From positions 10,159,483 through 10,223,482 of the forward strand of contig CM082582.2 in NCBI GenBank assembly GCA_040954595.2: DNA of 64,000 bases. Reading direction: 5' to 3'. This DNA is from Balanoglossus misakiensis (taxonomy: Eukaryota > Animalia > Hemichordata). Shown here piece after piece: positions 1-64,000 of this stretch. How positions within the stretch are numbered: the stretch's first letter is position 1; every line of letters starts with the position of its first letter. The notes below the pieces were generated by a model. It searched no databases and was not told the DNA's origin. It was given only the letters and a program-made list of their open reading frames with translations. The position numbers and the translations under genes are program-made.

Positions 1-745
1 TTTTGAGACAGGAGAGTATGGACATAGGGGTGTAGTCTGACAATATTGTTGTAGAGACTAAAGGCTATTAATATGCTGGTGAGAAAAGTACTCTTATCCA
101 AGGTTGTCAAAATACTTGTCGGTCAGCTTGGTATTATACCAGGTAACTCATGAGTGATTCCGTGCCAATTATTCTGATATTCGGGTGTTCCGTTCCAACT
201 ATTCAGAGAGCTGGTATTAGTGTATGTCTTTCACTGATTGATAAAGGAAAATGTGAACAATGATTCAAAACAATGAGACAACTTGTGAGTGGAAAGCTAT
301 GGTTTGAAGTCTTTGGAGAACAAAACTGCTTCGGGGGGGGGGGGGGGGGGGGAGACGTCTGGACAACCGAAAATAGAATCAAAAGGAAATGACCCTATTG
401 GATCTTGATATGAACGTGGGCTTTGTTGCAGCGCTATGCTCTTGTATTCAACTCTGAAAGAAACTGGTGTGGGCATGTCTGAGAGAAAATGACCTGAAGC
501 CCGCTGGCTCATTGAAAAATAGAAATTGGCAATGTATGGATGAATACAAGTCTGTGCAAGTATGAGTTTGAAAGTATTGTTTGGTATGTATAAAGATAGG
601 TCCATCTTTACCAAAGAATTTAACAATTGATTTTGCCCAAACCATGGTAATGCAAGGATTTAACATTAGGGTAGAAGACATGCCAAAATAATTGGAGCAG
701 CAACTGGGTCAGAATGCACTGAATGCTCCAAATTCTTCACAATAC

Positions 746-2592
746 CTCTGACTGTGACAGATTCCTGCAGGTCATGGAAGCCATCTGCCGGATAGGTGCC
801 GGGATATATCAAGACGGTGTCTCCGTCATGGCAGTTGTTGAGTGCGGGTTGGGGACTCTCATATTCCTTGATCACAGTGTCCCCGGGCAGGTCCTGTTGA
901 ACAGAGAATGGGAATTCATGCGACTGGGAGGTCAAGGGGAAACGGGTGACAGTCTGATTATAGAATCTGGCATGATTCTCTCAAGACAAACAGATCAGGG
1001 CAGAAATCAGATTTGTATCAAATATAGCATGGCTTTTCAGAGAAAACCAAATAAGGCCTAGTAACAAGCTGATTTGGATTAGTATAGGTGCTAGATTCCA
1101 ACCGATTCCAACAGAATGATATCAAAAGAGGTCCCAAAGTCCAGGTTTATTTTTTGCTATGTCAACAGACTTAATAAGATGCCATTGATTTGAGGAAGGG
1201 CAAGTAAACTTAAGACATATGATGATACCTAGTCATAAACAATAAGCTAGTGCCTACCTGTACCATCTTGACAGTGAGTCTCTGTGCTACTATGTGTGTG
1301 ATGATAGTGCCGTCTTTTCTTTGTCCCTTGGGTAGACCAGGAATAGTTCCACTGAATGAATCATGGTGGCTCATCATCAGTCTTGTCAAGAAAACAGGGA
1401 AAGGAGGAGGAAATCAGCAAATGAATATCAAACTATTACATTTTGTACTACTGTTGAACTTTTCCAATCCAAGTTCATGTAGCAGTAGCATGTAAATTGC
1501 CATAAAATTCACAGGAAGCCCACCCCCCCCCCCTTCCCACCAGTGTTTCCACCAAATGACCAACCTCATCATAGGATTTTCCATCATTTCGAGCGACCGC
1601 TGCAGGACTTTCAGCTCTTGATACTTCTGCGTCAGTAAAATGACGCACGTTTCATCCATGTCGACTTCCGAGTCGCTGCCTTCCACCAGTTTCCTCATGG
1701 CCGTCAGTTCGTCGTATTTTGTCTTGTACTCCGCAAGAGTGCTTGTGTATTTCTTCACAGTCTCCGTCGCCAGCGTTCCGTCTGAGATGTCATAGTACCT
1801 AGTTTCAGACATTAAGTTCTTAAAATCTAGTTCATTAAAGATGCACCGTGTTAGATGCTATAAGAAGGTAAATATACTGAAAAGAGCCCTGAGATTTACT
1901 GACAAACAAGTCTCAGTGAACTCGAGTTTGAAACTAAAATTCTGAAAGAGCCCTCTAAGACATTACAGCTATTACAGTTCCCTGAGCATGGAGGAAGCTA
2001 CACACTTACAGTTTAAGTCTTGCTTCTAAATGCCTTTCAACAAAGAAGTAGTCATCTTCGTCCTCCTCATCCCATCCTCTCCAAATGTGGTCGAAAAAAA
2101 ATCTAGAAGAGAATAAGGATAAGCATGGGGCCTAGGTTTGGTTCAATAAACAGTGTTTGTGGTTTATAGAAGACTATCCTAATGAAATCACTCACCTTAG
2201 GTGTTCAATGGCTAGTGCAGTCTTATCAAGGAGTCCGCTTTCATCATAAACTGGATAAAGCTCTTGCAGAGGAATGAGATTATTCTCTTCCAAGAGGAAT
2301 TTCATCACATCTTCCACTGTGATGCTCTCTGGATTACACTGGAATGGTTCTACAACTCTCACATCAGCTTTGAATCCATAGGCTCTCACATCCATCACCT
2401 AGAGTGGAAATAAACATTACACCTTTTACATGTAAATAAAAAAGTGTATGAGGATGATATATATTTCATTCAAAGAAAATTCTTCTCTGCAAATGTCATC
2501 TTCATCTTTGACATCATCTGACATCAACATCTCATCATCATCATCACCACCATCACCATGACCACCACCACCACCACCACCATCATCATCAC

Positions 2593-2679
<87 letters not shown>

Positions 2680-3030
2680 ATGCTGTGGTGCCATACAAGT
2701 TGTTGGTTGTTTTTATAAAACAGTTTGTAAATGTACCTCGACTAACACATCCCCATCTAACTTGTCCGAACGCCAAACACCTTGCCAACCAACGGGCTCG
2801 ATTTCTCCTTCGATGTATTCCCTAAAAGCGGGCACTATTTCGCCTGGTGTCCTTAGGTCCAAAATCCTGTCGTTGTACGCCGAGAAGCGGTCTTCGTAAG
2901 CTAGTTCGCTTGTTTCAAAGACGTCCGGAAGTCGGCCCTTTCCTCCATCGATCTCATGGTGTGGTTGCTGGGAGACCGAAGAGTTTGTCAGTTGCATTTC
3001 TTCATCATTTTGATGACCGTCAATTTCCAT
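746..3030 (-). CDS. SHCBP1: SHC SH2-domain-binding protein 1 (SHCBP1/Nessun dorma family), first six coding exons; gene continues beyond the left edge
   Basis: Phase-consistent GT-AG exons 3030-2737, 2398-2196, 2102-2010, 1798-1565, 1381-1258, 893-746. They give ...EPVGWQGVWRS...VRVVEPF...IPLQELYPVYDESG..DKTALAIEHLRFFFDHIWRGWDEEDEDDY..RHLEARLKLYYDI...MENPMMR...ITHIVAQ...ALNNCHDGDTVLIYPGTY, matching conserved SHCBP1 blocks. The C-terminal beta-helix exons were not found in 1-745. Confidence 0.9.
2531..2678. repeat. (TCA)n/(CCA)n trinucleotide microsatellite in SHCBP1 intron 1
   Basis: Long run of tcatca... preceded by ccacca...; explains the poly-D and poly-I ORFs. Confidence 0.97.
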
Positions 3031-3183
3031 CTCTACCAGTAAAAGTTATCTCAAGTAGATTTATAAGGGAGATTTCTTGATGCTGCTACCGTGCAGTTAT
3101 TGGCGTAAAACTTTTCAAGATTGATAATTATGGAGACAGAACGAGAAATCTTCCGGATCAGTGCGATGTTGATTTCTTGTCTG

Positions 3184-3225
3184 TTCAAAATGGCCGCCTT
3201 TTTTCCAAATATTCCATTGGCTGAT
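3184..3225 (-). promoter_or_regulatory. SHCBP1 promoter: CCAAT box plus CDE/CHR tandem
   Basis: Minus strand reads ATCAGCCAATGG (NF-Y box), then GGCGG-ccat-TTTGAA (CDE, 4-nt spacer, CHR), about 155 bp upstream of the ATG. Confidence 0.65.
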
Positions 3226-6200
3226 CTCTAAATGTCACCCAGAAAAAAAGGTGGGGTTACAACCTGAGACTATACCAATCGATCATGGGGATGAAGACCA
3301 TTTCATAGAAATTTTCGTGGTCGAGGTGGAAGCTGTCAATGATGACAAGTTACAATATATACAAAATTACTTGAGATTTAATAATATCAAGAACAGAAAT
3401 AGGATACAAGGCTTGACAGTCACAAAAAAACTCTACATGGCTCACACGAAGAGCCACACCTATATTCTACTCGCACATTAAAAATTTATACCCAGGCACG
3501 TAAAACGTCCCGCCCACTGGGTTGTGGTTGGACTTTCCTTTTGACAGACTCAAAGTCTGTTTTCTGATTGATTGCCAGGCCGCAGTATACTGGTATAAAG
3601 TCCCCTTTCGTCGTTTGTTTAAAATGGAAATGACGTCATTATCTAAAAATAATACATGATGTCATTTTCTAAAACTGTACAGTGACGTCATTTTATGTTA
3701 ATGTCACCCAGGCGCAAGCCCAGTGCAGTGTATGTGTAAATGTGGAAGTAATGTAATTATCACATTATGCTTAATAACATGAAAGTAAAAAAACATTGCA
3801 AAATCGAACGAGATCTAGAGAAATGGGAAGTGTTGCGTGACAATGAAGCCACGTCTTATGTTTTGAAGGAACTGATATTTCCCGACAAACATATCCTATC
3901 TTGGAAAAGCATGAATATTGATTCCACACATTGTATAATTTTACTGTCTGCGATACCCGTCACTGAGAGAGATTCCAGACTGACTATACTGTCACGTTTG
4001 CGTAGAAAAACATACCACCAAGATCGCGTTGTCTGTCTATCATTCACACAGAATCATATTGCAAATTGCAGATGGCTGACATGCGGTTATACTATAAAAT
4101 ATAAACCCAGAACGCAATCGCACGAAAGTGATGCTTGAGCGAATGTTTTAATATTTAATGCACAGGTGTCTGGTCCTGGTGAAAAAAACCAAGGTAGACT
4201 CGAATTAGTATTACTGTCACGTTTTTCTGTGTAATGTCTTTGCATCTCGTTGTACACGCAATCACAGACGTACGATGAAATCCAAACTCAACCGTTATAT
4301 AAATCGTGCAGGGCTAATATGACAAATATCGAAACGATCGCTTTGATTCGATCCGGGGATAAAGCCATTGTAGAAAATTAATTCCGTCTTTTTTATCAGA
4401 GTATACATATGTATCTATCGCCATAGCTACCATATCTTCAGCAAGCAAGATTTACACGCACATCTTGATATCCGCCTCACCGTATGTCACCTTTCATAGG
4501 GTTTAATTCAGTGTCAGTTGCGGACTTTAACCTATGAGTGTGAGATTGCTTGCACTGTATGTCGCATATATACGACATACACGAAGTGTGTAGTGTAGAT
4601 TCTAACACTGTATGTGTGTCTGTGTGTCTGACTGTCTGTCTGTCCAGGTAATAAAATAGTATATTAGGGGGCACGACTCAAAAGTATGTGGACATACTAT
4701 AAAGTGGCTCTTCCCATAAGCATTTAAATTAACGAAAATGGGGTTCTCGTTGGTGACCCGACACTTGCAAAAATGATAAATTTGTTATCATATCTTATCT
4801 CTACTGAAGGGAAGCCATATTGCGCTGTTTCTCCCAACTTATTTCGAGAAAAGAGAAGCGAACGAAATTTCAGCAAAATCTTGCCCTCCCGTTTTCAACC
4901 GAACAGTTTTAAAGCTCGAAAAGAGAAGTCTCATTAAATGTGCAGTCTCATCATGAATCTTGCCGTCTCTAATGTAATGTCACCCTGTCAATTTCATTCA
5001 GATAGATAAGCTTAGGTGAATTATGATGATGACACACTGAGACCTAACCACCAACATTCTGTCTTTCTGACGACCTTCCAGTTGGTCGCGTTTGATGAAC
5101 AATTCAACTTTGTGTCTACACTGTACCTTGTACTGCAGATATCGGTGGATGTTGGTGCACAAATAGTGACACACGGCTCAAACATCCTACCTGATAGCAT
5201 GGAGATTATTAATTGCGCATAATGCAGGGTTTCGTAAAACAAGAACAAATATAATCCGATCGTTCTCGGGAATTAAGTACTCTACTGGTAGACGAAAAAA
5301 ACAACAGATTTAGGTTGATTCACATTCTTTAGCCACCAATATACCCGGCGAATTTATGTGGGTATTGAGAGATGTAGGATTGGTACTCTAAATGCTTTGT
5401 ATTGTCTGGAGAGTGGGAGACAGCGGAATTTTTAGGTGCTTAGCGGTACATCACTAAGGATCACATCCAAAGCAACACTGGTATTTGATCGCTTAAACGG
5501 AACATAATCCGACTTTTTAATGTCCGTTATATTCCGAATTTTTCGGTTTTCTAGTTTGGTCGGAAGTCACCCCGAACAGTTTGGCGGCACTGGGTGAACA
5601 ATCGTCAAAGGAGCCCTTTCATGAAACTTTCAGATTTGTTCTGCATGATCCGCGTGGTTTCCGTTGACAATCGATGCACGAGTGTTCAGGACAGGAGAGT
5701 CCATCATCCATGCATCATGCATGTGTTAACCACGCAGCTATAGGACAGCCATCCACCTGCAGTGCATATGTTACATGACACCTTCGGCTGTTACCGAACA
5801 TGGTTTTCGAATACTCTAATAACTTCACTTCATTTCTCTCCTCTTTACATTGCCCAATTACTGTAATAATCTCACGTATTATTTAGAATCTGGCAAATAG
5901 ACATGGATAGTGGTATTACATGTTTTGCACATAAGTGTGAGAATCAGCGTGATACTGTAATTCAAACTCATATCAAATTGGTGACTGGGGTCCGAGGTCA
6001 CAGAGTGTCTGAGTCTGAGAGACTTTTATCGCATTACACGCTTTTTTATCTACCGATCCGCGACCTGTTCAGTTGTATCGTCTACAAGTATATCAGTTTT
6101 CATAGGCATTTTATATGCGGGTCATCATAAGCTGAACTGCAGCCAGAACTTTCGAGACTGCCATTCAAATTGGAAAAAAAAAAAACTTTTTAATAATATT

Positions 6201-8385
6201 CATTTTTAAGTATTTTAACAGCTTCTAATTGACTTGTCATAACATTTTGGGTTGATTTAGGTTTGTAAACCAAAATATTGTATTTAAAAGTATCGTGTTC
6301 TGCTAAAAGAGTTAACATTATATTTGCTGTATTTTAGTTACTGTAACGGGGTGGGGGGCTATCAATCAACTCAGAAGTGTTTTGAATCTGGACAGCTGTC
6401 TGCAGATTAATCCTGTAGTCAAATGATGTAATCTACGACTGTAATCAGTGTCATGTCCCAGACACAGGTTGTATATTACCATGCTAAATATATTTGCTTG
6501 GTATTTATAACAGAGAATCAGATGAGCCACTACCCAGTCTCTTGTGAAGAAATACTGTCTAAATAACATAGATCGTTTATTTTTGTTAAACCCGTAACAT
6601 TTCAATGAAAGAAAATAAGAGCATCTGTCTAAACACAAATTTAAAATCATCCCTTTTTCAATTTTATTTCCCTCGTGGGACAAGCTGCTGCAAGTATTAA
6701 CATGTGCGACATACTTTTCTAGTGCTATTTTTACATTCACGTTTTATGGCAGGCATATATACGTATGTGCCTGTGTTTATAAAGTTGATCAGATAGTGTG
6801 AGAATGCATGGAATGGACTTAATGAAACTGGCACAGTAATCAGTTCCTCTCCTGAAATACTTGACTACGCATATAAAGTCAACTTTGATCTATACACCCA
6901 CGTTGCCAAAACAAAATCTGCATTGCAGACTAAATTTGGCACAAATGCCCTTTCAACCAGCTTTTGTCCTACTTAAAGTTGGCCAATAAATCACAGCAAA
7001 TGAACCCAGTTTTCTCCTTTCTTTTGTAATTCTGGACAACTGGATTCGCACAAGACACCATATAGAAGTACCTGCACGCATCAACCTTCTGCTATCAAAA
7101 TGTATGATCTCCAATCCAAACACTCCCAAAACTCCACTGAAGTGCCATTTTTGTTTAAATAACCCTTTTTTCACCCTTACTGTCATATACATGTATTACA
7201 GTAAAACAAGAATGTTTTATTTTCAGTTTACTAAAGATCCTTGTCAGAAGTTAAGTGTGGACTTTTGTCCTCCCAGTAACTGTTCAAGTACCGTGACCTG
7301 CTTTTTTTCCACAGTGGAAATCAATACATATTCAATGTGTTAAATTTATGACTAGATTCACACTCCCCCAACTGACCTATGAGTGACTTCGTATAACAAG
7401 AGCATCATGGGTAACTTCACTAGAGATAGTGGCTATTTTGAGGATGCAGCCTAAAGCCCCCCCCCCCCCCCAAAAAAAAAGATGAAAAAGTGACAAAAAG
7501 TCACAAACTACTGAGGTTACAGAAACACACACGACACAAGCAATTCATTGAATTATTTTTTTTATTGGTCATCCATCAATATTAATCTTGGATGTCATCC
7601 ATGGACAATTTCATCGATACCATATCTAAACCCATGAAAGACACAAGTCCACCCACTAATACAGAAACAGTAGTGGGGGCTGTTATCAAATATTGTGATG
7701 TAAAAGTTAACACACAAAAAAACCAATGCATTTTTCTCTTAAACTGAAAACTGTAAATATTGATTGCACATGTACCCTTGAGAGTCACCTCCTGATGTCT
7801 GATTTTCATACATACTACATGTAGTACATCAAATGCAGTTTTCCAAAAATGATAAAAAAATATGAGTCCCTGCTAGAAGGTAGAGAATGAAAGCACAGCC
7901 AATTGTCAACTGGATATTGTATGTGGACTGTGTGAACAGTCACCGCCAGTGAAAATGCCATAATGTCATTTTAATGTCAATACAGTAAAAGTGCTGAGGT
8001 AGGTGAAGACTTTGTACGTGCCAACAAAAAAGCACAATAGTGGTCCACAATACATTAGCACAGTGGTAATGTTACATAACTGATTGATGGCCCCTTCTTT
8101 TTACTGTGTGACCTTAACTGATGGAATCAGCAATTTCCCAGCACGAACTGTCTAGACATCTGTGGGTATTGAAAAGAAGGGGTATAGGTGACATTTTGTG
8201 CCGTTGTGGAAATGCAATGCCCTGCCAAACGCTACTACAATTGGGTACAAAACCCAAATTTTCAGTGCTGTGCAGTTTCACTCATTGGTAGTGGTAGTCA
8301 ATCTCATGAGGATACCCTCTTAATCTCACAATTACATCAAACTGTAGTTTTTTTCTGGTTCGACTTAAACTTCATGTTTGGAGAC

Positions 8386-9093
8386 CTACAACTTGCTCTC
8401 TAATTTTTGGACAGAATATCGAGTCAACATATTTTGGTACCATTTCAAAAGTATAAACGGCGGGTCCTCTGAATTATAATCCAAATCCAATGGGAATGGC
8501 GGCGGTCTGTCAAATACAATGTTTGCTACGATGATGCATATGAATGCTGTGATCCCAAACGGACGAAAAGTCATGTTGTTTTCTGTGTATGTAAAGGTAT
8601 GGACGTATATATTTCTTCCGGCAAACTCTACTTCAGTACCAGTGTGGTTTTCGCTGGATAAGAAGTCCAGCAGAGGCATACTGAACACTTCGTCCACCTC
8701 GTGCTCATTCGGCACGGGCGCAAAGTCGTCCTTGATGAAGCCGACAAACGGCGTCACTAGAGCTTCGATGCGGGTCATGAACGGCACCCCCTGCGCGACC
8801 ACGTCCACTTTCTCTCGCGGCAGACCGATCTCCTCCCAGGATTCGCGCAGGGCGGTGTCCAGCAGCGTAGCATCCTCCTCGTCTTTCCGGCCGCCGGGGA
8901 ACGCAACTTCGCCGCTGTGAGTTCGAAGCTTACTGGACCGCACGGTCAAGAGCACGCGCAGTTCTCCGTCTCTGAAAAACAGGGGGACCAATACGGCCGC
9001 CTGTGGCATCGGAGGAGGTTCGCCATACACGTCCGCGATATTCGGCATGTCGAACTTTTTCAGTCGCTGCGTAACTTCCTCCTTAGACAACAT
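8386..9093 (-). CDS. NUDT7: Peroxisomal CoA diphosphatase NUDT7 (Nudix hydrolase), 235 aa, single coding exon
   Basis: AAVLVPL, CoA-binding motif LLTVRSSKLRTHSGEVAFPGG, Nudix box GGRKDEEDATLLDTALRESWEEIG, NEHEVDEVFSMPL, FGITAFI and C-terminal PTS1 SKL. ATG at 9093 follows a polypyrimidine/AG acceptor at 9117-9118; the ORF track's longer start is intronic. AATAAA on the minus strand at 7561-7566. Confidence 0.9.
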   Translation of the reverse strand: MLSKEEVTQRLKKFDMPNIADVYGEPPPMPQAAVLVPLFFRDGELRVLLTVRSSKLRTHSGEVAFPGGRKDEEDATLLDTALRESWEEIGLPREKVDVVAQGVPFMTRIEALVTPFVGFIKDDFAPVPNEHEVDEVFSMPLLDFLSSENHTGTEVEFAGRNIYVHTFTYTENNMTFRPFGITAFICIIVANIVFDRPPPFPLDLDYNSEDPPFILLKWYQNMLTRYSVQKLESKL

Positions 9094-11166
9094 CTTCAAC
9101 TGTTGCTGGTTTGGGTCTGGGAGGAAAACAAAAGAGAGAGGTGAAACACACAACAATAAATAGTCTTGGGAGGACCATTATTGGGAGGCTCTTTAATCAT
9201 TAACCCTGCAAATCTTAGACTGATATCTCCAAATTGAGAATCTGGCTCTGAAGGAATTTTCATCTCATTTTCAGAATGCATGTCCAGATGACATACATCC
9301 ACACATTCTTGTTAAAAAATGTGAATGAATTTCGTCAGTGACAGTAAAAGTGATTGGTGTTATATTATATCCCTGTACTAAAAATAAAAATTCTTGGCAT
9401 GCCACTGACTTTTCCTCTCTAGAATGGATATCAAAGGAGAATGCAACTAGATATGATACCTAGTTGTATATCCTTGTACAAAAAGGGGAATTCTCAGAGG
9501 AAGTGACAATATGCGCTGTTGTCCACATATCACTTTATGTTAATAGATCTCAGCTTTTCCAATTTCTGAAACGGGTATGTGACTGAGCAGGCCAGACATG
9601 GCCACAGAGCCCCTTTATGTGTGTGTATTTGTGTATTCAAAGGAAATGAGAACCAATGTCTTCCATGAAACCTCTGTTGGGAATTTCAAAAGGAAGGATA
9701 TTGGGAGGTTCTTGTTTTTGTTTATCAGGATAATGAGCATGGGGCATTCCTGAGCCACACACCCATATTAGAAAGACAGGAAATTCACACAATCTCTGTC
9801 TTTGTGCACATTGTCCGAGCATCAATATTGCTTCCAAAAATCACCTGCCACATCTTTTTGAATATTTAATGTCAAAATACAGCATCTAGATGTGATATTA
9901 GCAGTGTAAAAATATATTCTGCTGAAATGTTCAGACTGACTCTCTGTCAAAAGGGAAACCACAGTGATTCTGTCTCCAAGAAAGGAGGAGTGAAATACAA
10001 CCAAGTGCCAATTTTTGAAGGAAAAAAAGTCACAAATTGTGAATGTAAACGCCCACTCTTTATTTTTACCAGGAAACGATACTCTGAAAATGGGAAAATT
10101 CCACAGAACTTCCTTACATGGATGACCTACAAATTTAACTCTGTTTACAAACAATAGCCACACATAAACATGTCTGAGAGAGGATAAATGTGGCTACATT
10201 ACCTCAACATCATGAGGGCTTGACAGACACTGACACAGCAGTGTCATACTATAGTACGAATAAAGACTTTTCGTTTTATTTACAATCGCGCATGGTGTTT
10301 TTTTTATGTGTGTGTGTGTTTTGTACGTGTGCATAGGGCTTCGCTGTTGTTGATTTCAGGGCCTGTGCTTTGCTCTTGACGGAGTAGAGGGGCGTGTCTT
10401 TACATATCGCATGTTGGTTATAATGTTGTCGGCACAAATCGGCTCCCTTCTACCGTCATGACCCATTCTAGTTCACAAGCAGCGATCAAGCATGGATCGA
10501 AGCTTTCCGTGTTTTGTAATGTTTGACTATTAATATGATTACTTCCCAACACCAAAATAGCCGGCGAAGTCACTAATCTATTGAAAATGAAATTTACATG
10601 GCTGATGGGGCCCGAGCAAGGCACGATCCTTCAAGTTTCAATGATCCCAAGTTTTGTGGTTGAATAGCGACTATTGCATGTGAAAGCTGGGCTAACACTA
10701 GCTTTACCTACCTTCACACAAAATGTTAATATTTGTATATGTAGTGGAACTTCCAATTTTTGTCATGTATATTTCAGGCTCAGTCTTGTATATTACCTGT
10801 CTGCATAAATAACTAAATTATTATAATGAGATGACCACGTGAGCGACGCGGTGGCATTACATTTTATGTATAATTTTCCGAAAACGTCCGAGCAAAGCCG
10901 AATCCTTAATTTGTTGTGTAACGCGCATGTGTAGTCGATAAACTGGGGGCTTGACCTCCCAATGTCCAATCACACACGAGAATCAAGATGACGTTTTGAG
11001 ATCCACCTATTTTCATTCGTTGGCAAGTATTATCCCTTCAGTTTGGCGCCGACCGTTGATGGTTGAGTTTCCGGTAAAGCGTTGCTGAAAAATTACAGAA
11101 TTTTTTTCCGATTTTGTCATAGAATTATTGAAATTAGGTTTAATCAGCAAGAACTCATCCTAAAAA

Positions 11167-14100
11167 ATGCCGTCCGAATGTAACGAGCCATTTGGATCTG
11201 AAGGTTCCAGTTATGAAGACTTGAATTCACCAGACAGTCTCTACCCAAAAGGTATGTCGTTTTTGCCCTTTGTTCAGCCGCTTGCCACGTGATACAAGAA
11301 GCCCTAGCCCAGTTCAGTTTGCAGGGCATTTTCGCCGAATAATTCTTTCTGACAAACCGTGAACATTACGCCCGTAACTGCCACATCCCAAGCCTTTCTT
11401 CTTTAGTACTTTGGCTCCCTGGAAAATGTTCATTCCAGACTATTTTGTAATTCGGATAGTCTCGTCACGAGCTACTTACCTATGATAATTTATTCAGCGA
11501 CGCAAACGCGTGTGAATTTGGTTTCACACTTCCAACCAATTTTGTGTTACTCGATTATGAGTTACGTTTTGTATATGTGTTTTTATTTTCGTTTAATACC
11601 GGCTTTGTTTTGCGCGAGTGATGGCTTTGAAGAAGAAGAGGCGGTCAGATTAGACTTGGCAACGTGCCAAGTTGCTAAGGCGGCTGTCGATGACGTGTTT
11701 GTCTGACGTGTACTAATTTACATGCAATAAGTAGGCCCTGGACCCATATATTAACATATGAAGGGTTGTCTAACAACTGGATCTGTCACATGGTCACAAT
11801 TGATCGCTTTTTTAACTCTGCGTACTAAAGTTCTTGTTTCCATTACAGACATGCGATGGGCCTACTAATGGTACATTTATATATGATTTTTTATGTATAA
11901 ATTAATAATAATGGTTGTGTAATTTGATGGAATACATAATGTGTTTATTTTTGAGAAGTGTTTTTGCTTGCTACATACATCTAAGTTCAATTTCTATTTA
12001 CTTTTTTTGTTCTTTTTCAGATTCTGTCAACAATCTATTACCCCAAGAGTTGAGAATTCCAGACATTAAGAGTGGTGTTGTAATTTATCAGGCTATGACA
12101 TTGAAATCTGGTATGCAAACCTGTGTTATGTGAACTTTCTGTGATAAATATTGTTATGTGTCTTTAGCATACATGACCAGTGGGCATTGTATGTAAGATG
12201 AACTTCCCAGTAATTGTGACTGTTCCGGATGTTTCGTAATAAAAAACTTGGCAACAATTAAACATTATTTGGTTATAGTGCCATTTTAGTGCATTCTTAT
12301 CTGAATTAATAAAAAAATGCTCTATTAACTAGACAGCTTGCATTTGTTTCAACTTCAAGTTTTTAAATTGGCAGACACTCAAGATAGTTTCGAATTGATT
12401 CTAAATTGGATAATTATGTTGGGGTAAAGTTAAATACAACACAGCTTCTGTGTTTTTAACAAGCGGGAATATTTTCAGTCCTCAAAATGTGTGTTGTGAT
12501 AGAGCATCCTTGAAGTAATTCAGGTTAGATATGAAATTACATGTCCATTGGTCATGGTACGCTGTCTATATTTTTTCACATGTTTTGGCTACCACAATGC
12601 AAAATAAAAACGCTTCTAAAAGCTAAGTGAAATTGAAAAAATTCTGGGACTGAGCAATGCTAAGGACACACTTAAATATTTGGATTCTGGAAGTCTATTT
12701 TTATTCTGAATAAATATGCATTTTTCAAGAAGTAGAAAATGCATGTTCATTCCATGAGAGAGAGAGAGAGACAAAATGATGAGCATTCCCAAGGCATGCA
12801 GTGCAGTGCATCCAGGACATCTTGTATGTTGATCCCCTGTTATTAATTAACCAAGTTTTCCCCCCAACACCCAAGTTGAAGCGGTTCAGTGATTGTCACT
12901 ATGACCAGTTTGTCTTCGGTGAGAAATCTTGAGGGGAGAGATGTTCTTCATCTCTATGACTACTTGAAAAGGAGAATAGGTTGGTTTGTTTCTGTTGTAA
13001 CTTAAGTTGGCGTTGAGATCCAAGGGAGTTAAGTGGGTAAGAGGGGTTCTAGGAAATTTCAGGAAGGCAAGACGTGATCCCCCCAAAATTCTAATCTTCA
13101 TACTACTTGGTCTCATTCATATTTATAATATTGCTGAAGTATCTGCCAGAAAGTACTTTAAGGATATTATACTTATCAGCAATACATGTGCACTGTGAAT
13201 TTTATGTTGCCACCTCATGGTGACATGTTCAAATTCTTCAGTACGTTCACTTGTCTTGAGTCTCTGTTGAAGTGCAAGATGATGCTGTGTTGAGTTGAAC
13301 ATCAGTACAATTTGACAGCAGATTTTTGGACTTCAAAAGATCACTTTAACTGTACAGCAATCTCTGCAGTCCCATTCGTGGTCTTCCAGAAATTTACCGA
13401 AAGAACACTGCTGAAATCGGAGTGCAAGAGAGTGTGGAAGCATGTTGATTGTTGAGTGTGCCAGGCCGTGAATGATAGCTGTATCTGAAAGGGGGAAAAA
13501 AAGCCTGTGTAAATGACTTTCTGCTGGAAGAAATTCGCTTGAAAGTTTGGTGTGGCTGTTAAGTTCACAGGATCTGGTGACCGGAGAGCAGATTGGATAA
13601 TGGGGGTTAGGATAGGGCTTTGATAAAGGGCCTCCCATTAATTCACTATTTCATTCATGTGTGTGATTCTATAGATCGAAGTCTTGAGGCCAACCTTGAC
13701 CAGCCGTCATATTTATCGTCCACTACCACAACTTTCCCAGCCTTTGAGAATAATCAACATGGCCTCGGGGTTTTAGACAGCACTGACATGAATCCTCAAA
13801 GCAAAGGCTTAGGGGTAAGTAATGAGGTGGTAAGTGAATTATCCCTCTTGTCCAGCGTCAGTGAGGCACCTGTTGGATTGTTCCAATTTTCAGAGTTTTC
13901 TGATATTGGATCATCCACATCAAGCTCGGCCGTGACATCGCCAGCCCCAAGTTCTCCCTTGATGAGCATAGACAGTTACCTGCAGTCACCACTGGATGTC
14001 ATGGATGAGAACAGTATACAGGAACTGATGAATGTGAATGAGGATTCTCTCGTATCCATGGCTGATATTGAACTGGAACAGCCCACACCCAGGAAATGCA

Positions 14101-17100
14101 GGAAAAATTCCAAGGACCAATCACCATCGAGTCCATTGCCGTCAGAAGATTCAGTGTCATTTGATGCGGATGGAGCTGTGGCCTCTCCGAAGAATTTCAA
14201 CTTTTCAGAACAAGCAGACTGGGAGTCCAGGTTTGTTGATTTTAATGTTCTCTTCTATACATTGTGTGTGTATACTATTGTGTGTTGTCCATTGTTTGTT
14301 TTCAAAGCAGGGTAAATTAAGAGAGTAGGAATTTGTCTCTGACATGTTATAATCCATTTCTACAGTATTATTCGAAATGTGGTGGCTGGGACTTCCAGTT
14401 ATGACGCATGTATACGCAGTAATCCGCTTGGTGTCCGAAGTCGGGCAGCCGACAAGACTATAATGAGTCCAGACAATCCAAGCAGTAATGTGTCCAGATC
14501 CGTGGGCAAGCCGCTACCAGCCACAGACATGTATGACAGCGCAGGTGGTGAGTCTGATTTTTGGGACATGTTGTTCTCTTCTCTCAATCGCAGCAATCAA
14601 GAGTTGCCCATGGATGTGAGTGTCCCAGTGTCTCCTATGAAAGAGCCAAGCCTCAGTGCAGTGTACCCCCAAAAAGAAAATGGTGTGGAACTGAAGATTA
14701 TCGTGCAACCAGAAACTCACCACAGAGCTCGCTATCAGACTGAAGGAAGTCGTGGGTGTGTGAAAGACGAGTCACAAAATGGATTCCCTACTGTCAAGGT
14801 AAATAAAGGCGTCAACTTGTCAGTGCTATCTGATGGGAAATTGATTTGTTGAAAAACCAGGGATTGGGAAAAAACGTGTTCTACAGAACAGGCTCCACTT
14901 TACGTATGTTGCTGCAGTCAAAATAATTTTCAAAACTATATCTCTTGCAGCTAATTGGTTATGACAAGAAGTACAACCTTCAAGTGTTTGTTGGTAATGA
15001 CTGTGGAAAAGTGAAGCCACATGGATTCTACCAGGCCAGTAAAGTGTCCGGAAGAAATAACACCCCCAGTGAAGAAAAGGAGATTGATGGTACCAAAGTG
15101 ATAGAAATCCAAATCGACCCTTCGGAAGACGAACAGGCAACGTAAGTACAAACTAACTACTACCATAATTTTCAGCATTTTTCTCTTGAACACATCCAAC
15201 TAATGACCAAAGCTGTAAAACCTAAAAGAGCCTTTTCTATTCCAAGTTTCGTGTATTGGGATAGTAAGTACAGTATTAGTTACTGCATTCATATAGGAAG
15301 GTTGAAAATAATGTAAAATTTATCTCTTATTGTAATGTCTGTCCTTTGTCTTTGTAGTATTGACTGTGTAGGAATCATGAAGCTGAGGAACGCCGATGTT
15401 GAACACAAAGGATTGCATCTGCCAAGGTCTAAGAAGAGGAGTACCAGGGCCAGACTGGTGTTTAGAGTCAACATCCCCAAGGCAGATGGATCATTCAGAA
15501 CGATTCAAATTGCATCAACTCCCATCTCCTGCAGTAAGTTAACGTGACATTACTTGGGGTGGGGTGGGGTGGGGTACAGTGGTGCAGTAGTCATGTATTC
15601 ATAGCTGACAGTCATAATTTTGATCACAAGTAATTCTGTTCATTTGTACTACACAGCTCAGCCAACTGGACTGCCAGAAATCTCCAAGAAGAGTTTATCG
15701 TCTTGTTCAGTGGAAGGTGGAGAGGAACTATTCGTACTTGGGAAGAACTTTGTCCGAGGAACAGTGGTGAAGTTCCAACAATACTCCGATGAGAAAGTGG
15801 TGTGGGAAGAGAAAGCACAACTCGACAGAGAGCATTTCCAACAGGTCAGTGGTCTTTGTATTTCGTATAGAAACTTTCAATTCATCACTAATGTCTTTTT
15901 GTGAAAAAATGTTAAATTATTTTGTATTGTGAAATCGTGAATTCCCTTGCAGAATACCAGACTGTATAGACAAGTGCAAGTTCACCTGTTGTAATGATCT
16001 GCTTTTGCTTTACAGAACCATCTGGTTTGCAGAATACCAGCGTATAAGAAACGAGACATACGTGAACCTGTAGAGGTGTCGGTCATAATTAGCACTGGTA
16101 ATGGTCGTGATAGTGATCCGCAAACATTCACCTATCTCCCTAAAACTCCAGCTCCAGTCCCAGTCCCTGCTGCAGGTATGTTCTCTGTCCGAGATGCATG
16201 TTTCACTTCAGTTAAATCTTTGGTCATGAAAGGAAATGTCCCAAATGCACTTTCAATTTTATTTTCTTTCTCTTGCATTTTCATTTTTCATTGCCACACT
16301 TCCTTCCATCTTAGGCCAACTTTAAAAAAATGGGATGTCATCACTAACAAGGTGGCTTTCGCTTCGTTTATTCTTCTTCCAAATCTTTTATTTTTTCTCA
16401 TCTCTGTACTTCTTGCAGCAAAAAAAAAGCATCTGCTTGCATGACTGCTTACTAATACCTCTGCCAGTTCTTTACAAAAAATGGGACATTTCCTCAGTTT
16501 GGTAGGGATGAAATAAAGAAGTGTTTTGGGACTCTAAAAAAACAAAACAAACAAGCCAATGAAGCCAGAAAAGGAAGTTTAATGCCAAATCTTCAAAAAA
16601 AAATCCCAACACACTTCCCATTTAGTTTGTTTCATAAAGGGTTTGCCAAAGCGGGATATAAAAACGGGGAACTCATGTGTGACCCATACCAGGCTGCTGC
16701 TGACCATTTCATTATTATCAATTGTGGCTTCTCCCAAGTAGCAAGAGGAATCTTTGTCATGATGGAGGTGTGTAATATGACCTGTATTTGACACTGTGGA
16801 AATGGTTTGAAAAGAAAGATACTTGTTTGCCCAAGTTCAGCACTTAGTGTATGAAGTCTGGAGAGTTTGATGACACACTGATGACAAGGTTCCTCCTGCA
16901 TTGTGAGAGAAGTCTATGTTTGAAAATTGCAAGTGCACTTGTGACCTATTTTGTGACGACATTTTGATAAACTTTGTTGTTATAGAAAAGAATGGCAACA
17001 CCAGAATTTCGGAAAAGCCCCAAATTAGGTGCGACTTTGAAAGAAAAAAAAAGTATTCATTGGCAAATCAACAGAAGTGCACTTGCAGATCATGTGAATG

Positions 17101-20100
17101 TGTGAAGTTTTGAATCATATGTTGCAATTTTATTCATGTTTATGGAGGGGGGGCTGGTGGGTCAACTGGTACACTCAAATGGTGGTGCAGAAAAGATGCA
17201 GATTCATTTTGGTGCTGAATTGTTTTCTTTTGTGAGACAAATGTCTGGCCAAGATTGGAAGGGGCCCCTTCTGATCACCACAAACTCTCTTCTTTGCCTT
17301 CAGGATAAAAAGAAAGTGATGCATTTTGCATATGTCACAGGATGTACGTTGGTGACTCGTTAAGTGGCTTTGGCCATTAACGGCTGCCCAACACTCCTCT
17401 CAGGCGGTAAAAAATAGAACAGTTGCGGTACTTGTAACCTACTTTGATACTTAATATTTGCTGTAAGTCCCCATGCCCATGTCGGCAAATGTGTGGTGGT
17501 TAGTTTCTGCTGGCTTTTAAAAATGTTCTCGCAGTATGTGTTGTAACTTTTAATAAGCAGTCAGTCAGGCAGTAAGCTTTTCAATAAAAGGTCCCTAGAT
17601 AAGTTAGAAAGTTTAGGCCAAACTGCCGACAGTGATTAATTTACTACCTCCTTGTCACAGGGCATGGGAACCATAGCTTGATATGACAATTATAATGCAC
17701 AAATTTGGCTCCTAATGAAAAGGAAAAAAATTGAAAGAAAATGAAAACCAAAACAGTAGAAACAATCATGTGAAATGATTTGTGAAAGTGATTTGGAGAA
17801 TTTTCGGCACTGTATTTAGGACTAAGTAAAAATGTGTGAGAGTGGTTGTATATTTTAGTACCTTCTTGGCATTGGCGATACCTGTCTTTCCATGCGTATA
17901 CCTACACATTTTGTGTTTCAGAGCTGTTGCCATCTGCTGCCAAAAGGATGGGGGAAGAGAAGAGCGCACATGCATAGCATACCGACACAAGCACACACAC
18001 ACACTCCTGTCAAAAAAAACAATTCTTCTCTATACATCCATCCGGAAGAAGACATGCTGAATAAAACTACCCACAAAACACACCATGGAGTACTACATTG
18101 ACACCACACTTGAAAACAGTGCTTTTTCATCGTGAAAGAATGCCTCAAACAATTTTTCTATCAACAACAGGCGTGAAAATTGGGATTTCTTTTCCAAGAA
18201 ATTTTTATCGAAAACAGGCTGAAAAAAAATTATGTGGCTTCTTGGAAGAATTCTGACTGGCTGATTGGGGATGGTTTGGAGAGCTGTTCCACTGGCAGAG
18301 TTGAGAGAGAGCCAGATACCAGAACTTATCACATTTCAGGCTTTAGATAGTTGATTGACAGAGCAGTGGAGAATGACTGGTGATTATTGTTGTGTATGGC
18401 AGAGCTGTTGGTCAGAAGAGACAATAACTTTGGCAGAAGTGGAGAAAGAATGTTTTTTCAGAAAGAGGGGGTTTTGTTGCAGAAGAGCTGAACTGTGGTG
18501 AATTGCAAAGGTTCCAATTTCTAGTTGCACATTGCTTGTTTATTCTTGCGAAAGGGTATTTTAAAAGATTGTGATGTAATAAAATGTTTTTTTCCTAACA
18601 TGGTCATCACCTATGATGAATTTTGAAACAACATCATTTTTAGCTTGCGCTGTCTTGTTTTATTATAGCGAGTAGCACAAAAAATAACTTGACTTTGCTT
18701 TTCTAGCATGGTGGAAAAATACCCCTGTACACTTTTAAAAACTTGATAGCTTTTGCAAGGAAGTAAATTGGAGCCTTGGCATTGCAGCAGTCTCTATAGT
18801 TTGGTTGGTTGACGGCTTATCTGAACCTTGCCAGTGCTGTGAGAAAGCACTGTTACATGTTTAAGTTACAGCAAACTCATCTTTTTCCATACAACCGGTA
18901 CTTCTTGCGCCCAGTCCGTGGCCACTTCTCTGACGATTCTTTCCCACCTCTCCACAGATGCCAGTGCGACGAAAGTGAAAGTGAAAGCCGAGCGAACAGA
19001 AGCTCCGGCATCTTGCTTTTCGTCAGTATCAAGTACAGCGAAAGGTGAATACTTTCAAAACAAGTGCTTTTAAAATGCTTTTTACTGCTTTTAAAAAAAT
19101 CGCTTTGGTGCTTTTGACCTTATGTCAAGTGAACTTCATCAAAGGCTATGATCATTATATTCTTGTCTTCTTTAATAATAACCATGTGGTAATCTGTCTC
19201 TTGCAGACGAGTGTATGTCAATACCACACTTGCGAGCAGAGCTTTCAAATCTGGCCGCAGCAGCAGCCGTCTCACAAACATCAACGTCGCAGGAAGCACA
19301 AGGAAGTCAGTCAAGTTTTGCCGAGCAGTTGAAATTGGTAGCACTACTAGCCACCGGACAGACGTGTAAATCAAACCATGCCATTGCCCAGCGTGTGCTG
19401 TCGGTCATCAACCAACAGAAGGTCAGCCATCAACAGCAGCAGCAAGAAAGGCTTTTAAAACAGCAGCAGTCGTATATTGGTAAGCCATTCAATGCGATTT
19501 AACCAGCGATTTCTTTACCTTCCAGCATATGGAAACGGTTGTACCACAAGATGGTGAATTCTCTCAACCATTGGAGTGAAAATTCCATTTTCATCTGTTT
19601 AGCCACTTCAAATCCAAAGAATGGTATGCTCGTGCATAAAAGGTGGTTTTGTCAAAGCTAAGTTAAGGGGGAACAAATGTTTCTGTCACCATCACCCAGA
19701 GAACTTGGGATTTTGTGCATGTTTTCCCCATACAGTATCTAGGTTTACATAGCTGGAGGGGCGAACTCTGAAGAAAATGTTACTGAACTTCCATGAAATG
19801 CATGCTCTTTTGCCAAGGTCAAACATTGTAAGTAAATGGATGGGCAGCAGATTGTTTCACTTCATTCAGAATTCATATGTTTTGTTGAAAATGCAGTGGA
19901 ATCATTCGTGGTGTCTTCCCAAATGTCATAACTCGCGGGAATGCCAGGATCCATTTACTGAATGACTGGCCTTGGCAAAAACAGCAATGGCGTTCCCATG
20001 CCACTATGTGTGATGTTAAAATAAAAAGAAAGAAGCTTTTAACGGTTTTGTGTTCCCCACTTTACATTGACACAGGTGTTGAAAAGGCATCTCCAAAGAA

Positions 20101-20230
20101 AATTAATGAAGCAGATAATGAGGCGGCATTAGATCAACTCATCCTTCAAGGAATCCCTGGTGTTGATTACGATCTTGATGCTATACTTGATACTTTACAG
20201 CAAGTAGCTTCGGAAGTGGCTCTACAGTAG
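11167..20230 (+). CDS. NFAT5: NFAT5/TonEBP-like Rel-homology transcription factor, 11 exons, ~797 aa
   Basis: Exons 11167-11251, 12021-12110, 13675-14230, 14366-14798, 14951-15141, 15358-15533, 15657-15844, 16016-16175, 18958-19044, 19207-19479, 20076-20230; all GT-AG and in phase. RHD: [67 protein letters not shown]: [27 protein letters not shown]-terminus [25 protein letters not shown] resembles vertebrate NFAT5. Q-rich C-terminus. The last three exons are less certain than the RHD exons. Confidence 0.92.
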
Positions 20231-22743
20231 TGAAACTGGTGCAGATGGTACTTGTATAACTTGGACAAACATTTTCCTTTCAGTGAATCAGAGAAGCAGG
20301 GAAAACCAACCCGGTTACCTCCACTAATGACAGACTTGTGGCTGCTCGTGTTTTTTCGGCTCCTCTTCAGATTTTGTTTGTCAAATTTGGGGTTGTTCTT
20401 GGCTTGTTCAGAAACTGTTTAAAATCTTTTGAGCTGGGGGTTGTCGACCAAAACATGCAAGTGCTGGTGAGAAGGCGCGTTTCGAGTCACAGGAAACTGC
20501 TGGTGGTTACTCTAATGAAAACAAAATCTCTTCCTCTTACAGCAAAGATACTTGCTCATCAGCAGTAATGGGCATTCTTGAAATACAGAACCAGGTCGAT
20601 GTGAATAAGTGGCTGTATGTGACTTCTCGCCATCACTTTTTATTCCCCGAGTAGCCACTCGCTGTCAGATTTGGCTGTAGTCAGGTTCAAGGGGGTTGTC
20701 TGACCTCCGGAATGCAAGGCGCAGAAGTCTTATAAGAAAGTGTATTCATGCAGTACAACCTGGCCACAGTTGCTGGTGCTTTTAGGGTGGACAGGTTTTA
20801 CTGTATGATAAAATATTGAACATTTTTTAGCAGTTTTTACAGCATGGTTAAATTTCCTCATTTGTGCATATAAAAATAATGGTTAAAAAATTAAGTCGTG
20901 CATATTTTCTTTAGATTTCGTTAAACTTTTGTTGTTACGAAATTGGGAAATAATCTTTCCCCTCTAAAGGCTAACCATATAGCTGTAAAAACTGCTTTGT
21001 TTTAACTGGAAGTCATGTTACAGTTTGGAGATGCACTTGGATTATAGATATTTTAAGGACAACACACACAGAAGATGCTTGTGAAATGCTAATTGTTTAT
21101 CTCTCTCTCATTGTCTCCCCAGCCTCACTTGGACAACAGGAGAGGCCACTTCTGTGGCAGTGACCCAAAGTGCTGGAGGAGCCCATCCACCACAGACCCC
21201 AGCCAGCTGGAAGCCCTTGTATATATTGTACATAGTAGTATTTATTTTTGTATGTTCTGGTCAAATAGACGTTGTTTTTGGAAGCGCACAAGGTGTGCTG
21301 AAAAGACTTATGACATCCAAAGTTTGTTTTGCAACCTAGTTCAAGACTGAAAATGGAACGCGACCTTTCATTTTAACTTAACGTGAATATTGCGAAAGCC
21401 TTCAGAGATAAAGATGTGATGTAAAATTCCCAAGCATTGCACGCAGGCAGACAAATCATAAAGTGATTTATTTTGTTGAGAGTGGATAACCAGTATCTGG
21501 TTAGTGCTGTTCTTGAACCAATGTCGATAAAGTTTGGACCAACTCCAGATCATCAGTAATTTTCGAAAGAGACTTATTTACCAAGTTTGTACCACTTTTT
21601 CTACCCAGAAATGGAATGAAAAAACGGTTTAAAGAAAGATTTACAAGAAAACTATATATTTTAAACTTTTGTATATAACGGAGATGTTGTTTTGTCTTTG
21701 TACATTTTCCATCAAGTAATTTTAATTCATTCTTGGAACTTGTGTGCCCCCCCGGTGTCAGTAATAGAGGTTCCATCACTTTGAAAATTTGACTCTTTGA
21801 CCCCAAAATACTTAAGCACTGCCTTCTGTTGACAAAATTTGGCCTTTGTTACCAACAAAAGTCAGTTTCTGGCATTCAGTACTATAATATACAAAACAAT
21901 AAAAGTGATTAGGTTGCCCCCATATTTGTCACATGATGGAACCTAGGTTGTTTAAAATCTGAATGCATATGCTGTTACTTTCTATTGAGACGTGTTATAC
22001 ATGGCTATTTCACTGGAGAAGATTAAAATAAAACCTAGGGAAGCAGAAATTTCTGTTCTCTTGTACACCAATATTTTCTACATCACGAAAAATAAAGGGA
22101 AAGTACTACACTGGTTTTTGTAACATACAATTTTGACGTTCATATTGTACAAGTGTAATGTGCTGTGATAAAAAATCCTGCAACTGTCTTGTTTGCATGA
22201 AGCACTTTAATTGAGAGCACATGGTTTTCTACGATATTTTTTTCCGGGGTATAAAGTACCATAGTATTATGTCTGCAAACTAGCAAGCATTTGGCATCTA
22301 TCAGAAAGTCGTGTCAAGGGCAAATAATCATTTTTTGTCCTGATCACATGTTCACAGATTCTATCCCAAAGCCCTGCAATGATTTCTTCAATTGGACATG
22401 CAAAAATTGATATAACAATCTGGATTAATATACGCATTTAAAAATACTTGTGTATTCTAGGAAAGTGAACCATCTCGCGTTCATGCATTGTGTTCTGAAA
22501 AAGGTTGGTCTGTTAGTCCATTCTGGCTGACTGATAAAATGGAAAACTTGCGTGAAGTTCTAAAGTTGTTTGGAAGTGAATTGTTGCAGGCTTGTACTTG
22601 TGATGGCTTTCGATTTCAATTATTTCTTGTATCAAAATGGCAGGAACATTTCTTAGCTGCATAATTATTGTTCTGTTACACTTGTGATCTTATGACCACT
22701 TAATATTGGTTTGTCCAAGGTTTCTCTTGCTTGTTGCATATGA

Positions 22744-22749
22744 AATAAA
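22744..22749 (+). terminator. Candidate NFAT5 polyadenylation signal ending a ~2.5-kb 3' UTR
   Basis: AATAAA followed by a T/GT-rich tract (ttttactttgtcttgttt). Earlier AATAAA hexamers also exist at ~21898 and ~22091. Confidence 0.45.
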
Positions 22750-24009
22750 TGATTTAAAAACATTTTACTTTGTCTTGTTTCTAATTGTACGACTTGCTAA
22801 GTGAATCGTTAAGTTTTGCCCAACGTTTGTGGTATTAATTGTCCCTCGGAAAAATGTGGTCCTTCATGGATGTCATCCCTGAAGATGTGTAATTGTACTC
22901 TGCTGAACTGAGTGGATTGAGGAAGTGTGGGTTTTCAGCATATGTGATTTTGGAGATGCTAATTGCTCTCTGCCCAGAATTGTTTCAAAAATCATGCACA
23001 CCCTTGTTTTTCAAATCCTACTCCCCTTCCAGTTTCATTTTCAAACTTGAATCACATAGACCAGATTAGTAAAAAAGAAAGTACATCCTGGAAATTGCTT
23101 CTAGAGGACGGTGTTACCAAAATCCTCAGCATTTCTTCTGTTGCTGGCTGCCAACCGACAGATTTTTATGTATCAGGCTCTAGGTGGCGCCATATTCATT
23201 CCAGTTGGTTGATGGTGATGCGTATTGTGGTAGCAACTTTTTTTTTCGGGAATTGGCCTTACTGGCATTTATGATTAATATCTTCGGTAGTTCATGACAA
23301 CAGCATACGACACGCCTTTTCACATTCTTTCTGTGGAACTTAACATAGACAACATTTCAGTGAGCTGAGAAACATCAAAGGAAAGTAAATAACCAAAATA
23401 ATGTCAAAAGTGAACGAAACTATTACATGTTGTATACACTTCGAATTTTGGTATGAAAACTTACTTTTCGCTTTGCGTTTGTAAATCAGACCTGAGACGA
23501 ATACTGGTATTTAACTTACCACAATTTATGTATTTACCTGACACATTGTTTCATGTAAAACAAACACCAAGACAAATGTTTTGCAAACTCACGTCAAGGC
23601 TGAACAGATTTTAGTTCCTTGTCGAGGACTTTTCAAAAAGCGTCGCCCGGGTCTGTCTTTACTTTATCGATAACCTCATGCTTATAATCCGATTTCTTTT
23701 GTTTCGATTGACCCGGGTTCACCTCTGCAGGTAAACGCTTGGATGGCTCATGCGCAAAAGACGCTTACCTGCGTATCGACCGTCTTGGGTCATAGATTTT
23801 GAATGTTCCACTGCGCAAACAATAGCCCTTTCTGTCGATATTTACTTCAGACACTGCGATGGAAAGACGTTGCTTTAGATTACATTCTTCACCTTACTGG
23901 CACACACGTTTGGGTCACACACTCTAAGTTTCGTCGCTTGGGTTTTTGTTCGTTTTAGCATTTTTCTTATACCAGCGTCGCCCGACGTCGAAGTTTGCTG
24001 TCGATCGAC

Positions 24010-27000
24010 ATGTTGGTCCTGTTTTCGGTCCTCTGGCTGCAGTTTCTCTCAGGTGAGTATACGTCACGGCTACTACCGTTCCACGTGCATACTTCCCCGT
24101 CGCCATTTCTTGCGAATATCGCCCGAAACGGACACGCACGCACAGTCCCGACCCTCCAAAATTCACGCGCACAGTCCCGATCCCCCGAAAAAATTTAAAG
24201 GCACAAAAAGGGCATTTTTCTGGACCTGATCGTGATCATTTTGAATCGCACACGAATACGTTTGCTATTTTGAATTGATGCGCATGACCTAAATTTCGTG
24301 TGTTTTCAATCCACCACGTGAATAGGATTTGCATGAAAGAATGAAAGCGTACTTTCACTTGTATATAAAATTGATCAATTATGTATTATGAATGCCTTGT
24401 AACCAAGAACAACGACAATGCAAATCAATATATGATGCCGTGCTATACCTTATCATTTTTTCCGTGTCCATTGGACACTCAATAATTTGTGGGCATTGGT
24501 AGTTTCGGTGCATATCGAAGTTGCAATGGGCAGGTTGTGTCACGCTCTAACACTCAACGGGTCAGCATATTATTCTATTCCAGTGGCTATTTTATTATTC
24601 TTAGGCAACAGAGTGAAACATTTGTCCGAAGTTGGACGTGTTACTATGTTAGTATTGAGAACGATGTCCCGCGACTTGGAAGGTCTTTTATCTGTATAGA
24701 TAGGCCTAAAACATGTTTGTATACTGAGTGAAGGGGGAATATGATCACGACTTCACAACGGCTTGGTTGCGGGATAGTGTTATCAAAGCAATATATCGAT
24801 TCTGTTGCCCTTCGTTGGGGTTAAGTATGTTTGTATTGGGGAATGGGGAATATAAAACGGCAAGTCGCTTTACAAAATGGCTTTGTGGGCGAAACTGGTT
24901 TGGTTTCTGTTTTTCCTTCGTTTTTGTACACGTATATTTTGTTCCCTTCTTCAGTTTGTGCGGCAGCAGATGGCGGGTATCTTCTCTACACCGATGTCGT
25001 CTCCACAGCTTGGTACCTTCAGTCGGACCTGAACATGATAAACCACACCGGGGATGACCTGTACAACACGGCTCTAGCGGGAGACGAGATCGCGCACGAC
25101 GTCATCCACGATGGCATCGGCGAATATAAGGTCACCTTCACGTACGACCTCGACGATCAACTGGTGTTTTGGAAGGATGCGTACCGGAGGGAGATCCGAA
25201 AGATGTCTCTGTCCACAGGGGAGACCACGACCATATTCGACGGGGTCTCGTTCTCCAGGGGCGGCATGGCCGTCGACTGGGTGGCGAACATCCTGTACTG
25301 GTCCGACCCGGACTACAACTGGATCATGATGAGTGATTACAACGGAACGTACCACCACGCCGTCGTGAAAACGGGGTTGGACGAGCCCGCCGATGTCGCA
25401 GTCGATCCGATGCGCGGGCAAGTACACGACTCTCGCACGCATAACAACCAACGAGTAATTAAAATTCCCTGGTTTAAATAGGCTATAACAGTAAACACTG
25501 AAAATTTAAATTAATATATAAATTAAACGTCAAATTACAATAAGTAATACAATACTATTTAGCATCTTAAAGAATGTCGCAATGGGACTTTTGAGTACTT
25601 AAATCTGAGCAAATTGTATCATATAATCATTATATATATTTGCATTAATTGTGTAAACTGTGAAATGGTAAGCCTACTTCGAGAGAGAAAGAGAAGAAAA
25701 ACGAGCAACTTCTGTATTTATGTCTCTGCCGCACAGGAAGCTGTACTGGGCTGACTGGCGAGGAAATGCCGGGATCTGGGTTTCAACGCTGACGGGCGAA
25801 AACGTGGAAATGGTTACCGCAGGAGACACGGACGAATTAAAAAGTCCGTACGGCGTCACCATAGACTTCGATATCAATAGGTGAGAAAGGGAATCAAGTG
25901 ATGGAGTGAAGGGGAGAGAGAGAGAGAGTGAAGGGAGAGAGAGAGAGACAGAGACAGAGAGGAGGGAGAGAGATTGCTATATGCCCTTACATGTACTAGT
26001 ACGGGAATATGTATTAAAACAAATATTTGTTGTCTCGCGTCCTTGCTCTGACAATCAGGGTTCATTTCAGTTTACCTTAATAACAAAGTAATATATCAAA
26101 ACACCCAATCAAATCAAATCAAATTTCAGGCCAATATTTTCCTCCGGCAGCATTCACTTGTGATCAAATGGAGATTCTGGTATGTTCATTAGGTTATATT
26201 GGACCGATATATATCACGAAGCGATCTTTTCGATGAGCCTTGATAACGTTACCGACAAGATTGTGACTGAATATGAAAATGGTAGACTCTATTACCCATA
26301 CTACATGGATTTGGACAAGGTATAGGCCGAAAGCTTTCTTTGGCAATCAAAGGCGTTGTTCCCATTCCGATTTTTATTCGAATGATTGTTATTATTTATT
26401 GTCTAATCTAGGCTACAGACCCAGCGTGTGTTGTATGTATTCAGTACCCCTCCCTTAGGGTGGTGGGGAACCCGCCCCTCCAAACTACGACGTTGACTGA
26501 TTTGATATCTTTTTTATCATGTCCTAGGATTATTTCTTCATTAGTGAGAACTATTACAGGCGGATCATCCTCGTGCCGAGAAACCACTCTGTAGTGAGCA
26601 ATGCTGTGATGCTCGACACACACTGGACACCCCTCGGTATTGCTTTTGTCAATACAAGTCGGCAGCCAGTACATTTGAGTGAGTATCACATAGTCTAGTC
26701 ATGTTCAGTCTAGTGGATTATAAGTGAGTGAGTGAGTGAGTGGCCATTTAGAGGTACGAGCCCGTGTTTTTGATGATGAATGGTCTGTACACGTTTAAGC
26801 TTGGTTGCCGACAAAGTGCATTTGGTGAGCTTCTTTCCTTATAATTTGTATGTTGTCCTCAGATCCCTGTAGCCTTGACAACGGTGGTTGCGATCAGCTC
26901 TGTGTCAGCGCCGCCGATAAGCGCCACCAGTGTCTGTGTACGGCTGGATACATCCTGCAAGATGGGCGCTGCGTTCCAGGTAAAGACGTTGGCTGACAGT

Positions 27001-30000
27001 TGGTATATAGTTAGCTTTGATAGACATTCAGGTTTCCGTTATCAGACTGTTGCTCAGACCCAGTCAGAACACGTATGTGGTTCTAATGTTATGCTTTAAA
27101 ATGGATAGGTGGGTAGCTATAAAACAATGGCGTTATTGTTTTATATCGGCCTACAGACCTCGTCAAGAATTCGAATGGGAATATTACACGTGCATTTCTT
27201 TTGTTACAGACGACCATCTGGTTCCGGGTCACAGCTACATTATCGCCGACGCCAATTACATCTGCTCTCTCCCAACTCACGTTTCGGACAAAAATGACCT
27301 GGACGGAGTGCTGAAGTGTTTTGTGTATAACATGTACGTCAACACGTTCGACTACGACTCGGACCAGGATATGCTGTACGTGTATCACCCGCAGGAGAGC
27401 GCCATCAAGCGTGTGGTACTCCGAGAGAATTCCACTTTCGAGACCATCCACAGCGACACAAAACAAGTAACAGGTTTGGAACGGTCAAGTGCTAACTTTG
27501 AAATCACTTATTAACTTTTGACATTAATTAGGTTACTTTAGGGACTGTGATCCAACCTACTAAGCGAGTTCGACCTAGTCACTGTCAAACCTGCTATACT
27601 TTCGGCCGCCCAAGATTTTTTGCTTACACGAGACCACACGGATTTTTCCCCAACAGGTATTGCCTTGGACTGGGTGTATTCAAATCTCTACTGGACAAGT
27701 ACTGACCCGGATCAGGGTGGTGTCTGGGTTTCCAAACTCGACGGGTCACTCAAAACCCTCCTATTGAATGACGTTAGCCAGCCACTAGCAATCGTAGTGG
27801 ACCCGTTACAAGAGTAAGTATCTCCACACAACATACTAGTATATGATCATGCTACCGATGTTCACTTTCCGAAAATAAACGGATTCGAAAAATTATCAAT
27901 TTTGCATATAAAACTTTAAAACATTTGTCCAACTCTTAACTACAGGTTCATATTTTGGAGTTCTGGTGGCGCAAACGCGGCAATCGAAAGGGCCAGCCTA
28001 TCAGGTAGAGATCGGGTGGTGTTAGTCTCCAGTGATGTGTTCAATCCGGTTGCCATGGCGCTCCACAACACCACAAACAGGTCAGAAATTAGGGTGAATC
28101 TGGGATGGGGGGGGGAGGGCCATGACATACCTTTGAGTCTGTGTGCATATTTCATTCCCCTTCGATAAAGCTGAGAGTTTCAACAACGTCTTTGTATGAT
28201 GACACTTGGCAGGCTGTATTGGGCGGATACAGGGCCGACATCTGGCGCAACTGAGAGCAGTGTACATTCCATAGGAATCCATGGCAACGTGAGAGAGTCG
28301 ATCAGTGTTGTCAGGGAAACGAGGACTTTCAGAGGACTCGGCATCAACCAGGTAAACTGCGAAAGAATCAAGTTTGTGTTTTTTTCACATTGAAAAGAAT
28401 TTGTGTAAATTGTCGTTTGAACGACAAAAAATGATGCAAACTAAAACAACATCTCACGCAGGATACACTGGTGTGGACCCAAGTTGAAGATCGCCTGCTA
28501 ACATTCTATGACACGGCACGGGACGACCACAGGCGGACGCTGGAATATCCCGACGTTCCCGGCTTTATTAAACTGTTCGATCATGATTTACAACCAAAGT
28601 TTCAGGGTGAGCAGAACGTGTGTTTTTTCTAAGACTTGCAGACGAACTACCATTCTGTATTGATCTTTTATTTTGTGCGTGGCCCACTTCATCATCTCCA
28701 CGGTGTTTTCCTTTCGCAGGTTTGGACCCATGTTTGCTTGATCACAACTGCTCCTCACTCTGTCTCCCTTACCACGGTGTGGCCGACTGTGTGTGCAGTA
28801 GAAGTGACGGGAATTGCGACGGTAATGAAGGTAACAACCGTTTCTTTCCGATCATATCTCGTCTCAGCACCTTTTTGCATGGGAAGGGGTGGTGTGACGC
28901 ACATGCACTTGGAGAACCTGCGAGATCTCGCGTGGTTAGCAACATTCTCGTCTGACACAGCACAAACAACACAATTTTGTGAGTTTTATTTCACTTTATT
29001 TTCACGCAGTTCCACGCTGTTCCCTTACGATGGAACACGGCTCCATAATCGGCGCTGGGAACGAGACCTGTCAAGGCATGGTGGGGGAAAAATGCTACTT
29101 CACCTGTGACGGAAATTTTCTCCCGGTGGGAGATCAAGAGATTGAATGTCTGGAAGGCGGGAAGTGGGATAAGAATGTAGATGGACTGTGCATCTTTAGT
29201 GAGTTATCAAGTTTTTGAAAGTGGCTATATTTTTATATTTTATTTAAAAAAATAGTAAATAACGCGTATTTGAGCCATAGCTACCAAAATCATTATATTT
29301 GTCGATTTATTGTAATGAACGATAGCTGAATTGGTGTTTGATTCACAGATATTTCGTTGGAGTATTTCCTCCTGGTTGCATCGGCTGACGGAATATTCTA
29401 CGTGGATATGTCGAGTCCGGATTTTCCTCATGTCAAACTGCCGCTTGACTTCCTTGAAACTCCCTTCAGCTTTGACTTCGACTACGACGAGGAAATGCTT
29501 TATGTGACAGACATCCAGCTGGACGCCATTGTGAAGACTTCGTTGGATGGTAGTCGTGTTGAAACATTTCTTCAAAGTGATCTCGACTGTAAGTGTTTTT
29601 TTTTATTATTTCACCCGTGTCTCTCTGTCCCTGTCCAACTGTGAGTATATGACTCAATTTGACGGTGTGTTGTCTACATAACATTTGCACGTGGTTGTTT
29701 CTTACACTTGCAGTTCCAGATGGTATTGTGATCGACAAACGAAAACGCAGGCTATTTTGGGTGGATTCCAACACAGACAGAGTCGAGGCAATTGGCCTGG
29801 ATGGCGCAAACAGACACCCCCTTGCTATATACGATTTGGACGAGCCGAGAGCCTTGGTGCTGGACGAACGAGAAGGGTGAGCATGTTCTCTGTAACACCT
29901 TTTTGCCTTAATTATGTCGGCCATTTAATATGTGACCACGTGGTACGTGTTGCCCAATCCGATTGGTATCTTGAGAATCGGAGGTCTGTGATTGGCTGGA

Positions 30001-32038
30001 AAATGTTAATCGTCCGGCTGGTTGAATTTCACCGTGGAATCTTACACTTTGGGATCGATAATGTAGTCTGTTGATGTCTTCTACTGCGAAATTGTCAACT
30101 GATTGTATTGATTTTGAAATTAGCGCCAAGTGAAGGAGACAAAACACTCTGCAAAGTGAGATTCAAAAGTTTTTTCCCCGAAATCACCAAAAGATTAAAC
30201 AAACTTAGTACTTGTGAAAATTAATAAATACATGGTTATTTTTTTCATGTTTGCGGAATCGCAGACTACTCTATTGGACTGACTGGGGATTTGAAGGCGA
30301 GAAGATCGAGCGAGTAGACACGGATGTAAACCTCCTGTGCAGTGGTGGAGACTCAAGACAAACAGTGATTTACAGTAATCTTAGCCAACCGCTTGGATTG
30401 GTACTCGAGCGTACGGAATCGGGTGAGAACTTGCGCAGCAAAGTCACCCCTGTGACATGCCAAACAACATTTGGATTAAACACAGATTTGTCTGTTACAT
30501 AGTGTCATTTTATTCTCCGTCCAACACTCCTTAACACAAATTGATCCAAGTTTCTCTGTCTATTCCACGTATGCTTGCAGATAATCGACTGTACTGGTGC
30601 GACGCAGCCAGGGACCTGTTAGAATCTAGCGGCCTCGACGGTTCCCACCGGACGCAAATTCACGAGTTTCCCAACGATGCAACATGTTTCGGTTTAGCCC
30701 TCACCGACGACTACTACATCTGGAGTGACTACAGCAGCGCCGGTGGATATCTGCACCGTCTGCACAGGTCCACTCTCGTCGACGAAGTCTTCCTCGAAGA
30801 CATGTTGCTGATACAAGCCAAGGATGTGAAGATTTTCCGTAGACCAGGTAGGAATTCCGGCACGATCAGTCTAATATCACGCATTTGCATTTTTTACCGT
30901 TTTCAAGTAATCGCTCAGTGATTTCACAATCACATAGGCCTATCCTCAGTTACACACGAACAGTGATGCCCTATACTTCCACACGAAAAACTTGGCTGGA
31001 TAATCGAAACTCAGGCCAAAAGTAGAAGTTGGCGGTCATTTCGGTTGTCTATCAAAAAATTGGCAGATGTGATGTATATATGAGTTGACGAGAAAGGCGA
31101 CGTAATTTGCATTTGTGCAAATTATACCAATTATAGACAATAAAAACAATTACGCAATTTTCATTCACCGGCTTTTACAGAAAAGCATTCGACGCCGCCG
31201 CCATCGACCACCTCGACCAGGAGCCCTACATCTGAGACGAAGGCAACCGAAAGTGTCAAAGCTACAACCAAGACGCAAACACCGCCACCAGCAACTGGTA
31301 AGAACACCACGATATCGATTTCATTAATTTGTGGGATATGTGATCCTTTGAGGTCAATCCCAGTGATCCGATTAAATATTCGTTCTGAAATGTCCAAGGA
31401 TTATTTTTATTCGCATAATTTATCCGGAGATGTAATGTAATTTCTTTCAGCCACCCCTAACGCCAAGAGTTCGGCAAAACCAATGACCTCTTCGTCAGTG
31501 ACGAGGGCCACCTCGGCACAAACGCCCAGTGGGGTTTCTCCGGACGCGCCCAAGCCCCAGAGAGCTCCGCCCGCAACCAGTCCTGGTGCAATAGGGGGCG
31601 CTGTCGCCGGGATTTTGGTCGTCTTGCTCATTATTGCGCTGATCGCTATAGCTATCAGGAGGTCAGTAAAAGGAGGACATGATCTATTCTGAACAATTTG
31701 ATTGTTTTGTCGGTTCTTGATATCTGGCTTGAAACGAGTCAATTTCTGTGCATTTTTTTCATGACAGTTGAATGACTCCGTGGGCGACGCCTGTTCCAAT
31801 GGCATATTAGCAGTATAGGATGGCCCGTCTTGCCTCCACTCTTGCGCAATATCTTGGTCACAATTACATAGGTGTATTTCTCTCTTTTTGTAGGAGACGT
31901 GGTTCTGCTTTTTACTCGACAGACGACACCACTGGAGCCGTGGAACTTGATGGCTCGCAACCACCAGCAGTCAAGTATTCTGTGTCGATGAAGGATGAAG
32001 GGAGCATTCGCGGACTGGAAAATCCAATGTTCAACTGA
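24010..32038 (+). CDS. LRP/LDLR-family-like type I membrane protein: signal peptide, YWTD propeller, EGF, propeller, EGF, sushi/CCP, propeller, S/T/P stalk, TM, short tail with NPxF; 20 exons, ~1160 aa
   Basis: Exons 24010-24052, 24955-25417 (GC donor), 25737-25880, 26193-26319, 26528-26678, 26863-26979, 27210-27473, 27657-27813, 27946-28080, 28213-28351, 28462-28606, 28720-28830 (or -28821), 29010-29198, 29349-29588, 29714-29876, 30265-30422, 30581-30847, 31181-31297, 31451-31661, 31894-32038; phase-consistent. Motifs: MLVLFSVLWLQFLSVCAAA, AVDWVANILYWSD, KLYWADW, RLYWTD, NPCSLDNGGCDQLC, ALDWVYSNLYWT, CYFTCDGNFLPVGDQEIECLEGGKW, LLYWTDWG, RLYWCD, TM GAIGGAVAGILVVLLIIALIAIAI-RRRR, C-terminal GLENPMFN. 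Confidence 0.88.
25908..25972. repeat. Imperfect (GA)n microsatellite in intron 3 of the LRP-like gene
   Basis: gagagagagagagagtgaagggagagagagagagacagagacagaga... Confidence 0.85.
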
Positions 32039-32638
32039 GCCCTCTCCAAGTAGTTGTAGCGCTGTAGCACGTTGGGTACAGCGTTGAAAAGGGGGGGGGG
32101 GGTCTGCGACTATACGCATGGGTTCCAAAGAATAACGTCTAGAATTACATGTATATACAATTGAATACAGTCAAAATGAGTGTTGAATTATCAGTTTATA
32201 TTTATATTCAGAAGAAACTTACAGTGAAGAATATATTCAAGTTATTTCGTTTGATAAAACAAGCAATAATGCCACGGCAAAATTAACAATCGCGGGGCTT
32301 TATTAAACAGACATTATTTCATGCCTTGATTGGGACATTTTAAGAATCCGTTTACTGTGATATAGCTTTACCAACCTGATCTACGCATCTACGACAATGA
32401 TAAATCTGGTAATTGCTCCCTGTTAATGGAATCAGTTTTTTTCATGGTTTGCCAGTTTTTCAGTTCATGTACATTAATAATAACTTTAATCTCGCCTTAA
32501 TGACATAATTACCTATTTTAAGCATCAATAAAGTGCCTTTATTATACCCTGTGGCTTCACAAAATATCTTTGACAATCGAGTCTCCAAAGAGTACAAAGA
32601 GTTACCGTACGGGAATCGGTGGGGGCGCCCGCGCTCAG

Positions 32639-32665
32639 CTCCCATAATGCAACATTCAACATGGC
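32639..32665 (+). promoter_or_regulatory. METTL3 promoter: ZNF143/Staf-like site plus YY1-like motif
   Basis: CTCCCATAATGCA (32639-32651) and AACATGGC (32658-32665) in a GC-rich patch about 100 bp upstream of the ATG; motif match only. Confidence 0.45.
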
Positions 32666-32753
32666 AGCGCCCTGATAAAGTTGAGGTTTTGCTATTTTTC
32701 CGACTTGCCTGGTCTCATCGTAGGAATACTAGTATTCAAGCAACGTTTGAGCT

Positions 32754-35700
32754 ATGTCTGACACATGGAGTGACATCGTTGCTCTGAAAAAGAAGCAGGA
32801 GAGTCTTAGGGAGCGTATGCAACGGAGGAAACGCGAAAGACAAAATCTTGGCGTTGGCTTTGGCTCAGGTGAGTGCCTTGAACTGACTCACGTGTCGATG
32901 TCGCGATGTGATATCGGTTGATCCATGGAGCTTCTAGACTACCCTGAGCCCTGGCTGTCCCATGTAGCTTACTAACTAATTGACTCTTTATCTTTGCAGA
33001 CGACAACCCAGCGCAGACGCACTCGGGTCCGCCTTCAAGAAGTACCAGTCCTGTTCCATCATCTTCAGTTTCTGATCTCGTGAAAATCGATCCGGAAGTT
33101 GAAAAGAGACTGCTTGAAGTGTTGTGTGATCACGCATTGACCTTACCAACAGATTCTCTGTCACTGCAGACCGCGGTTGCCAAGGTAATTTGCAGTTGTC
33201 TCGAAAATTGGCCAGTTAATTACTTTGAATGCTGTCATTTATGATAATTACCAGCACACATAAACATTGTCTGGTCAAGATTCTGCAAAGTGATCATTCG
33301 ATCTTCAGACTTCATTACACTGTCATACTTTTGCAGGGGTTGAATAAGGAAGTTACCCAAGCAAGTGTTGAGGGGATCTTGCAGAAGTTTTCAGCACAGG
33401 AACTTATAGAGTGAGTACAGTAACCATTGGCGTTTCCTGCAGTGTTTTAAATTATTGCAGTTGAAACTTACCTTTGTTGCTTCCTCTTGTCTTAGAATAA
33501 AAAAGGGTGGAACATCTGATGGTGAGGAATGTGTCATTGTGACAGTTGCTGACCATTCAAAGGTAATGTACATTAAAACTGATCATTTACTGCAACATTC
33601 TTACGTGTAGTGTTGTTGTTGTGTTTATTGTGGTGTACTTATGCTGATTGTTTTCATTTTGTGGAACGTGTAAGATTGGTACAAATATCAGAGCTGTCAC
33701 TGTCAAGTTCAAGGTGTCGGTTTAAACTCTACCATACAGTAACTTAGTGCTTTTATTTCCTGCCAAGACAGTTTGAAGATATCTGTCTTGGCCTCATGGG
33801 AAGCACACATTTCAAGTTTCATTCCGCCCTTTCAATTGCTTTCTTCCTCTTTATGAATAACTAACGCAACTGATAGTATGGTGTTTTCACTTCCCTTTAT
33901 CTCTGATTTTAACAGTTGACTGCAGTGTCCAATCAGCTCAATGAGAAAGACAAACCAACAGGGTCAAGGAAAAGGAAGAGAGAACGGTAAGTCTCATTCA
34001 TTTTACATGTATTGGAATGACTATAAAATTGTGGCATGATGACACATAAATCTGATTCTTTTTTTTTCTTCTGCTTTTAGTGATTCACCAACCAAGGATG
34101 AGGCTTCAGTGAAGCTGGTCACCAGACACAAGTCTGTGGATGCTGACCCGGACACCATAGAGAGCCTACTCTCAATGCCCTCTATCAAAGAACAAGAGGT
34201 AAGGTCGGCCATCTTGGCTTTCTCCCAAATGGGTACAAAAGAAGTAGGATTGGCCATCGTTGTTTTGGTTGAATGGAGTTTTGGCTAGTGAAGTGCTACG
34301 ACTGGCTATCATAGATTCCATTGGAGGCATCGATTGTAAACATGCTTCATACTTAACAAAGGTTTTACCAGGTGTTCAGTTGGTGTGAAAAGAGGATGTG
34401 ATTTCCATAATTCTTGTTACAATTCCAGACCAAGAAGATGGGCGAGGAAATCTTGGACCTGCTGAGTAAACCAACAGCCAAGGAGCAGTCGGTTGTGGAG
34501 AAATTTAAATCACAAGGTAATGTCCGTATATAATAATATGAACACACACATTCCAACATACACAGACACTTCTATATACAAACAAATTTTACGTTTATTG
34601 TTGAGAGTAACTTTCAGTCTCAATTCAAAAGAAACAATACTGAAGACACAATCTTTTTTATAACAAAATTATGTATTTCATGTACAGGCAACCAACTGAA
34701 AGAATTCTGTCCCCATGGTACGAAGGAAGATTGTATGAAGATCACTAACAGTTCTATGCCATGTGATAAGGTACCTTGCAGGGTTTTATTGTGTGGGCTG
34801 TAGTTTTATAAATGTACTTTCAGATTTTCATTAGTGTACTCAAACCATCATCCGAAACAAGATATCATCAGTGTGTTCTATTTTTATCCCCTACAGCTTC
34901 ACTTCAGGAGAATTATCAATCAACACACTGATGGTAAGCATTGCCCTAACATTTGTCATTAATTTGGAGATGTGTGTGTGTGAAGTTTTTCTTACAAGTG
35001 CTTTTTCAGTGCAGTACAACTTTGCGCCGAAATTGAGTAGTTGTGCGGCTCCATGAAAAACACAAGTTTCATGTATGTCTTTCTGAACCTAAAAACGTGA
35101 GATTGGATCTCATGCACTTTTTTTCTTTTTCAGAGTCCCTCGGAGATTGTTCTTTCCTGAACACGTGTTTTCACATGGACACATGCAAGGTATATGTTAT
35201 TATGTTTTGATTCTGGCCATCAATAATCACACAGTCTGTGCTATATCCCTATAATTTGTTGACAATTTCTGTATTGCAAACATGTAATACAGTAAACGTG
35301 TAATTCCTGTCTTTGTCTTCAGTATGTCCATTATGAGATAGACTACCAACGAACGCTACAGCCACAACCAAGCAAGACGGATCAGTCAGACAGAGGAATG
35401 GGAGCAGAAGACATAAAAGTCACTTTGTATCCTCCACAGGTTAGTCTTCTAAAACAGTGTTTCTGATTGGTCACTTCCTTCATGGGGTAGTATGCATTAA
35501 CCAATCAGGAACCTTAGTGTAAGACAGGCATTTTTTTTTGTCTTGAAGAAGTATTGGACGTAACTAGAAACGTTTTTTTTGGAATAATCCCACATCTTGC
35601 CACCTTTTTTTGTAAATAATAAAAAAAATTGTCTTCCAACAAATAGTGGATACAGTGTGACCTGCGTTCACTCAACATGTCGGTGCTTGGCAAGTTCGCG

Positions 35701-36893
35701 GTGATCATGGCCGACCCTCCGTGGGACATCCACATGGAACTGCCGTACGGAACGATGCAGGACGACGAAATGAGGCGACTGAATGTTCCCAGTTTGCAGG
35801 ACGATGGATTTATATTCCTCTGGGTCACTGGAAGGTAAACGTCCTATTTTTCATGCTCAGTGGTGACTACATATTGGAGTGTTCCCTAAGATCAAAATGG
35901 CCACCTGGTGGCCATATTGGATCATATCGCAAAACTCAAATTTACTGGTAGATTTCTTTGTACAATTGTAGTAGCAATCAAATGAACATCTCTCAGTGAC
36001 TACAGTAATATGATAGCTTTTCAGTTTATGTTAAAATAACGAAGATAATACAAAACAATGCAACCACTGAGGCTTGAGAAAAATCACCATAGAATCTGTT
36101 CTCTTTAATTCAGGGCCATGGAGTTGGGACGAGAGTGTCTGAACCTGTGGGGTTACCGCAGATGCGATGAGTTGATCTGGGTGAAGACGAACCAGTTGCA
36201 GCGACTCATCAGGACCGGGAGAACCGGTCACTGGTTGAACCATGGCAAGGAACACTGCCTGGTAAGTCAGTGAGTTGTGAGGTGAGTGAATGAATGAAGT
36301 CTGTGTCTGGATCAGGAGAAGTCCTACTTACAAAATTGTATCATCATCTTCTGTACATGTCTACGCTTACATGCACACTGTCTCAGAATCTTGACTCGGT
36401 ATTCACTTTTAGTTTTCTTCTCTGTAAAATGTCAGGTTGGCATCAAGGGCAATCTGAAGAACTACAACCGTGGTTTGGATTGTGACGTCCTAGTAGCTGA
36501 AGTGAGAGAGACCAGTCACAAACCGGATGAAATCTATGGACTGATAGAAAGGCTGTCGCCAGGCACCAGGAAAATTGAATTGTTTGGACGCCCTCACAAT
36601 GTTCAGCCAAACTGGTAAGTGTTGCAAAATAATTTTTTTCTGGCATCATTTGATTATCATTATCGTGAACATCTCAGGATGTGCTGAGTCTGATCTGTAA
36701 CGGAAGTCTCTAGGGTGTTGGTGCTTTCTCTCTGTCTGCATTTTTTACACTTGTGTTGTTTCCCCCCAACTCTAGGATTACGCTGGGAAATCAATTGGAT
36801 GGAGTTCATCTCTTGGATCCGGAGGTCGTTGAGAGGTTCAAGAAACTCTATCCAGACGGCAAAGTCATGAAACCGCCAAATAAGCCATCATGA
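32754..36893 (+). CDS. METTL3: N6-adenosine-methyltransferase catalytic subunit METTL3 (MT-A70), 15 exons, ~547 aa
   Basis: Exons 32754-32868, 33000-33184, 33337-33410, 33496-33562, 33916-33986, 34081-34198, 34429-34516, 34688-34770, 34897-34933, 35134-35189, 35323-35439, 35647-35834, 36114-36261, 36436-36614, 36776-36893. Leader [22 protein letters not shown]; two CCCH fingers ([11 protein letters not shown]...[33 protein letters not shown]); catalytic [16 protein letters not shown]; [19 protein letters not shown]; [44 protein letters not shown]. Confidence 0.97.
33677..33812 (+). ncRNA. Intronic box H/ACA sno/scaRNA, predicted guide for U2-Psi58 (5' hairpin) and U12-Psi19 (3' hairpin)
   Basis: 136-nt hairpin-hinge-hairpin-tail in METTL3 intron 4. 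5' hairpin: TGGTA/TACCA lower stem and GCTG.CACT/GGTG.CGGT upper stem. H box ACAGTA at 33736-33741. 3' hairpin: GTGCTT/AAGCAC lower stem and a perfect 10-bp GCCAAGACAG/CTGTCTTGGC upper stem. ACA at 33807-33809 plus 3 nt. In both hairpins 14 nt separate the upper stem from the box. Confidence 0.85.
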
Positions 36894-37347
36894 GGAGATA
36901 CAGCCAGTAAACACAAATGATGTACCAGTGCACTCGAAATTATCTCCCCCTGCCACCATGTTTACAAGTATTTTAAAGCTGAAGTCAACTTCTTGTCGTT
37001 TTTTACAAAATTTAACCCACATAACTTTTTCTGCGTATTATCTAAAATTTTGATCAAAAACTGTTGCTAGTGGAAAATAACGTCAACTTGGTCTAAAATT
37101 AAGGGACAGCCTGAAGATATTCAACCCAATAGAGACATGTAGCAGCCCGACTCGTAGACTTTCGTTGTAAGTTGATCAAGTCCTTAGGGAAAGTTTCCGA
37201 ATGTAAAATGTTTATCCGACAAAACATGCACTTTGTATACACTGTTTGAATTTTGCCATGTCTGCATAGTGATGTCCAATGAATGTTTTAAGTGAAAGTT
37301 ATTTTGTTTGTTTTGCTCTACCCTCAGCCATCTGTCAATTGAATCAG

Positions 37348-37353
37348 AATAAA
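37348..37353 (+). terminator. Candidate METTL3 polyadenylation signal
   Basis: First AATAAA seen after the stop codon (~455 nt downstream), followed by T-rich sequence, just before the satellite. Confidence 0.5.
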
Positions 37354-37559
37354 ACTGACAAGTTTTTTTAACATTTCTGCTTCTGGTGTCATTCTTCTGA
37401 AATGAAAACATGATTTCAAGGAGGTTTTTTAAAAACTGACAATCTGCGAAAAGAAACGTGAATTTGAAGGATCTTTAAAGTCGAGAATTAGAAATTTTTT
37501 GAGAGCTTTCATGAGCTATAACCCATGAAAAGTTTCCAGAAATAACAAAATCACATTTT

Positions 37560-40500
37560 TAATGGGTTACAACTCATGAAAATCATCAAAAACTGACAAT
37601 TTTTTGATTCGGCCAAATTTGAAAATTTCATGATCTTTCAGTTTTCATGGGTTATAGCTCAGGAAAATCATCAAAAAATGACAATTTTTCGACTTTGCGA
37701 AAAGTCAAAATTTGGTCGATTTTTGAAAAAAAATCATGGGTTATAGCTCAGGAAATCATCAAAAAATGACAATTTTTCGACTTTGCGAAAAGTCAAAATT
37801 TGGTCGATTTTTGAAAAAAATCATGGGTTATAGCTCAGGAAATCATCAAAAAATGACGATTTTTCGACTTTGCGAAAAGTCAAAATTTGGTCGATTTTTG
37901 AAAAAAATCATGGGTTATAGCTCAGGAAATCATCAAAAAATGACAATTTTTCGACTTTGCGAAAAGTCAAAATTTGGTCGATTTTTGAAAAAAATCATGG
38001 GTTATAGCTCAGGAAATCATCAAAAAATGACAATTTTTCGACTTTGCGAAAACTCAAAATATGGCCGATTTTTGAAAAAAAATCATGGGTTATAGCTCAG
38101 GAAATCATCAAAAAATGACAATTTTTCGACTTTGCGAAAAGTCAAAATTTGGTCGATTTTTGAAAAAAATCATGGGTTATAGCTCAGGAAATCATCAAAA
38201 AATGACGATTTTTCGACTTTGCGAAAAGTCAAAATTTGGTCGATTTTTGAAAAAAATCATGGGTTATAGCTCAGGAAATCATCAAAAAATGACAATTTTT
38301 CGACTTTGCGAAAAGTCAAAATTTGGTCGATTTTTGAAAAAAATCATGGGTTATAGCTCAGGAAATCATCAAAAAATGACAATTTTTCGACTTTGCGAAA
38401 ACTCAAAATATGGCCGATTTTTGAAAAAAATCATGGGTTATAGCTCAGGAAATCATCAAAAAATGACAATTTTTCGACTTTGCGAAAAGTCAAAATTTGG
38501 CCGATTTTTGAAAAAAATCATGGGTTATAGCTCAGGAAATCATCAAAAAATGACAATTTTTCGACTTTGCGAAAAGTCAAAATTTGGTCGATTTTTGAAA
38601 AAATCATGGGTTATAGCTCAGGAAATCATCAAAAAATGACAATTTTTCGACTTTGCGAAAAGTCAAAATTTGGCCGATTTTTGAAAAAAATCATGGGTTA
38701 TAGCTCAGGAAATCATCAAAAAATGACAATTTTTCGACTTTGCGAAAAGTCAAAATTTGGCCGATTTTTGAAAAAAATCATGGGTTATGGCTCAGGAAAT
38801 CATCAAAAAATGACAATTTTTCGACTTTGCGAAAAGTCAAAATTTGGTCGATTTTTGAAAAAAATCATGGGTTATAGCTCAGGAAATCATCAAAAAATGA
38901 CAATTTTTCGACTTTGCGAAAAGTCAAAATTTGGTCGATTTTTGAAAAAAATCATGGGTTATAGCTCAGGAAATCATCAAAAAATGACAATTTTTCGACT
39001 TTGCGGAAAGTCAAAATTTGGTCGATTTTTGAAAAAAATCATGGGTTATAGCTCAGGAAATCATCAAAAAATGACAATTTTTCGACTTTGCGGAAAGTCA
39101 AAATTTGGTCGATTTTTGAAAAAAACCATGGGTTATAGCTCAGGAAATCATCAAAAAATGACAATTTTTCGACTTTGCGGAAAGTCAAAATTTGGTCGAT
39201 TTTTGAAAAAAATCATGGGTTATAGCTCAGGAAATCATCAAAAAATGACAATTTTTCGACTTTGCGGAAAGTCAAAATTTGGTCGATTTTTGAAAAAAAT
39301 GATGGGTTATAGCTCAGGAAATCATCAAAAAATGACAATTTTTCGACTTTGCGGAAAGTCAAAATTTGGTCGATTTTTGAAAAAAATCATGGGTTATAGC
39401 TCAGGAAATCATCAAAAAATGACAATTTTTCGACTTTGCGGAAAGTCAAAATTTGGTCGATTTTTGAAAAAAATCATGGGTTATAGCTCAGGAAATCATC
39501 AAAAAATGACAATTTTTCGACTTTGCGGAAAGTCAAAATTTGGTCGATTTTTGAAAAAAATGATGGGTTATAGCTCAGGAAATCATCAAAAAATGACAAT
39601 TTTTCGACTTTGCGAAAAGTCAAAATTTGGTCGATTTTTGAAAAAAATCATGGGTTATAGCTCAGGAAATCATCAAAAAATGACAATTTTTCGACTTTGC
39701 GAAAACTGAAAATATGGCCGATTTTTGAAAAAAATCATTGGTTATAGCTCAGGAAATCATCAAAAAATGACAATTTTTCGACTTTGCGAAAAGTCAAAAT
39801 TTGGCCGTGGTCGATTTTTGAAAAAAATCATGGGTTATAGCTCAGGAAATCATCAAAAAATGACAATTTTTCGACTTTGCGGAAAGTCAAAATTTGGTCG
39901 ATTTTTGAAAAAAATCATGGGTTATAGCTCAGGAAATCATCAAAAAATGACAATTTTTCGACTTTGCGGAAAGTCAAAATTTGGTCGATTTTTGAAAAAA
40001 ATCATGGGTTATAGCTCAGGAAATCATCAAAAAATGAAAATTTTTCGACTTTGCGGAAAGTCAAAATTTGGTCGATTTTTGAAAAAAATCATGGGTTATA
40101 GCTCAGGAAATCATCAAAAAATGACAATTTTTCGACTTTGCGAAAAGTCAAAATTTGGTCGATTTTTGAAAAAAATCATGGGTTATAGCTCAGGAAATCA
40201 TCAAAAAATGACAATTTTTCGACTTTGCGAAAAGTCAAAATTTGGTCGATTTTTGAAAAAATCATGGGTTATAGCTCAGGAAAATCATCGAAAAATGACA
40301 ATTTTTCGACTTTGCGAAAAGTCAAAATTTGGTCGATTTTTGAAAAAAATCATGGGTTATAGCTCAGGAAATCATCAAAAAATGACAATTTTTCGACTTT
40401 GCGAAAAGTCAAAATTTGGTCGATTTTTGAAAAAAATCATGGGTTATAGCTCAGGAAATCATCAAAAAATGACAATTTTTCGACTTTGCGAAAAGTCAAA

Positions 40501-43500
40501 ATTTGGTCGATTTTTGAAAAAAATCATGGGTTATAGCTCAGGAAATCATCAAAAAATGACAATTTTTCGACTTTGCGAAAAGTCAAAATTTGGTCGATTT
40601 TTGAAAAAAATCATGGGTTATAGCTCAGGAAATCATCAAAAAATGACAATTTTTCGACTTTGCGAAAAGTCAAAATTTGGTCGATTTTTGAAAAAAATCA
40701 TGGGTTATAGCTCAGGAAATCATCAAAAAATGACAATTTTTCGACTTTGCGAAAAGTCAAAATTTGGTCGATTTTTGAAAAAAATCATGGGTTATAGCTC
40801 AGGAAATCACCAAAAAATGACAATTTTTCGACTTTGCGAAAAGTCAAAATTTGGTCGATTTTTGAAAAAAATCATGGGTTATAGCTCAGGAAATCACCAA
40901 AAAATGACAATTTTTCGACTTTGCGGAAAGTCAAAATTTGGTCGATTTTTGAAAAAAATCATGGGTTATAGCTCAGGAAATCATCAAAAAATGACAATTT
41001 TTCGACTTTGCGGAAAGTCAAAATTTGGTCGATTTTCGAAAAAAATCATGGGTTATAGCTCAGGAAATCATCAAAAAATGACAATTTTTCGACTTTGCGA
41101 AAAGTCAAAATTTGGTCGATTTTTGAAAAAAATCATGGGTTATAGCTCAGGAAATCATCAAAAAATGACAATTTTTCGACTTTGCGAAAAGTCAAAATTT
41201 GGTCGATTTTTGAAAAAAATCATGGGTTATAGCTCAGGAAATCATCAAAAAATGACAATTTTTCGACTTTGCGAAAAGTCAAAATTTGGTCGATTTTTGA
41301 AAAAAATCATGGGTTATAGCTCAGGAAATCATCAAAAAATGACAATTTTTCGACTTTGCGAAAAGTCAAAATTTGGTCGATTTTTGAAAAAAATCATGGG
41401 TTATAGCTCAGGAAATCATCAAAAAATGACAATTTTTCGACTTTGCGAAAAGTCAAAATTTGGTCGATTTTTGAAAAAAATCATGGGTTATAGCTCAGGA
41501 AATCATCAAAAAATGACAATTTTTCGACTTTGCGAAAAGTCGAAATTTGGTCGATTTTTGAAAAAAATCATGGGTTATAGCTCAGGAAATCATCAAAAAA
41601 TGACAATTTTTCGACTTTGCGAAAAGTCAAAATTTGGTCGATTTTTGAAAAAAATCATGGGTTATAGCTCAGGAAATCATCAAAAAATGACAATTTTTCG
41701 ACTTTGCGAAAAGTCAAAATTTGGTCGATTTTTGAAAAAATCATGGGTTATAGCTCAGGAAATCATCGAAAAATGACAATTTTTCGACTTTGCGAAAAGT
41801 CAAAATTTGGTCGATTTTTGAAAAAAATCATGGGTTAAAGCTCAGGAAATCATCAAAAAATGACAATTTTTCGACTTTGCGAAAAGTCAAAATTTGGTCG
41901 ATTTTTGAAAAAAATCATGGGTTATGGCTCAGGAAATCATCAAAAAATGACAATTTTTCGACTTTGCGAAAAGTCAAAATTTGGTCGATTTTTGAAAAAA
42001 ATCATGGGTTATGGCTCAGGAAATCATCAAAAAATGACAATTTTTCGACTTTGCGAAAAGTCAAAATTTGGTCGATTTTTGAAAAAAATCATGGGTTATG
42101 GCTCAGGAAATCATCAAAAAATGACACTTTTTCGACTTTGCGGAAAGTCAAAATTTGGTCGATTTTTGAAAAAAATCATGGGTTATAGCTCAGGAAATCA
42201 TCAAAAAATGACACTTTTTCGACTTTGCGGAAAGTCAAAATTTGGTCGATTTTTGAAAAAAATCATGGGTTATAGCTCAGGAAATCATCAAAAAATGACA
42301 ATTTTTCGACTTTGCGGAAAGTCAAAATTTGGTCGATTTTTGAAAAAAATCATGGGTTATAGCTCAGGAAATCATCAAAAAATGACAATTTTTCGACTTT
42401 GCGAAAAGTCAAAATTTGGTCGATTTTTGAAAAAAATCATGGGTTATAGCTCAGGAAATCATCAAAAAATGACAATTTTTCGACTTTGCGAAAAGTCAAA
42501 ATTTGGTCGATTTTTGAAAAAAATCATGGGTTATAGCTCAGGAAATCATCAAAAAATGACAATTTTTCGACTTTGCGAAAAGTCAAAATTTGGTCGATTT
42601 TTGAAAAAAATCATGGGTTATAGCTCAGGAAATCATCAAAAAATGACAATTTTTCGACTTTGCGAAAAGTCAAAATTTGGCCGATTTTTGAAAAAAATCA
42701 TGGGTTATAGCTCAGGAAATCATCAAAAAATGACAATTTTTCGACTTTGCGAAAAGTCAAAATTTGGCCGATTTTTGAAAAAAATCATGGGTTATGGCTC
42801 AGGAAATCATCAAAAAATGACAATTTTTCGACTTTGCGAAAAGTCAAAATTTGGTCGATTTTTGAAAAAAATCATGGGTTATAGCTCAGGAAATCATCAA
42901 AAAATGACAATTTTTCGACTTTGCGAAAAGTCAAAATTTGGTCGATTTTTGAAAAAAATCATGGGTTATAGCTCAGGAAATCATCAAAAAATGACAATTT
43001 TTCGACTTTGCGGAAAGTCAAAATTTGGTCGATTTTTGAAAAAAATCATGGGTTATAGCTCAGGAAATCATCAAAAAATGACAATTTTTCGACTTTGCGG
43101 AAAGTCAAAATTTGGTCGATTTTTGAAAAAAATCATGGGTTATAGCTCCGGAAATCATCAAAAAATGACAATTTTTCGACTTTGCGGAAAGTCAAAATTT
43201 GGTCGATTTTTGAAAAAAATCATGGGTTATAGCTCAGGAAATCATCAAAAAATGACAATTTTTCGACTTTGCGGAAAGTCAAAATTTGGTCGATTTTTGA
43301 AAAAAATGATGGGTTATAGCTCAGGAAATCATCAAAAAATGACAATTTTTCGACTTTGCGGAAAGTCAAAATTTGGTCGATTTTTGAAAAAAATCATGGG
43401 TTATAGCTCAGGAAATCATCAAAAAATGACAATTTTTCGACTTTGCGGAAAGTCAAAATTTGGTCGATTTTTGAAAAAAATGATGGGTTATAGCTCAGGA

Positions 43501-46500
43501 AATCATCAAAAAATGACAATTTTTCGACTTTGCGAAAAGTCAAAATTTGGTCGATTTTTGAAAAAAATCATGGGTTATAGCTCAGGAAATCATCAAAAAA
43601 TGACAATTTTTCGACTTTGCGAAAACTGAAAATATGGCCGATTTTTGAAAAAATCATTGGTTATAGCTCAGGAAATCATCAAAAAATGACAATTTTTCGA
43701 CTTTGCGAAAAGTCAAAATTTGGCCGTGGTCGATTTTTGAAAAAAATCATGGGTTATAGCTCAGGAAATCATCAAAAAATGACAATTTTTCGACTTTGCG
43801 GAAAGTCAAAATTTGGTCGATTTTTGAAAAAAATCATGGGTTATAGCTCAGGAAATCATCAAAAAATGACAATTTTTCGACTTTGCGGAAAGTCAAAATT
43901 TGGTCGATTTTTGAAAAAAATCATGGGTTATAGCTCAGGAAATCATCAAAAAATGACAATTTTTCGACTTTGCGGAAAGTCAAAATTTGGTCGATTTTTG
44001 AAAAAAATCATGGGTTATAGCTCAGGAAATCATCAAAAAATGACAATTTTTCGACTTTGCGAAAAGTCAAAATTTGGTCGATTTTTGAAAAAAATCATGG
44101 GTTATAGCTCAGGAAATCATCAAAAAATGACAATTTTTCGACTTTGCGAAAAGTCAAAATTTGGTCGATTTTTGAAAAAAATCATGGGTTATAGCTCAGG
44201 AAATCATCAAAAAATGACAATTTTTCGACTTTGCGAAAAGTCAAAATTTGGTCGATTTTTGAAAAAATCATGGGTTATAGCTCAGGAAAATCATCGAAAA
44301 ATGACAATTTTTCGACTTTGCGAAAAGTCAAAATTTGGTCGATTTTTGAAAAAAATCATGGGTTATAGCTCAGGAAATCATCAAAAAATGACAATTTTTC
44401 GACTTTGCGAAAAGTCAAAATTTGGTCGATTTTTGAAAAAAATCATGGGTTATAGCTCAGGAAATCATCAAAAAATGACAATTTTTCGACTTTGCGAAAA
44501 GTCAAAATTTGGTCGATTTTTGAAAAAAATCATGGGTTATAGCTCAGGAAATCATCAAAAAATGACAATTTTTCGACTTTGCGAAAAGTCAAAATTTGGT
44601 CGATTTTTGAAAAAAATCATGGGTTATAGCTCAGGAAATCATCAAAAAATGACAATTTTTCGACTTTGCGAAAAGTCAAAATTTGGTCGATTTTTGACAA
44701 AAATCATGGGTTATAGCTCAGGAAATCATCAAAAAATGACAATTTTTCGACTTTGCGAAAAGTCAAAATTTGGTCGATTTTTGAAAAAAATCATGGGTTA
44801 TAGCTCAGGAAATCACCAAAAAATGACAATTTTTCGACTTTGCGAAAAGTCAAAATTTGGTCGATTTTTGAAAAAAATCATGGGTTATAGCTCAGGAAAT
44901 CACCAAAAAATGACAATTTTTCGACTTTGCGGAAAGTCAAAATTTGGTCGATTTTTGAAAAAAATCATGGGTTATAGCTCAGGAAATCATCAAAAAATGA
45001 CAATTTTTCGACTTTGCGGAAAGTCAAAATTTGGTCGATTTTCGAAAAAAATCATGGGTTATAGCTCAGGAAATCATCAAAAAATGACAATTTTTCGACT
45101 TTGCGAAAAGTCAAAATTTGGTCGATTTTTGAAAAAAATCATGGGTTATAGCTCAGGAAATCATCAAAAAATGACAATTTTTCGACTTTGCGAAAAGTCA
45201 AAATTTGGTCGATTTTTGAAAAAAATCATGGGTTATAGCTCAGGAAATCATCAAAAAATGACAATTTTTCGACTTTGCGAAAAGTCAAAATTTGGTCGAT
45301 TTTTGAAAAAAATCATGGGTTATAGCTCAGGAAATCATCAAAAAATGACAATTTTTCGACTTTGCGAAAAGTCAAAATTTGGTCGATTTTTGAAAAAAAT
45401 CATGGGTTATAGCTCAGGAAATCATCAAAAAATGACAATTTTTCGACTTTGCGAAAAGTCAAAATTTGGTCGATTTTTGAAAAAAATCATGGGTTATAGC
45501 TCAGGAAATCATCAAAAAATGACAATTTTTCGACTTTGCGAAAAGTCGAAATTTGGTCGATTTTTGAAAAAAATCATGGGTTATAGCTCAGGAAATCATC
45601 AAAAAATGACAATTTTTCGACTTTGCGAAAAGTCAAAATTTGGTCGATTTTTGAAAAAAATCATGGGTTATAGCTCAGGAAATCATCAAAAAATGACAAT
45701 TTTTCGACTTTGCGAAAAGTCAAAATTTGGTCGATTTTTGAAAAAATCATGGGTTATAGCTCAGGAAATCATCGAAAAATGACAATTTTTCGACTTTGCG
45801 AAAAGTCAAAATTTGGTCGATTTTTGAAAAAAATCATGGGTTAAAGCTCAGGAAATCATCAAAAAATGACAATTTTTCGACTTTGCGAAAAGTCAAAATT
45901 TGGTCGATTTTTGAAAAAAATCATGGGTTATGGCTCAGGAAATCATCAAAAAATGACAATTTTTCGACTTTGCGAAAAGTCAAAATTTGGTCGATTTTTG
46001 AAAAAAATCATGGGTTATGGCTCAGGAAATCATCAAAAAATGACAATTTTTCGACTTTGCGAAAATTCAAAATTTGGTCGATTTTTGAAAAAAATCATGG
46101 GTTATGGCTCAGGAAATCATCAAAAAATGACACTTTTTCGACTTTGCGGAAAGTCAAAATTTGGTCGATTTTTGAAAAAAATCATGGGTTATAGCTCAGG
46201 AAATCATCAAAAAATGACAATTTTTCGACTTTGCGGAAAGTCAAAATTTGGTCGATTTTTGAAAAAAATCATGGGTTATAGCTCAGGAAATCATCAAAAA
46301 ATGACAATTTTTCGACTTTGCGGAAAGTCAAAATTTGGTCGATTTTTGAAAAAAATCATGGGTTATAGCTCAGGAAATCATCAAAAAATGACAATTTTTC
46401 GACTTTGCGAAAAGTCAAAATTTGGTCGATTTTTGAAAAAAATCATGGGTTATAGCTCAGGAAATCATCAAAAAATGACAATTTTTCGACTTTGCGAAAA

Positions 46501-49500
46501 GTCAAAATTTGGTCGATTTTTGAAAAAAATCATGGGTTATAGCTCAGGAAATCATCAAAAAATGACAATTTTTCGACTTTGCGAAAAGTCAAAATTTGGT
46601 CGATTTTTGAAAAAAATCATGGGTTATAGCTCAGGAAATCATCAAAAAATGACAATTTTTCGACTTTGCGAAAAGTCAAAATTTGGTCGATTTTTGAAAA
46701 AATCATGGGTTATAGCTCAGGAAATCATCAAAAAATGACAATTTTTCGACTTTGCGAAAAGTCAAAATTTGGCCGATTTTTGAAAAAAATCATGGGTTAT
46801 AGCTCAGGAAATCATCAAAAAATGACAATTTTTCGACTTTGCGAAAAGTCAAAATTTGGCCGATTTTTGAAAAAAATCATGGGTTATGGCTCAGGAAATC
46901 ATCAAAAAATGACAATTTTTCGACTTTGCGAAAAGTCAAAATTTGGTCGATTTTTGAAAAAAATCATGGGTTATAGCTCAGGAAATCATCAAAAAATGAC
47001 AATTTTTCGACTTTGCGAAAAGTCAAAATTTGGTCGATTTTTGAAAAAAATCATGGGTTATAGCTCAGGAAATCATCAAAAAATGACAATTTTTCGACTT
47101 TGCGGAAAGTCAAAATTTGGTCGATTTTTGAAAAAAATCATGGGTTATAGCTCAGGAAATCATCAAAAAATGACAATTTTTCGACTTTGCGGAAAGTCAA
47201 AATTTGGTCGATTTTTGAAAAAAATCATGGGTTATAGCTCCGGAAATCATCAAAAAATGACAATTTTTCGACTTTGCGGAAAGTCAAAATTTGGTCGATT
47301 TTTGAAAAAAATCATGGGTTATAGCTCAGGAAATCATCAAAAAATGACAATTTTTCGACTTTGCGGAAAGTCAAAATTTGGTCGATTTTTGAAAAAAATG
47401 ATGGGTTATAGCTCAGGAAATCATCAAAAAATGACAATTTTTCGACTTTGCGGAAAGTCAAAATTTGGTCGATTTTTGAAAAAAATCATGGGTTATAGCT
47501 CAGGAAATCATCAAAAAATGACAATTTTTCGACTTTGCGGAAAGTCAAAATTTGGTCGATTTTTGAAAAAAATCATGGGTTATAGCTCAGGAAATCATCA
47601 AAAAATGACAATTTTTCGACTTTGCGGAAAGTCAAAATTTGGTCGATTTTTGAAAAAAATGATGGGTTATAGCTCAGGAAATCATCAAAAAATGACAATT
47701 TTTCGACTTTGCGGAAAGTCAAAATTTGGTCGATTTTTGAAAAAAATCATGGGTTAAAGCTCAGGAAATCATCAAAAAATGACAATTTTTCGACTTTGCG
47801 AAAAGTCAAAATTTGGTCGATTTTTGAAAAAAATCATGGGTTATGGCTCAGGAAATCATCAAAAAATGACAATTTTTCGACTTTGCGAAAAGTCAAAATT
47901 TGGTCGATTTTTGAAAAAAATCATGGGTTATGGCTCAGGAAATCATCAAAAAATGACAATTTTTCGACTTTGCGAAAAGTCAAAATTTGGTCGATTTTTG
48001 AAAAAAATCATGGGTTATGGCTCAGGAAATCATCAAAAAATGACACTTTTTCGACTTTGCGGAAAGTCAAAATTTGGTCGATTTTTGAAAAAAATCATGG
48101 GTTATAGCTCAGGAAATCATCAAAAAATGACAATTTTTCGACTTTGCGGAAAGTCAAAATTTGGTCGATTTTTGAAAAAAATCATGGGTTATAGCTCAGG
48201 AAATCATCAAAAAATGACAATTTTTCGACTTTGCGGAAAGTCAAAATTTGGTCGATTTTTGAAAAAAATCATGGGTTATAGCTCAGGAAATCATCAAAAA
48301 ATGACAATTTTTCGACTTTGCGAAAAGTCAAAATTTGGTCGATTTTTGAAAAAAATCATGGGTTATAGCTCAGGAAATCATCAAAAAATGACAATTTTTC
48401 GACTTTGCGAAAAGTCAAAATTTGGTCGATTTTTGAAAAAAATCATGGGTTATAGCTCAGGAAATCATCAAAAAATGACAATTTTTCGACTTTGCGAAAA
48501 GTCAAAATTTGGTCGATTTTTGAAAAAAATCATGGGTTATAGCTCAGGAAATCATCAAAAAATGACAATTTTTCGACTTTGCGAAAAGTCAAAATTTGGT
48601 CGATTTTTGAAAAAATCATGGGTTATAGCTCAGGAAATCATCAAAAAATGACAATTTTTCGACTTTGCGAAAAGTCAAAATTTGGCCGATTTTTGAAAAA
48701 AATCATGGGTTATAGCTCAGGAAATCATCAAAAAATGACAATTTTTCGACTTTGCGAAAAGTCAAAATTTGGCCGATTTTTGAAAAAAATCATGGGTTAT
48801 GGCTCAGGAAATCATCAAAAAATGACAATTTTTCGACTTTGCGAAAAGTCAAAATTTGGTCGATTTTTGAAAAAAATCATGGGTTATAGCTCAGGAAATC
48901 ATCAAAAAATGACAATTTTTCGACTTTGCGAAAAGTCAAAATTTGGTCGATTTTTGAAAAAAATCATGGGTTATAGCTCAGGAAATCATCAAAAAATGAC
49001 AATTTTTCGACTTTGCGGAAAGTCAAAATTTGGTCGATTTTTGAAAAAAATCATGGGTTATAGCTCAGGAAATCATCAAAAAATGACAATTTTTCGACTT
49101 TGCGGAAAGTCAAAATTTGGTCGATTTTTGAAAAAAATCATGGGTTATAGCTCCGGAAATCATCAAAAAATGACAATTTTTCGACTTTGCGGAAAGTCAA
49201 AATTTGGTCGATTTTTGAAAAAAATCATGGGTTATAGCTCAGGAAATCATCAAAAAATGACAATTTTTCGACTTTGCGGAAAGTCAAAATTTGGTCGATT
49301 TTTGAAAAAAATGATGGGTTATAGCTCAGGAAATCATCAAAAAATGACAATTTTTCGACTTTGCGGAAAGTCAAAATTTGGTCGATTTTTGAAAAAAATC
49401 ATGGGTTATAGCTCAGGAAATCATCAAAAAATGACAATTTTTCGACTTTGCGGAAAGTCAAAATTTGGTCGATTTTTGAAAAAAATCATGGGTTATAGCT

Positions 49501-52345
49501 CAGGAAATCATCAAAAAATGACAATTTTTTCGACTTTGCGGAAAGTCAAAATTTGGTCGATTTTTGAAAAAAATGATGGGTTATAGCTCAGGAAATCATC
49601 AAAAAATGACAATTTTTCGACTTTGCGGAAAGTCAAAATTTGGTCGATTTTTGAAAAAAATCATGGGTTATAGCTCAGGAAATCATCAAAAAATGACAAT
49701 TTTTCGACTTTGCGGAAAGTCAAAATTTGGTCGATTTTTGAAAAAAATCATGGGTTATAGCTCAGGAAATCATCAAAAAATGACAATTTTTCGACTTTGC
49801 GAAAAGTCAAAATTTGGTCGATTTTTGAAAAAAATCATGGGTTATAGCTCAGGAAATCATCAAAAAATGACAATTTTTCGACTTTGCGAAAAGTCAAAAT
49901 TTGGTCGATTTTTGAAAAAAATCATGGGTTATAGCTCAGGAAACCATCAAAAAATGACAATTTTTCGACTTTGCGAAAAGTCAAAATTTGGTCGATTTTT
50001 GAAAAAAATCATGGGTTATAGCTCAGGAAATCATCAAAAAATGACAATTTTTCGACTTTGCGGAAAGTCAAAATTTGGTCGATTTTTGAAAAAAATCATG
50101 GGTTATAGCTCAGGAAATCATCAAAAAATGACAATTTTTCGACTTTGCGGAAAGTCAAAATTTGGTCGATTTTTGAAAAAAATCATGGGTTATAGCTCAG
50201 GAAATCATCAAAAATTGACAATTTTTCGACTTTGCGGAAAGTCAAAATTTGGTCGATTTTTGAAAAAAATCATGGGTTATAGCTCAGGAAATCATCAAAA
50301 AATGACAATTTTTCGACTTTGCGGAAAGTCAAAATTTGGTCGATTTTTGAAAAAAATCATGGGTTATAGCTCAGGAAATCATCAAAAAATGACAATTTTT
50401 CGACTTTGCGGAAAGTCAAAATTTGGTCGATTTTTGAAAAAAATCATGGGTTATAGCTCAGGAAATCATCAAAAAATGACAATTTTTCGACTTTGCGGAA
50501 AGTCAAAATTTGGTCGATTTTTGAAAAAAATCATGGGTTATAGCTCAGGAAATCATCAAAAAATGACAATTTTTCGACTTTGCGGAAAGTCAAAATTTGG
50601 TCGATTTTTGAAAAAAATCATGGGTTATAGCTCAGGAAATCATCAAAAAATGACAATTTTTCGACTTTGCGGAAAGTCAAAATTTGGTCGATTTTTGAAA
50701 AAAATCATGGGTTATAGCTCAGGAAATCATCAAAAAATGACAATTTTTCGACTTTGCGAAAAGTCAAAATTTGGTCGATTTTTGAAAAAAATCATGGGTT
50801 ATAGCTCAGGAAATCATCAAAAAATGACAATTTTTCGACTTTGCGAAAAGTCAAAATTTGGTCGATTTTTGAAAAAAATCATGGGTTATAGCTCAGGAAA
50901 TCATCAAAAAATGACAATTTTTCGACTTTGCGAAAAGTCAAAATTTGGTCGATTTTTGAAAAAAATCATGGGTTATAGCTCAGGAAATCATCAAAAAATG
51001 ACAATTTTTCGACTTTGCGAAAAGTCAAAATTTGGTCGATTTTTGAAAAAAATCATGGGTTATAGCTCAGGAAATCATCAAAAAATGACAATTTTTCGAC
51101 TTTGCGGAAAGTCAAAATTTGGTCGATTTTTGAAAAAAATCATGGGTTATAGCTCAGGAAATCATCAAAAAATGACAATTTTTCGACTTTGCGAAAAGTC
51201 AAAATTTGGTCGATTTTTGAAAAATCATGGGTTATAGCTCAGGAAAATCATCAAAAAATGACATTTTTTCGACTTTGCGAAAAGTCAAAATTTGGTCGAT
51301 TTTTGAAAAAAATCATGGGTTATAGCTCAGGAAAATCATCAAAAAATGACAATTTTTCGACTTTGCGAAAAGTCAAAATTTGGTCGATTTTTGAAAAAAA
51401 TCATGGGTTATAGCTCAGGAAATCATCAAAAAATGACAATTTTTCGACTTTGCGAAAAGTCAAAATTTGGCCGATTTTTGAAAAAAATCATGGGTTATAG
51501 CTCAGGAAATCATCAAAAAATGACAATTTTTCGACTTTGCGGAAAGTCAAAATTTGGTCGATTTTTGAAAAAAATCATGGGTTATAGCTCAGGAAATCAT
51601 CAAAAAATGACAATTTTTCGACTTTGCGAAAAGTCAAAATTTGGTCGATTTTTGAAAAAAATCATGGGTTATAGCTCAGGAAATCATCAAAAAATGACAA
51701 TTTTTCGACTTTGCGGAAAGTCAAAATTTGGTCGATTTTTGAAAAAAATCATGGGTTATAGCTCAGGAAATCATCAAAAAATGACAATTTTTCGACTTTG
51801 CGGAAAGTCAAAATTTGGTCGATTTTTGAAAAAAATCATGGGTTATAGCTCAGGAAATCATCAAAAAATGACAATTTTTCGACTTTGCGAAAAGTCAAAA
51901 TTTGGTCGATTTTTGAAAAAAATCATGGGTTATAGCTCAGGAAATCATCAAAAAATGACAATTTTTCGACTTTGCGAAAAGTCAAAATTTGGTCGATTTT
52001 TGAAAAAAATCATGGGTTATAGCTCAGGAAATCATCAAAAAATGACAATTTTTCGACTTTGCGGAAAGTCAAAATTTGGTCGATTTTTGAAAAAAATCAT
52101 GGGTTATAGCTCAGGAAATCATCAAAAAATGACAATTTTTCGACTTTGCGAAAAGTCAAAATTTGGTCGATTTTTGAAAAAAATCATGGGTTATAGCTCA
52201 GGAAATCATCAAAAAATGACAATTTTTCGACTTTGCGAAAAGTCAAAATTTGGTCGATTTTTGAAAAAAATCATGGGTTTTAGCTCACGAAATCATCAAA
52301 AACTGACAATTTTTCGATTTGGCGAAGTTGAAAAAATTCATGAAA
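37560..52345. repeat. Satellite array, 87-bp monomer, about 170 copies
   Basis: Consensus TCATGGGTTATAGCTCAGGAAATCATCAAAAAATGACAATTTTTCGACTTTGCG(A/G)AAAGTCAAAATTTGGTCGATTTTTGAAAAAAA. Near-identical core ~37646-52270 with degenerate monomers at both ends. Confidence 0.99.
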
Positions 52346-53714
52346 AAAGTTTTTATAGGTTATTAAAAATTCAAATGCCTTATTTTAGCCAGGTAGTCTC
52401 ACTTACCTTTTGATCAGCAAAAGTAGTGCGTTTCCATGGAATCGTCACGTATCAACATTCTAGCAAGACTTTCAAATCTTCTTGCCTTTTGATTGATAAT
52501 ATCTAATTCCGTTTGTCGCCATTACATTGCTTGTTGTCTTAGCATAAAGCTCCTACAGAGTTTAGTAACGTTGCCGTATAATTAAATTGAACAATTTAAA
52601 AGAAATATTTTGTCCTTGTTTTGCGACTGAAACGGCAACAAAACATACTCGCCAAAGAATCCAAATTTGGAAGGCTTGGGTAGTTTGTGTCCAATTACTC
52701 TGTGAATCATACTAAATGCAGTTTTAATCAGGCAATCATTGAACAAACATAATTGTGATGCTCCTCGATAAAAGAAAAGAGCGAAAATTACCTGCTGCTC
52801 AGAGCAAACAGAGAAATTTTGATATTTTGTGATTATTCATTCTTCTCTTACTACTACCTTAAGTTTGATATGAACGTGTTATACAAGATGTTAGTCAAGA
52901 CGTAAAAACTACTGAGAGGTCATAATTCTTTGAGCAACTGCATTATTGATTTATCAAAAGAAAAAAATTAATGTCAAAAGTAAACTTTTTTGCCCTTTAA
53001 ATGTTATTCTCTAAATGGGTGCATGCATTTTTGATGCACGGAGATATGATACTTTTTTTATTTATTTTTAATCTTGAAAGATATGATATTGATAACTTGG
53101 TGTAATAATTAAAAGGACAAAAGGACATATACACTACGACATTGGATAACCAATCAATTATTCTTTATTGCCAATTAACAATGAGTAAATTCCATTTAAT
53201 ACAATACAGTTAAGTAATTAAAATTCAACATTGAAGCTAAAAGTAAATCTGACTCCATCTCTTTAATTGTCATTTGCGCGAGCCGGCGCGACTGGCTTAC
53301 ATAAAAGACATGTTACTAGAGAAAAAATACACATTTTATTACAACAAAAACGTATAATAAAGAAGTTGAAATTCATTTTGAAAACGAGGTTGATGAAATC
53401 ACCTTAATCTAAATATAATTCTATTTACGTCGAAAACATTTTCCATTTGTTTATCAGAGTCAAAATATATGAAATATCATTTAGAAAATTAGACAGTTTC
53501 ATGTAAATTTTGCATTCCATGGGGTACACGGCATATTTACGAAAATATATTATAAAATCACATGACTCTCAATTTTATACAACAAGAAATCTGGTAGAAA
53601 GACAATAGAATTAATTGAGGAAACGGAGTTGCGGACAACCACATCGGTCAATAGAATTACATGTACTTGAAAAACGTCAAATTCGAAATAAAACCGCTAC
53701 CCTTCCCCAGTTTT

Positions 53715-54740
53715 TCACTTGTCTTGGTTACTTCCTCCCCTACTTGCAACAGGAGCGACCGTGATAATTTCCGTAGCGGGCACCGACGGGTTGCCTAAAA
53801 TCATAGACCTCAGAGCCTTTTGAAACAATCGGTACTTGAAGGCGTAAATGAATGGATTGGCACATGAATTGCAGTAAGCTAGAATTATGGTAAAATGGTA
53901 AAATGCCCCGTGAAAATTCACATGACCCCCGAAGTTGAACTGCAGGAATGTAAATTGATTAGGAGACCAACAGATGACGTAGACAAAGAACACCATGCAA
54001 GACGTCATTGTAAGGTTGCGTTTTATGGCCAAATTGGCTGGCTTGGGTGTGTTTTGATTGGGATGTCGCTGGGGCACGTTTAACTGGTTTTCCGGGCCTA
54101 TGCGCTTTACCTGGCGTCCGAACACCAAGATGATTCTACTGAAGGCGAAGATCATGAAGGCGACCGGGAAACCAAATTCTATCAGGAACGTCGCGGCGCC
54201 CACCAGTCTCTGAAGGGCTTGGCTCGGGAAAGGTCGAATCGTACAGCTACCGTGCGCGTTCACGTGGAGAAAGATGGGGAAGAACATTTGGACGATCGGC
54301 CCGCACATCCACGCCAAGAGGGCGGCGACTCGAAGTCGTCGCCGGCTGAATAAGGTGCCGTAGTTCAGCGGGTTGACGACGGCGCAGTATCGCTCACTCG
54401 ACAGAGCGACCAGGTTGAATGTGGAGGCGGCGAAAGAAGACCACAGCGGGAAGCGCTGGATCCACAGTTTGCAGACGAGGTCGCCGTACAATCCGGTTGT
54501 CGGTATGTTGATGTAGGGCGTGGAGAACGTGATGGCCATCAGAAAAAATGAAGCCATTAGGTCGATCGCCGCCTGGTTGACGATCAGAAAGTTCGTCTGC
54601 TTGCGGAACGACCTCTCGCGGACGAAAACGACACAGACGATGCAGTTTCCGAGGAAGCCGACAGACCCAACGATGCCTGCTGTCAAGTATGGGATTAAGT
54701 TGTCGCTGTGGTTGACACCAACAGTATCGTTGGTCGCCAT
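53715..54740 (-). CDS. Intronless rhodopsin-class GPCR, galanin/allatostatin-receptor-like orphan, 341 aa
   Basis: Seven hydrophobic segments; GFLGN (TM1), NFLIVNQAAIDL (TM2), C..W, ASTFNLVALSSERY (TM3), CWSPNQ (TM6), NSCANPFIY (TM7); N-glycosylation sites NDT and NHS at the N-terminus. Confidence 0.93.
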   Translation of the reverse strand: MATNDTVGVNHSDNLIPYLTAGIVGSVGFLGNCIVCVVFVRERSFRKQTNFLIVNQAAIDLMASFFLMAITFSTPYINIPTTGLYGDLVCKLWIQRFPLWSSFAASTFNLVALSSERYCAVVNPLNYGTLFSRRRLRVAALLAWMCGPIVQMFFPIFLHVNAHGSCTIRPFPSQALQRLVGAATFLIEFGFPVAFMIFAFSRIILVFGRQVKRIGPENQLNVPQRHPNQNTPKPANLAIKRNLTMTSCMVFFVYVICWSPNQFTFLQFNFGGHVNFHGAFYHFTIILAYCNSCANPFIYAFKYRLFQKALRSMILGNPSVPATEIITVAPVASRGGSNQDK

Positions 54741-57700
54741 CTTTTCGTCTTTTTTTTTTCTTCACTGTCTTCACAGGCACTGTCTCGTAGGCGCCAAAAT
54801 ACTTGTCTTCTGGAGAGAGAAAAAGATGGGCGGAGAGAAGTCGTAAATGACGATAAACATGTGGTACACCCAAGATATTGGCACAAGGGAAGATGAGAAA
54901 AATTAGCTTCGCCGGGAATGTGGATGTAAGTAGTCTGGTCATCTTTGCCTGCACGGCGGTTGCGTGAAAACAGAAAAGATGACGTTTTGAAATAGACAGT
55001 CGACAAATTCTATAAAATGGCAGATAGTTGGGTTTTAAAGCTTTTCCCTGTTGCTTTTCATCAGTCAGATTTCAATTCTGGTGGGAACCAATAAATAAGG
55101 TCGTTGTTCCAGTTAAAATACAAATTCCGAACGCTCTCACCTTCAAACTGGATCGGCGAAAACAGGTACGCTTTTTAGTTTTCTATTATTGCCGAAGCGA
55201 TGTTCGAAATCCCCGACAACCACACGCCAAGTTACTCGATGTGCGCGAGACTCCGTGCCGCGGAGATTTGATGCGCGGGTTGGAAGAGCGAAGCAGATAA
55301 TGGGGACATTCGGGAGACAGAGTCTGTTTCATTGGTTGATGTGAATAGAAGCAATGGCCAATCACAGCACCGAAAACGACACCGTTTTCGCGGAAGAGAA
55401 CCCCCCTCCCCCTTCCACGAGCTTGATAGAACTAAAGATAATATACCGAACGGGATTTCGGAGTGAATAGGCGTGATTCAGTTGCCAAGGAAACGTGGCA
55501 CTGAAGTGTGTTGCAACTACCTGTAAAGAGGTTGAACGCAGAAAATGATTCGGTCAAGTAAAAGGATCGGTGAAGTCAATGACTGCAAATGCAAGTAATA
55601 TTATACCATAAATAAAAAAAATGGAAAAATAAACGGTACGATTGTGATAGCATGAGTGAAGCAGTAGCGGATCTACTCTCATGTTTTTCCATATCATGAA
55701 GTAAACGACCACACTTTATATGAATAGGTTGCCATTCTGAAGAAATAGGCCTAAACTCACGTTTCCGCGAAATCCAGGATATTTCTCAACCGGAACGCCC
55801 ACATCAGCAGCAACTATAGGGGCAGGTGAATAAAGGTCAGAATCGTCTCGTAAAATATTCAAAACCGAAATATTGGCATGAAAGAAATATGAACTTACAT
55901 CGATATGCTTACAGAAACAGATCACTTTTATTAAAATTTCTGTCGTGTGCTTGGTTTTCATTGACCTCAAAGCATGTTGAAAGACATTCAGATTGTCTAG
56001 GAAGTCTGCATATAATACTGTGTTATTTTCGACAAGCAAATTCTAGATGAACCACTGGCAAAAAGAATATGCATTTCAAACTTGCAGACGTGATAGACGT
56101 GCATTTGGGAGTACACAAAGAACAGTTAGGGTTTTACAAAGTTCAATAACATTGATAAAACCGAAAAAATGATCACGTGCTAATTACATCTAATTTAATG
56201 AGTTCTAAAGGAGGATGTGCTCTGTTCATTTTTCACCAATAACGGAAGAAGGAAACGTTACCTATGGCGTCATCGTGATATTAATTATGCACCGTGCACT
56301 TCTGAGAAGAGTGGAAAATGCCTTATCGGTAGAACAAAAAAACGCGGGATTCTGGAAGGTCTTTTGAATGTACAGATCATATAGATAATACATCCACCAG
56401 TCTTCCCATTGGACTGTATTGCGCGTTGGTGAATAGAGAAATTCAATATTGATTTCTACTGAAATCAAACCCCATGCTTTGAAATCGTCCCATTAATCAT
56501 TGAAGGTATCCTGGTACATGTATATGGTTACGAGAAGAAAATGTTACCTCCGATTAAAATTAAACTTTAATACTCCGACTGAAAAACGTGTACACAGCAA
56601 ATTGAGGGGAAAACAGGAGAAAGCAAATAAAATTGTACATGTACACATTTGTCACGTAAGGGGGGGAACCTGATTAACTATCAAATCAGGAAAATTTTTA
56701 TTTTTAAGTGGCGTTCATACTGTGGTATTGCTATATCTAAATTTTGGAGGACACGGAATGCAAATTTGGTAATCAATTTACATGTTTCGTTTTGGCGACA
56801 AGAGTATATCTTACAAGTATCAATTTGTTTCCATGTTTACAGGTGATCTTTCGCCTAGTTTTGGATTGCCTGAGCGTCAGTTGGAAGCAAAGACCAAGGT
56901 CTCAGTTGCTATGGCCAATTTCAGGAACAGATTTATTTTGCCAAAATTGCGACTTTTCACTTTCTTTGCATTTATCAGTATCTATAATGGTTGCAAACCT
57001 GACGCTTTTTGAGTTTCAATGGGACGACAGAGTTTGCTACAAATTAACGGGCCGACCTTTGACCTTACCTGTTTCAATTATCTCAACATCAAGGCAGTGT
57101 TGGGGTAAAAAAAATGATACAGACACAAGTATTTCATTTCAATCTAGTTCATTGAAATTTTAATTTCAAAGTTTTAAATCCATAAACAAAAGAGGATACA
57201 TGTATACAGTATTATCTGTACACTTACAATATGAAAAAGGTAAACATCAATGGAAAGACTATTGTCATTTGTTATCAGGTGGTCACTACAGACTGCCAGT
57301 AACAGTTACACCGCGGAAAATGGACACTTCGTCCTAAGCTTGGTTGCCGGATACCCATCTGGTTTTTTGCATCTGCAAAACAAGCAATTTAGAAATGAAT
57401 GCCTATAATAGCCATGGGCATGAAACAAAGCATGATCACCACTGTACGCCAATTGTTCATTCGTAGATGGTACATAATTTAAATCTGTATGGCTGCCTGG
57501 AATTTCACTCTCTATATGGCAACTCGATTAAATTCTACTGCAACAACGATAGAGATCTGCTCACATAAGCTTATAATTGTACTCTAGTTGAACCGACAAC
57601 TCCTGGACATTGTGAACAAACACACCCCACCCTATCATGCATTGTCTCCGTCATTGCTTCAATGTTCTTTCCCACAATTCTTACCTTCCCACAACGGTAA

Positions 57701-58518
57701 TCTCTGGACATCAATCACGCAGGCTGGCAATCATATTAGCATCATCTATGGAATCTCTGGAATAAATGAAAAGTATGTAAAGATGGCTGACATGTTTGTG
57801 CCATAACAAAATGGCCACACCTAGCATCTAGCAGTCAGGACGATTTTAAAACATCCACATATTTTACCGGTTCCATATTGTTACATGCAGGTTTGTGAAA
57901 AATCGGTTCGTTCGACTGGGAAACGGCATCAGTCTGAATCGAAAAAACAAAAACTTCAAAATGGCCTCCATGCATGAAAAGAGGGGCTTTGATGTCTATA
58001 TCGCTTGTCAAACCTTACTTGAAACCTCTGGTCTTCTTGCAGCCATTGAAGATACTGCCCTTACCGCACCGTCAGCTGTACTGCTGTATGGCGAAAACAA
58101 CTAGTAGCTTAGGCCCCAGCTTTGTTGATGAATACTATTATGAGTTGATCTCGTCTCTGGATCTGCAAAACAAGGAAATGAAGTGAATGTATGTAATAAT
58201 CATGATCGTTCAGTCATGGAACATACCTGCCCTTACCTCACCCAGCTATACCGCTGCATGGCGAAAAAAACTCTGGTCTCTGCATCTGCAAAACAAGCAA
58301 ATGAAAGTGAATATTCATGAACACGAAAGAAAACGTCTACCGCGATCACCGTACCACAAAGACGAATGTCAGCAAAAAAAACCACTCGGGTTATACTAGT
58401 ATGTTTCGATAACGTTTTATTGATTGCAGTTGTGGTAAATGGGTAAAGATTACAATTCTCAACAATAAAAATGAAAGTAAATAACTTATTTTACCATAAA
58501 ACAGGCTAACGGAGACAT

Positions 58519-59258
58519 ACGTGTACGTTTTTAATATTTTATTGAAAAATGACGAAAGATGACAAATCTGACAAAACCTATATTAACTACTAGTAAATAC
58601 GCACGCTCGAAGATGATCGATACGGAAATAAACCACTCAGTTTATCAGTACAACGTGTATGTTTTTAATTTTTTATTGAAAATGACGAAAGATGACAACT
58701 CTGGCAAAACCTGTATTAACTACTAGTAAATACGCACGCTCGAAGATGATCGGTACGGAAATAAACCACTCAGTTTATCAGTACAACGTGTATGTTTTTA
58801 ATTTTTTATTGAAAAATGACGAAAGATGACAACTCTGGCAAAACCTGTATTAACTACTAGTAAATACGCACGCTCGAAGATGATCGGTACGGAAATAAAC
58901 CACTCAGTTTATCAGTACAACGTGTATGTTTTTAATTTTTTATTGAAAATGACGAAAGATGACAAATCTGACAAAACCTATATTAACTACTGGTAAATAC
59001 GCACGCTCGAAGATGATCGGTACGGAAATAAACCACTCAGTTTATCAGTACAACGTGTATGTTTTTAATATTTTATTGAAAAATGACGAAAGATGACAAA
59101 TCTGACAAAACCTATATTAACTATTAGTAAATACGCACGCTCGAAGATGATCGGTACGGAAATAAACCACTCAGTTTATCAGTACAACGTGTATGTTTTT
59201 ATTTTTTTATTGAAAAATGACGAAAGATGACAAATCTAAAAAACTTGCATTAATTATA
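58519..59258. repeat. Minisatellite, 133-134 bp unit, ~5.5 copies
   Basis: The unit start ACGTGTA recurs at 58519, 58653, 58786, 58920, 59053 and 59187; each unit contains GAAAATGACGAAAGATGACAA...TAAATACGCACGCTCGAAGATGATCG..ACGGAAATAAACCACTCAGTTTATCAGTACA. Confidence 0.97.
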
Positions 59259-59745
59259 TTAAACCGTCGGTCAGAGGGATGGGACCCACCCGCCCCGGGG
59301 ATTTTATTTATGTCTATATAACTTACTTGTTTTAAGCCTCATATAATCCACTGGTCTTCATTCAGCCATGGATCATACAAACGCTCACCTCATTGTAGGC
59401 TAGTTGCATGGCCCAAATATACCGTACAACTTACCGTGACACACACATGCGCGCACACACACACACACACTCACAACAACGAGCACCTTTCGAAGCATTC
59501 AAAGCCGATGAACTTGTTGGTGCCGTAACAAAAATGACCCATACACCGAGCATGTGGTCATGTTGGTTCTAAAACTTCAATGACATCCACATATATAGCA
59601 TCCGCATTGTTGCATTCTTCAGATTTGAGTAAAATCGGTTCGCTGAACTGGCTACCGGCACCAGTCAGAATCGTTGAAAGATCTTAAAAAAATTGCCAAA
59701 AAAACTTGGCTGATACCGCTTACTTTGACATCATGCTTGATAACA

Positions 59746-60609
59746 TCATAGCATCCACGCAGAGTATAGCAGCAGTTGGTCTGGGCGTTCGATCTGCAAA
59801 AAAAGGGAAACAAATTGAATGCCTATCCATGAACACGAAACCAAAGATCAACCGTCATCACCGTACGCTGAACTGGTGTTCATCCGCATATTGTACATCA
59901 TACACGACGACAATAGTATGTTTTAGGGCTTCGCTGGGAAACAAGTAGCCTGAAACCCCAGCATGGCACTATGTACATTTAATTACATATTTTCAAGTTA
60001 GGCCTACAGCCTAGCGGATTTTTTTTTTTATAAAACTCCGACAAAAATATTTTTGGCAAAGACTTCACGGACACACAATAATAAATATTCCCAATGAAGC
60101 GTTTCAAAGCATATTTTGCTATTATCTGGTAGGATAATACAAAATTTGCATTCATTTACACCCGAAAACACGCTGACTGCACGTGTACCCGCTGTAGCTG
60201 TCAATTCATCGAACCCGCTACCGATTCATCTTAGGCCCCTTCCCCTTTCCCGAAAACTACCTTGTTTTGTATGTAAAAAAACCTGCCGCCCACCAGTAGA
60301 GCTATAACACCGACCTGTCTTAATTTGATAAACCGTACATCTCGAGTAGAGTAACGCGAAACGGTGGCATTTGTGAATTAAAACGCAGGGAAGCGCTGAC
60401 TCGAAGTGTCTGACTGCCACGCACCCAATTGTTAAATTCTATGGTGTAAACGTCTGGCTTTTTAGTTGTCCGTAATTCGCCACAGAATAACCCATGTTTC
60501 TGGTCAAAAATGGAGTAACTATGTCTACTTCTGTTACTTTACTTACCGTGGTCTTCATGAAAACTATCCAGCGGAGAAACTCTGTTTTGGGGGCCAGAGT
60601 TTTCCGCAT
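59746..60609 (-). CDS. Putative spliced small ORF (54 aa) with one hydrophobic segment; may be a lncRNA or gene relic
   Basis: Phase-0 exons 60609-60547 (MRKTLAPKTEFLRWIVFMKTT|gtaagt), 60314-60261 (cag|VGVIALLVGGRFFYIQNK|gtagtt) and 59793-59746 (ttttgcag|IERPDQLLLYSAWML*). No homology recognised. Confidence 0.35.
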
Positions 60610-60710
60610 CTTCTCGTGGTCCGTGCAGCAACGTGGCCGTCTGACTCTCTTATGAAAATGCACGGAAGGCTAGACGGAAATTTCCAAGTAGAGATGGTCC
60701 AGGTGGCTTC

Positions 60711-60765
60711 AGCCAATCAGCAGCGAAAGCTTTGCATTGACGAGTCTCAAGTCACGTCACGTGAC
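60711..60765. promoter_or_regulatory. CCAAT box and palindromic GTCACGTGAC E-box (USF/MiT-TFE CLEAR-like) upstream of the minus-strand small-ORF transcript
   Basis: AGCCAATCAG at 60711-60720 and GTCACGTGAC at 60756-60765, 100-150 bp upstream of the ATG at 60609. Confidence 0.4.
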
Positions 60766-63318
60766 CCGCATAAAAAATGCTGACACAGTTACATAACTGT
60801 CGGAATTTCCGATTATTTTTTTGTCGTAGTTTGCCAGACATTTTGAACATCAAGCGATTCCACACCCGAAAGAATCGTATGTGTGTCAAAGTTATAAAAT
60901 GAAGAGAAGATCACCTCTTGTATCTACAACAGGGATCAAAAGTTCACTTTTATCAAACTTTTCTCGGTCAAATCTCCTCACCGGGGTAAAGGTCATGACC
61001 CCCCCCCCCCGGATGCCCGCGGTGAATCTACATATGCTACGTGACATATTAACATAATATCTTCTTGGAAGGGAAGCCATAGATTCAATCCCGTAGACTT
61101 AGTTTACATCATTTCGGCAGAGATCAAATTCCATTTCATTCATTTTCTAAGTTCTGACAAAGTCGAAGTGTGTCTCTTTGCGTGCACCTAAGGAAACGCG
61201 TCCCTAATCAATTATGAAAACCGATATCCCATCACGAGCTGACAAAGAAGTCATGATAAATAATATTTTAACGTATACTATTTCAGCCGTTGTACGTGCG
61301 TGTTAGGTGCTCTGACGCTAGCAGTAATAAAAAGCGGAATTTTTTTTTCTCAGAAATAAATGATGAAAACGTTGGACTTTCAAAATACAGCGGACTCTTG
61401 CCGGGGGTATCGTTTTCAATCACTTCTTCCCCGCACGAGGCAAACAAGAGACTGACAAACAAGTCTGTCCTTACGTCGTTTTATATGTTTACACGCCTTT
61501 TGTGTACCAGTCTTTGCTCGCCCTTTGTGGCTTACGGCGTTCAGTGTACAATCAGTGAATATCTCGCGAGCATCTCGTCAACTGACGCGGCGAACGTGCC
61601 AGACGTGCCGAGAGATGTAAAGTTAACTCACACTTGATGGTACGGTTCGCGCCATTATCGTGCCAGTGAGCGATACAGAGGGAATTGCTTTCGCTAGTTT
61701 CGCTCTCACCTTGTCTTTGACCTTGACCAGTCATCGCATCAATCTACCTACGCACAAAATTTTATCTCAACTCCCAAAACACATCAAATATCAACATACC
61801 ATGTCCAGGCAGGTAGGCTGGTAGGCAGAGACTTATGATGTTAACACCATGATGTGCATTCGGCACGGGAGCAAAACACAGACTTCCTTTCAGTTTTGAT
61901 CAAGGCCGAAACTATTAATCTAGTACCGAGCAGCGGTATACACACTTTTATTCCATTTACACTTGATAATACCTTTAGGCAGACTAAACAAATATCAGGA
62001 AAATGGAAGTTTAGTCAAAATCCTTGTGCAAAAATTGTTAGAAATTTGCATGATGTCGTGGGGCATCTAAGACGGTGACGCCATTGTCCGCCATCCTGTT
62101 TTCTATAATCTCGCTTGATTTTGCAATTTGTATGTTATGCTTCCGTGCATATTCGCGCGGAAATAACTTTATGTGGCCTCGTCTCTCTGTTGGTCGGCAG
62201 ATGCCGGGGGTAGAAATTGTCTTGCCCCAAGGGCACAGCAACATGGCAACAAAGTCGAGTTTCCAGTGAGCTGCTCTGTCTGGTGGTGGTGAGATTCTTG
62301 ACATTTCATCGAAAGGGGGCGCTCTAGTACAACAATGGCTTGGTGAAGACATGACCACACCTGATCCGTACTCGAAATCCGGCGACCCGAACGGACCATT
62401 GCTGCTATCGTCGGGATCATCGTCACTTGGCCTCTCGTAAATAATAAAACATCAAAAATCACCAGATCTGATGCTGCTTGGAACTTTCGGTAAAAACTGG
62501 TCCAAAGTTCGCGCATATACAGTACAGGTGCGGGTCAGTTCTCATTGAAGCATGCCCGCCAGGTACGGTCAAATGTGCTGCGTACCTTAGAGAACCCTCA
62601 TTTACTAGTTCGTGTGAGATCTGACAAGCAGGCATCTGACCCAGTTCAACTGGACTTATCAGAGTACGATTTCAGTTTTTAAAAATTGGTCCAATAAACG
62701 GATAAATTGGGTGTGAGTATATCATCAATCTATCTCGTAAATATGTTGTAACTTGTTACGAATGTGTGCCAACAGTAAGGGTAATTCTTTCGTCAAAATT
62801 ATTTTTATTCCAAACTGTTCTCCCGTGGTCTGGTCCAGCTGAAAGTCTCTTCATTTCGCATATCATACTCAAGCGAGCAGCAATTGCTTTTAGTTTGTTC
62901 CATTCCATACGTATAGCTGTTAAACATGAGAAGGACATCTCATGTATAGATCGATGAACACAAAGCGCCGCAGCTGTAATTCTCCAAGTTAAAAAAAGTA
63001 CCAGTAAAAATGCCGACCCCTAAAAGAATCGATCTCAAGACGGTATGACGTAACCAACAGCATTTGCAGACTTCTTCGATATTGTTCGTTCGGCAATGAA
63101 TTTTTTTTGACCGGTGTACACACAAAAAACTCTTCTTCGGCTGTCTAGTCTATTGGTAACGGACAGCCATCCATCTATACGATATCACAGAGAGAGCTAA
63201 CGCCGTACCCTGGCCGGTACGCCGAGCAATAACGACCTCGGTGCGATAAATCAGTGACCTCGTTCGACCGGCATACGTCATCCACAGGGACAAACGCCTG
63301 GTGTCAAAGGACGCTGGG

Positions 63319-63407
63319 TATAAACAAGTCTAAAGGTGCACCATAAAACCATGAGCATCAGCACGGCACGTACATTCGAGCTTGCGTCTCCCTGCTAGCA
63401 GGTAAGT
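63319..63407 (+). promoter_or_regulatory. TATA box, short first exon and consensus donor of a gene continuing past the right edge
   Basis: TATAAA at 63319-63324 and a perfect CAG|GTAAGT donor at 63401/63402. The ATG in between hits TAG just before the donor, so the exon is probably 5' UTR. Confidence 0.4.
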
Positions 63408-64000
63408 TGTCCGTTTTTAGCTCGACGTTGTTATAGGCTGCGACGAATCTGGTGTATATTCGCATTCTTGGGTCAACGCACGCAACTGGTCGAACCAGCC
63501 TCGAGACAGCTGGTAATGTATACGTAGACTTTCCAAGGTAGTTGTCGGAAATTTTAAAGTGCCTTAGCTCTTGAAAAATTAATCTAAATTAGTGAATCCT
63601 ATGTGATGCCAACAATTTACTATTAGTGGGGGGGGCGCTTGTGCGGTGCCATCTTCTGTAACGAGGGACCATGTGTCAGTATTGGATGCTTTTGAATACC
63701 AAAGCATACAAAAACAGGCTGGAAGACCTCCTACAAAGCGGTCACCACAACCAACCCATAGAAATCGGAGCAGTGGCCCATTTCCACTGATATATACTCG
63801 TTGGGGTCTGTGCCTTCACTCCATGCATTCAACCAAATCCGTGTTTCTCGGGTGACGATTACAAACGAAAGTTGTCTGGCTGTGAGTTCAGGGGACAAGA
63901 TGTTGTTTCGCAAGTGTCCTATCGGTGTGACGTCATACTGTTAAAAAACGAAAACCAAGGCACATGGGGAATGGGGAACACTTGTTTACAACCTCGATTC

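Follow-up and report, generated by a model that had tools for sequence, protein, structure and literature searches.

Intron 4 of the METTL3 gene in the window (the whole 64-kb stretch of DNA analyzed here) contains a predicted box H/ACA scaRNA of 136 nt (positions 33677-33812, plus strand), delimited by its fold and by two vertebrate H/ACA models that align with it end to end at sub-threshold scores. We assign a probability of about 0.68 to the reading of this element as a real guide RNA that would direct pseudouridylation of U2 at position 58 through its 5' pocket and of U12 at position 19 through its 3' pocket. In vertebrates, these two jobs are performed by separate guide RNAs, whereas here both are predicted on one molecule; the element adds no new mechanism. 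The core of the sequence-only reading from which the analysis started, an intronic H/ACA guide for both sites, survived the use of real U2 and U12 (fetched target sequences took the place of those first used) as well as shuffle tests, and remains a prediction. The strength of the case is in the combination of features, not in the U12 pocket alone.

The METTL3 coding region (32754-36894, plus strand) comprises 15 exons, as defined by an exon model and a protein match. The translation of the model has no internal stop and is identical at 490 of 547 positions (90%) to METTL3 of Ptychodera flava (P0001, Pfam PF05063), which was the only match in a protein search with exon 2 (1 of 65 candidates). 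Because its closest protein match is a hemichordate one, use of the modification map of vertebrates here is an extrapolation. At 353 nt, intron 4 (33563-33915, plus strand, GT-AG) is indeed the longest of the 14 introns in the exon model. Introns 3-14, including intron 4, are skipped at GT-AG joints in contigs of sequencing run X3 (runs X1, X2, and X3 represent one sample from one study). The candidate element is located on the sense strand inside this spliced intron, as expected of a box H/ACA guide RNA.

The sequence has the H box, the ACA followed by 3 nt, and the four strands of the pockets exactly where they had been proposed, and the minimum-energy fold (-38.4 kcal/mol) has the complete hairpin-hinge-hairpin-tail organization. 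The 5' hairpin (33677-33734) is predicted to include a 5-bp lower stem, the pocket, an upper stem, and an 11-nt loop. The H box ACAGTA (33736-33741), located in the hinge, fits ANANNA. The predicted 3' hairpin (33747-33806) consists of an 8-bp lower stem, an open 7 by 6 nt pocket, a 10-bp upper stem, and an 11-nt loop, and is followed by the ACA box (33807-33809) and a 3-nt tail that reaches the predicted end of the RNA at 33812. In both hairpins, the pocket is 14 nt from the box, in agreement with the original description. Pockets of H/ACA guides are bipartite, form at least eight pairs, and place the target uridine 13-15 nt from the box (PMC5207380, PMC6049503); the two pockets here have 14 and 11 predicted pairs, each 14 nt from its box, and both predicted pairings are with spliceosomal snRNAs, which is the defining type of target of an H/ACA scaRNA. 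Full opening of all pockets costs 2.2 kcal/mol in a forced fold. The fold of the 136 nt has a z-score of -2.72, with 2 of 200 shuffles equally good, and is not distinctive alone, as 2 of 29 folding windows in other METTL3 introns have better z-scores.

The left strand of the 5' pocket, TATCAGA (33686-33692), is predicted to pair with U2 positions 60-66, and the right strand, TTAAACT (33722-33728), with U2 positions 57-51, each through seven Watson-Crick pairs. The proposed 7+7 pairing around U58 is fully Watson-Crick on a fetched, Rfam-verified U2 that is not this animal's own, and holds also for the U2[51-68] substrate as given in PMC6984369, the sequence of which coincides with the 51-68 stretch of the fetched U2. 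The U2 search motif, which itself selected for this stretch and is uninformative on variation there, was found at seven loci in genome contigs, two of which are full-length U2 according to Rfam, and at none in viral contigs. In the Rfam U2 consensus, U58 is a lower-case, weakly conserved position. Full-length, vertebrate-like U2 genes (L001:128-318 and L006:129-318) were observed on short contigs binned as Cetobacterium genomes, where they are likely host contamination.

In the 3' pocket, the left strand TTTCCT (33756-33761) pairs with U12 positions 21-26 through the six Watson-Crick pairs originally described. The right strand, CTCAT (33793-33797), pairs with U12 positions 18-14 through five Watson-Crick pairs, and its next G faces A13. 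Because U12 position 13 is an A, the right arm is 5 bp, not 8 bp as first claimed, and the 6+8 pairing is revised to 6+5. The last two G of the longer right strand (33799-33800) belong to the lower stem of the predicted fold, and on each side of the open 7 by 6 nt pocket, the outer nucleotide mismatches U12. Position 13 was left free in the U12 search pattern, which fixed positions 2-6 and 14-26; among the 70 U12-like loci fetched, it is A in 69, G in 1, and U in 0, and it is also A in the Rfam consensus. These 70 loci were kept from 72 with a 7-nt spacer (2 were dropped), out of 118 loci with the motif, the 46 with other spacers having been set aside. When 20 loci were checked against Rfam, 18 were recognized as U12, and the two misses were the dropped loci. 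The motif was also found at 10 loci in viral contigs. Among the 70 U12-like loci, the single one with G there is L104:173-326.

Run X1, which also contains the window, yielded a full-length U12 that differs from the U12 at locus L072 at 20 positions. The 16 listed differences are all between positions 34 and 120, and the remaining 4 are unplaced within the 30 nt at either terminus. Other U12s at a similar distance have 0-2 differences within positions 1-29, against mostly 3-15 in the last 30. These comparisons suggest that the U12 target is likely unchanged in this animal. Runs X2 and X3 gave no match to U12, which is no proof of absence.

Among the 88 uridines of U2 and U12, the best target of the 5' pocket is U2-58 (14 pairs versus 8 for the next best), and that of the 3' pocket is U12-19 (11 versus 9). 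The earlier statement that U2-Psi58 and U12-Psi19 are known vertebrate modifications is borne out by Table 1 of PMC7960923, where both are known human pseudouridines, as are, by our own count from that table, about 16 of the 88 uridines. A real H/ACA RNA with a 3' pocket aimed mainly at another target, in rRNA or at another snRNA site, appears highly improbable. The mismatched outer nucleotides of the pocket would be compatible with such a target, and our systematic scan covered U2 and U12, but in the human and Xenopus rRNA listing of PMC6984369, the two arm motifs occur only at separate places (two and three matches), as judged by a crude text search of a listing that is broken up by line ends and by letters marking modifications.

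Within the 64-kb window, the element holds the sole 14-pair pocket and is the sole H+ACA element with two pockets of at least nine pairs. None of 202 shuffled 64-kb strands contained a two-pocket H+ACA element with at least 25 pairs, a threshold equal to the observed total (14+11), and pure chance is therefore unlikely. The same strands contained 1,279 pockets with at least 11 pairs and 30 with at least 14 (register duplicates included), along with 92 two-pocket elements at 9+9 or above. The exact pattern of the 5' pocket was absent from all of 100 shuffles of the window, and the wobble-tolerant 3' pattern as first claimed was present in 25 of 100.

No Rfam family matched at the gathering threshold anywhere in the 64 kb (0 matches). 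In narrow scans, the models of SNORA79 (22.1 bits, 55 needed) and SCARNA14 (16.6 bits, 40 needed) aligned with 33677-33812 end to end, the best Rfam alignments obtained here. The targets of SNORA79 (RF00600) and SCARNA14 (RF00582) are U6-86 and U2-7 (PMC6984369). Because both the pocket sequences and the targets differ, these matches reflect the general H/ACA shape; identity with SCARNA14 was rejected on the pockets, and for neither family was the family score reached or the target shared. The models of SNORA11 (RF00614) and SCARNA21 (RF00602) were not listed even at E 10 in scans of the element, and single-hairpin scans detected no relevant Rfam family.

In the literature searched, we found no described guide with this target pair or this host, as had been claimed; the claim left out SNORA11 (also known as U107), the vertebrate guide for U2-Psi58, which was verified in yeast and carries CAB boxes (PMC6984369). 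In human SNORA11, strands TCAGA and TTA are 29 nt apart, like those in the 5' hairpin here, and 14 nt likewise separate the pocket from an ACAGNA H box. The loop tetramer CAAG (33704-33707) is at offsets 12-15 from the 5' pocket, the same as AAAG in human SNORA11. The comparison with the human guides was purely visual, with no alignment score behind the SNORA11 resemblance, and the SNORA11 pocket is presumed to lie in its 5' hairpin. The stems of SNORA11 differ in sequence from those of the element, no U12-19 pocket was seen in its 3' hairpin, and its human host is MAGED2, as opposed to METTL3 here. From this sequence resemblance, a distant kinship between the 5' hairpin here and that of SNORA11 is possible; orthology is only a lead because a shared target combined with the size limits of H/ACA RNAs (PMC5207380) could yield the same likeness.

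As previously claimed, human U12-Psi19 is assigned to SCARNA21/ACA68 (PMC7960923). By eye, human SCARNA21 contains the same strands, TTTCCT and CTCA, and forms 6+4 pairs, one fewer than the element, so that the correction at A13 is harmless to the case. The U12-19 pocket of SCARNA21 is in the 5' hairpin, whereas here it is in the 3' hairpin, and the host genes of SCARNA21 and SCARNA21B are CHD3 and DNAJC16, as opposed to METTL3. Xenopus SCARNA21 is predicted to target U12-19 and U2-54, and U2-54 was not modified in the yeast assay (PMC6984369).

That inactive second pocket, together with the finding that a single mismatch can switch a pocket off (PMC6984369) and the frequency at which 11-pair pockets and the 3' pattern arise in shuffled sequence, would fit a real H/ACA RNA with one working pocket. 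Such an RNA would most likely act on U2-58, as a counterpart of SNORA11 with the second pocket idle or degenerating. We regard this as unlikely, given that the 3' pocket has the exact 14-nt geometry, points to a known pseudouridine site, and combines the SCARNA21 strands with one more pair. The two-target reading is preferred in what follows.

Both proposed CAB boxes, CAAG in the 5' loop and GAAG (33775-33778) in the 3' loop, are present, although they do not conform to the ugAG consensus and retain only its AG. An NNAG tetramer occurs in 34% of random 11-mers from the window. By eye, the 3' loop of human SCARNA21 has GAAG, the tetramer found in the element, at the position where SCARNA21B has TGAG, and because the paralogues differ in this way, the loop tetramers here may plausibly be CAB boxes.

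The long form of SCARNA21 is wrapped in a C/D domain that guides methylation of a neighboring U12 nucleotide (PMC4914119). No flanking C/D domain for adjacent U12 methylation was identified here: intron 4 has four CTGA boxes, and the best antisense match of each is at some other site. A composite C/D-H/ACA form was rejected, the helix being short and the +5 rule pointing to A17, not G18. By eye, pairing with U12 positions 14-20 would be possible for the 7 nt in front of a C-like box ATGCTGA (33641-33647) upstream of the element.

An allelic comparison was possible over 33581-34505, where a second allele (run X2, same sample) carries 18 substitutions and 4 indels. None of these differences falls within the 136-nt element, and nine substitutions and a 5-nt deletion are concentrated in 33826-33899; the 3' flank of the element is the most variable part of intron 4. 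The invariance of the element has P = 0.007 under uniform placement and P = 0.21 by circular shift. The invariant run extends 96 nt upstream of the element, and a 160-nt invariant stretch is present in intron 6 as well. The pattern would fit constraint but goes no further, being weak once clustering is allowed for. This lack of significance under clustering is what could be expected of an unexpressed or dead copy (a relic, or a relocated duplicate, of a guide from another locus) or of a chance arrangement within the intron. We consider either of these quite improbable because the element, which sits in sense orientation within a spliced intron, has intact boxes, stems, and pockets, in a combination that 0 of 202 shuffles reproduced.

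If the element is a guide for both sites, the general biology of H/ACA RNAs (PMC5207380) suggests that the RNA would be trimmed from the spliced, debranched intron, bind dyskerin, NOP10, NHP2, and GAR1, and probably reach Cajal bodies through its NNAG loops. Each pocket would then open a short stem in its target (U2 47-66 and U12 4-23 according to the Rfam structures) and present the uridine; the 5' pocket is predicted to direct pseudouridylation at U2 position 58, and the 3' pocket at U12 position 19. METTL3 is most simply seen as a convenient housekeeping host for the candidate RNA. The proposed tie to the m6A writer found no support, and hosts and pockets of snoRNAs are often reshuffled (PMC6984369). 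A functional link to m6A was rejected as unsupported; in the table of PMC7960923, adenosine methylation of snRNAs is attributed to METTL4 and METTL16, not METTL3.

The suggestion that a single RNA serves both spliceosomes would not be a first, given the precedent of SCARNA17 (mgU12-22/U4-8), which is assigned to U12-G22 and U4-C8 (PMC7960923, PMC6984369); SCARNA17, however, belongs to the box C/D class, guides methylation, and has other targets than the element. The combination of U2-58 and U12-19 in one guide, and its METTL3 host, have likely not been described before. No guide with this target pair was found in the literature searched, which omits most subscription journals, and the same literature, with snoRNA databases outside the scope, contained neither a METTL3-hosted snoRNA nor a hemichordate guide. 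METTL3 is also absent as a snoRNA host among the entries listed in the supplements of PMC6984369 and PMC4914119. U12 is not mentioned in the available text of PMC3884663, and that of PMC8763049 contained nothing relevant to the question of guides.

Active guidance by this RNA would mean that a deuterostome outside the vertebrates has guided modification of U2-58 and of the minor spliceosome; in the literature searched, a guide for U12-Psi19 is described only in vertebrates. It would also be a clear case of one molecule combining two guide functions known from vertebrates, with pocket shuffling across a deep split that is invisible to Rfam models. Between Xenopus and human, the target is kept in only 39% of H/ACA families, and hosts change (PMC6984369). 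Rather unlikely, as we see it, is the further scenario in which the element preserves an ancestral deuterostome guide that was split in vertebrates, with SNORA11 keeping the 5' hairpin and SCARNA21 taking the U12-19 pocket. In the branch-site helix, U12-Psi19 corresponds to U2-Psi34 (PMC7960923), and under this ancestral scenario, pseudouridylation of the U12 branch helix would date back more than 500 million years and would at one time have been linked to modification of U2 via one transcript.

Several other features of the METTL3 locus were observed. A near-palindromic stretch of 43-47 nt in intron 12 (35887-35939) is matched at 80-90% by many unrelated contigs from the same sample and has the lowest folding z-score among the METTL3 intron windows; it is probably a small dispersed repeat or a transposon end. 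In intron 14, an H-type box at 36626 accompanies a 3+8 pocket match to U2-54 that is within the chance range and lacks a second pocket. Directly downstream of METTL3, a tandem array with a unit of about 65 nt, recognized by eye, occupies approximately 37640-39500 and extends beyond.
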